A stretch of DNA of 33,355 nucleotides from Candidatus Peregrinibacteria bacterium (lineage in GTDB: Bacteria; Patescibacteriota; Gracilibacteria; UBA1369; LOWO2-01-FULL-3). The stretch lies in the NCBI GenBank assembly GCA_018664365.1, contig JABJOK010000103.1, positions 1 to 33,355 of the forward strand. Direction: 5' to 3'. The notes below the pieces were generated by a model. That model had not been told where the DNA came from and did no database searches. It worked only from the letters and a program-made list of their open reading frames with translations. A program made the position numbers and the translations under genes. Positions 1 through 33,355 of this stretch are shown here, piece by piece. Position 1 is the stretch's first letter, and each line of letters opens with the position of its first letter.

Positions 1-3000
1 CCTCCTTTCGCACTACAGCATCCCCAACCAGCTCCGCCAGAACCAAGAGTTGAAATATTCGTAATATCAATATCTGAAATACCGCCAGCGTCTTCTTCAT
101 CATCCGTACCCCCATGTCCTCCATGTCCTCCTCCAGCACCACTAGCGTAGGTGCCATAGACACCCCCACCATCACCATATCCATCTTCATAACGCCCACC
201 ACCTTCATGTCCTCGTCCATCAACATCCACAGAACCATTCGCGGTAATATTTATATCTGTAGAGCTAACATTCACAACATGAGCCCCATTGTCTTCGGTG
301 TTCTCCCCGTGCGTTAACATCCCATAAGCATTTATATTCAAAGTAGCAATACTAAAGGCACTTGAAGAAGTATAATCATACAGTTCCAAAGTTCCCTTAA
401 TACTACCATTGGTTCCATTAAGAGTAAGAGTAGTAGCATTATTTAAAGTAGCAGTATCATAAAATTCCAATTCGGTATCATCAATTATCAAAGTTGCATT
501 GGGAGTAAGGACCCCTCCTGCCTCTATACTAAGAGTTCCTGTTCCATCCCCACTAAAGAAAGGGGCATTATCACTATCATCCAAAACTAATGTCTTCCCA
601 GAAGGAACAACGTATTTATTATCACCAACAATTTTAATCCTAGCAGCAGTGACAGAAGAAGGATACTGAGTTGAAGTACCCCCAGTATTAGAACCATTAT
701 CAACACATATATCGCCAGAATCCCCATCAGTATCTACTATATATATAGGACCAGCACCTCCATCAGCATAACCAGCTCCCCCCAAAGCACTGATACTGGA
801 ACAGCTTATATTTGCTGTCAAAGTAGTAGTGTACTCAACAGAAACAGCACCACCGCCACCAGCACCAGCTCCATGGCCAACACTAGCAAGTCCTCCATCA
901 GCACTAATTGAAGCAGTTGCATCACCTGTGATGGAATCAGCTACCAATTTCACTCCACCACCAGCTCCACCTCCTGCATAGTCAGTCCCAGCATCACCAT
1001 CTGCAGTAATAGTCCCATCAATATCTAAAGTCCCACTTGCAGTCAATATTACAAGCCCTCCGCCATCTCCACCATTCCCACTCAAAGCACTTCCACGACC
1101 TCCCCCACCAGATCCAAAAGTAGCAATGTTTGCAATATCAACATCAGCAGCAGTACCGGCATCACCATCTGTGTCATTTCCACCATCACCACCATGCCCA
1201 GCACCAGTTCCAGATGCATAGCCACCATAGACACCAGCAGCAGGCCCAAATCCATCTGTTGTCTGAATCTTACTTCCCTGATGACCACGTCCATCAACAT
1301 CTACTTCAGCGTCAGCATTAATATTAATAGTAGTTGCACTAACGTTAACAGCATGTTCACCATTCCCCTCAGTGTTCTCCCCATGCGTTAACATCGAATA
1401 AGCGTTCAAATTCAAAGTAGCAATACTGAATGCCAAAGATGATGTGAAATATCTCAAATCAAGATATCCCATCTCCCCAGCATCAGTTCCAGTAATGTTC
1501 AAAGTACTAACTCCACTTAGAGTTCCTGTCTGATGCATTTCCAAAATAGCATCCTGAATAGTCAAAGTTGCATTAGCATATAACGTACCTTCAGTAACAC
1601 GAATTATCCCAGTACCATCACCATTTTCGACAGGACTGTTGTCAGGGTCATTAAGAGTCAAGCTGCCTCCACTCGGGATTGTGTATTCAGCATTGTTTTG
1701 TAAGTCTATATTTTTCGCAGTGACACTAGCAGCCGCCTGAGTAGAGGTAGCACCATCTCTGGCTCCATTATCAGAATACAAAGAGGCAGAATCTCCACTA
1801 TCAGTATCATAGATAGCAACTATCCCTGCACCACCATCTTCAGCAGATCCTCCCTTAGCGCCACCGTAATGATCAATATCTGAAGACGCAATCGAATTAG
1901 ATGTAGTGAACTCTATATAAACTCCACCACCGCCTCCTCCTCCGGCTCCATAGCTACCACCATTACCTCCAATAACACTAAAATCATCAACAGCATCGGT
2001 ATTCGTAATTATGTCTGCAACCAGCTTAATACCGCCTCCAGCTCCACCCCCTCCAGTCTCTATCCCAGAAGTTCCATCTGCAGTGATAGTTCCACTGATA
2101 TCAATAGTTCCAGTAGCCTGCAAAATAACTAATCCGCCACCATCGCCACCAGCCAAACTACAGCAACCACCACCACCACCTCCAGAACCAAGAGTAGAGG
2201 GATCATAAATGCTCATATAACCAACTCCGCCAGCATCGCCCTCCACATCCATTCCTCCATTACCATGGTGCCCGCCACCACTACCATCCGCATAAGTTGC
2301 AAAAAATCCACCCCCAGTACCATTACCATCCTGAGAATGTCCCCCTCCTTCGTGTCCAAGTCCATCAACGTCCACAGCTCCACCATCTTCAATTGTTATA
2401 TTTGCAGCCGAGAAATCAACCTCATAGAGCTGAGAGTCTCCATCCACATAAGCATGATCCCCATGCGTCAAAGTTCCTCCACTCTCAACCGTCAAAGTGC
2501 CAGTGAGAGTTTGAGTATCATCATTGTTCTGAGTCAATGTCCCCCCACTAGCAATAGTAATATTATCAACTGCATTAATAGTATAATCTCCAATCGTCAC
2601 AGCATGACTTATACTTACGTCCTCTCCCGCCTGAGGAACCGTTCCCCCGCAATTGTCCCAGGTGCCAGCCGTATTCCAATCGCCCTCAGACCCAGAAGAG
2701 GTACAACTATCAGGAGCCAAAAAAGTACCATCATCACCGTGGTCATAATCAGAAATACCACCAGTAACCGTAGCCGAAGAAATACTATTAGAAGTAACAT
2801 ATCCGAGATAAATACATCCTCCTCCTCCTCCCCCCCAGTAAGACGTAGGATAACCAACAGCTTCACCGCCCACTGCAGTAAAACTTGATGGTGTACCAGC
2901 TATAGTATTAGCTGTAATTTTAACACCACCACCAGCACCACCACCAGAACTAGCACCACCCCACCCACCATCAGCCGTAATCTCACCATTAATAGTGGCT

Positions 3001-3779
3001 GTGCCTGACACCTCTATCATGACTATACCGCCACCGGCACCACCATTACCATGACCACCACCAGAACCCATTGTAGCTGGGTTCGTTGAACTACAATAAG
3101 CTATACCACCCAGAGAACCTGCCTGATTACCATTACCACCATTACCGCCATGACCACCACCACCAGCATTACCAATAACATATGTACCAGGGGCTGGCCC
3201 CTCACCCTTGTCATAACCCAAGTCATCAACATCAATAGTTCCTCCAGCATCAACCGTAAACGTCGCTACCGAGAAATCAACTTCATAAGCTTGCGTAGTG
3301 CTATTATTACCATGTTTCAAAGTCCCTCCATCTAGAATCCATAACTCCCCCCAAAGTGTTTGCTGGACATTATTCATCTGATACACGGTAGAAGCAGCAT
3401 CAAGCCGAAGATTTGTCCCTGTTCCAATATTTCCATATAAATATAGTCTCGCAGTATTCCCCATTAAGGCACCACCAATAGTCAAAGTATCAAAATCTGC
3501 AATCTGACCACCAGCCACTTGCACAGTATAACTCGTAGTAGGACTACCAATATAGACAGCATCCCATTGAGTAGGCACAACATCCCCTGACCAGTTGTTA
3601 GCACTGTTCCAAAGCCCATCACCCGCTCCACCATCCCACGTAATAAGAGCCGCATACGCCACAGGACTGGTCATAAGAACATACGGCCCCACACAAGCAA
3701 ATACGAGCGCTAAAACACCTCCAAGTAGAATTTTTTTTAAACCATTCATAGGTATGGCTAATTTCTCGAAATTTTTCAT
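1..3779 (-). CDS. Giant secreted glycine-rich modular repeat protein. Partial: the 3' end runs off the left window edge. At least 1259 codons.
   Basis: This ORF is absent from the supplied track because no stop codon lies inside the window. Hand translation of the reverse complement from ATG 3779 (second in-frame ATG at 3749) met no stop. I verified this codon by codon for 1-362, 1440-1559, 2220-2342 and 3300-3362. The N-terminus MKNFEKLAIPMNGLKKILLGGVLALVFACVGPYVLMTSPVAYA/AL is signal-peptide-like and parallels that of the neighbouring giant gene. The body repeats motifs such as L(T/K)HG(E/D/N)N, YEVDFS, VDVDG(R/L)GH.GG, GGGHGGNGG, GSGGGG and GGGAGGG(V/I)K. The plus-strand ORFs in this region are antisense shadows (GGN codons read as Pro/Thr/Ser). 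Confidence 0.8.
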   Translation of the reverse strand, partial: MKNFEKLAIPMNGLKKILLGGVLALVFACVGPYVLMTSPVAYAALITWDGGAGDGLWNSANNWSGDVVPTQWDAVYIGSPTTSYTVQVAGGQIADFDTLTIGGALMGNTARLYLYGNIGTGTNLRLDAASTVYQMNNVQQTLWGELWILDGGTLKHGNNSTTQAYEVDFSVATFTVDAGGTIDVDDLGYDKGEGPAPGTYVIGNAGGGGHGGNGGNGNQAGSLGGIAYCSSTNPATMGSGGGHGNGGAGGGIVMIEVSGTATINGEITADGGWGGASSGGGAGGGVKITANTIAGTPSSFTAVGGEAVGYPTSYWGGGGGGCIYLGYVTSNSISSATVTGGISDYDHGDDGTFLAPDSCTSSGSEGDWNTAGTWDNCGGTVPQAGEDVSISHAVTIGDYTINAVDNITIASGGTLTQNNDDTQTLTGTLTVESGGTLTHGDHAYVDGDSQLYEVDFSAANITIEDGGAVDVDGLGHEGGGHSQDGNGTGGGFFATYADGSGGGHHGNGGMDVEGDAGGVGYMSIYDPSTLGSGGGGGGCCSLAGGDGGGLVILQATGTIDISGTITADGTSGIETGGGGAGGGIKLVADIITNTDAVDDFSVIGGNGGSYGAGGGGGGGVYIEFTTSNSIASSDIDHYGGAKGGSAEDGGAGIVAIYDTDSGDSASLYSDNGARDGATSTQAAASVTAKNIDLQNNAEYTIPSGGSLTLNDPDNSPVENGDGTGIIRVTEGTLYANATLTIQDAILEMHQTGTLSGVSTLNITGTDAGEMGYLDLRYFTSSLAFSIATLNLNAYSMLTHGENTEGNGEHAVNVSATTININADAEVDVDGRGHQGSKIQTTDGFGPAAGVYGGYASGTGAGHGGDGGNDTDGDAGTAADVDIANIATFGSGGGGRGSALSGNGGDGGGLVILTASGTLDIDGTITADGDAGTDYAGGGAGGGVKLVADSITGDATASISADGGLASVGHGAGAGGGGAVSVEYTTTLTANISCSSISALGGAGYADGGAGPIYIVDTDGDSGDICVDNGSNTGGTSTQYPSSVTAARIKIVGDNKYVVPSGKTLVLDDSDNAPFFSGDGTGTLSIEAGGVLTPNATLIIDDTELEFYDTATLNNATTLTLNGTNGSIKGTLELYDYTSSSAFSIATLNINAYGMLTHGENTEDNGAHVVNVSSTDINITANGSVDVDGRGHEGGGRYEDGYGDGGGVYGTYASGAGGGHGGHGGTDDEEDAGGISDIDITNISTLGSGGAGWGCCSAKG
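311..3320 (-). repeat. Four coding modules of the glycine-rich protein, roughly 283-360 aa each
   Basis: The landmark string catgcgttaacat / catgcgtcaaag / catgtttcaaag (encoding L-T/K-H-G on the minus strand) recurs at ~311, ~1385, ~2465 and ~3311. The offsets are 1074, 1080 and 849 nt, and all are multiples of 3. Flanking nucleotide similarity is visible, for example 301-385 versus 1374-1460. Confidence 0.7.
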
Positions 3780-3826
3780 TTTAAAAATACCAGAAAAGCG
3801 CACAAAAGAACATTCTGCAGCAAGCT
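3722..3826 (-). repeat. Copy A of a ~104-nt conserved 5' cassette (upstream region plus first ~19 codons) shared by the two giant genes
   Basis: An ungapped alignment by eye with 9717-9820 shows about 9 mismatches in ~104 nt. Similarity stops abruptly on both sides. Confidence 0.85.
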
Positions 3827-3849
3827 TTTAGACAATAACTAATATGAAT

Positions 3850-6800
3850 TTATTTCCTTATTTTTACCGTCCTCGCACTACCCACAACACTCTCTCTTTC
3901 ATCCATCACATAGGCAGTGAGGTCATGCTCCCCTACTGCTAACCTTTTTGGAATATCAATATTGAACTCCCCCTGCGAAGCGTCAGAGATCACTACAGAA
4001 GAAATAACAAGGCTCTTGAACGATACATAAACAGTAGAGCCAGGAGCAGCACGTCCTTTGATAGTATTCGAACCTGGAGTGCGGATTGCAATAAACTCTT
4101 CCTTGTCAAAATCATCAACTATTAGCTCAACATTCTCAAGCAACATAGCAATAAAGACTAACAATTTATCATTCTCAGAAAACTTCAAATACTCAATATT
4201 AGTAGAGCTATCATTCTTAACTTCAAACACATCAATAGACTCAACTTCTTCATTTTCATCATCAGTAACTACAATAAAGTATTCACCATCCTCCAAACCT
4301 TGCCATGAAAGAATCTCGCCCTTTCCATCATCACCTATAACGGTTTCTCCCAAGAAAGTTTTAGATGAGCTGTCATTAATTGGAGCAACATAAATACTAA
4401 CCTTATCATCTGGCTCTCCAGCAAGCCTGAACACCGGAGTATTTCCATAAGAGACAGCATCCAAGTTTGTAATCTTTGCAGAATATTTTAAATATACAGT
4501 TTCTTCATCGTTCTCGTCCTCTGGAAGCTCTTCTTCAAAAACTTCATCAGCAACTAAAGGGTCAGTTCCAAAGAATATCTCGTCAGCATTTGTTCGACCA
4601 TCTTCATCGGGATCAGGATTAAACAACGGAAGTCCATGAGAAATCTGCCACATATCATTGATGGTGTCTTCGTCAGAAGGCTTGCAGCGTTTTTCTGTGC
4701 ATCCATCTAAATTTGTATTTTCATTAATGATAATAACGGTTTTTCCTGCCTCATCAGCAGCAGTTTTCTTTTCCTCATACTTCTCGTCAGTTTGAATGAT
4801 AATCTCAACCTCTTCGATGTCGCTAATCTCTAAAATTTCATCACCTTGCAAGACTTTAATATGCTTCTTACCTTTAGTAACCTGTTCTAAAAATTCTTTG
4901 CTAAGACCAGTTTTGAAATGTTTTTCGAGATATTTTATCTCCAGTTTTTCAGATACATCCTCGTATTTTTGTTCAGCCAATGCCATTCTTGTATCTTGAA
5001 GAACCTCGAGATATTTTAGGAAAAACTTCACCTTTTCCTCCTGGGGCATATCTACAGAAAAGTCAGGATTGTTTTTTTCAAGCTCTCTATCAAGATATTC
5101 ATCCATAGCACTCACAATTTCTTCTTGAAACTCTTCCTCAGGTTCTTCTTCAGCATCTTCGACAATCTCTGGATCAATAATAACTGGCTCTCCATATGGA
5201 AGGTCGTTTATTTGATCCAAGGCATTTTGAAGAATATCTTCTTCATTTTCTGAGACCTCTTCTTCATCAACATCAACAACGTCGTCAAGATCTTCCTCTT
5301 CTTCTTCCTCATTTTCGTCATCGTCATCGTCTACTGCCGGAGGAGTAACTGGAGGACCTATAGATCCACCAGAAGAAATAATTGCCGGCGGCGCATCAGC
5401 AGTCACAGCACCAATAGTAGCAGAGTCGGTGGTGTTGCCAGAGGCATCTCTAACAGTAATTTTAAAGATATGTGGACTACTAGATGTAAGGCCAGTTGAT
5501 GTCCAGGTAGTAACTGCTTGCCATCCAGAATCAGTCCCTTTTGTTAAGTTTGTAAATTTATAAGGAGTTACATGCATTCCCGAATCTCCATCAGTTGGAG
5601 TTCCATCAATAGAAAGTCCAACGCTAGAAGTAGTAGTTCCTGTTGAAGACAATATAACGGCAGAAATATCAGGATCAGTAGTGTCTAATTGAAAAGCAAC
5701 ACTTCCGCTATTTGCAATAACCTCAGAAGAGGTTAAGCCGTGGTTTTCCACCGCCTGAACTTTCCAGTAATAATCTCCAGCAGCCAAGGTTTGAGATTCC
5801 GCTCCTATAGTATAGGCGCCACCAGTATCGGCAGCCTGCCCTACGGTAAAGCCCTGTGTAGTCCCAGAAACGATGTCATTAGCTCCATAAGTATAGTGAA
5901 CAACAGGGCTAGAAAAATCATCGTCATCATCAACATAAATAATATATCCCAAGCTGTCTCCATCTGGATCAGTAAGAGTGAAATTCAGAGTAGGAGTTGT
6001 ATCCCCAGTCCATTCACCCATGGTTAAAGCCGCCTCAGTCAAATCTTCCTGAGTTGCAGTTTGCGAAAGAGATGGTGGATTTGCAGGTTGCTGAGAAAAT
6101 TTAAAAGTATATTTTGTCTCCCATCCACTAATGTTACCAGCGGTGTCTCTTGTATTGATACGAAGATAATAAGGAGTGTTTGGAAGGGGAGCAGCAGCGG
6201 CATCATATGCAGGGGAAGAAACAGTTGCAGTAGGCGTAGTTGATGCAATCTCAGTTCCCCAATAAACATCATATTCATCTACTCCAGAACCACCAACATC
6301 AGTTCCAGAGGTCCAGACAAAATCCGGATCAGCAATTGTTGCCCAAGTATCGTCGAGCGACCCATTACTGTCAGTTACAGTTCCCGCATTTATAGGATCA
6401 ACAGAGTCGTAATAAAAGTTCACAGAACCAGTTAAACCATTGTTGGATGCATTATCTGTAGCAAAAACTTCAAACAGCTTTGTTCCATCAGCATCCGAGC
6501 TTAAGGTTACGTCCAAAGTGGTGTCATCCGGTGTAGTAGTTGAAGCAGTCCCCGCATCGGTTTCATAAGTATAATTTGCAATTCCAGAGCCTCCAACATC
6601 TCCTGGATCACTCCAAGAAAACTCGAATGAATTAGAATTAGTCCAAGAAGTTGGTGAAGAAGAAGGAGCCGGAGTATTTGGAGCGTCTTCATCAAACTTA
6701 TGTGTAAAAATAGTAGCCCAACAATCAGAATCAGCAGGGCGATCTACATTGGTGTTTGTACAAGTATCGCTTCCCCCATCAGGGTCAGCCCAGTTACCTG

Positions 6801-9774
6801 CAAGATCTTGAGTGATTACTCTTAAATATCTTTCTCCAGATTCTGCAAGTGAGCTAGGGTCGACAGCATCGGTCAAAATAGAGTCAGTAGTAACACCAGT
6901 AGCGCTTGTATCAAAGTACCAATAATATTGATAGATTCCATTTGTATCAAATTCATTTGTAAATGAAGTGAAGTCTGGATCATCATTGGTATTACTCCAG
7001 GTATCGTCAACTGCCCCTTGTCCGTCAATTGCTCCATCGGGATTAGTTGGTGCAGTTGTGTCGTAAATAATATTATCAGTAATGACTGAGGATTCATTCC
7101 CGAGCGCATCCTTAAAAATTGCATAAACAGTTTTGGTTCCCTCTGAAGAATCTCCTCCATAGGCAACATCGCTGAAGTCCCAAGAAGCCTTTGTAGCACC
7201 ATAAGCTTCATAAGCACTATATGTAATTCCATCATTACTGAACTTCATTTCAGAAGCTCCAGTAATAGCAGAAAGGTCTACGTCCTCAGTCAGGCTAGAT
7301 GTGAAAGTAGTTCCCCCGGCAGCATCTGTAGTCGATTGGATTGCAGTAACGCCAGATGGAGCCTGGTTATCCACAGTAAATACTAAAGAGGTATCGTCGG
7401 CAGTTACGGTTCCATCGTCAACAGTTACCATAATTTGTACAGTTTCAGGCTCAGCTGTAATAGGAACGTAGTCAGGAGTTGCGTTCTGACTATCCCAGAC
7501 AATGGTCAAAGTGTTCTCTCCACTTGAAGTATCTACCGCACTAAATTGTCCAGCAGTTTCATCAAAATCACCATTAGTAATTGTAGGAGTAGCTCCATAA
7601 GAAGGAGTCACAGAATCAAGATACGTTCTATTCCAGCTAACTCCTGCATCAGTGGTGTAATCCACCTTTACCTCAAGAGGGTTATCATTAGCATCGGCAA
7701 CACCAACTGTGAAAGTTACTTTTCCAAGACCGTCGGTAGTTTGTGAAACAAGTTCAGGTGTTGTGTCGATAGTAGGGGCATCGTTTGTAGAATAAGTAAT
7801 AGTGTCAGTAATAGCGGATGATTCATTCCCAAAATCATCTTTAAAAATCGCATACACAGTTTTTGTCCCTTCGGTAGAATCGCCTCCATAGGTAGCATTA
7901 GACATATCCCAAGAAGACTTAGTAACAGCATAAGCCTCGTAGGCAGTATATGTAATTCCATCATTACTAAACTTCATCTCAGTAGCTCCAGTTATAGCAG
8001 AAAGATCGATGTCTTCGATTAAGCTAGAGGTTGAAGTATTAGTGCCATCAGTACTAGATTGAATTACAAAAGTTCCATAAGGCATCTGATTATTGACAGT
8101 GAAAGTTGAAGAGCTATCACTAGCAGTATCAGTTCCATCGTCTGCAGTTACCTTAACCTGAACAGTGCTAAGATCAGCACCTATATAAGTATAGCTTGGA
8201 GTAGAGTACTTACTGTCCCATGTAACGGTTATGTCTTTCGTTCCTCCTGCGGTATCTACGCTAAATTGTCCGGCGGTAGAATCGTGGGCACCATTGGTTA
8301 TTGTAAGAGGACCTTCTGCAGAAGGTGTAGCAGAATCAATATAGGCTCTGTACCAATTAGTTCCATTAGTTGTATATTCTATTGTTATCTCAGAAGTATC
8401 GGCCACATCTGTCTCTTCAACAGAAAAATCAAAAGTTATAGTCCCAAGTCCATCTGTAGATTGATGTGATGGAGTAGCCGGAATAACATTTGTTACGACA
8501 GGGGCGGCGTTTGTCACTTCTGCATAATTGAATATATATGCTGCTCCAGCATCTATCCCGTTGTCATCATCGAAGGCTGCTCCTATTAGTGCATAATTAT
8601 TACTATTTATGGCAACTCCACATCCAAAGTTATCTTCAGCTTCGCCATCACTTGCTATTAGCGTGCTTCCTAACTGACTCCATGTGGATCCAGATCTTTG
8701 ATATATATACGCCGCTCCATTGTAGGCTGGATTGAGTGTATCTGCCTCACCAATTATTGCATATGAACCGTTTAGATCTACACTAGTTCCATAAGTACCT
8801 GTCCCTGGTGTTATTGTTTGCTGATGACTCCAGGTATCTCCTAATCTATAATACACGTATACGTTAGGCCCATAATGTGTGGCAATAAAATAATCTCCTG
8901 ATACTGCTATGGATGAGGTTCCCATGCCCATTTCTGACGATAATGCTGGTTCTAGCTTTTGCTGTTGTGACCAGGTCTCACCACTTCTAGTGAATACATA
9001 TACAGAGCCTGCGTTTACTCCTTTTGTATTATCTTCGCCTGGAGCACCAGCGACCACTGTATCTCCATCTATATCTACTGTATATCCGACATAAGCGTTT
9101 GCTTCATCGTCATCGGCAGCTAGTGGATACCAGGTCGCCATGACACCAGTTTGCACTGTCCAGCTTTCTAGGCCTGTATCTCTTTTGTATATCTCTATTC
9201 CACCTTGGCCCAGACGTTGGGGGATGGTGGGGCTGTAATTAGGCCCTCCCACCACTGCATAATCTCCATCTATGCCTACGCTCCACCCGAAGTCACCTGC
9301 ATGGGGAGACGTAATGTATTCCGTTATACTCCATGTATCCAATCCAGTGTCTCTTTTGTATATATATGATCTATTGTCCGATGGGGCTCCGATGATCATA
9401 TAGTCACCACTTATATCCACACTTCTTCCAAAGCTGCTACTCGAAGGGCCCGTAAGCATATCTACCTGAGCCCAGGTAGCCCCTGATCTTTTAAATACAT
9501 AGGCCTTGTCTTCGTCTTCTGCCCCAACGACCGCATATGTTCCAGTGCTATCTACGGTTACAGATTCTCCATTAGTGCCTCCCCAGTAGTTACTGAAGTA
9601 TTCTCCTGCAGCGCCATCGTCGGGTGTGATTTTTTGCTGTTGACTCCAATCGGAAGCAGCATAGGCCACAAACCCCACAAAGCCCACGCAAACAAAAAAG
9701 AGCGATACAAACAGTACAAGTAGAATTTTTTTTAAATCATTCATAAGTATGGCAAATTTCTCAAAATTTTTCAT
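3850..9774 (-). CDS. Giant secreted multidomain protein: signal peptide, FG-GAP-type beta-propeller repeats, tandem Ig/FN3-like modules, acidic linker, TSP3-like Ca-binding motif, C-terminal Ig-like domains
   Basis: The track ORF is 3850..9798. Conserved in-frame ATGs lie at 9774 (MKNFEKF) and 9744 (MNDLKKILLVLFVSLFFVCVGFVGFVAYA/AS, a canonical signal peptide with an AxA site). The repeated unit FG.SV.ISGDY.IIGAP....AYI(F/Y).R.G..W.Q occurs about 6-7 times (ORF aa ~85-425), matching FG-GAP-like repeats. D.AGN and GGSG(I/V).Y.Y modules follow. The motif NPDPDEDGRTNADEIFFGTDP maps to nt 4546-4620. Confidence 0.85.
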   Translation of the reverse strand: MKNFEKFAILMNDLKKILLVLFVSLFFVCVGFVGFVAYAASDWSQQQKITPDDGAAGEYFSNYWGGTNGESVTVDSTGTYAVVGAEDEDKAYVFKRSGATWAQVDMLTGPSSSSFGRSVDISGDYMIIGAPSDNRSYIYKRDTGLDTWSITEYITSPHAGDFGWSVGIDGDYAVVGGPNYSPTIPQRLGQGGIEIYKRDTGLESWTVQTGVMATWYPLAADDDEANAYVGYTVDIDGDTVVAGAPGEDNTKGVNAGSVYVFTRSGETWSQQQKLEPALSSEMGMGTSSIAVSGDYFIATHYGPNVYVYYRLGDTWSHQQTITPGTGTYGTSVDLNGSYAIIGEADTLNPAYNGAAYIYQRSGSTWSQLGSTLIASDGEAEDNFGCGVAINSNNYALIGAAFDDDNGIDAGAAYIFNYAEVTNAAPVVTNVIPATPSHQSTDGLGTITFDFSVEETDVADTSEITIEYTTNGTNWYRAYIDSATPSAEGPLTITNGAHDSTAGQFSVDTAGGTKDITVTWDSKYSTPSYTYIGADLSTVQVKVTADDGTDTASDSSSTFTVNNQMPYGTFVIQSSTDGTNTSTSSLIEDIDLSAITGATEMKFSNDGITYTAYEAYAVTKSSWDMSNATYGGDSTEGTKTVYAIFKDDFGNESSAITDTITYSTNDAPTIDTTPELVSQTTDGLGKVTFTVGVADANDNPLEVKVDYTTDAGVSWNRTYLDSVTPSYGATPTITNGDFDETAGQFSAVDTSSGENTLTIVWDSQNATPDYVPITAEPETVQIMVTVDDGTVTADDTSLVFTVDNQAPSGVTAIQSTTDAAGGTTFTSSLTEDVDLSAITGASEMKFSNDGITYSAYEAYGATKASWDFSDVAYGGDSSEGTKTVYAIFKDALGNESSVITDNIIYDTTAPTNPDGAIDGQGAVDDTWSNTNDDPDFTSFTNEFDTNGIYQYYWYFDTSATGVTTDSILTDAVDPSSLAESGERYLRVITQDLAGNWADPDGGSDTCTNTNVDRPADSDCWATIFTHKFDEDAPNTPAPSSSPTSWTNSNSFEFSWSDPGDVGGSGIANYTYETDAGTASTTTPDDTTLDVTLSSDADGTKLFEVFATDNASNNGLTGSVNFYYDSVDPINAGTVTDSNGSLDDTWATIADPDFVWTSGTDVGGSGVDEYDVYWGTEIASTTPTATVSSPAYDAAAAPLPNTPYYLRINTRDTAGNISGWETKYTFKFSQQPANPPSLSQTATQEDLTEAALTMGEWTGDTTPTLNFTLTDPDGDSLGYIIYVDDDDDFSSPVVHYTYGANDIVSGTTQGFTVGQAADTGGAYTIGAESQTLAAGDYYWKVQAVENHGLTSSEVIANSGSVAFQLDTTDPDISAVILSSTGTTTSSVGLSIDGTPTDGDSGMHVTPYKFTNLTKGTDSGWQAVTTWTSTGLTSSSPHIFKITVRDASGNTTDSATIGAVTADAPPAIISSGGSIGPPVTPPAVDDDDDENEEEEEEDLDDVVDVDEEEVSENEEDILQNALDQINDLPYGEPVIIDPEIVEDAEEEPEEEFQEEIVSAMDEYLDRELEKNNPDFSVDMPQEEKVKFFLKYLEVLQDTRMALAEQKYEDVSEKLEIKYLEKHFKTGLSKEFLEQVTKGKKHIKVLQGDEILEISDIEEVEIIIQTDEKYEEKKTAADEAGKTVIIINENTNLDGCTEKRCKPSDEDTINDMWQISHGLPLFNPDPDEDGRTNADEIFFGTDPLVADEVFEEELPEDENDEETVYLKYSAKITNLDAVSYGNTPVFRLAGEPDDKVSIYVAPINDSSSKTFLGETVIGDDGKGEILSWQGLEDGEYFIVVTDDENEEVESIDVFEVKNDSSTNIEYLKFSENDKLLVFIAMLLENVELIVDDFDKEEFIAIRTPGSNTIKGRAAPGSTVYVSFKSLVISSVVISDASQGEFNIDIPKRLAVGEHDLTAYVMDERESVVGSARTVKIRK
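7054..8511 (-). repeat. In-frame tandem duplication of a ~242-aa (726-nt) two-domain unit inside the giant protein
   Basis: ORF aa 430-671 (NAAPVVTNV...ITYSTN) and 672-915 (DAPTIDTT...IIYDTT) align along their whole length. The nucleotide strings at ~7231 and ~7957 are near-identical at an offset of 726 nt. Confidence 0.85.
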
Positions 9775-9820
9775 TTTAAAAATAGCAGAAAAGCACAAAA
9801 AAGAACATTCCGCAGCAAGA
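9717..9820 (-). repeat. Copy B of the conserved 5' cassette shared by the two giant genes
   Basis: See copy A (3722-3826). Confidence 0.85.
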
Positions 9821-9897
9821 TTCCAGGAAGCCGATAAACAAGAGTTTAATGAAAAAAGAAGAAGGCACTTTCAAGGCATTTCTGATAGACTCTTCGC

Positions 9898-11079
9898 ATG
9901 AACTTAAGGAAATTGAGCCTAAAATCAAACAATCTCAAGCTGATGTGCTTGGAAAACCTCACAAGTGGTTTGATTTTTTTCCTGCCTGTTATGGCGGTTT
10001 ATTACAAAAGTATAGTGGGGTCTGTGGCTAACGTGGGAATTGTTATTGCAACTTTCTCACTGTCCTTATTAATATTCGAAATTCCAAGCGGAGCTATTGC
10101 GGATCTTTTTGGAAGGAAGACCACCATTATACTGGGGTATATATTATGGATAATAGCCTTGGTGGTATTATATTTTGCAGATTCAATGTTTGGACTAATA
10201 TCCTTTTCAGTTCTTGATGGAATGGCCTCAAGCCTTTTTAGTGGAGCAGATAGTGCTCTGATATACGACACTCTTAAAGAAGAAGGAAAGGAGCGCCACT
10301 ACAAAAAAGCAATCGGCCTATACCACTCAATGTGGCCACTGGGTGCCGCTGCCGGAGCTGTTATTGGAGGATATATCGCAGCAATTGATTTAAAACTAGC
10401 AGTTCTATTGAGCATCCCCACGGCATTCATGGCATTCCTTTTCGTTTTACCCATTAAGGAGCCAAAGTTTCACAAAGAGGAGCACAAGAACGTGCTCAGG
10501 CAAATGAAGAAATCAATAAAAATAGCAATCTCAAGCAGGCAGATCCTTATATTAATAGGAGCAGGATTTATCCTCTGGGGGCTGGGAGAGGCTTCACACT
10601 GGATCGATTCGATTTACTACACGTTCAAAGGAATCGAAATAAAACACTTCGGATACATTACAGGAGCGGCCTTTGGTCTATCTTCATTAGGGCATTTTCT
10701 ATCACACAAGTTTGCGAAAAAAGTTGGTGACAAAAATGCGATTCTATTAACTGTAGGAATTTGGATCGTACTCTTCTTTTCATCAACTTTAATGGCAGGC
10801 TGGCCAGCAGTTATTCTTTTCGTGATACCAGCACTCCTATTTGGGCTTCGAGCTCCAGTTGAAGAACACATTGCCAATGCAGAGGTAAGCTCAAGCCAAC
10901 GTGCAACAGTGCTCTCTATCGTCAACTTCAGCAGGCAGTCCTCAATGGCAATTTTCACACCCCTAGTCGGATACTTCGCAGATCTTTATGATTTAGACGT
11001 AGCTTTCAGGGCTTCTTCAATAATAATGATCGTGGCATTTGTGATCTTTTTTGGGCTGAAGTCTCCTAAGAAGGTTTAG
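9898..11079 (+). CDS. MFS-family transporter
   Basis: The 393-aa protein is polytopic and hydrophobic, with about 12 hydrophobic segments. It has an MFS loop 2-3 signature-like sequence, EIPSGAIADLFGRKTTIILG. An alternative start exists at M16 (9943). Confidence 0.75.
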   Translation: MNLRKLSLKSNNLKLMCLENLTSGLIFFLPVMAVYYKSIVGSVANVGIVIATFSLSLLIFEIPSGAIADLFGRKTTIILGYILWIIALVVLYFADSMFGLISFSVLDGMASSLFSGADSALIYDTLKEEGKERHYKKAIGLYHSMWPLGAAAGAVIGGYIAAIDLKLAVLLSIPTAFMAFLFVLPIKEPKFHKEEHKNVLRQMKKSIKIAISSRQILILIGAGFILWGLGEASHWIDSIYYTFKGIEIKHFGYITGAAFGLSSLGHFLSHKFAKKVGDKNAILLTVGIWIVLFFSSTLMAGWPAVILFVIPALLFGLRAPVEEHIANAEVSSSQRATVLSIVNFSRQSSMAIFTPLVGYFADLYDLDVAFRASSIIMIVAFVIFFGLKSPKKV

Positions 11080-11249
11080 AATCTAAGGTGGCGTGGTACT
11101 TACTTGATCGGAGATCTTCTTGTTCTTCTCAATGTTCCGCACGCTCATTGTATCCATTTATTTGGGGCAAAATGGTAAGCCCGCTGTCCCCTACTCACAC
11201 CGTTGCTTCATGCTTCGGTGATTTCGGTTATTGATAGAGACTAATCGGC

Positions 11250-11951
11250 CTAGATCGGCTTGGCCATGCAGTACCACTTACCGTCTACCTGGACGAGGTT
11301 GTAATCCTCGCTCGGGCAGGACAGTGTGGGGCTGCACTTTATGGCATGTCCGACGTGAATCAAGTACCCCTTGCAGACGGGGGGCTCGCTCACAGGCTCA
11401 CTGTGTCGGGGGGCATTCCAGGCTCGCCGATAGTCCTCTCTCGGATCGTGTTGGGGCTCGGGATCCTCAAGGGACTCCTCCTCACCGAAACACATAACCG
11501 GGGTTACCTTCACCTCTCCGCAGACGCGGAAAACGTCCATCCGCGGGTCTTCCGTACGATGGTTGACCCACACGCCCGTCTGAATCGACGAACGACGAAG
11601 GCTGAGGCTATGGCGAGAGCTAGTCGACGAGCGGCCGTTCACTTTTGAGCTGCTCTTGTAGAGGAATTCTGCCACATCACTGGGGCATCCTTCCATAAGA
11701 GACGCTCGAAGGTCCAGGTCGATATCGGTCCACACCAGCGAATCGAAGCTCTCCTGAGAGACCTTGCGACAGCTGACGACGCGGTTATCAACAAAACCGA
11801 TCATGGAACCACGGGCAGTCGCCTGCCAGTAGGCCTCGATGGTTGTGTCGACTTCCGTAGAGCCGAAATATCCCGTCGAAGTGCTCGCGCACCCCGAAAT
11901 GATGAGTGCGGTTGCGACCACACCCAGAGGCATAAAACCCTTTCTCTGCAT
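11250..11951 (-). CDS. Lipoprotein of unknown function, encoded in a GC-rich islet
   Basis: The N-terminus MQRKGFMPLGVVATALIISG/CAS has a positive n-region, a hydrophobic core and a lipobox (L/I)-(S)-G-C. AAGGAG lies 8 nt upstream of the ATG. Third codon positions are strongly G/C-biased, as expected for a real gene from a GC-rich background. The C-terminal part is Cys-rich. I recognise no family. Confidence 0.7.
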   Translation of the reverse strand: MQRKGFMPLGVVATALIISGCASTSTGYFGSTEVDTTIEAYWQATARGSMIGFVDNRVVSCRKVSQESFDSLVWTDIDLDLRASLMEGCPSDVAEFLYKSSSKVNGRSSTSSRHSLSLRRSSIQTGVWVNHRTEDPRMDVFRVCGEVKVTPVMCFGEEESLEDPEPQHDPREDYRRAWNAPRHSEPVSEPPVCKGYLIHVGHAIKCSPTLSCPSEDYNLVQVDGKWYCMAKPI

Positions 11952-11959
11952 TTATAAAT

Positions 11960-11965
11960 CTCCTT
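11960..11965 (-). promoter_or_regulatory. Shine-Dalgarno AAGGAG for the lipoprotein gene
   Basis: The minus-strand sequence reads ggAAAGGAGatttataaATG, with an 8-nt spacer. The other genes I inspected in this window have no comparable SD. Confidence 0.6.
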
Positions 11966-12098
11966 TCCTGCAGGATTGGGTTACTGTGGCTCTGGCTAGA
12001 TGGGGAAATCCCATCATAGAAGCAAGTACCACCACCTTAAATTCTAATAACTACATGTAAAGGAACGTGAATCTAGCTGATGGATTATACAAAGAACA

Positions 12099-12118
12099 GG
12101 GCCCTGTGTCAAGGGCCC
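12099..12118 (-). terminator. Hairpin downstream of tRNA-Asp (possible terminator)
   Basis: GGGCCCT/AGGGCCC forms a 7-bp GC stem with a 6-nt loop. On the minus strand it is followed by uguucuuugua. The stem core is palindromic, so the strand assignment rests on context only. Confidence 0.35.
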
Positions 12119-12147
12119 GACACACCTCTAATCAGAAAAAACCGCGT

Positions 12148-12224
12148 TGGCGGAACGGACGGGACTCGAACCCGCGACCTCCTGCGTGACAGGCAGGCGT
12201 TCTAACCAGCTGAACTACCGCTCC
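12148..12224 (-). tRNA. tRNA-Asp (anticodon GUC), 77 nt, with encoded CCA
   Basis: The reverse complement is GGAGCGGTAGTTCAGCTGGTTAGAACGCCTGCCTGTCACGCAGGAGGTCGCGGGTTCGAGTCCCGTCCGTTCCGCCA. It folds as a cloverleaf. The acceptor stem is GGAGCGG/CCGTTCC, the D stem GTTC/GAAC and the anticodon stem CCTGC/GCAGG. The anticodon loop is CTGTCAC, and the T arm is GCGGG-TTCGAGT-CCCGT. Confidence 0.95.
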
Positions 12225-12318
12225 ATTTTGCCGCCGCTAAAGAATTTTTTTAGCCCATGGAAGATAATATATTTCTCCTCTGAATACAAGTTTTTCTTTT
12301 AAAGTTTTCTTAAGTGTT

Positions 12319-12324
12319 TATAAT
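12319..12324 (+). promoter_or_regulatory. -10 box TATAAT placed 6 nt before the glycosyltransferase ATG (predicts a leaderless mRNA)
   Basis: The sequence reads tttTATAATcgctgcATG. There is no SD, and I saw no convincing -35. Confidence 0.35.
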
Positions 12325-12330
12325 CGCTGC

Positions 12331-13473
12331 ATGAAGATAGGAATCGACTGTCGATTATACAGTTCAAACTTTACCGGAATAGGACGCTACGTTCACGAGA
12401 TTGTGGATTGGTTTGTGAAAATTAATAATGAAAATAAACGCGAGAACGAACTTGTGCTTTTCTTTAATAAGCCCGAGTACAATGATTTCATTCCACCAAA
12501 TCTTTCAGTAAAGAAGGTCCTTGTGAATGCTAGGCACTATTCACTTGCAGAACAGACTAAATTTTTAAAAATATTGAACAAGGAAAATTGCGACATAGTG
12601 CATTTTCCCCACTTCAACGTGCCAATTCTCTACAAAAAACCATATGTAGTAACAATTCATGACCTAACTCTTTCATTTTTCCCTGGGCAAAAAATGACCA
12701 AGTGGTTTCACAGGCTAGCCTATAATTGGACAATAAAAAACGCTGTTAAGAAGGCAAAGAAGGTAGTCGCAGTATCTGAAAATACAAAGGCCGATATAGT
12801 TGAAAATCTAAAAGTGCCAGAGGCGAAAATTAAGGTGATTCACAACGGCGTTTCAAAGTTTTTTCAAATGCTGGATGATCCCAAAGAGGCAGGGAGTACC
12901 CTCAAGAAATATGGCATAAACAAGCAGTTTCTGCTTTACACTGGGGTTTGGCGCAATCACAAGAATCTTCCTAATCTAATAAAGGCTTTTGAAATAATTA
13001 AGAGCAGAAAGGAAATAGACCTACAGCTAGTAATTACAGGGAAAGAGGATCCTCACTACCCGGAGGTTAGAAAAGAAATCAAAAAATCAGAATTTAATGA
13101 GGACGTAATTACTCCCGGCCTAGTCAAAGAAGAGGAGCTGCTTCACCTATACAACGCTGCCCTGCTATACGTCTTCCCCTCGTTATATGAAGGCTTTGGA
13201 TTGCCACCACTTGAATCAATGAAATGCGGAACTCCTGTAGTAGCCTCAAACACATCCTGCATTCCAGAGGTTTGTGGCGAAAAGAATGCAGTTTTCTTTG
13301 ATCCCTATTATCCACAAAAAATTGCTGATAAAATTGAACACCTATATAAGGATGCTGACCTTCAGGCAGAATTAGTTGAAAGAGGGTATCAGCATGCTAA
13401 TAAATTTACCTGGGAGAGATCAGCGCGCACCACTTACAATATTTTATGTTCGAACCATTCCAACAATTCGTAA
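12331..13473 (+). CDS. GT4-family (group 1) glycosyltransferase
   Basis: The C-terminal signature FPSLYEGFGLPPLESMKCGTPVVASNTSCIPEVCG matches the E-x7-E / GT-B retaining glycosyltransferase motif. At 380 aa the length is typical. Confidence 0.85.
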   Translation: MKIGIDCRLYSSNFTGIGRYVHEIVDWFVKINNENKRENELVLFFNKPEYNDFIPPNLSVKKVLVNARHYSLAEQTKFLKILNKENCDIVHFPHFNVPILYKKPYVVTIHDLTLSFFPGQKMTKWFHRLAYNWTIKNAVKKAKKVVAVSENTKADIVENLKVPEAKIKVIHNGVSKFFQMLDDPKEAGSTLKKYGINKQFLLYTGVWRNHKNLPNLIKAFEIIKSRKEIDLQLVITGKEDPHYPEVRKEIKKSEFNEDVITPGLVKEEELLHLYNAALLYVFPSLYEGFGLPPLESMKCGTPVVASNTSCIPEVCGEKNAVFFDPYYPQKIADKIEHLYKDADLQAELVERGYQHANKFTWERSARTTYNILCSNHSNNS

Positions 13474-13751
13474 AAAAAGCAGCTAACCGCTACGGGATAA
13501 GCACTGAAATGAACGCTGCAAAGGTGTGTCATGATTTTAGAGAAATAATCCCCGAACTTTTTAAGAATATAGAAAGCCCGGAAGAATACATCTCTCCATC
13601 AAGCTTCAAGGATCAAACATTAACCATCAATGTAGAAAACTCTGCATGGGGACAGGAAGTAATAATGCGTAAAGAAAAAATCATCGATCAAATGAACAAA
13701 AAGGCTGGCAAAGAAATCATTAAAAATCTCCGTACTCAATTGAAGAAATAG
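13446..13751 (+). CDS. DUF721 / DciA-like small protein
   Basis: The 101-aa protein contains ISPSSFKDQTLTINVENSAWGQEVIMRKEKIIDQMNKKAGKEIIKNLRTQL. This follows the DUF721 pattern (p..l..g.L.v.v.ss.W..el......I...lN...G...I..irf). It overlaps the upstream GT gene by 28 nt. Confidence 0.5.
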   Translation: MFEPFQQFVKKAANRYGISTEMNAAKVCHDFREIIPELFKNIESPEEYISPSSFKDQTLTINVENSAWGQEVIMRKEKIIDQMNKKAGKEIIKNLRTQLKK

Positions 13752-13790
13752 CCATTTTCTGCTATAATACAAGGAAATAAAAAGTAAAAA

Positions 13791-14948
13791 ATGGCAGGAC
13801 CAGAAAAACCAGATTTTTCAAAACATGAAGGGATTAAGGACATGAAACCTTCAGAGATATTGAAGTATATTTATGAAGCTGGTAAGGAAAAACTAGAAGA
13901 AACAGGCCTCCAGCTTAAAGGCATAGGAGAAATTATTGCTGATCAGCTTAGAACATTTACATACCCCAAAAGGCTCCTTGAAAGAGGCATGAAAACGTAT
14001 AAATCAATTGATGATGCGTTAAAGGAATTGCATTTAGTTACGCCACAGATGGATGAAAAAGGCATTGTTTTGAGGCTACCCGAGTACTATTTTGCAATTG
14101 CTCTTAAAGAGAGTCATTACAATCCCTTTGCAGTATCAAATCTAAAAAGAGGAAAAGATGGAGAAAAGCTTGAGACTGAAAAAGATTTTCAATTAAAGAA
14201 AGAAGGAGAAACAGCTGCAAAATATAAGCAGCGTCTTGAGAGATATGCCATGGGGGCTTTTCAAGTTAAATTAGATGCTCTCAAATCGGTAAATCGGCAC
14301 TTTGGCCTAAATTTTAAAAAAGACGATATCATTTATATCCCGGAAGGATTGACTTTAGAAGAATTGAAATCAGCAGATTTTAGTAAACTTTCTCCTAAAG
14401 AAAGGCAGAAACTCCGCATAACAATGATGAATAATGCAAAGGTAGCAATCCTTTACTGGCACATCTGTAGAGATATTGCTCCAGCAGAAGGCATGGGGAA
14501 ATATGACACAAAAATTGAATTCACTAGCCCTGCAGACCAGGACAAGCTCGCAGCATTTTTATACAATTACGGGACAAGTCGTGGAGGGACTCTTATTGCA
14601 GCAATAAAGCCGGCTCCTAAAACTTACGCCGAATTTGAAGAGGGAGTTGCAAAAATCATGGCAAAACAATCTAAGATAAAACTTCCAGAGGAGCAGTACA
14701 CAAAAGGAAAAAGTTCTTCCAATCAAGTATATTTTTCCACATGGTTCTCTAGGAAAGAGCGCGGACAGCTAAAATCAAAGAGCTATTTGAAAATTGATAG
14801 ATCGCATGTTAAAAACGTAAAACCTCTTCAATCAGCTGAATATTCCCCTTCTGTAGTACTCGCAGGCCTAGACTATTCGGCGATAATTGATTCCATCAGA
14901 AAGGGTAGATATTTTTCAACAGTTAAGCTTACTAGCGTTCCAAAATAA
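13791..14948 (+). CDS. Lytic transglycosylase (SLT-domain)-like protein without a recognisable signal peptide
   Basis: Three SLT-like motifs appear in the correct order: AIALKESHYNPFAVS (catalytic E-S), AMGAFQV (GLMQ-like) and AAFLYNYGTSRG (AYNxG-like). The first two are separated by a charged ~35-aa insertion. The N-terminus is hydrophilic. Confidence 0.4.
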   Translation: MAGPEKPDFSKHEGIKDMKPSEILKYIYEAGKEKLEETGLQLKGIGEIIADQLRTFTYPKRLLERGMKTYKSIDDALKELHLVTPQMDEKGIVLRLPEYYFAIALKESHYNPFAVSNLKRGKDGEKLETEKDFQLKKEGETAAKYKQRLERYAMGAFQVKLDALKSVNRHFGLNFKKDDIIYIPEGLTLEELKSADFSKLSPKERQKLRITMMNNAKVAILYWHICRDIAPAEGMGKYDTKIEFTSPADQDKLAAFLYNYGTSRGGTLIAAIKPAPKTYAEFEEGVAKIMAKQSKIKLPEEQYTKGKSSSNQVYFSTWFSRKERGQLKSKSYLKIDRSHVKNVKPLQSAEYSPSVVLAGLDYSAIIDSIRKGRYFSTVKLTSVPK

Positions 14949-14956
14949 AAAACTTC

Positions 14957-14984
14957 TTGACTTTCCATACTTAACTACTAGAAT
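14957..14984 (+). promoter_or_regulatory. Sigma70-type promoter for rpsP (TTGACT-N16-TAGAAT)
   Basis: The -35 is at 14957-14962 and the -10 at 14979-14984, about 30 nt upstream of the TTG start. Confidence 0.45.
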
Positions 14985-15016
14985 AAAGCGCGCATTTATC
15001 AGATAAGAAATACATC

Positions 15017-15604
15017 TTGTTAAAGATTAGATTAAGCCGAGCAGGAAAAAAAGCTCAACCAAGTTATAAAGTTGTAGTGCAAGAGCACTCACAAGCCGTT
15101 AAAGGTAAGTTTATTGAACAACTTGGGATTTTCAGACCAACTGATGATCCAAAAGTTTTCACTGTAGACGTAGATCGTGTTAAATACTGGATATCTGTCG
15201 GAGCACAGCCTTCAGACAGAGTTGCAGTTCTTCTTAAAAATGAAGGATTAGATGGTATGGAAAAATACATCGGTCCAAGAAACAAGCAGAAAAAGAAAAA
15301 GAAGGAAGAAGAGGAGGCGGCGCCAGCTGCGGAAGCAGCACCTGCTGAAGCTCCAAAGGCTGAAGAAAAAACAGCCGAAGAGCCTAAAGCAGAGGAAAAG
15401 CCTGCTGAAGAACCAAAGGCAGAAGAAGCTCCAGCCGAAGAGCCTAAAGCAGAGGAAAAACCTGCTGAAGAACCAAAGGCAGAAGAAGCTCCAGCCGAAG
15501 AGCCTAAAGCAGAGGAAAAATCTGCTGAAGAACCTAAAGCTGAAGAAAAGCCTGCCGAGGAAGCACCTGCTGAAGAGACTAAAGAAGAGGAAAAGTCAGA
15601 GTAG
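15017..15604 (+). CDS. rpsP: 30S ribosomal protein S16 with a ~105-aa Lys/Glu/Ala/Pro-rich C-terminal repeat extension
   Basis: The start codon is TTG. The N-terminal ~85 aa (MLKIRLSRAGKKAQPSYKVVVQE...YWISVGAQPSDRV) is canonical S16. The tail consists of (AEEPKAEEKPAEEPKAEEAP)n. Confidence 0.9.
   Translation: MLKIRLSRAGKKAQPSYKVVVQEHSQAVKGKFIEQLGIFRPTDDPKVFTVDVDRVKYWISVGAQPSDRVAVLLKNEGLDGMEKYIGPRNKQKKKKKEEEEAAPAAEAAPAEAPKAEEKTAEEPKAEEKPAEEPKAEEAPAEEPKAEEKPAEEPKAEEAPAEEPKAEEKSAEEPKAEEKPAEEAPAEETKEEEKSE
15377..15556 (+). repeat. Three tandem 60-nt coding repeats in the rpsP tail
   Basis: 15377-15436 and 15437-15496 differ at one base. 15497-15556 is a diverged third copy. The flanking sequence is degenerate versions of the same unit. 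Confidence 0.85.
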
Positions 15605-15649
15605 TTACAAAAATCACTCCCTTTTCTATACAAATCTAACCCTACCGTT

Positions 15650-15928
15650 ATGGCAGATGACGCAAATCCAAGCGACGTTAATACAGACGTTGAGTTTGTT
15701 GAGTTCGTCGTAAAATCCATTGTCGACAATCCAGATAAGCTAGAGATCGAAAGAACTGTCGATGAAATGGGAGTTTTGATCACCCTCAAGGTCGAAAAGG
15801 AAGACATGGGAAAGATAATCGGTAAAAACGGGCAGACTGCAAAGTCAATCCGCACATTACTTCGCATTATCGGTTCAAAACACAACGCACGTGTCAACTT
15901 AAAGATTGTTGAACCTGAAGAAGAGTAG
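15650..15928 (+). CDS. KH-domain RNA-binding protein (YlqC/UPF0109 family)
   Basis: The sequence contains the GxxG KH motif (MGKIIGKNGQTAKSIRTLL). It sits immediately after rpsP, which is the conserved position for this family. Confidence 0.8.
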   Translation: MADDANPSDVNTDVEFVEFVVKSIVDNPDKLEIERTVDEMGVLITLKVEKEDMGKIIGKNGQTAKSIRTLLRIIGSKHNARVNLKIVEPEEE

Positions 15929-15974
15929 TTGTAAACTACTCATTGAATCAACTTAAGAAACTAACCCAATTCCT

Positions 15975-16349
15975 ATGGCTAGTCAGGTAACTAGTGGTAC
16001 TAAAACAATCACTGAGGCTATTGAGAATTACGAGATACTGGAAATTATAAATAGAGGAATGGCCTATGCCATCATTATTGCTGGATTTTTGTCAGTCGTT
16101 TTCATTTTCGTAGGTGGTATTTCCTTCATCCTTTCAGGAGGACAGGAAGAGAAAATTAAATCCGCAGTTAGTACAATTCGATATTCAATCATTGGTCTTA
16201 TCATAACAATTCTTGCAGTAGTAATTGTTGGAACAGTAGGTAAAGCAATGGGATTGGACATCATCAAATACATCAACTTTGGAGATATTATAGATACCAT
16301 TACAAGTATCACTGCAGACGGAAGCAGCGGACCTCGAAGTCTAGATTGA
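15975..16349 (+). CDS. Small two-TM membrane protein, TrbC/VirB2-like (T4SS-pilin-like)
   Basis: TM1 is AYAIIIAGFLSVVFIFVGGISFIL, the short loop is SGGQEEKIKSAVSTIRY, and TM2 is SIIGLIITILAVVIVGTVG. This is the pattern I know from VirB2-like mini-pilins that are common in CPR genomes. The call is based on pattern only. Confidence 0.4.
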   Translation: MASQVTSGTKTITEAIENYEILEIINRGMAYAIIIAGFLSVVFIFVGGISFILSGGQEEKIKSAVSTIRYSIIGLIITILAVVIVGTVGKAMGLDIIKYINFGDIIDTITSITADGSSGPRSLD

Positions 16350-16417
16350 TATGCTAAGCAGGAGCACTTATAAAACACGACAATACCGAAACAAGGGATT
16401 ATCCTAGTTCCACGTTA

Positions 16418-16957
16418 TTAGTTCTTCGCAACAGAATTCACCCCTTCTCTTACAATATGTTTCCAGTCGTAAGGGAATTTGAAGGTTTCTCGAGCCCTTA
16501 CAAGAGCGGCAAATAAATGCCAGGGGTCATTTTTTTCATATATAAATCCATTTCCAGTCTCTTCATTTGGATTATAGTTTTCAACTTCATCGCGATCTAT
16601 GCTTACAGGAATAACTCCATTTATTAACATCTCTTGAACGTCATTAAAAGGGAACGCCAATGCCATGTCAGCAGCCTCAAGAAGTATTTTTCTATTTTGC
16701 CTATTGTATGAAAGTGTTGTTACGCGAGGATTTTTAGCAAATTTAATGGTTTTATCAGCCAGCACAATCACCTCCATGTTAAGAGCAGGTGCGCCTTTCA
16801 AGAATGCAGTGATTAACTCTTTATGCTGTTTTGTAAGATCTTTATCCAAAACAATTGCCAAAAGCGGAGTTTTTTTGGTCAGGTGTAAATCTTTTACAAG
16901 AGCCTTCTTAGTCTCCTTTTTCTGTTTCAGAAGCGAATTAACTGTCGTTTCTTCCAT
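16418..16957 (-). CDS. Glycogen/starch-synthase-like GT-B C-terminal half-domain protein (short, probably degenerate)
   Basis: The 179-aa protein contains ILLEAADMALAFPFNDVQEMLINGVIPVS...ETGNGFIYEKNDPWHLFAALVRARETF. This parallels the GlgA C-terminal region (ADV.LVPSRFEPCGL.Q....G..P......GL.DTV......GF.F). The FEPCGL-type acidic motif is not conserved. Confidence 0.3.
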   Translation of the reverse strand: MEETTVNSLLKQKKETKKALVKDLHLTKKTPLLAIVLDKDLTKQHKELITAFLKGAPALNMEVIVLADKTIKFAKNPRVTTLSYNRQNRKILLEAADMALAFPFNDVQEMLINGVIPVSIDRDEVENYNPNEETGNGFIYEKNDPWHLFAALVRARETFKFPYDWKHIVREGVNSVAKN

Positions 16958-17069
16958 TTCTTTTCTTTATTTTTATTTTTGGATATCTCCAAATTATACC
17001 TTAAAAAAGACCAAAAGTCGAGGAGCATACTCTTGACGCCACCCTCAAGTATTTTATATCTTATCCGTT

Positions 17070-17993
17070 GTGAAAAAGTTAATTTTAATCGACGGAAATG
17101 CAGTGATCCACAGGGCCTTCCATGGACTGCCTCCCACCTTTAGAACGCCTGAAGGAGAATTGGTGAATGCAGTTTATGGCTTTTCTTCAATACTTTTAAA
17201 TATTCTAAACGTAGAAAAACCAGAATATATTGCCGTCTCATTTGATTTAGCCAAGAAGACTTTTCGTCACGAAGAGTACAAAGAGTACAAAGCTACCAGG
17301 AAAAAGGCTCCAGACGAACTGTATGCCCAATTTGCACGTGTTAAGGAGGTAGTTAAAGCATTTCAAATTCCAATCTATGAGATAGAAGGGTTCGAAGCAG
17401 ACGATGTGCTTGGAACTCTGGCAAAGCAAGCAGAGAAAAAAGAGGACATAATGACATACATATTTACTGGAGACATGGACATTCTCCAGCTTGTAACGGA
17501 ACGAACAAATGCAATGACTCCTACGAAAGGACTTCAGCCTCCGAAGGTATACACCCCTGAAGAAGTGGTAAAAAAATGGGGATTAAAACCCAGTCAGGTA
17601 GTGGATATGAAGGGACTCCAGGGAGACAGCTCAGACAATATAAAAGGAGTTCCAGGAATTGGGCCCAAGACCGCACAGACCTTGCTTCAGAAATATGGTG
17701 ATTTAGAAGGAATTTACAAACATTTAGATAAGATTAATGGATCCGTTCACGACAAACTTGAAAAAGATAAAGAGAGTGCCTTCTTCAGCCGCAGGCTTGC
17801 AACTATAGTTACAGACGTACCAATGACCCTTGATCTAGAGGAGTGTAAAACGCATGAATACGACCAGGACAAAATAGCAGAACTTTTTCTGAGCCTTAAT
17901 TTTAAGAGCCTTCTAGGGCGTCTAACTGCTTTTAATAACCACTCAGATACTCAAAAAATTGAAGACAGTCCTACCCAGCAATCCCTCTTCTAG
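17070..17993 (+). CDS. Stand-alone 5'-3' exonuclease / flap endonuclease (Pol I N-terminal domain homologue)
   Basis: The start codon is GTG. The protein carries the motifs LIDGNAVIHRAFH, GFEADDVLGTLAK, GDMDILQLV and GDSSDNIKGVPGIGPKTA (H3TH). No polymerase domain follows. Confidence 0.9.
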   Translation: MKKLILIDGNAVIHRAFHGLPPTFRTPEGELVNAVYGFSSILLNILNVEKPEYIAVSFDLAKKTFRHEEYKEYKATRKKAPDELYAQFARVKEVVKAFQIPIYEIEGFEADDVLGTLAKQAEKKEDIMTYIFTGDMDILQLVTERTNAMTPTKGLQPPKVYTPEEVVKKWGLKPSQVVDMKGLQGDSSDNIKGVPGIGPKTAQTLLQKYGDLEGIYKHLDKINGSVHDKLEKDKESAFFSRRLATIVTDVPMTLDLEECKTHEYDQDKIAELFLSLNFKSLLGRLTAFNNHSDTQKIEDSPTQQSLF

Positions 17994-18010
17994 TCACCGT
18001 GGTCGGGCTA

Positions 18011-18038
18011 TTGACAAAGGGGAAAAAGGTGTTAGAAT
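18011..18038 (+). promoter_or_regulatory. Near-consensus sigma70 promoter with extended -10 (TTGACA-N16-TGtTAGAAT)
   Basis: The -35 TTGACA is at 18011-18016. TG is at 18030-18031 and the -10 TAGAAT at 18033-18038. The promoter lies ~30 nt upstream of the 18069 ATG. Confidence 0.5.
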
Positions 18039-18068
18039 GGGGGTCTGTAAAATTTAATTTTAATTAAC

Positions 18069-18515
18069 ATGAGTACTGATAAAGGCCCAGGTCTAGGTCC
18101 AGTTGTTGGAACAGATATTCCAGTTCAGATCGAAGAAGTAGTCACGCAAGATGTTGCAATAAACACTGTAGAGGGATTTAAGGATGCTCTTTTAGCTGCA
18201 CTACCTGAGGGGGTGCCAGTTAATAGAAGAGCCTTAAGAGTACTTGGTCAGATGCAAAAAGATAGTTCAGAAATGCAAAGATGGTTGCAAGAAGCACCTC
18301 TTGATCAAATTCAATCGCGTATTCGTAATTTGAGTTTGCACGCTCAATCAGAGGCTGATGGAGGGGTCGAAATTGAGTACGATTTTATAACTACTGGTGA
18401 GAAGCCTACTCCTCGCCACCCAGGAGCGGATGATCAATTTATGGGCAATCCTGGTTGGGGCGCAAGCACATACCAAGACCAAATGCATACAGGAAGAAAT
18501 CCAGAACAAGAGTAG
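18069..18515 (+). CDS. Hypothetical 148-aa soluble protein (no family recognised)
   Basis: The ORF is bracketed by a near-consensus promoter and a 9-bp hairpin. It has no TM segment or signal peptide. Its composition differs slightly from the neighbours (more G/C). Confidence 0.55.
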   Translation: MSTDKGPGLGPVVGTDIPVQIEEVVTQDVAINTVEGFKDALLAALPEGVPVNRRALRVLGQMQKDSSEMQRWLQEAPLDQIQSRIRNLSLHAQSEADGGVEIEYDFITTGEKPTPRHPGADDQFMGNPGWGASTYQDQMHTGRNPEQE

Positions 18516-18544
18516 GTAACTGAATTTCATCATTTGAAATAAGC

Positions 18545-18570
18545 AAGGCCCCTTTATAACTAGGGGCCTT
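18545..18570 (+). terminator. Hairpin terminator after the 148-aa ORF
   Basis: AAGGCCCCT-ttataact-AGGGGCCTT forms a perfect 9-bp stem 30 nt after the stop. The U-tract is weak (uu within the stem, then u). Confidence 0.45.
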
Positions 18571-18694
18571 TGACCGAATAAGTTTTTTGTACAGACTCTT
18601 GAAAAATGCAAAGATTTTACCCAAATAAGATTGTAACTATTTTGCATTTTTAGTAATATCAAACACGCACTAGTGGGCTTTTAAAATTTTATTT

Positions 18695-19936
18695 ATGGCA
18701 AGACCAAAAATCGTTGCTAGTCTTGATATCGGAAGTTCTAAAATCAGGACAGTAGTTGGAGTACAAGAAGACGGAAATCCAGTTCCAAATATTATAGGAG
18801 TAGGTATTGCTCCATCGACAGGACTTAGAAAAGGAGCAGTAATTGATGTTGAAGAGACAATCAATAGCGTTTCAGCTTCCTTAGAAGACGCAGAGAGAAT
18901 GGCAGGAGAACCAATTAATCACGTATTCCTAGGAATAGGTGGTAACCATATTGAATCAATAAATTCAAAGGGAGTAATAGCTATTGGTCAGGAGCACGCA
19001 GAGATAAATGAAGAGGACGTAGACCGTGTTATTGAAGCCGCTCAGGCAGTTACTATTCCATCAAACCGTAGAATACTTCGCATAATTCCAAAAACTTTTG
19101 CTGTTGATGAACAAAAAGGAATTAAGTATCCAGTTGGAATGAGCGGAATTAGACTAGAGGTAGAAACACATATTGTTACTGGATTCGATCCAATTATTAA
19201 AAATATTGAAAAATGCGTTCTGCAGTCAGGAGTAGATATTGATGATATCATTCCAGCAAGTTTGGCTCCTGCAGAAGCCGTCATTTCAAAGAGACAGAAA
19301 GAATTAGGAGTAGTAGTAGTTGATATTGGTTGCGGATCAACGTCTGTGAGTGTATTTGAAGATGGTTCAACACTTCATACCGCAGTTGTCCCAGTGGGAG
19401 GTGAAAATGTGACAAATGACATCGCAATCGGATTAAAGACATCCATTGATACTGCTGAAAAGATAAAGATTGAATACGGTTCTACAATTCCGGAAGACGT
19501 AAACGACAGAGAAACTATAGACCTTTCGCACATCAGTAAGATAGACACGCACGTTGTTTCAAAGAAGCAGGTAGTCGAGATCATTCAAGCAAGATATCAC
19601 GAGATCTTACTACTTGTGAAAGATGAGCTCGCAAAGATACACAGAGACGGAATGTTACCAGCTGGAGTGATCCTTACAGGAGCAGGGGCAAAGATTCCTG
19701 GAGTGATCGATCTAGCAAGAGAAACTCTGAATTTACCAGCACAGATAGGATTCCCACAGAACTATGATGGTGTAGTAGACAAGATCGATGATCCTGCCTA
19801 CGCAACTGCTATTGGACTTCTCGTATGGGGATCAAGGTTCGAAGGTCGCTATCACGGCGGAATAGGTTTAAAGGGCATCAACATAAGGAAAGGACTCAGC
19901 AATGTAAAGGGATGGTTCAAGAACTTGCTTCCCTAG
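18695..19936 (+). CDS. ftsA: Cell division protein FtsA
   Basis: The protein has an actin-fold phosphate-1 motif (VASLDIGSSKIRTVVG), plus VVVDIGCGSTSVSVF and GVILTGAGAKIPG. It lies directly upstream of ftsZ. Confidence 0.9.
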   Translation: MARPKIVASLDIGSSKIRTVVGVQEDGNPVPNIIGVGIAPSTGLRKGAVIDVEETINSVSASLEDAERMAGEPINHVFLGIGGNHIESINSKGVIAIGQEHAEINEEDVDRVIEAAQAVTIPSNRRILRIIPKTFAVDEQKGIKYPVGMSGIRLEVETHIVTGFDPIIKNIEKCVLQSGVDIDDIIPASLAPAEAVISKRQKELGVVVVDIGCGSTSVSVFEDGSTLHTAVVPVGGENVTNDIAIGLKTSIDTAEKIKIEYGSTIPEDVNDRETIDLSHISKIDTHVVSKKQVVEIIQARYHEILLLVKDELAKIHRDGMLPAGVILTGAGAKIPGVIDLARETLNLPAQIGFPQNYDGVVDKIDDPAYATAIGLLVWGSRFEGRYHGGIGLKGINIRKGLSNVKGWFKNLLP

Positions 19937-19999
19937 ACTTCACCTTGACAATATGTCAAGGGCGCGGTAATAATTTAGGTCCTTATAATAATAAGTATT

Positions 20000-21175
20000 A
20001 TGGCTACAGAAGATAACCAACCAGATCTTAAAAATCTGTTCTCATCTCAACGTGAGGCAACAGATAAAGTTAAACCAAAACCAAAAACAATGGAGGTTAC
20101 TCCAGAAATAACTCCCGTAGCTAGCATCAAAGTAATTGGTGTAGGAGGAGGAGGAGGAAATGCAGTAAATAGAATGATCAAGGCCGGACTAAAAGGTATC
20201 GATTTCATTTCGGTGAATACAGATGCACAGGCTCTTTATCATTCAGAAGCTGGTACCAAAATAAATATTGGTAAAGCTACTACTCGTGGACTTGGAGCAG
20301 GAAGTAATCCTGATCTAGGACGCCAAGCAGCTGAAGAAAGTATTGAAGAAATCAAGGATTCAATTGATGGAGCAGACATGATTTTCATCACTTGCGGACT
20401 TGGTGGAGGTACTGGAACAGGAGGAGGTCCTGTTATTGCTGAGGCAGCACGTGAGCTAGGTATTCTTACAGTAGCTGTAGTTACAAGACCATTCTCATTT
20501 GAGGGACAAAGAAGAAAAACTCAAGCGGATGAAGGTCTTGAAAATTTGAGAAACAAGGTTGATACATTAATTACAATTCCAAACGACAAAATCCTTTCAA
20601 TCATTGATAAGAAGACACCTCTTAACGATGCATTCGCAGTAGTGGATGACGTTCTAAGACAAGGTGTTCAAGGTATTGCTGATCTAATCACAGTACACGG
20701 AATGATCAATGTGGATTTCGCAGACGTAAAGACTGTTATGGAGAATGCAGGTTCAGCACTTATGGGTATCGGATACGGTACTGGAGAATCTCGTGCTGGA
20801 GAAGCTGCAAAAGCTGCCATCGAAAGTCCACTACTTGAACTTTCAATTGATGGAGCTAAAGGTGTTCTATTCAATGTTACTGGAGGAAACGACCTTAGTA
20901 TGTTCGAGGTTGATGAAGCAGCTAGAGTTATTACGGAAGCTGCAGATCCAGAAGCAAATATTATATTTGGTGCAGTAATCAACGATTCATATACCGGAGA
21001 AGTCAAAATCACAGTTGTAGCCACTGGATTTGACTACAAGCAGAACGACGGATCAATTCTAAGACCACGACAAACATTCGCACCAAAATCAACTACTGCA
21101 TCTGACGAAATGCCAATCAAGCAAACAGATAACGAGCTTGATATTCCAGCATTCATTCGTCAAAAGATGAACTAA
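20000..21175 (+). CDS. ftsZ: Cell division GTPase FtsZ
   Basis: The protein has [13 protein letters not shown], the tubulin signature [15 protein letters not shown], and the C-terminal FtsA-binding peptide [10 protein letters not shown] ~40-aa N-terminal extension is implied if the 20000 ATG is used. An alternative start is M31 at 20090. Confidence 0.95.
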
Positions 21176-21211
21176 CATAGTTTTAAAAGATTTCTCGAGA
21201 GAGTTTAAAAG

Positions 21212-21239
21212 GTCGCCCTACACGGGGTGGCTTTTTTTT
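21212..21239 (+). terminator. Rho-independent terminator after ftsZ
   Basis: GUCGCCC/GGGUGGC forms a 7-bp stem (two G-U pairs) with a 6-nt loop. A run of 8 U follows at 21232-21239. Confidence 0.6.
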
Positions 21240-21264
21240 ATCAAAAAAGGTACCATTGTCGCGT

Positions 21265-22299
21265 ATGAAAGCCAAAATATTAGAAAAAAATCAGGAGGAA
21301 CTTTGGGATAAATTTGTGAAGGAGCATCCCCTTGGAACCATTCACCAAACAACTGCCTGGGGTAAATTCCAAACTCGAATAAAATCCCGTAACAAAAAAT
21401 GGATAATTGGTCTTTTTGAAGGTGAAAAACTTATTGGTGGAACAATGATGGTGCGCCACAGCCTACCAAAGGGGTATTGTTTTTTATATTGCGCTCGTGG
21501 TCCACTTTTGGACTTTAATCCAGACACAATAGAGGAGCAAATGTCAGCCATTAGAAAAGAGGCAGGATCAATTGCAAAAGAAGAGAATGCTATCTTTTTA
21601 AGAGTAGACCCCTCACTCAAAAGGATGAAAAAACTCAAGAGGTTTCACATTTCACATAGTGGATTTCAACCTGAGCACACACTTTTGCTAGATCTAAAGC
21701 TTTCAGAAGAGTCTTTGCTTGAACAGATGAAACAAAAGGGGCGTTACAATATTCGTTTGGCAAAGAAAAAAGGAGTAAAGATACATCTGTGTAATCCAAG
21801 AAATCCAGAAGAGTTCGAGAGAGATATAGATGCCTATTATAAAATGCTAAAAGAAACTACTCAAAGGGATGGATTCTCAGCTCACAATAAAGATGTTTAC
21901 AGGAATATGGTGGAAGTTTTGACAGGGCATAACTTTGTTAAATTCTATATCGCCGAATACGAAGGGAAGATATTGGCAGCGACTATTGTGACTTATTTCA
22001 AAGATACAGCCACTTATTACTATGGTGTTTCAAGTAATCACTGCAGAAATCTTATGGCGCCGTACCTTCTTCAATGGGAAGCAATTAAAGAAGCAAAAAA
22101 GCATGAAATGAAAACCTATGATTTTCTTGGAATATCTCCACCACATGCAAAAGACCACTCATGGAAAGGAGTAACAGAGTTTAAAAGAAAATTTGGAGGC
22201 AAAGAAGTTTCTTACACTCCCCCACAAGAATATGCCTATAAACCATTTATTTATTGGCTATACCGAATATACAAGTGGCAACAAAAACTGCGCTCTTAG
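21265..22299 (+). CDS. FemAB-family peptidoglycan peptide-bridge aminoacyltransferase
   Basis: FemAB-like strings are spread over the full length: HQTTAWGKFQ, YCARGPL, GRYNIRLAKKKGV, FYIAEYEGKILAATIV, YYYGVSSN and LMAPYLLQWEAIKEAK. The track ORF starts at TTG 21256. The first ATG is 21265. Confidence 0.75.
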   Translation: MKAKILEKNQEELWDKFVKEHPLGTIHQTTAWGKFQTRIKSRNKKWIIGLFEGEKLIGGTMMVRHSLPKGYCFLYCARGPLLDFNPDTIEEQMSAIRKEAGSIAKEENAIFLRVDPSLKRMKKLKRFHISHSGFQPEHTLLLDLKLSEESLLEQMKQKGRYNIRLAKKKGVKIHLCNPRNPEEFERDIDAYYKMLKETTQRDGFSAHNKDVYRNMVEVLTGHNFVKFYIAEYEGKILAATIVTYFKDTATYYYGVSSNHCRNLMAPYLLQWEAIKEAKKHEMKTYDFLGISPPHAKDHSWKGVTEFKRKFGGKEVSYTPPQEYAYKPFIYWLYRIYKWQQKLRS

Positions 22300-22784
22300 A
22301 ACAGTAAATCTTCTGTCTTAGATCCTTTTCCCATTCTATCCGGAAACATAATTCCGTCTAGGTGGTCGTTTTCATGCTGAACCTCTCGAGCATTAAGACC
22401 GCTTAGCTTAAGCACCTGATTATGTCCGTCTACATCTTTAAATTCAACCACGCAATTTACATACCTTTCAACCTTCCCATACATTCCAGGAAGACTTAGA
22501 CACCCCTCTTCATCGATTTCCATCTTATTATCAGGATATGTGATCTCAGGATTAAAAAGCGCAATCAACTTCTGGCCTGCCTTTCCATAGTCCAGCGTAA
22601 TTAAAAACATTCGCACATTTTCTCCCACCTGTGGAGCTGCAAGCCCAAGTCCACTAGCTGAGGTCATCGTCTCCTTCATGTCCTTTACCAGCTTCTTTAA
22701 AGACTTATCAAAATTTTTCACAGGCTCACTCACCTTGCGGAGAATAGGGTTGTCGAGGCCTGTAATAATTTTAAGCTTAGCCAT
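22296..22784 (-). CDS. def: Peptide deformylase
   Basis: All three signature motifs are present: GLAAPQVG, EGCLSLPG and HENDHLDG. Confidence 0.95.
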   Translation of the reverse strand: MAKLKIITGLDNPILRKVSEPVKNFDKSLKKLVKDMKETMTSASGLGLAAPQVGENVRMFLITLDYGKAGQKLIALFNPEITYPDNKMEIDEEGCLSLPGMYGKVERYVNCVVEFKDVDGHNQVLKLSGLNAREVQHENDHLDGIMFPDRMGKGSKTEDLLF

Positions 22785-22786
22785 AT

Positions 22787-23884
22787 TTAGTACTTAAATT
22801 TAGCATTCTTTAACTCTGCTTCAATAAATCCGTCTATCTCTCCATCAAACACTGCATCTGGATTATTTTCTTCATAATCAGTTCGATGATCTTTTACCAT
22901 TTTATATGGATGCAACACATAAGATCTAATTTGATTTCCCCAGGCAATATCCTTTGGTTCTCCACGGAGTTTACCAATTTCATCTGTTTGCTGCTCTTCC
23001 ATCAAATCTACAATTCTAGAATGCAGAACTTTCATCGCGTGTTCTTTGTTTTGAAGCTGGCTACGTTCATTTTGACACTGAACGACGAGTCCAGTCGGTA
23101 TGTGCGTAATACGCACCGCAGAATCAGTTGTATTAACTCCCTGTCCACCACATCCACCAGCCCTATACACATCAATCTTTAAATCATCTTCTTTAATATC
23201 TATATCTTCGAAATGAATCTCTGGCAGAATCTCAACCAGCACAAACGAAGTCTCCCTAGTATGTTTAGAGTTAAATGGTGAAAGGCGAACTAGTCTATGT
23301 ATTCCTCTTTCGCCTTTTAGGTATCCATAGGCAAACTGGCCTTTTACCTGAAAGGTCACGCTTTTAATTCCTGCCTCCTCCCCAGCTGACTTATCCATCA
23401 CAATTACCTCAAACTCCATCCTTTCAGCATATTTCAGATACATTCGTAGAAGCATCTCTCCAAAATCCTGTGCATCAGTTCCTCCAGTTCCTGCATGAAT
23501 TGTAATGATCGCATTGTTCTCATCGTACTTCCCACTTAGGAATGTTGAGATCTCTAATTTTTTCCATCTTTCTCCAAGCTTTTTAACCATACTTACAAAC
23601 TCCTCTGCAGCCTCAGGATCCTTTTCTGGATGAATCTCTGGAAGCAGTCCATTTAGCTCATCAGTTTCACCAATAATTCCTTCCCAGATATCTATTGTTT
23701 TAGTTATATTTGCCGCTTTTTGGCTAATTTCTTGAGCCTTATCACTATCATCCCAAAATCCAGGAGCAGCCATCTCTTTATTCAATTTTTCAACCTCTTC
23801 TTTCTTTCCAGGAATATCAACTTTTTTCAGTCCATCTTTAATAAATGCCGTTAGTTCTTTCAGTTCTGCCTTTATTTCATGCAT
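22787..23884 (-). CDS. prfB: Peptide chain release factor 2, contiguous ORF with no programmed frameshift
   Basis: The protein has the SPF tripeptide (RLSPFNS), the GGQ motif (GGCGGQGVNTTDSAVRITHIPTG) and QNERSQLQNK. The track ORF extends to 23926. M15 (23884, MHEIKAELKEL) aligns better with RF2 N-termini. Confidence 0.9.
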   Translation of the reverse strand: MHEIKAELKELTAFIKDGLKKVDIPGKKEEVEKLNKEMAAPGFWDDSDKAQEISQKAANITKTIDIWEGIIGETDELNGLLPEIHPEKDPEAAEEFVSMVKKLGERWKKLEISTFLSGKYDENNAIITIHAGTGGTDAQDFGEMLLRMYLKYAERMEFEVIVMDKSAGEEAGIKSVTFQVKGQFAYGYLKGERGIHRLVRLSPFNSKHTRETSFVLVEILPEIHFEDIDIKEDDLKIDVYRAGGCGGQGVNTTDSAVRITHIPTGLVVQCQNERSQLQNKEHAMKVLHSRIVDLMEEQQTDEIGKLRGEPKDIAWGNQIRSYVLHPYKMVKDHRTDYEENNPDAVFDGEIDGFIEAELKNAKFKY

Positions 23885-23926
23885 AAAAATAGGTAAATTA
23901 TCGGAAGTGAGTATAACATAGGCCAC

Positions 23927-25411
23927 ATGTCGATCGCACGAAAAATTTTGTCCAATACGATAGCTCAGGTTATTGGAAAAATAGTAGTAGCATTCATCGG
24001 GCTTGCAGTTGTAAAAATAGCTACAAACTATCTTTCTTTAGAAGGATATGGTGAATACGTACTGATTTATGAGTTTTTAGCTTTCTTTGGAATAGCTGCC
24101 GATTTAGGGCTTTTTACTATTGCCGTAAAAGAAATGTCCGAAGACGAAAAAAGGATTCCTATGATTATTGGAAACATCCTTTCCCTAAGGACTATCCTAG
24201 TAACTATAACGATGGGGTTGGCAGTCCTAACAGTATTCCTGGTTCCAAAATATGCAGATACACGCGTACCAATAGGTGTTGCGATTGCAGCCTTTACTGT
24301 GTTTGTAACTATTTTAAATGGAACAATCTCAAGCGTATTGCAGACAAAGCTCAAGATGGAAATAGCCTCACTTACAACTGTGCTCGGGCGAATCGTTTCA
24401 CTCGGACTTATGATTTATGTAGTCTTTTTTGGATTCAAGACAGACACAAATATGGGGTTTTATATGTTGATTGCAGCTGGAGTTGTTGGAAACCTTGCAA
24501 TGCTTCTTTCTACTAACTACTTCGTTAAAAAAATTACGCCACTTGAATACAGATTTGATCTAGATCTCTGGAAGGAAGTGTTGATAAAGTCACTCCCCTA
24601 TGGGCTTGCGCTTATTTTAAATACAATTTATTTCCGTGTAGATTCAATTTTAATTTCTGTAATAAAAGACCAGGAAGAGGTAGGAATCTATGGAGTTGCG
24701 ATGAAGATGCTTGAGCACTTTGCGATTCTTCCTCTCTACTTTATGAATTCGGTACTTCCTGTTCTCACAAAGGCAGTAAAAGAGAAGTCAGAAAGATATA
24801 AGAAAATTATTAGATACGCCTTCGACTTCTTGGCAGCTATGGCCGTTCCTATGGTGGTAGGAGGGTTCGTACTGGCCTTCCCCATCATATTTGTAGTATC
24901 TAGCCCAGAATACTTAAGTCGCCTCTCTGAGGGCTTCTATGGTTCCGACATTGCCTTTCAGATATTGATCTTTGCACTGTTGTTCCAATTCCTAAATGTG
25001 CTCTTTGCCTTTATTTTAATTTCGGTAAACAAACAGTCTCGGTTACTTCTTATAAACGGGTCAGTGGTGATTTTTAATATCGTTACAAATATTATTTTTA
25101 TTCCAGAGTACGGATTTCGCGGAGCAGCTCTAACCAGTGTGATTTCAGAGTTCTTAATATTGGTTGCCACCTGGACAGTAGCTAAGCGCTATTTGAAGTT
25201 TTCAGTTAATCTCAAAAATCTAGCAAAGATAATCTTTTCTGCCCTTGTAATGGGTGCAGCAGTTCATTATTTGCAGCCATACACGTATGAACTCATAGAA
25301 AACTGGAGTATTCTATTGCTCATTCCACTTGGAGGAGCTATCTACGTTGCAATGCTCTTCCTTACAAAAACAGTCGATAAAGAAATGCTGGCACTAATAA
25401 GAAGAAAATAA
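23927..25411 (+). CDS. MOP-superfamily polysaccharide/oligosaccharide flippase (Wzx/MurJ-like)
   Basis: The 494-aa protein has about 12-14 TM segments. Its N-terminus KILSNTIAQVIGKIVVAFIGLAVVKIATNYLSLEGYGEY is typical of the polysaccharide-biosynthesis-protein family. Confidence 0.75.
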   Translation: MSIARKILSNTIAQVIGKIVVAFIGLAVVKIATNYLSLEGYGEYVLIYEFLAFFGIAADLGLFTIAVKEMSEDEKRIPMIIGNILSLRTILVTITMGLAVLTVFLVPKYADTRVPIGVAIAAFTVFVTILNGTISSVLQTKLKMEIASLTTVLGRIVSLGLMIYVVFFGFKTDTNMGFYMLIAAGVVGNLAMLLSTNYFVKKITPLEYRFDLDLWKEVLIKSLPYGLALILNTIYFRVDSILISVIKDQEEVGIYGVAMKMLEHFAILPLYFMNSVLPVLTKAVKEKSERYKKIIRYAFDFLAAMAVPMVVGGFVLAFPIIFVVSSPEYLSRLSEGFYGSDIAFQILIFALLFQFLNVLFAFILISVNKQSRLLLINGSVVIFNIVTNIIFIPEYGFRGAALTSVISEFLILVATWTVAKRYLKFSVNLKNLAKIIFSALVMGAAVHYLQPYTYELIENWSILLLIPLGGAIYVAMLFLTKTVDKEMLALIRRK

Positions 25412-25418
25412 TTTAAGA

Positions 25419-26786
25419 CTATTTCAACTTCTTAACATAACCGACAAACGCTTTTCCTCTTTCTTTATAATTCTCAAATTGGTCAAAGCTCGCAGCTGCA
25501 GGAGACATAACTACAACTCCTCCCTCTTCAGCTTCAGCGAATGCAGTAAGGACAGATTCTTCCAGATTTTGCCGTCTCAATACTTGAGTGGGAGAACCTT
25601 CAGCCTCTCCTAATTTTTCATCAGCCTCCACGATTGCATCTTCCATAATTGAGGCAGTATCACCCATCAGAATAACTATCTTCAGGCTAGGCTTAGTAAG
25701 GATTTTAAGTGCCCATTCATTGTAGTTAAGTCCCTTGTCGTAACCTCCCGCAATCAAAATAGTTGGATCTTCAAAAGAGTCTACGGCAGCCATTGATGTA
25801 ATTGGCCCAGTGGAGAAAGAGTCATTATAAAATTTAATCTTCTTCACCTCTTTAACAAACTCTAGCCTATTAGGAAGTCCTTCAAAACCCTTGATCACTT
25901 TCTTAATATGCTTCATATCAACTCCCATAGTCTTTGCAATAACAATTGAAGGCATAATGTTTTCCAAATTATGCGATCCAATCAGTGCAACATCAGAAAC
26001 CTTGCATACCTTTTCTTTTTTTCCTTTTTCGGAATAATAGATCTCATCATTTTCCACATAAGCACCCTCTTTTAGCTCCTCCTTTACGCTAACAAATTTT
26101 GTCATGCCTTTAACGACAGGCTCATAAAACTTCACATATTCATAATCTTTATTCAAAACAGCCACGTCCTCACTTTTTTGATGAGCAAGTAAAGCCTCCT
26201 TTGCACGCATATATTCATCTTTGTCAGCATGATAGTCCAAATGGTCTTCGGTAGTATTGAGCAAGACAGCAAAGTCAGGACTCGCCTTCATATCTTGCAA
26301 TTGGAAACTAGAGAGCTCAAGAACAACGACACTATCTGCATCCGTTATATTCAATAATGAAATTGCAGGATCACCGATATTACCAGCAACATGAGAGTCC
26401 ATTCCAGACGCCTTAAGCATTTCATGGATTAAAGTACATGTTGTTCCTTTCCCTTTAGTCCCAGTAACTCCAACAACCTTGCATGGTCTTTGATCTAAAA
26501 AATAAGCTGTTGAGCTAGTTACATCAACACCTTTTGCTATGGCAGCCTGAATCCCCGGTTCAAGATATTTAACTCCAGGACTTCTAAATACAACATCGAA
26601 TTGGTCTAAATCATGCAAATAAGACTCTCCTAAATGTGCAGAAACGCCATCTCCCAGCTTGGCTTTCAAATCAACATCTTGATCACAAACAGTCAACTCA
26701 TGATAGCCTTTATCATATAAATAATTGTAAATAGCCCTTCCTTCAGCGCCATATCCTAGAATTGCAATTTTGCTTCGTTGATCCAT
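25419..26786 (-). CDS. murD: UDP-N-acetylmuramoyl-L-alanine--D-glutamate ligase
   Basis: The protein has an N-terminal Rossmann motif (IAILGYGAEG), the Mur ligase P-loop (GVTGTKGKGTT), LLNTTEDHLDYH, GSHNLENI and GLPNRLEFV. Confidence 0.85.
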   Translation of the reverse strand: MDQRSKIAILGYGAEGRAIYNYLYDKGYHELTVCDQDVDLKAKLGDGVSAHLGESYLHDLDQFDVVFRSPGVKYLEPGIQAAIAKGVDVTSSTAYFLDQRPCKVVGVTGTKGKGTTCTLIHEMLKASGMDSHVAGNIGDPAISLLNITDADSVVVLELSSFQLQDMKASPDFAVLLNTTEDHLDYHADKDEYMRAKEALLAHQKSEDVAVLNKDYEYVKFYEPVVKGMTKFVSVKEELKEGAYVENDEIYYSEKGKKEKVCKVSDVALIGSHNLENIMPSIVIAKTMGVDMKHIKKVIKGFEGLPNRLEFVKEVKKIKFYNDSFSTGPITSMAAVDSFEDPTILIAGGYDKGLNYNEWALKILTKPSLKIVILMGDTASIMEDAIVEADEKLGEAEGSPTQVLRRQNLEESVLTAFAEAEEGGVVVMSPAAASFDQFENYKERGKAFVGYVKKLK

Positions 26787-26892
26787 AAGATGAGGTTACA
26801 TCAGTAAATTTATAGCAATAAACCGGCTTTTATGCTACAATTAATATGTTAAGCGGTCATAAATAGTATATTTTGTAAAAAGAAAAATAAGA

Positions 26893-28962
26893 ATGGACAA
26901 GTTAGATGCATGGATGAAGAGAGCTTTCAGTTTAGATAAACCGGAGGAGATATCTTCAACTTCCAAGGAGAAGAAAACTTTTTCTACGCCCAAAGGCAAG
27001 AAAAAGGTAGTTCAACAAAAGGAAGAAAAAAAACAATCAGGCAGAATTAAACGACATAAAAGTCAGAAAAATAATAGTAATCATAATAATAACACTAATA
27101 AACAAGTGAAAGAGAACAGAAAAAGAGACGATAAGAGAGATACTCAACAAAAAAAATCTCCAACAAAAAAGACAAATAGGCCGCAAGGAGGCACAAATCA
27201 ATCCCACCAATCAACACACAAGGGATCAGCTAAACCACCAAGATCTCCATACAAGGGGTCAAGCAAACCCGCTGTAATCCACAAAGGAAAGGTAAAGATC
27301 ATTCCTCTTGGAGGACTTAACGAGGTAGGTAAAAACATGCTGGCAATCGAATATGAAAACGACATTGTCATCGTAGATATGGGATTCGAATTTCCAGGTG
27401 AAGATATGCTCGGGATAGATTACGTAATTCCGGACATCACATATTTAGAAGAAAATAAGAAACGTATCCGTGGAGTAGTTATTACACACGGGCACTTAGA
27501 TCATATTGGAGGAATTCCTTATATACTTCCAAAGTTAGATTATCCACCTATTTATGCAACAAAGCTAACTAAGGGGTTAATTGAAAAGCGTGGAGAAGAG
27601 TTCAAGCAGATGAATTTAATGAAACTGCACACTATAGATCCGGACAAACCGATCAAGTTAGGAGTCTTTTTATTTAAATTCTTCAGAGTGTGTCATTCAA
27701 TTCCGGATGCAGTAGGACTTGAGATAGATACTCCAATTGGAAAAATAGTTCACACTGGAGATTTCAAGTTCGACGACTCTCCATCAATTCCACAAGGACG
27801 AGCTGATATGGATAAAATAGAGGCACTAGGAGATAAAAATGTACTCGCACTTTTTTGCGAATCAACCAACTCTGTAAAACCAGGACACAGTATGTCCGAA
27901 AAAGAAGTTGGAAAAGTTTTGCTTAAGGAGATTTCTGAGTGTAAAGGCCGCATAATTGTAGCCTCATTCTCAAGCCAAATAGGGCGAATTCAACAGATAT
28001 TAGACGCAGCTGAAAAATGCGGCAGAAATGTCTTCATAAGTGGACGCAGCATGCGCACAAACATGAATATAGCTTCAGAGCTTGGTTATCTAAAATTCAA
28101 ACCAGATTCAATAAAAGATGTTAAGAGATATAACAAACAGAACAAAACAGCCGACGAAAAAACCCTAATAATCACAACCGGTTCCCAAGGAGAATCCGTT
28201 TCTGCCCTTACAAGAATGGCAAACAAGGAACATCCACAGGTACAGGTTAAGAAGGGCGACACAATTATTCTTTCTTCATCTCCAATTATCGGAAATGAAC
28301 GAGCAATCTTTACTGTAATAAATAGTCTTTCTCTACTTGGAGCAAAGATTATTCATAACCAGATCGCAGATGTTCACACATCTGGTCACGGAAAACAGGA
28401 AGAGCTTAAAAAGATGATCAACTTCGTTAAGCCAAAATATCTTATCCCAATTCATGGAGAATACTTCATGAGACAGGCGCTTGGAGATTTGGCTAAGAAA
28501 CACTGCAATATAAAAGAAAACAACGTTATCATGCTCCAAAATGGGGATGTGCTTATGGGAGAACGCGGCAAGGTCAGTAAAGCAAAAGAGAAGATTGAGA
28601 CAAAATATATTCTTATAGATGGAAAGGGAGAAGGACACATTGGATCACAGGTTCAATTTGATCGAGAGATGATGTCTCAGAACGGAGCACTCGCAGTATT
28701 GGTATACATTGATAAAAAGACTAAGAAGCTTAAGGGGGCACCAGACGTTGTCTCAAGAGGATTTATCTACATGCACGAGTCGGATGAGATTACAAAAGAG
28801 ATCGCAAAAATAGCTCGCGATGCATACAAGAGAATCATTGAAAAGAATCCAAAATCAGATCGCAGAGATATCAAACTCTACATAAAACAGACAGTGGACC
28901 AGTACACTCGCAAAAAACTCGAGAGACGACCACTGATCATCCCTCTGATAGTGAATGCTTAA
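26893..28962 (+). CDS. rnj: Ribonuclease J (beta-CASP metallo-beta-lactamase) with a ~130-aa polybasic N-terminal extension
   Basis: The RNase J core (IPLGGLNEVGKNM, VITHGHLDHIGG, beta-CASP region, HTSGHG) starts near aa 130. Residues 1-130 are K/R/N/Q-rich low complexity. Confidence 0.85.
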   Translation: MDKLDAWMKRAFSLDKPEEISSTSKEKKTFSTPKGKKKVVQQKEEKKQSGRIKRHKSQKNNSNHNNNTNKQVKENRKRDDKRDTQQKKSPTKKTNRPQGGTNQSHQSTHKGSAKPPRSPYKGSSKPAVIHKGKVKIIPLGGLNEVGKNMLAIEYENDIVIVDMGFEFPGEDMLGIDYVIPDITYLEENKKRIRGVVITHGHLDHIGGIPYILPKLDYPPIYATKLTKGLIEKRGEEFKQMNLMKLHTIDPDKPIKLGVFLFKFFRVCHSIPDAVGLEIDTPIGKIVHTGDFKFDDSPSIPQGRADMDKIEALGDKNVLALFCESTNSVKPGHSMSEKEVGKVLLKEISECKGRIIVASFSSQIGRIQQILDAAEKCGRNVFISGRSMRTNMNIASELGYLKFKPDSIKDVKRYNKQNKTADEKTLIITTGSQGESVSALTRMANKEHPQVQVKKGDTIILSSSPIIGNERAIFTVINSLSLLGAKIIHNQIADVHTSGHGKQEELKKMINFVKPKYLIPIHGEYFMRQALGDLAKKHCNIKENNVIMLQNGDVLMGERGKVSKAKEKIETKYILIDGKGEGHIGSQVQFDREMMSQNGALAVLVYIDKKTKKLKGAPDVVSRGFIYMHESDEITKEIAKIARDAYKRIIEKNPKSDRRDIKLYIKQTVDQYTRKKLERRPLIIPLIVNA

Positions 28963-28973
28963 AGAAATATGGT

Positions 28974-30614
28974 CTAGTTAAGGACTACTGCCCTACAATG
29001 CAGGGATCCTTCTCTGTACCCCGTTTCTCCACTTAGCTGCATTGTGTCAGTCATATCTATTGGCACGACTTTGAATCCCTCAGATTTATAAATATTTGCA
29101 GCCTCTTCGTCTTCATCAATTCCATATTGAGGAAGCATTACAACCTTTTCGTTATCACTATTAGTAAACATAAGGCAATTAGTATAATTCATTGCTGCGT
29201 ATGGACCGCAAGGAAGGGGCACAACTCTAAATCCTAATTTATCAAATTGTGATTTAACCTCATTTAAATAGGTCCGTACACCTTGAGAATAGTCTTCTCT
29301 TCCTTGAACGCTGGTACAAAAGGACAAGCTTTCACCACGATGACTGGTTGCAGTTTTTACAGCCATATCGATATGGAAAAACGGAAAATCCTTCGGGGTT
29401 TCACCAGAAAGAGACTCCATAAGCATTTTTTTATAAGCTATCATTCCATTACTGCCCTTGTATTCATTCATATGGCGCTCACCAGGAATAATAACCTCGT
29501 CAACACCAAGGGCTTTAGCATATTTCTTTTTAGCAGATGCTACTCTTTTCCAAAAATAATCCGGATTCATCCATTTATCACTTCCAAGCGAATACACGCT
29601 ATCAAAAAAATTCATTAAGACATGTCTTCCAACAAGTGCGGCCATTTTTCCGTCTGGCAATCTAGTCACAGATAAATCCCCTCCTCTAAGAGGAGGAACA
29701 ACCATTTTTCGAGAAAAATCAGCTGGATACTTATCTACAATAAGGTCATCTCCTATAAACTGCACTCCCCTTGTCGAGGCTGTCCTTAAGGATTCATCAC
29801 AGATAAGATGAGTATCAAGAAGGGCTCGTCCTTGTACATCGTATTCATATTTACGTAGATTCGAAGATGTTAATTTTACATCAGCACGACTTGTTCCAAT
29901 AAGAAAACGCCCCTGATCATCCTGAGACCCAGATGCAAAGACAACGTCCTGCATGTAGTCATTGCCTTCAGGACTAAAAGGAAGTTCATATAGGGAAATA
30001 CTTAGGTGAGGATAATCAGATTGAATTTCTTCAATATCTGATTCAATGCCTTCAGGTATAACAATTTTTACAGCAGTACCTTCAGCAAGAGATTTAAAAA
30101 GTGAGCCATATCTTTCTGAAACCGCATTTGGTAAATCGCGAGCACTCACAAGTTTTGATTCAGGATTTATACCCACCATAATATTTGCTCCGGTTCTTTC
30201 ATCTTCTGGAATAATTTCACCCGGTTTAAAAAAATCTATATCCTCATTCAGCAAATCATCCACAGCAGCCTTAAGCGCTGGGATAGTATCGTCAGACATT
30301 TTACTTTCATCTGTAAAATCAGTTGCAACTGTATCGACAGCACGCGACACTCCGCCAGCAACAGCAACAATTGCAGCAGCTCCTGCTAATAAAAGAAACC
30401 TTCTCCTATCCCTCCTAACCTCTCTTGGCATAAACCTTTGGCGCATATCTCGATCATCAGGATCGCTCCATTTAAGAGCATCTTTTATGGCAATTCCTGT
30501 GCTTTTAGCATAAAAACCAATATCACTAAAAACAGCACGCACAGGGTGCGCTTTTCTTCGTTCCAGCTCTCTTCCCCTCATCTGAGGTCTTTCAAATAAT
30601 GGCATAAGCATCAA
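28974..30614 (-). CDS. Exported (Tat-like signal or anchor) amidinotransferase-fold / guanidino-group-modifying enzyme superfamily protein
   Basis: A twin-arginine-like motif, RRDRRRFLLLAGAAAIVAVAGGVSRA, spans aa ~67-92. The C-terminal half carries the fold's motifs in order: GGDLSV...AALVG, FFHIDMAV, NYTNCLMF, and a terminal EGSLHCRAVVLN. The last resembles the catalytic Cys context seen in agmatine/arginine deiminases and DDAH. Confidence 0.45.
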   Translation of the reverse strand: MMLMPLFERPQMRGRELERRKAHPVRAVFSDIGFYAKSTGIAIKDALKWSDPDDRDMRQRFMPREVRRDRRRFLLLAGAAAIVAVAGGVSRAVDTVATDFTDESKMSDDTIPALKAAVDDLLNEDIDFFKPGEIIPEDERTGANIMVGINPESKLVSARDLPNAVSERYGSLFKSLAEGTAVKIVIPEGIESDIEEIQSDYPHLSISLYELPFSPEGNDYMQDVVFASGSQDDQGRFLIGTSRADVKLTSSNLRKYEYDVQGRALLDTHLICDESLRTASTRGVQFIGDDLIVDKYPADFSRKMVVPPLRGGDLSVTRLPDGKMAALVGRHVLMNFFDSVYSLGSDKWMNPDYFWKRVASAKKKYAKALGVDEVIIPGERHMNEYKGSNGMIAYKKMLMESLSGETPKDFPFFHIDMAVKTATSHRGESLSFCTSVQGREDYSQGVRTYLNEVKSQFDKLGFRVVPLPCGPYAAMNYTNCLMFTNSDNEKVVMLPQYGIDEDEEAANIYKSEGFKVVPIDMTDTMQLSGETGYREGSLHCRAVVLN

Positions 30615-30628
30615 ATTTTAAGCCTACC

Positions 30629-30657
30629 ATAGTACAATGTTTAGCGCAAAATGTCAA
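30629..30657 (-). promoter_or_regulatory. Sigma70 promoter TTGACA-N17-TACTAT for the 546-aa gene
   Basis: The minus strand reads gcTGTTGACAttttgcgctaaacattgTACTATgg. The -10 ends 14 nt before the first ATG (30614), which implies a very short leader. Confidence 0.5.
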
Positions 30658-30745
30658 CAGCAGAAAGGAGAGATTTGCCCAGGTGCATGCGAAGAGGTGA
30701 GAGATGAAAAATTCTTCCACTAGCATAGGAAAGTATTAAAGATGT

Positions 30746-31984
30746 TTAAATAGAAATCTGTGCAATCGAAATATGGTCACCGTGATTCACATCAACGTGC
30801 TGCATTTTCCCATCTACCAGCATTTCAAATCCATCCGGAGAGTTTTGACGATGCTTAACAGTTATTGCAATTTGTTTAGCAGCATTTGGACCATATTGAA
30901 GAACATACTGAGTCATTTCTTCTGCGCTCATAAAGCCTGAAATGCCATCAGAGCACACAATAACAACATCCCCTTTGCATGCGCTTTGAGTCCCAAAGTT
31001 TGGACAATCAAATCCTTTGTCACTTATGCAATTATTTATAATTCCACTAAAAGGACTTTCAAGTGCCTGTATTTTGGAGATAGATCCTGCATCAATAAGT
31101 GTTTGAACAAATTTCTGATCAATAGATTCATATCTAATGATTGGAGTTCTCGATGGAGAAAAATGAATAACTTTTGCGTCACCAACATTCATCATACTGA
31201 TACCAAGGTTTTCATTTGGATTTCTAAAAACTCTGGCTATTGCAAAGGTAGTAGAAGATCCTCTTAAGTCTTTAAACCTTCTTAAAAAGGCCACAGCCTT
31301 AGGGAGAACCTCGTCTCGCTGAGCTCGGAGATCAAGGCTGTTACATACGCTTTCAAGAACTCTTCTAGCTGCTTCACCCCCATATGGAGATTTAGAAACT
31401 CCATCTGCCACTGCAACTACCCAGTGCTTTGGATCAACAAGAAGTGCATCTTCATTTTCACTTTTTCCACCAGCTTTTTCAGTTAATCCCCAAAATTTCC
31501 CACCTCTTTCAGATATTTCTCCCTCTTTACCCCCACCAATTGTTCTTCCACCTGTTACATCAATCTCAGTTTCAGTGATGGCCTCGGTCTGACCTACAAT
31601 TCTACAATACAAATTAGGAGCTCCTTCCAGTAATTGAAGGATAAAAACCATTCTTTCCGCAGTTATAACACTTTGAGTTATCAAGAAGAAATGCTCAGGA
31701 AGCTTTGCAGAAACTTCAGCATTCAGTCCCAATCCTCTTTGAAAAACATCTCTACCAAGACTTGTTCCACCCATGGGTAAAAACCCGAATTCCTTTTTTG
31801 TGTAAGGACTTCTTATTCCTTCAGATTGGTCTTTACGATAGATTTCTCCAATAACATAAGGCTTGCCTTCAATATTCACAGCAAGTTCTATGACACTAGT
31901 GCCAATATTGAACTGAGCCATAATTTCTTGCCCCCCAAGACGCTTGTAATCGGTTAGAGAAGGGGCTTTCCCAGGTGACTCCAT
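30746..31984 (-). CDS. PP2C-family (PPM) Ser/Thr protein phosphatase with a ~160-aa N-terminal domain of uncertain type (FHA-like?)
   Basis: PP2C motifs are present: SENEDALLV, VAVADGVS...GGEAA, MNVGDAKV, VIVCSDGISGFMS and a C-terminal GDHISIAQI. The N-terminal SLGRD...PEHFFLITQ...LLEGAPNLYCRIVG resembles an FHA core only loosely. Confidence 0.65.
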   Translation of the reverse strand: MESPGKAPSLTDYKRLGGQEIMAQFNIGTSVIELAVNIEGKPYVIGEIYRKDQSEGIRSPYTKKEFGFLPMGGTSLGRDVFQRGLGLNAEVSAKLPEHFFLITQSVITAERMVFILQLLEGAPNLYCRIVGQTEAITETEIDVTGGRTIGGGKEGEISERGGKFWGLTEKAGGKSENEDALLVDPKHWVVAVADGVSKSPYGGEAARRVLESVCNSLDLRAQRDEVLPKAVAFLRRFKDLRGSSTTFAIARVFRNPNENLGISMMNVGDAKVIHFSPSRTPIIRYESIDQKFVQTLIDAGSISKIQALESPFSGIINNCISDKGFDCPNFGTQSACKGDVVIVCSDGISGFMSAEEMTQYVLQYGPNAAKQIAITVKHRQNSPDGFEMLVDGKMQHVDVNHGDHISIAQISI

Positions 31985-32004
31985 AATTATTTTAAAAAGG
32001 AGCT

Positions 32005-32033
32005 ATTATATGTATTTTAAGAGAAAAAGTCAA
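32005..32033 (-). promoter_or_regulatory. Consensus sigma70 promoter TTGACT-N17-TATAAT for the PP2C gene
   Basis: The minus strand reads cgtcaTTGACTttttctcttaaaatacaTATAATagc. The -10 ends 20 nt before the 31984 ATG. Confidence 0.55.
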
Positions 32034-32132
32034 TGACGTCGGGTCATTCAAATACCACTGGTTAGAAACTAAATTCTTGCCGCTATTTTTATAAAATATG
32101 TATAATGGCAGCAACCATTAACATCCTCTTCT

Positions 32133-32642
32133 ATGAAACTCAAACCAAACTATCTTTTGATTCCGCTAATAACCATTGCAGTTGCACTTTTGGGTGGAGC
32201 TTTTTCTTCAATGGGAATGAATTGGTATGACATGTATGTAGCTAAACCAGAATTAACTCCTCCAGCTTGGGTATTCCCCATCGCTTGGAATCTGATATTT
32301 TTGATGACAACAATTTCAGCACTTATTATTTGGAACAAGGGAACATCACGAAAGTTCCTTTGGTTTTTAATGAGCAAAAAGCCAACTCCAAATCATTGGA
32401 TGATCATTTGGCTGTTTGTAGTAAACGCAATTCTAAACGTACTTTGGAGCTATCTTTTCTTTGCAAAACACCTGATTTCTACTGCATTTATAGAGATGCT
32501 GATGCTCGAAGTTACACTAATCGCGCTTATTTTTGCGACTTACAAGATTTCAAAAATTGCATCATGGCTTTTAGTTCCATATGCACTTTGGGTTGGATTT
32601 GCATCATATTTGACCTATCAGCTAGTACTTCTCAATACTTAA
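32133..32642 (+). CDS. tspO: TspO/MBR family tryptophan-rich sensory protein
   Basis: The protein has five TM segments and the family strings PPAWVFPIAWNLIF, NVLWSYLFF and VPYALWVGFASYLTY. Confidence 0.85.
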   Translation: MKLKPNYLLIPLITIAVALLGGAFSSMGMNWYDMYVAKPELTPPAWVFPIAWNLIFLMTTISALIIWNKGTSRKFLWFLMSKKPTPNHWMIIWLFVVNAILNVLWSYLFFAKHLISTAFIEMLMLEVTLIALIFATYKISKIASWLLVPYALWVGFASYLTYQLVLLNT

Positions 32643-33274
32643 ATAGAGAATTTTAAGTAAAAAATAGGTTTTCCTTCAGCGATAAACTTTTTCTCGTAGT
32701 AGGTTTTGATTTGTAGAAGTTCTGGTATTTCGTCCTGCCCATGAACATCTCGAATAATTTCTAGCTGATCTACGTTAGACTCTTCAAGTACTTCAACAGC
32801 ATAATCAAAGAGCTCTTTGTTGTCTGTTTTTAGGTGAACAACACCGTCTTTTTTGACGACTTTTTTATAGACCTTCAAGAATCTAGGAGAAATAAGTCTT
32901 CGATTTGCTTTGCAAGGTTTTGAATGTGGATCTGGAAATGTTATCCATACTTCATTTATCTCTCCATCAGCAAAATATTCTTCCAAATGCTCTCCTTCAC
33001 ACCAACAAAAAACAACATTATCTTCACCAGATGATTTCTTTGAGGCACTCCAAAGCCGATCCCCTTTTCTATCAATCCCAATAAAATTCTTATCTGAAAA
33101 CTTTTCCCCAAGCGCTCTCGCATAGTCCCCATGCGCACATCCCATTTCCACAACAACATCACCTTCATTTTTAAAAACCTCTTCTCGCCACTTACCCTTC
33201 AAGTGTTCAGGTTTAGAAAAGACATTTTTCATCTCCTCAACTTCTGCAAATTTCTTCAATTTATGTCGTCCCAT
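32639..33274 (-). CDS. trmB: tRNA (guanine46-N7)-methyltransferase
   Basis: The protein has the SAM-binding motif VVEMGCAHGDY, plus WITFPDPHSKPCKANRRL and LKTDNKELFDY. Confidence 0.85.
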   Translation of the reverse strand: MGRHKLKKFAEVEEMKNVFSKPEHLKGKWREEVFKNEGDVVVEMGCAHGDYARALGEKFSDKNFIGIDRKGDRLWSASKKSSGEDNVVFCWCEGEHLEEYFADGEINEVWITFPDPHSKPCKANRRLISPRFLKVYKKVVKKDGVVHLKTDNKELFDYAVEVLEESNVDQLEIIRDVHGQDEIPELLQIKTYYEKKFIAEGKPIFYLKFSI

Positions 33275-33355
33275 AATATATTTTAAATATTGTAAAAATA
33301 TTCAACCAAAAAGCCCTTATAAATGTAAGACCAAGAGGATTGACACTTTGGAAAA

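What the first reader, a model, noticed from the sequence alone, without database searches (positions are those of the whole stretch)
1..3779. A >1259-codon gene that is invisible in the ORF track
The supplied track shows only short plus-strand ORFs over the first 3.8 kb. The minus strand is nevertheless one uninterrupted reading frame from ATG 3779 to the window edge. The track misses it only because the stop codon lies outside the window. The product has a signal peptide and is extremely Gly-rich, with long GGxGGxGG runs alternating with beta-strand-like T/V/I-rich stretches. I cannot assign it to a named family. Proteins of this size and composition in small genomes are candidate cell-surface or host-contact structures.
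Basis: seen in the sequence. Interest (0 to 1): 0.65.

Follow-up and report, generated by a model that had tools for sequence, protein, structure and literature searches.

The report
Truncated giant glycine-rich beta-helix surface protein
The first 3.8 kb of the window is the front half of a real ~2470-residue secreted protein from a Peregrinibacteria (candidate phyla radiation) bacterium, built from repeated glycine-rich beta-helix modules; it is most likely a rigid cell-surface fibre, and it belongs to a very large, unnamed protein family, so it is not a one-off oddity.

Summary
The minus strand from ATG 3779 to the window edge is open for 1259 codons, and the ORF lister omits it only because it skips ORFs that run off an end. 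The gene is real: it has strong codon-position bias and homologues down to E = 2e-150.

A protein 100% identical over all 1259 residues exists on a 55.5-kb contig and is 2478 aa long, so the window holds about 51% of the gene. Its layout is: Sec-type leader, five ~260-aa Gly-rich modules, Ig-like domains, an acidic stretch, and C-terminal Ig-like domains.

AlphaFold models the modules confidently (pLDDT 91 and 85; pTM 0.91 and 0.84) as one continuous all-beta solenoid with ~32-residue coils. All PDB neighbours are right-handed beta-helix proteins, adhesins and polysaccharide lyases among them, but the matches are weak.

No Pfam or NCBIfam model covers the module. A profile search still finds 18,065 protein clusters, 6,371 of them at E <= 1e-30.

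The gene lies in tandem with an FG-GAP (integrin-like) giant gene. The two share a ~140-nt 5' leader cassette and a ~750-aa C-terminal cassette.

Best reading: a secreted surface fibre or adhesin. It is a new member of a known kind, of modest interest.

The parts
1..3779 (-). 5' half (codons 1-1259, plus 2 bases of the next codon) of a ~2470-codon gene. The stop codon lies beyond the window edge.
   Evidence: No stop in 1259 codons. 100% identical to residues 9-1267 of the 2478-aa protein P0122.
3651..3779 (-). N-terminal leader, aa 1-43: MKNFEKLAIPMNGLKK, then a hydrophobic core ILLGGVLALVFACVGPYVLM, then TSPVAYA|A. Probably a Sec signal peptide.
   Evidence: It is the only hydrophobic segment in the full-length protein. 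An AxA-type site is read directly from the sequence. There is no lipobox.
3687..3826 (-). ~140-nt 5' cassette covering ~50 nt upstream plus the first ~90 nt of coding sequence. It is ~90% identical to the 5' end of the upstream FG-GAP gene (about 9682-9821). Boundaries are approximate.
   Evidence: Pairwise DNA alignment. A 56-nt degenerate pattern matches exactly twice in the window, against 0 expected.
3357..3650 (-). First beta-helix N-cap and lead-in coils (aa 44-141), carrying the motif W-N-x-x-N-N-W-x-G-x-x-V-P-x-x-x-D-x-V.
   Evidence: Read from the sequence. The equivalent region of module 2 is modelled as short-strand beta coils with pLDDT 88-98.
2709..3356 (-). Gly-rich solenoid module 1 core (aa 142-357).
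   Evidence: Module HMM hit, score 179.8, i-Evalue 3.9e-57. Module alignment.
2508..2708 (-). Second cap (aa 358-424), with a G8-like motif W-N-T-A-G-T-W-D-N-C-G-G-T-V-P…D-V-S-I.
   Evidence: Sub-threshold Pfam G8 match at aa 378-441, 18.8 bits against a cut-off of 22.9. Modelled as beta coils.
1680..2507 (-). Gly-rich solenoid module 2 core (aa 425-700).
   Evidence: HMM score 209.8, i-Evalue 2.8e-66. AlphaFold model with pLDDT 91 and pTM 0.91.
1428..1679 (-). Inter-module beta-strand linker (aa 701-784).
   Evidence: Modelled as regular short strands continuous with the cores.
609..1427 (-). Gly-rich solenoid module 3 core (aa 785-1057).
   Evidence: HMM score 200.8, i-Evalue 1.5e-63. Included in the two-module model with pTM 0.84.
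354..608 (-). Inter-module beta-strand linker (aa 1058-1142).
   Evidence: Aligns with linker 701-784.
3..353 (-). Module 4 core, cut off by the window edge (aa 1143-1259).
   Evidence: Module alignment. Complete in P0122 at residues 1151-1419.
3850..9774 (-). Upstream tandem paralogue: a 1974-aa FG-GAP repeat protein. It shares the leader, an internal Ig-like domain (73% identity) and the ~620-aa C-terminal cassette (60% identity) with the full-length target.
   Evidence: Pfam FG-GAP_2 at E = 1e-42, 6 stretches. BLASTP against P0122. Same gene order on the long contig.

Best explanation
Window 1-3779 (minus strand) encodes the N-terminal 51% of a ~2470-residue secreted protein of a Peregrinibacteria (CPR/Patescibacteria) bacterium.

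Proposed sequence of events and architecture:
1. A Sec-type leader takes the chain across the membrane.
2. Five tandem ~260-residue glycine-rich modules, joined by beta-strand linkers at a ~358-aa period, fold into one continuous rigid beta-solenoid rod. Each coil is ~32 residues and closes with a conserved oligo-glycine arc.
3. The rod is followed by Ig-like domains, a ~290-residue strongly acidic region, and two C-terminal Ig-like domains.
4. Two neighbouring giant genes form a cluster with it. The upstream one carries an integrin-like FG-GAP propeller and shares the target's leader and C-terminal cassette. The downstream one is uncharacterised.

The most likely role is a cell-surface fibre or adhesin. 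The shared C-terminal cassette would be the common attachment or assembly part, and the variable N-terminal 'heads' (beta-helix rod versus FG-GAP propeller) would contact other cells or surfaces.

Shown: the ORF, the full length, the modular repeat, the confident beta-solenoid prediction, the shared cassettes and the family size.
Inferred: signal-peptide cleavage, surface location and adhesive function.
For: - ORF and coding signal.
- Full-length identical protein P0122 (2478 aa, five modules) and its three-giant-gene context.
- Taxon: cluster member MBT7736960.1 is named 'Candidatus Peregrinibacteria bacterium'. The window also carries housekeeping genes (FtsA, FtsZ, FemAB, RNase J, tRNA-Asp).
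- Leader: it is the only hydrophobic segment, with an AYA|A site. 90 of 120 homologues also have an N-terminal hydrophobic segment.
- Fold: the single-module model has pLDDT 91 and pTM 0.91 and is all-beta. The two-module model has pLDDT 85 and pTM 0.84, so the inter-module geometry is confident.
- Fold neighbours: every top PDB match is a right-handed beta-helix. They include the adhesins TibA, Ag43, Hbp, pertactin, HxuA, tapirin and PfbA, plus polysaccharide lyases.
- Coil size: the ~32-residue period comes from profile autocorrelation, with peaks at 30-34, 63-66 and ~95-108.
- Conservation: 53 of 239 module columns are Gly at >70%. The 18 conserved non-Gly columns are L, Y, P, S, A, I, R, F, T, D or N, with no recognisable catalytic set. 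The one conserved Arg is not kept in this protein's own modules. This points to a scaffold, not an enzyme.
- Partner gene: FG-GAP at E = 1e-42, with the shared leader and shared C-terminal cassette at 60-73% identity.
- Homologue architectures: modules are combined with fn3, Big_13, dockerin and carboxypeptidase-regulatory-like domains. Another Patescibacteria homologue also lies in tandem with a second giant gene.
- Literature: large multidomain proteins in CPR, PVC and Omnitrophota are generally read as adhesion or predation factors (10.1101/2023.11.21.568195). Fibrillar adhesins are defined as stalk plus adhesive domains (PMC8286594 abstract).
Against: - No experimental evidence exists for expression, localisation or binding.
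- No anchor was found: no LPXTG, no lipobox and no second transmembrane segment in the full-length protein. The protein could be released instead of retained.
- No known adhesive domain passes threshold.
- Fold matches to adhesins are weak (best E = 1.6e-3 to 2.2e-3, TM <= 0.33). The same lists include lyases, glycosidases and ice-binding proteins, so the fold alone does not give function.
- The C-terminal half is not in the window and was read from an identical-prefix protein from another sample.
- Coordinates of the models could not be inspected. 'Rod' rests on DSSP strings, pLDDT and pTM only.
Confidence: 0.6

Rival explanations
1. The beta-helix modules are carbohydrate-active, i.e. a polysaccharide lyase, glycosidase or carbohydrate-binding CASH-type beta-helix. 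The protein would then be an extracellular enzyme that digests a host or prey envelope, and not a passive fibre.
For: The fold-search lists contain PL6 alginate lyases, GH110, pectate lyases, polygalacturonases and phage depolymerase tailspikes. Giant CPR/PVC proteins have been proposed to degrade cell walls (PMC12057145).
Against: No Pfam beta-helix, pectate-lyase or lyase family is detected, even at E <= 0.1-1. Conserved columns are overwhelmingly Gly. The few conserved polar positions (R178, D224, N225 of the profile) are not kept consistently in this protein's own modules. Matches to enzymes are no better than those to adhesins (E >= 1e-2).
Confidence: 0.12
2. It is a structural envelope component (S-layer-like or sheath protein) that coats the cell, and not a projecting adhesin.
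For: It is secreted, very large, repetitive, acidic and Thr/Gly-rich. No recognisable anchor or adhesive domain was found. Three co-oriented giant genes share one C-terminal cassette that could mediate co-assembly.
Against: The partner head is an FG-GAP integrin-like propeller, typically a ligand-binding module. Homologues carry very variable accessory domains (fn3, dockerin, Big, carboxypeptidase-regulatory-like) and 2-12 module copies. That pattern is more typical of fast-evolving adhesins than of lattice-forming S-layer proteins. No SLH or other S-layer domain was detected.
Confidence: 0.12
3. It is an ice-binding or mineral-binding (surface-adsorbing) beta-solenoid, like the large bacterial ice adhesins.
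For: A Flavobacteriaceae ice-binding protein is among the PDB hits (5uyt, E = 0.04). The composition is Thr-rich (10.4%) with flat beta-solenoid faces.
Against: The match is non-significant (probability 0.09). No Ca-binding RTX-type or TxT ladder motif is conserved in the profile. The family occurs across many phyla and in very large numbers. The sample environment was not determined.
Confidence: 0.03
4. The open frame is not a real gene, i.e. a chance ORF or a compositional artefact of Gly-codon-rich DNA.
For: None beyond the low-complexity composition.
Against: P(no stop) is about 10^-35 and the shuffle maximum is 161 codons. Codon-position bias is strong. There are 391 homologues, the best at E = 2e-150. 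18,065 profile hits were found. The structure prediction is confident.
Confidence: 0.01

Closest known systems
Unnamed family of large 'beta strand repeat-containing' or hypothetical proteins of Patescibacteria (e.g. Magasanikbacteria A2821_01310, A2563_05240), Planctomycetota and Verrucomicrobiota
   Same: The same ~260-aa Gly-rich module: LTHxxNST … VDxxGxGY … GGGHGGxGG … GSGGG … GGGxIxL … ADG … GGGxGGSI … GGGGGGRIA … GGAGTIY. It occurs in 2-7 tandem copies after an N-terminal hydrophobic leader. Best hit: E = 2e-150, 37% identity.
   Different: The Peregrinibacteria protein has five copies at a ~358-aa period with beta-strand linkers, whereas the common PVC type has seven copies at a ~260-aa period. 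Its C-terminal cassette (Ig-like, acidic region, Ig-like) is shared with its own FG-GAP neighbour. The Magasanikbacteria-type relatives read here (P0003, P0009, P0013) instead have an fn3 stalk and a C-terminal transmembrane segment followed by a segment that looks carboxypeptidase-regulatory-like by eye.
Autotransporter passenger adhesins with right-handed parallel beta-helix (Ag43 4kh3/7koh, TibA 4q1q, pertactin 1dab, Hbp 1wxr)
   Same: They are the top structural neighbours of both models. Like the target, they are long, rigid, secreted beta-solenoids used for adhesion or self-association.
   Different: Similarity is weak (E >= 1.6e-3, TM <= 0.33, 9-14% identity). The coil is ~32 residues with oligo-Gly arcs, wider by my recollection than the ~19-25-residue coils typical of those adhesins. 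There is no C-terminal beta-barrel translocator. By general knowledge of CPR bacteria, not tested here, the host is expected to lack an outer membrane.
Gly-rich proteins of prasinoviruses and giant viruses in BFVD (Bathycoccus RCC716 virus 1 'PA14 domain protein' A0A7S6NY19, Ostreococcus mediterraneus virus 2 A0A6H1QWC9, Pandoravirus and Orpheovirus 'collagen-like' proteins)
   Same: They are the best structural matches found: rmsd 4.5-5.5 A over 264-275 columns, 23-27% identity, E = 4e-6 to 5e-7. The module core therefore seems to recur in viral proteins.
   Different: These are predicted, not solved, structures, and none has a known function. Gly-rich composition may inflate the scores. Homology was not tested at the sequence level.
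Pfam G8 domain (PF10162) and NCBIfam AgmC_N (NF047640, Myxococcus adventurous-gliding protein AgmC)
   Same: They are the only named models with any signal. G8 matches the W…W…G..VP…D.V.I cap that precedes a beta-helix. AgmC_N profile positions 162-401 align to module 2.
   Different: Both fall below their curated cut-offs: 18.8 against 22.9 bits, and 17.8 against 275 bits. The protein is not a member of either family.
Fibrillar adhesins (Monzon et al. 2021, PMC8286594)
   Same: A long secreted multidomain protein with repeated rigid domains and Ig-like 'stalk-type' domains, evolving fast in domain content.
   Different: No recognised adhesive domain or cell-wall anchor was detected. The Ig-like matches are just under the Pfam thresholds (Big_13 at 26.4 against 27).

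Membership tests
Unnamed Gly-rich ~260-aa beta-solenoid module family ('beta strand repeat-containing proteins' of Patescibacteria and PVC) | Significant sequence similarity of the module to family members | tested here: met
   391 hits at E <= 1e-3, the best at 2e-150. The module HMM finds 630 copies in 120 proteins. This protein's own modules score 139-210 bits. A profile search finds 18,065 clusters.
Unnamed Gly-rich ~260-aa beta-solenoid module family | Tandem multi-copy architecture behind an N-terminal hydrophobic leader | tested here: met
   Four copies in the window and five in the full-length protein. Leader shown. 90 of 120 relatives have an N-terminal hydrophobic segment.
Pfam G8 (PF10162) | Score at or above the gathering threshold (22.9 bits) | tested here: not met
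   18.8 bits and 16.8 bits on the full-length protein.
NCBIfam gliding_AgmC_N (NF047640) | Score at or above the curated cut-off (275 bits) | tested here: not met
   17.8 bits, E = 0.0013.
Right-handed parallel beta-helix (pectin-lyase-like) fold | Significant structural superposition on solved beta-helix proteins | tested here: inconclusive
   All top hits belong to this fold class, but the best E-values are 2.2e-3 and 1.6e-3 with TM <= 0.33.
Type V autotransporters | C-terminal beta-barrel translocator domain | tested here: not met
   No autotransporter domain in Pfam on full-length P0122. The C-terminus is Ig-like (Big_13/Big_6, sub-threshold).
Polyglycine-II folds (snow-flea antifreeze protein, ALK/LTK glycine-rich domain, phage S16 gp38 sandwich) | Bundle or sheet of polyglycine-II helices; structural or sequence match to those proteins | tested here: inconclusive
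   No such protein appears among the 50 matches listed for each PDB fold search, and Pfam gives no match. However, the ~80-residue oligo-Gly stretch (model residues 111-189) has pLDDT > 90 with almost no DSSP strand. A locally polyglycine-II-like conformation therefore cannot be excluded without coordinates.
Fibrillar adhesins | Known adhesive domain plus stalk repeats plus cell-surface anchor | tested here: inconclusive
   Stalk-like Ig domains are only sub-threshold. No known adhesive domain passes threshold. No LPXTG, lipobox or C-terminal transmembrane segment.
Gram-positive sortase-anchored surface proteins | C-terminal LPXTG-type sorting signal | tested here: not met
   A regex on full-length P0122 finds none.

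The most novel reading that the evidence does not exclude
The locus is a set of interchangeable host-recognition fibres of an episymbiotic CPR bacterium. Three tandem giant genes would keep a common 5' leader cassette (~90% nucleotide identity, i.e. under concerted evolution or strong selection) and a common C-terminal attachment or assembly cassette. Between these they carry unrelated 'heads': a Gly-rich wide-coil beta-solenoid, an FG-GAP propeller and a third uncharacterised head. Recombination between the conserved flanks could then swap heads and shift host range, analogous to phage tail-fibre cassettes. In addition, the Gly-rich ~32-residue-coil module would be a structurally new solenoid subclass, possibly with polyglycine-II-like arcs. 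It is shared with giant-virus proteins and is represented by more than 6,000 protein clusters, yet has no solved structure and no curated model in the libraries searched.
Probability: 0.2. Interest if true: 0.6.

Novelty: new member of a known kind. Interest (0 to 1): 0.35.

Why it matters
CPR/Patescibacteria are thought to live attached to other microbes, and how they recognise and hold their hosts is largely unknown. This locus offers a concrete candidate: three co-oriented giant secreted proteins, at least two of which share a leader and tail around different heads.

The Gly-rich module is also a large piece of protein 'dark matter'. It is found in 18,065 clusters and in proteins up to about 7,100 aa, yet it has no Pfam or NCBIfam model and no solved structure. 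Defining it as a domain family, and solving one module, would annotate thousands of giant proteins at once.

On the practical side, the case shows that ORF tracks which drop edge-truncated genes can hide the largest gene on a contig.

Tried and rejected
- Self-BLAST for internal repeats returned only the self-hit. I replaced it with a diagonal scan.
- align_proteins failed on 120 and on 57 full-length proteins. I used HMM-extracted modules instead.
- The look-up of encoding contigs found no record for P0001.
- For P0122 the gene list was returned but no DNA. The third giant gene and the 3' half of the target could therefore not be read as DNA.
- The genome-contig scan with the protein found no relative.
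- The metagenome-contig scans with the protein and with the 5' cassette pattern both came back empty.
- Two homologue searches with the shared C-terminal cassette returned nothing, not even the known 60% paralogue or the query itself. I treat this as a failure of the word index on these queries, not as absence. The distribution of the C-terminal cassette is therefore unknown.
- PDB sequence searches gave only artefacts, such as Gly-Ser linkers.
- PHROGs gave no hit, and there is no prophage context.
- Literature searches for this module and for AgmC found nothing specific.
- DNA repeats inside 1-3900 are only 60-82% identical. No exact repeat within the window explains why the contig ends inside the gene.
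- Rejected readings: chance ORF, autotransporter, sortase-anchored protein, and membership of G8 or AgmC.

Full report
**1. The observation**

Translating window 1-3779 on the minus strand gives 1259 codons without a stop. The other five frames of the same stretch contain 29-141 stops each. With the strand's base composition, a stop is expected every ~16 codons. The probability of 1259 stop-free codons is about 10^-35.5, and the longest open run in 200 shuffles was 161 codons.

Codon-position composition is strongly skewed: G is 48.6% at position 1 and T is 56.4% at position 3. The ORF lister states that ORFs running off an end are not reported, which is why the track shows only short plus-strand ORFs here.

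The frame remains open for 15 more codons upstream of ATG 3779 and includes a possible GTG start. A second ATG lies at codon 11. Different gene callers used different starts, and all of them precede the same hydrophobic leader.

**2. The complete gene**

The 90%-identity cluster of the window's own product contains a 2478-aa protein, P0122, from a 55,555-bp JGI contig. It also contains a partial protein that NCBI names 'Candidatus Peregrinibacteria bacterium' (MBT7736960.1). Residues 9-1267 of P0122 are 100% identical to the 1259 residues encoded in the window.

The window therefore holds about 51% of a ~2470-codon gene, and the organism is a Peregrinibacteria (CPR/Patescibacteria) bacterium. 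The rest of the window is ordinary chromosome: MFS transporter, glycosyltransferase, 5'-3' exonuclease, FtsA, FtsZ, FemAB, RNase J and tRNA-Asp. It has no phage signal.

**3. Anatomy**

Leader. The N-terminus is MKNFEKLAIPMNGLKK, then a 20-residue hydrophobic core, then TSPVAYA|A. It is the only hydrophobic segment in the full-length protein. There is no lipobox and no LPXTG.

Modules. Next come repeated modules. A diagonal scan gives an offset of 357-359 aa, with L[TK]HG anchors at residues 154, 437, 797 and 1155. An HMM of the ~260-aa core finds five copies in P0122, at 150-411, 433-708, 793-1065, 1151-1419 and 1506-1759. The window contains copies 1-3 and the first 117 residues of copy 4.

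Conservation. Across 631 aligned copies, 53 of 239 match columns are Gly at more than 70% conservation. Only 18 non-Gly columns reach that level (L, Y, P, S, A, I, R, F, T, D, N). The profile autocorrelates at 30-34 residues, with harmonics near 64 and 96-108. The core is thus itself a stack of ~32-residue sub-repeats, each ending in an oligo-Gly run such as GGGHGG, GSGGG, GGxGGG, GGGxGG or GGGGGGG.

DNA divergence. The module copies are only 60-82% identical at the DNA level, so the duplications are old.

**4. Structure**

Single module. An AlphaFold2 model of residues 361-790 (one full period), built on a 48-row module alignment, has mean pLDDT 91 and pTM 0.91. It consists of short beta strands throughout. 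The exception is a ~80-residue stretch (model residues 111-189, the GGGH…GSGGG part), which has pLDDT above 90 but only isolated beta bridges.

Two modules. A model of residues 361-1150 has pLDDT 85 and pTM 0.84. The relative placement of successive modules is therefore predicted with confidence, which is what one continuous rigid solenoid would give.

PDB neighbours. Foldseek returns only right-handed parallel beta-helix proteins at the top: TibA, Ag43, Hbp, pertactin, HxuA, tapirins, PfbA, an ice-binding protein, PL6 and pectate lyases, and tailspikes. All are weak: the best E-values are 2.2e-3 and 1.6e-3, with TM <= 0.33 and 9-14% identity.

Viral neighbours. The viral predicted-structure library gives better matches. 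Prasinovirus proteins align at rmsd 4.5-5.5 A over 264-275 columns with 23-27% identity, and Pandoravirus and Orpheovirus 'collagen-like' proteins also match.

No polyglycine-II protein appears in the listed matches. The answer is the beta-solenoid class, with the caveat that the oligo-Gly arcs could locally adopt polyglycine-II-like geometry.

Rod length. At 4.8 A per coil, I estimate roughly 8 nm per period and ~40 nm for five modules. This is my inference only.

**5. Family**

No curated model covers the module. Pfam gives only sub-threshold G8 (18.8 against 22.9 bits), on the W…W…G..VP…D.V.I cap. NCBIfam gives only AgmC_N at 17.8 bits against a cut-off of 275. PHROGs and PDB sequence searches give nothing real.

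The module is nevertheless extremely common. The word-indexed search found 391 proteins at E <= 1e-3, the best at 2e-150 and 37% identity. They come from Patescibacteria (Magasanikbacteria), Planctomycetota, Verrucomicrobiota and other phyla.

An exhaustive profile search of 1.84 billion cluster representatives found 18,065 proteins at E <= 1e-3, 11,907 at <= 1e-10 and 6,371 at <= 1e-30. These proteins reach 7,134 aa and carry up to 12 matched stretches.

Two architectures dominate among the top 120. One has ~7 copies at a ~260-aa period in ~2,190-aa proteins. The other has 2-5 copies at 340-400 aa, followed by fn3, Ig or other domains. The window's protein is thus a new member of an existing, unnamed family.

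**6. The neighbourhood changes the picture**

The gene immediately upstream (3850-9774, minus strand, 1974 aa) has six FG-GAP repeats at E = 1e-42. It begins with almost the same leader, MKNFEKFAILMNDLKKILL….

At the DNA level, about 140 nt are ~90% identical between the two genes: roughly 50 nt upstream of the ATG plus the first 90 nt of coding sequence. A 56-nt degenerate pattern occurs exactly twice in the window, against 0 expected.

At the other end, P0122 residues 1735-1885 are 73% identical to an internal Ig-like domain of the FG-GAP protein. Residues 1858-2478 are 60% identical to its last 628 residues. This shared tail comprises the following parts:
- an fn3/Ig-like region;
- a ~290-residue acidic stretch, with 86 D+E against 21 K+R;
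- a DPDEDGRTNADEIF…DPLVAD motif, which resembles a thrombospondin-type-3 Ca-binding repeat (my recollection, not tested);
- two Ig-like domains that fall just under the Pfam thresholds, Big_13 at 26.4 against 27 bits and Big_6 at 17.9.

On the long contig the order is MFS (-), FG-GAP giant (+), target (+), and a third giant gene of 1865 aa (+) with faint FG-GAP hits. A Patescibacteria homologue, P0003, likewise lies in tandem with a second ~2030-aa fn3-bearing giant gene.

**7. Mechanism**

Shown: a long gene with a leader, five solenoid modules predicted to form a rigid all-beta body, Ig-like domains, an acidic region, and paralogues sharing the leader and tail.

Inferred: the product is exported by Sec and displayed as a fibre. 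The common C-terminal cassette would serve for retention or assembly. The N-terminal heads, a Gly-rich rod or an FG-GAP propeller, would make the contacts.

Supporting considerations:
- The conserved positions are almost all Gly, pointing to a scaffold and not to catalysis.
- The structural neighbours include many adhesins.
- The partner head is integrin-like.
- Large multidomain proteins in these lineages are generally read as adhesion or predation factors (10.1101/2023.11.21.568195; PMC8286594).

Considerations against:
- No anchor motif was found.
- No recognised adhesive domain was found.
- Fold matches are weak and also include lyases.
- There are no expression data.

I put the surface fibre/adhesin reading at about 0.6. 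The rivals are an extracellular carbohydrate-active beta-helix (0.12), an S-layer-like envelope component (0.12), an ice- or mineral-binding solenoid (0.03) and 'not a gene' (0.01).

**8. Novelty and score**

The 'invisible gene' is a tool artefact. The gene itself is a typical, if uncharacterised, giant secreted beta-solenoid protein of a CPR bacterium. It belongs to a very large family that databases already hold as hypothetical or 'beta strand repeat-containing' proteins. A specialist would not be very surprised.

Three things are worth noting:
- The family is large, yet it has no curated model in the libraries searched and no solved structure.
- The wide ~32-residue Gly-arc coil also appears in giant-virus proteins.
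- The locus is cassette-like, with shared 5' and C-terminal flanks around unrelated heads.

The most novel reading not excluded is an interchangeable host-recognition fibre set plus a new solenoid subclass. I give it a probability of 0.2 and an interest of 0.6 if true. Overall interest is 0.35, and the novelty class is 'new member of a known kind'.

Noticed in passing
window 3687-3826 and 9682-9821 (minus strand; approximate): A ~140-nt block, spanning the upstream region and the start of the signal peptide, is ~90% identical between the two giant genes. Their shared C-terminal protein cassette is only 60% identical. This suggests concerted evolution of, or strong selection on, the leader and 5' region.
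   Followed up: partly
window 11250-11951 (-): A 233-aa ORF with a lipoprotein-like N-terminus (…ALIISGC…) lies in a 55-60% GC island, against a background of ~40% GC. It has no Pfam family on record and is also present on the long JGI contig. It may have been acquired horizontally.
   Followed up: partly
window 3850-9774 (-): A 1974-aa FG-GAP (integrin-like propeller) protein carries repeated Ig-like domains. Two internal ~150-aa domains resemble each other and also resemble the target's residues 1735-1885 (46-73% identity).
   Followed up: partly
long JGI contig (sample 3300072015), just downstream of the target; not in the window: A third co-oriented giant gene (1865 aa, faint FG-GAP hits) follows the target. 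Its sequence could not be retrieved, so it is unknown whether it shares the leader and tail cassettes.
   Followed up: no
L001 10001-22513: The Patescibacteria homologue P0003 (2080 aa) also lies in tandem with a second ~2030-aa fn3-bearing giant gene. Tandem pairs of such genes may therefore be a recurring arrangement.
   Followed up: no
window 13791-14948 (+) and 28974-30614 (-): Two sizeable ORFs (385 aa and 546 aa) have no Pfam match at E <= 1e-3.
   Followed up: no
target protein aa 539-540 (window ~2160-2165) and aa 1254-1255 (window ~15-20): A conserved Cys-Cys pair (GGCCS) sits at the same position in modules 2 and 4 only, within an otherwise Cys-poor protein (15 Cys in 2478 aa). It could be a vicinal disulfide or a metal site.
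   Followed up: no

Follow-up and report, generated by a model that had tools for sequence, protein, structure and literature searches.

The window analysed here, a 33,355-nt stretch (contig JABJOK010000103.1) from a Candidatus Peregrinibacteria bacterium, carries two giant surface-protein genes on its minus strand. Gene A (1..3779) is represented by the first 1259 codons of a Gly-rich repeat protein of 2470/2478 aa whose remainder lies outside the window, and gene B (3850..9774) encodes a 1974-aa FG-GAP/Ig-like repeat surface protein. Giant surface proteins are thought to mediate the host attachment of CPR-type bacteria. The full-length gene A protein (P0125, 2478 aa) was taken from a 55.5-kb JGI contig, on which B (1974 aa), A (2478 aa) and a third gene, C (1865 aa), follow one another in tandem on one strand. 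A sequence-only reading of the window had described A and B as unrelated, a view overturned by the full-length proteins, which have in common an internal module (A1735-1885 / B662-810, 73% aa) and their C-terminal ~620 aa (A1858-2478 / B1347-1974, 60% aa); since the window cuts A after 1259 codons, the two genes look unrelated inside the window only. B and C match at 67% aa across 818 residues and have the C-terminal module in common, all three proteins are alignable across their last ~200 aa, and A and B carry different N-terminal passenger domains. These alignments mark A, B and C as a three-gene tandem family of giant mosaic surface proteins in Candidatus Peregrinibacteria, a trio carried by this population with its ends in common and its middles shuffled. 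No orthologues of gene B were found, other homologues matching the FG-GAP region only, at ~30% identity; only 3 distant proteins came back from a search with the C-terminal module, and a scan of JGI metagenome contigs with that module found no relatives. The assemblies of this population are identical or 1 nt apart, so that they carry no polymorphism signal.

A near-identical block at the starts of two paralogues

The starts of genes A and B carry a repeated high-identity block, with copy A at 3722..3826 and copy B at 9717..9821, both on the minus strand and thus direct repeats of one another. In ungapped register (3722 with 9717 to 3826 with 9821) the copies share 96/105 identities with 9 mismatches and 0 gaps, and blastn returns 103 nt at 92.2% (E 1.7e-36). 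Each copy comprises 47 nt 5' of the first ATG together with codons 1-19 (MKNFEK[L/F]AI[P/L]MN[G/D]LKKILL) of its gene. The sequence-only reading had described a near-identical, ungapped block with about nine mismatches running from upstream of the first ATG to about codon 19, and both its identity and its span are borne out by alignment. A 28-nt core pattern of the block has exactly two matches in the window, and 0/100 shuffles contain it. Right after the second ATG (ATG2), within codons L-K-K-I, lies an A8 homopolymer (3731..3738, minus strand; partner 9726-9733), and the 33 kb contain just 6 runs as long as this, 2 of them in the block copies. A repeat search for terminal inverted repeats or MITE-like structure in the block came back empty, with only a 6-7-nt imperfect match visible by eye.

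The flanks had also been taken as unrelated, which holds upstream, where 8/23 positions are identical between A and B, and fails downstream, where the next 35 nt are 66% identical, the CVG and VAYAA motifs are kept and the signal peptide is homologous (whole-leader BLASTP 26/44, E 3e-10). As homology continues through the remainder of the signal peptide, the repeat is best described as a homologous 5' module of ~140-180 nt with a high-identity core, the core being 91.4% identical between A and B and the adjacent h-region 65.7% (p=6e-4). In gene A the h- and c-regions of the signal peptide (...VAYA|A) occupy 3648..3721 (minus strand) and, with 66% nucleotide identity in their first 35 nt, dS 0.58 and dN 0.47, are the older, lower-identity portion of the common 5' module; the gene B counterpart (9655..9716, minus strand) is 4 codons shorter. 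Giant repeat-rich genes break assemblies, and the contigs of the second MAG (GCA_018673315.1) do end inside A and B, yet an artefact in which the metagenome assembler collapsed a repeat or made a chimeric join is extremely unlikely: the copies differ at 9 positions and in their flanks, the NCBI MAG contig and the separately deposited JGI 55.5-kb contig give the same gene B protein and gene order, and L006, a contig of the second MAG, independently confirms copy B with an identical version.

Across all collections searched, the block was found on A and B only. An exhaustive HMMER search with the leader against 1.84 billion representative proteins retrieved gene A itself only, in a design that misses proteins behind a 50%-cluster representative (gene B probably sits behind a leaderless one such as gene C), and no candidates came from a word-indexed protein search that used the 44-aa alignment of the leaders, a weak negative given that the window's own proteins were also missed. 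A scan of GTDB species genomes at the DNA level found no true copy, its 3 matches (in Algoriphagus, Saprospiraceae and Clostridiales) being chance hits that are 30-37% identical outside the pattern; since that collection contains neither MAG of this species, the scan is uninformative on other copies in this genome. A leader peptide-pattern scan of JGI metagenome contigs found no relatives, two scans of viral contigs were empty, and no third copy lies in the window, to which the DNA-level search of the bacterium's own genome was confined. The sequence-only reading had proposed a portable expression/secretion cassette, one reused before many giant adhesin-like genes of the lineage, and a block carried by two genes with different passenger domains would suit such a device. 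The empty JGI, GTDB and viral scans and the single HMMER match nevertheless make it very unlikely, as do the 5' ends of two relatives, the adjoining gene C, co-oriented downstream of A, and a distant Gracilibacteria family member, both of which lack the block and have other, ordinary 5' ends. The restriction of the block to A and B and an identity that derives from paralogy are largely what had been named beforehand as speaking against a portable cassette.

Start codons, promoter-like elements and leaders

The block contains two in-frame ATG start candidates, the first ATG (ATG1) at 3777..3779 of gene A (minus strand; partner 9772-9774) and ATG2 at 3747..3749 (minus strand; partner 9742-9744), and existing annotations are inconsistent between GTG, ATG1 and ATG2, depending on the pipeline. 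In the JGI gene calls B starts at ATG1 and A at an in-frame GTG (3801-3803), and the NCBI annotation begins both proteins at ATG2 (MNGLKK... / MNDLKK...). Upstream of these codons, an extended -10-like element, TGGTATTTT, can be read at 3784..3792 (minus strand), at distances of 4 nt from ATG1 and 34 nt from ATG2, with its partner TGCTATTTT at 9779-9787 in copy B, and the -10-like TAAAAT that had been reported as overlapping the first ATG (tttTAAAATG) is present as stated at 3778-3783 (minus strand). A promoter function for these elements is suggested by their position: the -10-like hexamers of the block lie 28-34 nt before ATG2, and among the window's strong promoters the gap between the end of the -10 element and the start codon is 22-35 nt. 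A consensus sigma-70 scan (-35 and -10 at 16-18 nt spacing) found no promoter in the gene A upstream region and, for gene B, only a non-conserved site within the ATG1-ATG2 interval; the scanner does not score the TGn-extended -10-like class (TATTTT; TAAAAT), and the element at 3784..3792 falls below its threshold. The earlier choice of ATG2 as the true start fits this local promoter geometry, the lack of a Shine-Dalgarno sequence for genes in the window and the NCBI start, and we infer it from these features; the A/T content upstream varies too widely among well-supported genes to discriminate between the start codons. If ATG2 is the start, the MKNFEKLAIP extension may be untranslated. No terminator was found between B and A, and A may be co-transcribed with B.

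By inspection rather than formal prediction, the A and B leaders look like Sec-type (type I) signal peptides, with a positively charged n-region, a hydrophobic h-region and a VAYA|A cleavage site (MN(G/D)LKK followed by ILL...VG...). Inspection found no lipobox in either leader, the lone Cys (FACVG / FVCVG) lying in the middle of the h-region outside an L-[AS]-[GA]-C context.

A cis-regulatory RNA element was considered and rejected: Rfam at its gathering threshold gave no match in the block and only a tRNA-Asp in the window, folding of the block yielded no structure more stable than those of shuffles (z -1.07 to +0.81), and no fold is common to the copies, whose minimum-free-energy structures differ. 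With two copies only, no Rfam match and no significant or common fold, the block shows no sign of being a dedicated element. On the opposite strand, an ATG-initiated reading frame (MANFSKFFILKI...) is present in both copies and is called by annotation pipelines at copy B (50 aa by JGI, 60 aa on L006), with, by our own reading of the sequences, ~3/7 internal differences silent in that frame. That a conserved small protein encoded there is what the block preserves is nonetheless highly improbable, given that the frames do not stop at the same point (25 vs 50 aa), 4 differences alter the peptide, no start signals are evident and such frames are common opposite A/T-rich coding sequence.

Divergence of the block and its likely origin

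Silent and non-coding divergence between A and B is ~10-fold lower in the block than in the other modules they have in common (dS ~0.10 vs 0.85-1.5 by Nei-Gojobori). Codons 1-19 of the block give dS 0.105 and dN 0.067 with 17/19 third positions identical, and the upstream part is identical at 42/47 positions (p=1.6e-7 against third positions of the gene bodies), in line with the conservation at non-coding and synonymous positions that had been noticed in the letters alone. The internal module, by comparison, has a dS of 0.85 and the C-terminal module a dS of 1.49 with 317/616 third positions identical; across the other A-B modules third-position identity is 51-60%. Within the core, identity does not differ between upstream and coding parts (p=0.73), and the coding changes comprise 1 synonymous and 3 replacement differences, an even spread over non-coding, synonymous and replacement sites that is as would be expected of drift following a copy. 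The B-A-C paralogues contain, within old, mosaic, module-sharing genes, a short stretch of far younger apparent age, the family being conserved at its ends and variable in its middle.

These patterns point to a recent gene conversion or segmental copy, the alternative that the sequence-only reading had itself listed, which would have homogenised the start regions of tandem paralogues A and B; we give this reading a probability of roughly 0.55, on small counts (9 differences in total between two sequences). In such a scenario, a ~180-nt promoter-proximal and signal-peptide module would have descended from old common ancestry and diverged about as far as the other common modules, and the first ~105 nt of one gene's module would later have been replaced by the other gene's sequence in a short conversion or segmental-copy event, which would leave non-coding, synonymous and replacement positions all ~90% identical. 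Functionally, the block would be each gene's own start region, in which the last ~47 nt ahead of the gene are followed by the alternative start codons and the n-region of the signal peptide. Its -10-like element (TGnTATTTT / TAAAAT) probably starts transcription ~25-30 nt upstream of ATG2, and the product would begin with MN(G/D)LKK, continue through a hydrophobic core to VAYA|A and then enter Sec export. Several features fit a conversion less comfortably. No other 100-nt window in the common modules exceeds 85% identity and no further conversion patches were found there, so that the family gives no independent sign of ongoing conversion; homology stops within 3-5 nt of the tract's 5' end, an awkward fit for a classical conversion, since that requires flanking homology; and the single young tract falls exactly on the regulatory and initiation region, with its 3' edge at a functional boundary, the end of the n-region, as constraint would also predict.

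Nucleotide-level purifying selection is a tentative alternative, possible but not favoured here, in which a cis-regulatory unit (promoter/operator plus SD-less initiation region) co-ordinating A and B would have stayed near-constant since duplication. The block is the sole stretch above 85% identity in the family, it coincides with the upstream region, start codons and n-region down to a sharp edge at the n/h boundary, and it contains conserved -10-like hexamers together with an A/T-rich start context of the kind typical for the organism. Constraint would nevertheless have to act on ~85-90% of 105 consecutive positions, third codon positions included; the differences are evenly spread and 3/4 of the coding changes alter the protein, neither an RNA structure nor an Rfam family accompanies the block, paralogue C and the Gracilibacteria relative do without it, and no collection searched holds a further copy. 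With two sequences from one population and identical assemblies, conversion and selection are inseparable by phylogeny.

Direct repeats could also serve as a substrate for programmed variation, either by recombining to delete or swap B, as in the vsp/vpma or sap families, or through slipped-strand on/off switching at A8. A conserved 5' UTR and signal peptide in a tandem surface-protein family recall Mycoplasma vpma/vsp (PMC2268961), and both block copies contain A8, a run of a kind that is rare in the window. We regard this as improbable all the same. With A, B and C all co-oriented, deletion is all that recombination could bring about; neither the scanned neighbours nor the Pfam lists around B-A-C on the inner part of the 55.5-kb contig include a recombinase or integrase domain; and no variant arrangement was seen, the B-A-C order standing on the JGI contig and other assemblies being fragments consistent with it. 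The A8 length of copy B is unchanged between the window and L006, and so is the gene B protein on the JGI contig, a comparison among consensus assemblies that hide minority lengths; A8 is borderline for a contingency tract and is a trivial outcome of encoding Leu-Lys-Lys-Ile where the genome is A/T-rich. The locus shows one young tract and lacks both an archive of silent donors and an expression site, and nothing in it points to antigenic variation driven by a host.

A lineage-specific nucleotide-level element appears rather unlikely, whether as a promoter/operator plus SD-independent leader that co-regulates two giant adhesins (with the 10 codons MKNFEK(L/F)AI(P/L) perhaps as an in-frame leader or dual start) or as direct repeats that let the population delete and re-acquire the 6-kb gene B; if true, no such device for regulating or varying giant surface proteins would have been described before in CPR-related bacteria. 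Selection on the block at the nucleotide level would matter more than its alternatives, as CPR-type promoters, leaders and SD-independent initiation signals are essentially uncharacterised. Recent copy-correction, the reading we prefer, would have little import beyond annotation; it would show that short homogenised tracts occur in these reduced genomes.

Comparison with known surface-protein systems

A copy-corrected 5' block of surface-protein paralogues is an ordinary kind of feature, known from the Mycoplasma vsp/vpma families. In the vpma genes of Mycoplasma agalactiae and the vsp genes of M. bovis, which are clustered genes for variable surface lipoproteins, the 5' UTR and signal-peptide region are highly conserved and the remainder shows little or modular similarity (PMC2268961). 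The B-A-C locus resembles these clusters in conserving this region within a clustered family, here in 2/3 genes only (A and B, not C), and differs from them in several respects. In vpma/vsp, a recombinase encoded next to the genes, Xer1, has its site within the 5' block and by inversion moves a single promoter, whereas no recombinase was found at B-A-C; vpma/vsp genes lie in both orientations, whereas B, A and C are all on one strand; the vpma/vsp products are lipoproteins with an AAKC lipobox, whereas the A and B leaders end in a type-I-like VAYA|A; and the A, B and C proteins are ~50 times larger.

A second point of reference is the sap S-layer family of Campylobacter fetus, in which large surface-protein genes carry a conserved block reaching from upstream into the N-terminal coding region. 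There the block spans several hundred bp, a single promoter is inverted between oppositely oriented homologues in a RecA-dependent manner, and the proteins are not known to have a cleaved signal peptide. The A/B block likewise straddles the gene start, reaching from upstream DNA into the N-terminal codons, without the several-hundred-bp length, RecA-type promoter inversion, oppositely oriented homologues or uncleaved N-terminus of sap. The YSIRK/GxxS motifs of Gram-positive surface proteins and the ESPR of autotransporters are signal-peptide extensions conserved at the protein level in hundreds of proteins from many species. MKNFEKLAIP is similarly an unusual N-terminal extension on very large surface proteins whose signal peptide is otherwise ordinary, but it has no relative among 1.84 billion representative proteins and is conserved at the DNA rather than the protein level.

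Extent of the repeat and its genomic setting

The repeat shared by the giant surface-protein genes A and B is real and statistically secure. In gene orientation its two copies, at 3722-3826 and 9717-9821 on the minus strand, are identical at 96 of 105 positions with no gaps, which bears out the coordinates and counts of the sequence-only reading. Alignment of copy A to copy B with blastn gave 92.2% identity over 103 nt (E 1.7e-36), a repeat search lengthened the match to 140 nt (86% identity, family D5), and a 28-nt core pattern had two exact occurrences in the window and none in 100 shuffles. Each copy of this block is made up of the 47 nt that precede the first ATG (ATG1) and of codons 1-19, MKNFEK[L/F]AI[P/L]MN[G/D]LKKILL, with a second ATG (ATG2) in frame at codon 11. 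Immediately 5' of the block the genes agree at the chance level (8/23); 3' of it identity is 66% across the next 35 nt, and homology can be recognised throughout the remaining signal peptide, with CVG and VAYAA kept (BLASTP 26/44, E 3e-10). An assembly error behind the repeat is unlikely: there are 9 differences between the copies, and a pair of independently deposited records are concordant with each other and with a copy-B contig from a second MAG (L006).

Both genes are large minus-strand ORFs, gene A beginning at the ATG at 3779 and continuing past the window's left edge (MBT4917541.1, partial) and gene B spanning 3850-9774 (MBT4917542.1). The window corresponds to one entire NCBI contig (33,355 bp) from a Candidatus Peregrinibacteria MAG, its sequence is also contained in a 55.5-kb JGI metagenome contig, and the neighbourhood of the block is one of housekeeping genes (MFS transporter, GT4, DciA, S16, FtsA/FtsZ, RF, PDF, MurD and RNase J). 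A 233-aa gene at 11250-11951 (-), adjoining tRNA-Asp (12148-12224), has 57.7% GC against 40.7% in the window, a lipobox-like N-terminus (…ALIISGC) and no Pfam match, and may encode a horizontally acquired lipoprotein. The ribosomal protein S16 gene (15017-15604, +) carries a long acidic C-terminal tail of AEEPKAEEKP units from a 30-nt tandem repeat (15299-15591); another assembly of the same population (L001:693-1220) has two fewer units, giving 175 versus 195 aa, and the copy number of the tail is therefore variable.

A mosaic family of tandem paralogues

The sequence-only reading took the two genes to be unrelated, an impression that arose because the window shows only the part of A without a counterpart in B. 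Contigs L007-L009, which come from the second MAG and a further two metagenomes, provide DNA for the 3' portion of A, for its junction with C and for gene C itself. Together with them the locus spans window 1-9774 (-) plus L007:1-9146; in the JGI gene list B (1974 aa) is followed by A with 2478 aa and C with 1865 aa (1865-1867 aa across the sources), all giant genes in tandem on one strand. Full-length A matches B in an internal module (A1735-1885/B662-810, 73% aa identity) and in the C-terminal part (A1858-2478/B1347-1974, 60%), while B and C are 67% identical in aa sequence across 818 residues and also have the C-terminal region in common. A C-terminal module of ~200 aa is alignable across all three; over its final ~70 residues it resembles the structure 7dm0 (E 1.8e-5), an Ig-like domain from a surface protein associated with biofilms. 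A and B are thus tandem mosaic paralogues, and the block is the start region common to both. The 5' end of gene C, MHYIESICKFFKRASFYLIIVSLL..., is unrelated, with no similarity to the block at the DNA level.

Internal Ig-like modules are common to the family and the N-terminal passengers differ, with FG-GAP in B and C and Gly-rich repeats in A. Within gene B, a 246-nt direct repeat (7064-7309 versus 7793-8038, -; 79% identity) appears to be a duplicated Ig-like module (TDGLG…VTF…) with relatives in A and C. The C-terminal module also has a distant copy on a Gracilibacteria MAG contig (L010), in a protein whose signal peptide is ordinary and whose gene has a TATAAT promoter of its own. This relative (L010:5634-10670) is listed as two proteins of 1452 and 222 aa, and its table 11 translation mismatches the query; the lineage likely reads UGA as Gly (code 25), and the gene caller therefore probably split one giant gene.

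Within the collections searched, the block is unique to genes A and B. There is no third copy in the window; exhaustive HMMER of a profile of the leader (the signal-peptide N-terminus of A and B) against 1.84 billion representative proteins returned gene A itself only, a word-indexed protein search with the leader gave no match, a peptide-pattern scan of JGI metagenome contigs gave 600 pattern matches and no relatives, and two viral scans gave no matches to the block. Three DNA matches among GTDB species representatives, in unrelated phyla, were judged chance because they are 30-37% identical outside the pattern. As the GTDB collection contains neither MAG of this species and scanning of the MAG as DNA covered this contig, extra copies in the rest of this genome are excluded at the protein level only, provided that none is masked by a 50%-cluster representative. 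The striking framing of the repeat as a portable expression and secretion cassette falls, since the genes are paralogues and the block is confined to them in the collections searched.

Start codons and initiation signals

Genes A and B each have three candidate in-frame starts (GTG/TTG at -24, ATG1 and ATG2), which in A lie at 3801-3803, 3777-3779 and 3747-3749, with partners in B at +5995. JGI uses ATG1 for B and the in-frame GTG at 3803 for A, whereas NCBI uses ATG2 for both, so that the deposited N-termini differ by 10-18 residues. Well-supported window genes lack a Shine-Dalgarno and carry near-consensus TTGACA-N16-18-TATAAT promoters (for example 13740-13768, 18011-18038, 19945-19974 and 16993-17021) whose -10 stops 22-35 nt short of the start codon; their leaders are A/T-rich, often with TTTAAAAT. 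This pattern helps start-site annotation in the lineage. The block contains an extended -10-like TGsTATTTT (compare cTGcTATAAT 5' of a 385-aa gene), 4 nt before ATG1 and 34 nt before ATG2, and a TAAAAT 0 and 28 nt before them. If the promoter lies inside the block, ATG2 would be favoured as the start because these distances of 34 and 28 nt match the local geometry, and the n-region would then be a canonical MN(G/D)LKK.

A consensus promoter scan found none 5' of gene A and, for gene B, only one non-conserved site between ATG1 and ATG2; no terminator-like site was found between B and A, and A may be transcribed together with B. In the window Rfam matched only tRNA-Asp, and nothing in the block; neither copy folds more stably than shuffles with or without flanks (z -1.07 to +0.81), and the minimum-energy folds differ between copies. 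An antisense ORF (MANFSKFFILKI…) at 3754-3828 (+, 25 aa) in copy A and 9749-9901 (+, 50 aa) in copy B has differing end points and is probably spurious; copy B is the only one where annotation pipelines called a gene.

Divergence of the block and comparison with known systems

Nei-Gojobori estimates by region set the block apart from the remainder of the paralogues. Between A and B, dS and dN are 1.49 and 0.27 in the C-terminal module (third positions 51% identical), 0.85 and 0.165 in the internal module (60%) and 0.58 and 0.47 in the rest of the signal peptide (12/21), against 0.105 and 0.067 in block codons 1-19 (17/19), with 42/47 identical upstream. Upstream identity exceeds that of body third positions (p = 1.6e-7), as core identity does that of the neighbouring h-region (p = 6e-4); non-coding and coding parts of the block are equally diverged (p = 0.73), and its four coding differences, one synonymous and three replacement, approximate the neutral expectation. 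Because the block is ~10x "younger" than the rest and its site classes have changed alike, recent homogenisation of the 5' end is the best-supported mechanism, at a probability of roughly 55%; a short gene-conversion or segmental-copy event would have overwritten the 5' end of one gene with that of the other. The main rival, nucleotide-level purifying selection on the promoter and initiation region, is considerably less probable. The tract does coincide with that region, homology stops almost exactly at its 5' edge, and no other 100-nt window of the family exceeds 85% identity, but such constraint would have to act at nearly all 105 consecutive nucleotides, which is less economical given that neither structure nor a further copy was found and paralogue C lacks the block.

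The closest known architecture is that of the Mycoplasma vpma/vsp loci, in which clustered, otherwise dissimilar genes carry conserved 5' UTR and signal-peptide regions (PMC2268961). Programmed variation in that manner lacks its defining features here: unlike vpma/vsp, the A/B locus has no adjacent recombinase (no recombinase domain occurs in the neighbour genes scanned), opposite orientations, single movable promoter or lipobox. Both copies carry an A8 run 3' of ATG2, a kind of run seldom met in the window, but it is equal in length across the consensus assemblies compared and follows trivially from Leu-Lys-Lys-Ile codons. We found no prior description of such blocks in this lineage in the literature, and the significance of this one would grow if read-level or cross-species data revealed constraint or rearrangement. 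Conserved 5' UTR and signal-peptide blocks, and concerted evolution, are known from surface-protein gene families (PMC2268961, PMC4534519), and the A/B block is a further instance of this kind of feature.

What the first reader, a model, noticed from the sequence alone, without database searches (positions are those of the whole stretch)
11090..12230. GC-rich islet carrying an SD-equipped lipoprotein gene next to tRNA-Asp in an AT-rich, SD-poor genome
Hand counts give 60% GC (11281-11340) and 65% GC (11401-11460) inside the islet. The flanking genes give 35% (10981-11040) and 40% (12331-12390). The single gene inside encodes a lipobox lipoprotein with GC-biased third positions. It has a perfect AAGGAG SD, whereas I found essentially no SD in front of about 20 other genes in this window. 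The islet lies on the 3' side of tRNA-Asp, the classic insertion side for foreign DNA. This looks like a small horizontally acquired cargo from a high-GC donor. The unknown Cys-rich lipoprotein is a candidate surface or host-interaction factor.
Basis: partly seen in the sequence, partly recalled or inferred. Interest (0 to 1): 0.6.

Follow-up and report, generated by a model that had tools for sequence, protein, structure and literature searches.

The report
Helix-closed GC-rich lipoprotein gene cassette
The GC-rich islet is real and is one of a small family of self-contained gene cassettes in Peregrinibacteria, each with a strong promoter, a ribosome-binding site and a fast-evolving surface lipoprotein gene, bracketed by a conserved ~28-base inverted repeat that probably closes the messenger RNA into a long helix; it does not look like a recent insertion at the tRNA.

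Summary
The ORF at 11250-11951(-) has GC3 0.69, against a genome mean of 0.317 (sd 0.063). It has a real SD in a genome where about 2% of ORFs have one, and a lipobox. The locus is 100% identical across both junctions in three further short contigs from other assemblies, so it is not a chimera.

- There is no integrase and no att repeat.
- No relative of the protein turned up among the roughly 15 billion proteins behind the search libraries.

New here: the islet is bounded by a ~28-nt inverted repeat (12047-12020 / 11076-11105). The same repeat, a strong promoter upstream, an SD and a lipoprotein frame recur at a second locus in this genome (C42) and in a sister genus. None of those copies is next to a tRNA, and the mature proteins are unrelated.

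Between two orthologous cassettes the repeat arms are 60/60 identical while the cargo is 66% identical, and GC at synonymous sites is actively kept. All interior arm mismatches are G·U in the sense RNA.

Best reading: an mRNA-closing helix that processes or stabilises the transcript of a fast-evolving surface lipoprotein. The rival is a DNA recombination site. Read mapping was unavailable. This scan has already noted similar GC-rich cassettes in other CPR genomes.

The parts
12148..12224 (-). tRNA-Asp(GTC). It is the upstream neighbour and gives context; it is not part of the cassette.
   Evidence: ARAGORN and Rfam RF00005 at 70.5 bits. The tRNA-Asp/GT4 adjacency is conserved in many genera of the family.
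12099..12118 (-). Terminator-like hairpin of tRNA-Asp (GGGCCC..GGGCCC followed by a T-rich tail). Its loop holds the -35 box of the cassette promoter.
   Evidence: Terminator scan.
12084..12112 (-). Predicted sigma-70 promoter TTGACA-N17-TATAAT (12/12 matches). The inferred TSS is near 12077, which gives a leader of ~126 nt.
   Evidence: Equivalent promoters (10-11/12) lie upstream of the 5' arm in the three other cassettes. The prediction has not been tested experimentally.
12020..12047 (-). 5' arm of the bracketing inverted repeat (sense: TTAGAATTTAAGGTGGTGGTACTTGCTT), inside the predicted 5' UTR.
   Evidence: the repeat finder I1+I5. The same arm is found at C42, G054, G002 and L117. In a fold of the full-length RNA it pairs with the 3' arm.
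11960..11966 (-). Shine-Dalgarno AAAGGAG, 8 nt upstream of the ATG.
   Evidence: Read from the sequence. The genome-wide background for a strong SD is 2%.
11250..11951 (-). Gene for an orphan lipoprotein of 233 aa. It has a signal peptide and lipobox (LIISG|C21), 8 further Cys, a Ser/Arg-rich middle and a 4-Cys C-terminal part. GC3 is 0.69.
   Evidence: There is no Pfam, NCBIfam or sequence homologue. The order GC3 > GC1 > GC2 is the usual pattern for coding sequence.
11106..11249 (-). 3' UTR (46% GC) with no terminator before the 3' arm.
11076..11105 (-). 3' arm of the inverted repeat (+ strand: TTAGAATCTAAGGTGGCGTGGTACTTACTT), with a 2-nt bulge. Its outer 4 nt overlap the stop codon of the convergent MFS gene (9898-11079).

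Best explanation
Segment 11076-12112 is a self-contained, single-gene expression cassette for a fast-evolving, Cys-rich surface lipoprotein.

Layout, read 5' to 3' on the minus strand:
- A consensus sigma-70 promoter sits inside the tRNA-Asp terminator hairpin.
- It drives a leader of ~126 nt, an SD, the lipoprotein ORF and a trailer of ~145 nt.
- The leader and the trailer each carry one arm of a ~28-nt inverted repeat.

In the transcript the two arms pair into a long-range helix: 16 bp, a small asymmetric bulge, then 11-12 bp, at about -40 kcal/mol. This helix closes the whole mRNA. I infer that the helix works as RNA. It would be a double-strand-specific (RNase III-type) processing site and/or a 5'-3' end clamp that defines and protects the message. 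Together with the strong promoter, the SD and the GC-rich codons, this would give high, autonomous expression in a genome whose other genes are mostly leaderless or SD-less.

The cassette belongs to a small homologous family. There are two copies in this genome and others in a sister genus. They share the promoter/arm/SD/signal-peptide frame, but their mature proteins have diverged beyond recognition.

The GC-richness is concentrated in codon third positions. In the one orthologous pair available it is actively maintained, not a decaying trace of recent transfer. A foreign origin in the deeper past is not excluded.

Shown: the composition, the repeat, the family, conservation of the arms against fast cargo evolution, and GC maintenance in the orthologous pair.
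Inferred: transcription of both arms, RNA pairing in vivo, processing or stabilisation, and surface location of the protein.
For: - Repeat and family. The arms are at 11076-11105 and 12020-12047. The same repeat brackets a second GC-rich lipoprotein gene at G000:C42:2029-2767. It also brackets lipoprotein genes at G054:C41:6465-7279, at G002:C1:261351-261865 and in metagenome contig L117. Convergent pairs of the 16-nt pattern occur only in these genomes out of 205 of the order. The reversed-pattern control gave only single hits.
- Both arms lie in one predicted transcript. A TTGACA-N16/17 promoter lies 35-60 nt upstream of the 5' arm in all cassettes. There is no terminator between the stop codon and the 3' arm. 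In G002 a terminator follows directly after the 3' arm.
- Folding. Full-length MFE folds pair the two arms in all five cassettes, with duplex energies of -40 to -44 kcal/mol.
- Pairing statistics. 98.1% of cells are paired, and 6 pairs change on both sides. The covariation score exceeds all 500 shuffles and every slid control. All interior non-Watson-Crick cells, at 4 independent sites, are G·U in the sense strand, which would be A·C in the antisense strand.
- Selection on the arms. Between the G054 and L117 orthologues the arms are 30/30 and 30/30 identical. The UTRs are 79% identical, the cargo CDS 66%, and the flanking genes 83-90%. The chance of 60/60 identity at 85% background identity is about 6e-5.
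- Fast but constrained cargo. For the cargo, dN is 0.42, dS 0.89 and amino-acid identity 51%, with the Cys residues and several motifs conserved. For the adjacent mutS, dN is 0.022 and dS 0.57.
- GC is kept. At four-fold sites the cargo shows 12 G<->C changes against 11 GC<->AT changes. mutS shows 1 against 39 (Fisher p = 5e-6).
- Rarity. In a scan of 807 ORFs for complementarity between leader and trailer, C21 scored 38 and C42 scored 37, against a mean of 17.8 (sd 2.9).
- RNase III genes are present in the family (G002, G054, G053, G007).
- The homology among cassettes extends upstream of the 5' arm (a TCTTTGAAA box and the promoter), so the arms are not the ends of the repeated unit.
Against: - No transcript data were available.
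- Covariation between the arms, and their conservation, would also be seen for DNA sites bound by one protein or homogenised by gene conversion.
- Only four independent cassettes exist, so the G·U argument is weak (about p = 1/16).
- The outer 16 nt are conserved in sequence, not only in pairing, which suggests protein recognition of either RNA or DNA.
- RNase III was not found in this genome's 85.6%-complete assembly.
- GC maintenance was shown only for the G054/L117 cassette. The G002 cassette is not GC-rich (GC3 0.42).
- For the C21 gene itself there is no orthologue to test.
Confidence: 0.5

Rival explanations
1. The inverted repeats act at the DNA level as recombination sites. The cassette would then be either an invertible ON/OFF segment (phase variation of a surface lipoprotein relative to the fixed outside promoter) or a non-autonomous mobile cassette moved in trans by a recombinase or transposase, in the manner of a mobile insertion cassette or an Xer-dependent pdif-type module.
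For: The arms are ~28 nt long and bracket 0.5-1 kb single-gene segments. Two copies with different cargo sit at unrelated loci in one genome, and further copies at other loci occur in a sister genus. The outer 16 nt are conserved in sequence. The cargo is a surface lipoprotein, a typical target of phase variation. G002 lacks the cassette at the lexA-mutS locus where G054 has it.
Against: - No target-site duplication appears at any of the four elements.
- The homology among cassettes continues upstream of the 5' arm into the promoter region, so the arms are not termini.
- The 3' arm carries a bulge of variable length (1-4 nt) in its middle, which fits poorly with a fixed recombinase site.
- G000 has no serine recombinase. 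Its only full tyrosine recombinase lies elsewhere (C53) and is probably Xer. No rve, DDE_Tnp_1 or TnpB gene was found in G000 or in the 96%-complete G002.
- Every contig recovered that reaches from the gene into a flank shows the same orientation: four with DNA and one by gene order. All cassettes seen are in the ON orientation with the same arm asymmetry.
- The arm mismatches are G·U only in the sense strand.
Confidence: 0.2
2. One reading: a recent horizontal acquisition from a high-GC donor, integrated on the 3' side of tRNA-Asp, with the repeats being incidental.
For: GC3 is 5.9 sd above the genome mean. The gene has an SD and a long leader in a genome that is otherwise nearly SD-free. It is an orphan. 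The region 3' of tRNA-Asp differs between genera, while the tRNA-GT4 adjacency is conserved.
Against: - There is no integrase and no att direct repeat.
- The other cassettes of the family are not at tRNAs.
- No donor-like homologue exists in libraries drawn from ~15 billion proteins, for this cargo or for the C42 cargo.
- The promoter and the outer arms are AT-rich and native in style, and the UTRs are only 45-50% GC. The enrichment is therefore specific to the CDS and to third positions.
- The orthologous G054/L117 cassettes have sat at one locus through dS of about 0.6-0.9 without losing GC.
- Another GC-rich gene of this genome, the C64 transporter, has homologues that are GC-richer than their flanks in several other contigs, whatever the host GC.
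Confidence: 0.15
3. An artefact: either a chimeric assembly, or a non-coding structured RNA mistaken for a gene.
For: The genome is a fragmented MAG of 131 contigs. GC-rich DNA gives long chance ORFs, and several overlapping ORFs are in fact listed.
Against: Three independently assembled short contigs are 100% identical across both junctions, and a 55.5-kb contig has the same gene order. No Rfam family matches, even at a permissive threshold. The ORF has an SD, a signal peptide, a lipobox and GC3 > GC1 > GC2. The homologous cassette pair has dN/dS 0.47 with conserved Cys.
Confidence: 0.02

Closest known systems
Phage 'morons' (HK97/HK022-type autonomous promoter-ORF-terminator units). Stated from my own knowledge; the comparison is also made in earlier notes of this scan.
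   Same: A single gene with its own strong promoter and end signal sits between unrelated genes. Its composition differs from the surroundings, and it often encodes a membrane or surface protein.
   Different: This cassette is in a cellular CPR chromosome with no prophage context. It is bracketed by a conserved long-range inverted repeat rather than closed by a simple terminator, and its GC is persistently maintained.
Variable surface lipoprotein gene families of Mycoplasma (vsp, vlp, vpma, mpl). Stated from my own knowledge.
   Same: The 5' region and lipoprotein signal peptide are conserved, while the mature parts are highly divergent and fast-evolving. The host is a small-genome, host-dependent bacterium. 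In the mpl and vpma systems short inverted repeats are involved.
   Different: Here the copies are dispersed single genes rather than clusters. No site-specific recombinase lies beside them. The promoter lies outside the repeat-bounded segment and the whole gene lies inside it. No orientation variants were seen in the contigs that reach a flank.
Long-range processing stems that bracket 16S and 23S rRNA in bacterial rRNA operons, and RNase III sites of phage T7 early mRNAs. Stated from my own knowledge.
   Same: 5' and 3' flanking sequences pair over more than 20 bp to enclose a whole functional RNA. An asymmetric internal loop in the helix is typical of RNase III sites that are cut on one strand.
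   Different: The helix here encloses a protein-coding mRNA of 0.4-0.7 kb. No cleavage has been shown, and the arm sequence is unrelated to the rRNA flanks of this genome.
Mobile insertion cassettes (MICs) and Acinetobacter pdif modules (PMC4337579 and PMC5444012 mention MICs; pdif modules are from my own knowledge).
   Same: Short inverted repeats flank a passenger gene that has no recombinase of its own, and there are several copies with different cargo.
   Different: There are no target-site duplications and no cognate transposase. The homology runs beyond the arms. The arms lack the 11-6-11 Xer dyad layout, and the spacing within the 3' arm is variable.
tRNA-targeted genomic islets and integrative elements.
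   Same: The islet is compositionally deviant DNA on the 3' side of a tRNA gene.
   Different: There is no integrase and no att repeat. The tRNA's own terminator lies between the tRNA and the islet, and sister cassettes are not at tRNAs.

Membership tests
Bacterial lipoprotein (Lgt/LspA substrate) | N-terminal signal peptide with a positively charged n-region, a hydrophobic h-region and a lipobox [LVI][ASTVI][GAS]C. | tested here: met
   MQRKGFMPLGVVATALI-I-S-G-C21. All five cassette cargos have a lipobox: LTSC or SLGC/TLGC. The test is by sequence only; no dedicated predictor or experiment was used.
tRNA-targeted integrative island | An integrase (tyrosine or serine recombinase) gene within or beside the island. 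| tested here: not met
   The islet holds only the lipoprotein ORF. The genome has no resolvase-family gene, and its one full tyrosine recombinase is on contig C53.
tRNA-targeted integrative island | A direct repeat of the tRNA 3' end (attL/attR) at the far boundary. | tested here: not met
   The direct repeats found within 10900-12400 are all 16 nt or shorter, and none involves the tRNA 3' end.
tRNA-targeted integrative island | Presence/absence polymorphism between close relatives. | not testable with these tools
   G000 is the only genome of its genus in the collection. Every contig recovered that carries the exact lipoprotein gene has it in this context.
Mobile insertion cassette / MITE-like element | Terminal inverted repeats that mark the ends of the repeated unit. 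| tested here: not met
   Inverted repeats exist, but the similarity between cassettes continues upstream of the 5' arm into a conserved box and the promoter.
Mobile insertion cassette / MITE-like element | Target-site duplication flanking the repeats. | tested here: not met
   The flanks of the four independent elements show no duplication.
Mobile insertion cassette / MITE-like element | A cognate transposase with matching repeats in the genome or pangenome. | tested here: not met
   No rve, DDE_Tnp_1 or TnpB gene was found in G000 or G002. No further copy of the arm pattern was found outside the cassettes apart from one chance match inside a coding gene (C58). MAG incompleteness is a caveat.
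Invertible DNA segment (inverton / shufflon) | Both orientations present in a population. | tested here: inconclusive
   Every contig recovered that reaches from the gene into a flank shows one orientation: four with DNA and one by gene order.
Invertible DNA segment (inverton / shufflon) | A dedicated invertase encoded nearby. | tested here: not met
RNase III-type long-range processing helix | At least ~20 bp of double-stranded RNA formed by sequences of one transcript. | tested here: inconclusive
   In silico the helix has 27-28 bp at -40 kcal/mol and appears in the full-length MFE fold. Co-transcription is inferred from promoter and terminator positions only.
RNase III-type long-range processing helix | RNase III encoded by the organism. 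| tested here: inconclusive
   RNase III was found in G002, G054, G053 and G007 of the family, but not in the 85.6%-complete G000 assembly.
RNase III-type long-range processing helix | Cleavage within the helix in vivo or in vitro. | not testable with these tools
   No transcript-end data were available.
Known structured RNA family (Rfam) | A match to a covariance model. | tested here: not met
   Only the tRNA matched, at the gathering threshold and at E <= 0.1.

The most novel reading that the evidence does not exclude
Peregrinibacteria, and perhaps CPR bacteria more widely, keep a dedicated class of autonomous surface-protein cassettes. Each would have a consensus promoter, a long leader and an SD, and its whole mRNA would be closed by a conserved 5'-3' helix. 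Its synonymous sites would be actively held GC-rich, by selection on the mRNA or by a biased repair or conversion process, in an AT-rich, largely leaderless genome. Under this reading the GC islets are not relics of horizontal transfer. They would mark a separate expression regime for fast-evolving host-interaction proteins.
Probability: 0.3. Interest if true: 0.75.

Novelty: new variant of a known kind. Interest (0 to 1): 0.6.

Why it matters
CPR bacteria are thought to live attached to other cells, yet their surface proteins are almost all uncharacterised. A recognisable cassette architecture (promoter, closing helix, SD, lipobox, GC-rich codons) gives a sequence handle for finding their most rapidly evolving, probably most highly expressed surface lipoproteins. 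These are the best candidates for host or phage interaction factors.

The result also warns against reading every GC-rich islet in these genomes as recent horizontal transfer. In the orthologous pair the GC is actively maintained, which calls for a mechanism (selection for mRNA stability or structure, or biased conversion) that has not been described for these organisms.

The helix can be tested directly with simple reporter constructs in laboratory strains.

Tried and rejected
- Homology searches on the 233-aa protein found nothing. This covers Pfam, NCBIfam, the 5.8-billion word-indexed search and a full phmmer against 1.84 billion representatives; the only hit was a fragment of the protein itself. 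The C42 cargo is likewise an orphan.
- AlphaFold2 without an alignment gave pLDDT 35, which is unusable, so I ran no fold search.
- Rfam, at both gathering and permissive thresholds, matched only the tRNA.
I substituted contigs from other assemblies.
- I searched for an empty site. MFS orthologues in the family (41-45% identity) are not next to tRNA-Asp. The C42 downstream gene has no useful orthologues. The exact MFS protein is on record only on a contig that also carries the cassette.
- Searches of species genomes and metagenome contigs with a 23-nt arm pattern found only the G054 lineage and the window's own organism, plus one AT-rich contig (L116) that I judged a chance or degenerate match and did not examine further.
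- Single pattern hits in C58 and G053 turned out to be chance matches inside ordinary coding genes.
- I tried to trace a donor through the C64 GC-rich transporter. Its homologues lie on contigs with small-genome housekeeping neighbours and are themselves GC-richer than their flanks, so no high-GC donor emerged.
- My first leader/trailer scan, based on duplex energy, was uninformative because the energies were dominated by many small helices. I replaced it with a local-alignment scan.
- I considered a DGR-type mechanism and rejected it: the cargo has no second copy in the genome.
- I considered dif/Xer-type sites and rejected them on the layout of the arms.
Full report
**Observation.** The window is a whole 33.4-kb contig (C21) of a 1.03-Mb MAG in 131 contigs, 85.6% complete and 38.8% GC. 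It belongs to a Peregrinibacteria/Peribacteria lineage.
- ORF 11250-11951(-) has GC 57.7% and GC3 0.69. The other long ORFs of the window have GC3 0.23-0.42. The genome mean over 792 ORFs is 0.317 (sd 0.063).
- Only four real genes in the genome exceed GC3 0.6: this one and genes on C42, C47 and C64. Three have a strong SD and the fourth (C42) a weaker GGAAAGG, whereas 2% of all ORFs have a strong SD. The 16S anti-SD is intact.
- The protein has a textbook signal peptide and lipobox, followed by eight more Cys.
- tRNA-Asp lies at 12148-12224(-).

**Not an artefact.** The exact protein is on record on five further contigs from different samples, plus a fragment on a sixth. The three short contigs retrieved with the full gene are 100% identical to the window across both junctions (together 10607-12583), and the fragment contig (L102, 99.9%) crosses the left junction. 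A 55.5-kb JGI contig shows the same gene order.

- The islet is bracketed by a ~28-nt inverted repeat, at 11076-11105 and 12020-12047.
- The same repeat brackets a second GC-rich (GC3 0.82-0.84) orphan lipoprotein gene on contig C42:2029-2767.
- A pattern search of 205 genomes of the order found convergent pairs only in this genome (two), in G054 and in G002, both of a sister genus. The reversed-pattern control gave scattered single hits only.
- A metagenome contig (L117) carries the orthologue of the G054 cassette at the same lexA-mutS locus.
- All five cassettes share one frame. A TTGACA-N16/17 promoter (10-12 of 12 matches) lies 35-60 nt upstream of the 5' arm. The 5' arm follows, then 30-90 nt, an SD, a lipoprotein ORF, a 60-145-nt trailer without a terminator, and the 3' arm.
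- In the window the promoter is a perfect TTGACA-N17-TATAAT at 12112-12084(-), sitting in the loop and descending stem of the tRNA-Asp terminator hairpin.
- The mature proteins are unrelated by BLASTP. Only the signal peptide and Thr-rich linker are similar.

**Is the repeat functional, and at which level?**
- Between the G054 and L117 orthologues both arms are 30/30 identical. The UTRs between them are 79% identical, the cargo CDS 66% and the neighbouring genes 83-90%. The chance of 60/60 identity at 85% background is about 6e-5. The arms are therefore under strong purifying selection.
- Across the four independent cassettes the outer 16 nt are conserved in sequence. The inner 11-12 nt differ between cassettes but stay complementary within each. 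Overall 98.1% of cells pair, six pairs change on both sides, and the score lies above all 500 shuffles and all slid controls.
- Every interior arm-to-arm mismatch, at four independent sites, is G·U in the sense RNA and would be A·C in the antisense strand. The 3' arm always carries a bulge of 1-4 nt at the same place.
- Both arms lie inside the predicted transcription unit.
- Folds of the full-length RNA close the molecule with this helix in all five cases.
- A scan of 807 ORFs for complementarity between leader and trailer puts the two cassettes about 7 sd above the mean.
- Taken together I favour an RNA-level closing helix: a processing site for a double-strand-specific nuclease and/or a clamp on the 5' and 3' ends.
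- RNase III is encoded in the family but was not found in this incomplete assembly.
- The DNA-level alternative (inversion switch or trans-mobilised cassette) is not excluded.
- Several results argue against it. There are no target-site duplications. The homology runs beyond the arms. The spacing inside the 3' arm varies. No recombinase or transposase partner was found. Only one orientation was seen.

**Origin and the GC question.**
- Nothing supports a tRNA-targeted integration. There is no integrase and no att repeat. The tRNA's own terminator lies between the tRNA and the cassette. The sister cassettes are not at tRNAs.
- No donor is visible. The C21 and C42 cargos have no relatives other than themselves.
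- GC enrichment is specific to the CDS and to third positions. The UTRs are 45-50% GC, against GC3 of 0.69-0.88. The promoter and outer arms are AT-rich.
- In the orthologous pair the cargo evolves about 19 times faster than mutS at non-synonymous sites (dN 0.42 against 0.022) but stays constrained (dN/dS 0.47, Cys and motifs kept).
- At four-fold sites, G<->C changes are as frequent as GC<->AT changes (12 against 11). In mutS the counts are 1 against 39 (p = 5e-6). Synonymous GC is therefore maintained, not decaying.
- The G002 cassette is not GC-rich (GC3 0.42), so GC-richness is not required by the repeat.
- Rapid divergence explains the orphan status without any need for an unsampled donor. 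An ancient foreign origin remains possible.

**Relation to earlier notes of this scan.** After I had formed this reading (recorded), the scan's index showed that similar GC-rich cassettes, mostly orphan genes and some repeat-bracketed lipoprotein genes, had been noted in other CPR genomes. Those notes are unverified AI notes. They agree with my reading but are not evidence for it. I found no description of such cassettes in the searched literature.

**Verdict.** The object is a member of an apparently undescribed small family of helix-closed, autonomous lipoprotein expression cassettes. The RNA-level mechanism is an inference at about 50% confidence.

Noticed in passing
G000:C42:2029-2767 (L002 1504-2242): A second cassette with the same inverted repeat. 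Its cargo is a 182-aa orphan lipoprotein (lipobox LTSC) with GC3 0.82-0.84. The promoter TTGACA-N17-TATTGT is at L002 1426-1454.
   Followed up: yes
G000:C64:3582-5535 (L105 2083-4036): A GC-rich islet (GC3 0.81) encoding a DUF1646/CitMHS-type cation transporter, bracketed by a perfect 14-nt inverted repeat, CAAGTAGGTAAGAC. Its homologues P0004-P0009 on other contigs are also GC-richer than their flanks, even in a 56%-GC contig (GC3 0.97). They carry strong SDs, and three of them sit next to infB.
   Followed up: partly
G000:C47:1965-2687: A GC-rich (GC3 0.86) lipoprotein gene with a collagen-like G-x-y stretch. It has an SD, a 10-nt perfect bracketing repeat (GAATCAAGAC / GTCTTGATTC) and a strong terminator.
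   Followed up: partly
G000:C49:13660-13896: A GC-rich (GC3 0.78) gene for a 78-aa membrane protein with an SD and a terminator. The motif CCTAAGGTGG lies directly upstream of its TTGACT-N17-TAAAAT promoter.
   Followed up: no
G000:C58:2167-3984 and G000:C45:7147-9453: Two ordinary-GC genes whose leader and trailer share inverted repeats of 32 nt and 21 nt. They scored 39 and 36 in the genome-wide scan, as high as the cassettes. The repeat sequences are unrelated to the cassette arms.
   Followed up: no
G014:C43:21249-21574 and G035:C131:1408-1754 (relatives): tRNA-Asp matches in two halves that are ~240-270 nt apart, which suggests an insertion or intron in the tRNA gene. A LAGLIDADG-like ORF lies nearby in L008 (2790-3449).
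   Followed up: no
L005 971-1402(-) (G010:C39): In another genus the gene directly 3' of tRNA-Asp, in the same orientation, is also a small lipoprotein. It has ordinary GC (GC3 0.32) and no bracketing repeat. It shows a marginal 32-aa similarity to the window's protein (22 of 2000 shuffles reach the observed score).
   Followed up: partly
G053:C4:24744-25289 (L109 4744-5289): Another GC-rich single-gene islet (181 aa, GC3 0.66, not a lipoprotein) that follows a terminator, in a sister genus.
   Followed up: no
window 11076-11079: The stop codon (TAG) of the convergent MFS gene lies inside the outer end of the 3' arm. MFS orthologues align to the last residue, so the gene is not truncated.
   Followed up: partly
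whole genome G000: Only about 2% of ORFs of at least 120 aa have a strong SD at -20 to -4, although the 16S 3' end (GGATCACCTCCTTT, on C52) keeps the anti-SD.
   Followed up: yes
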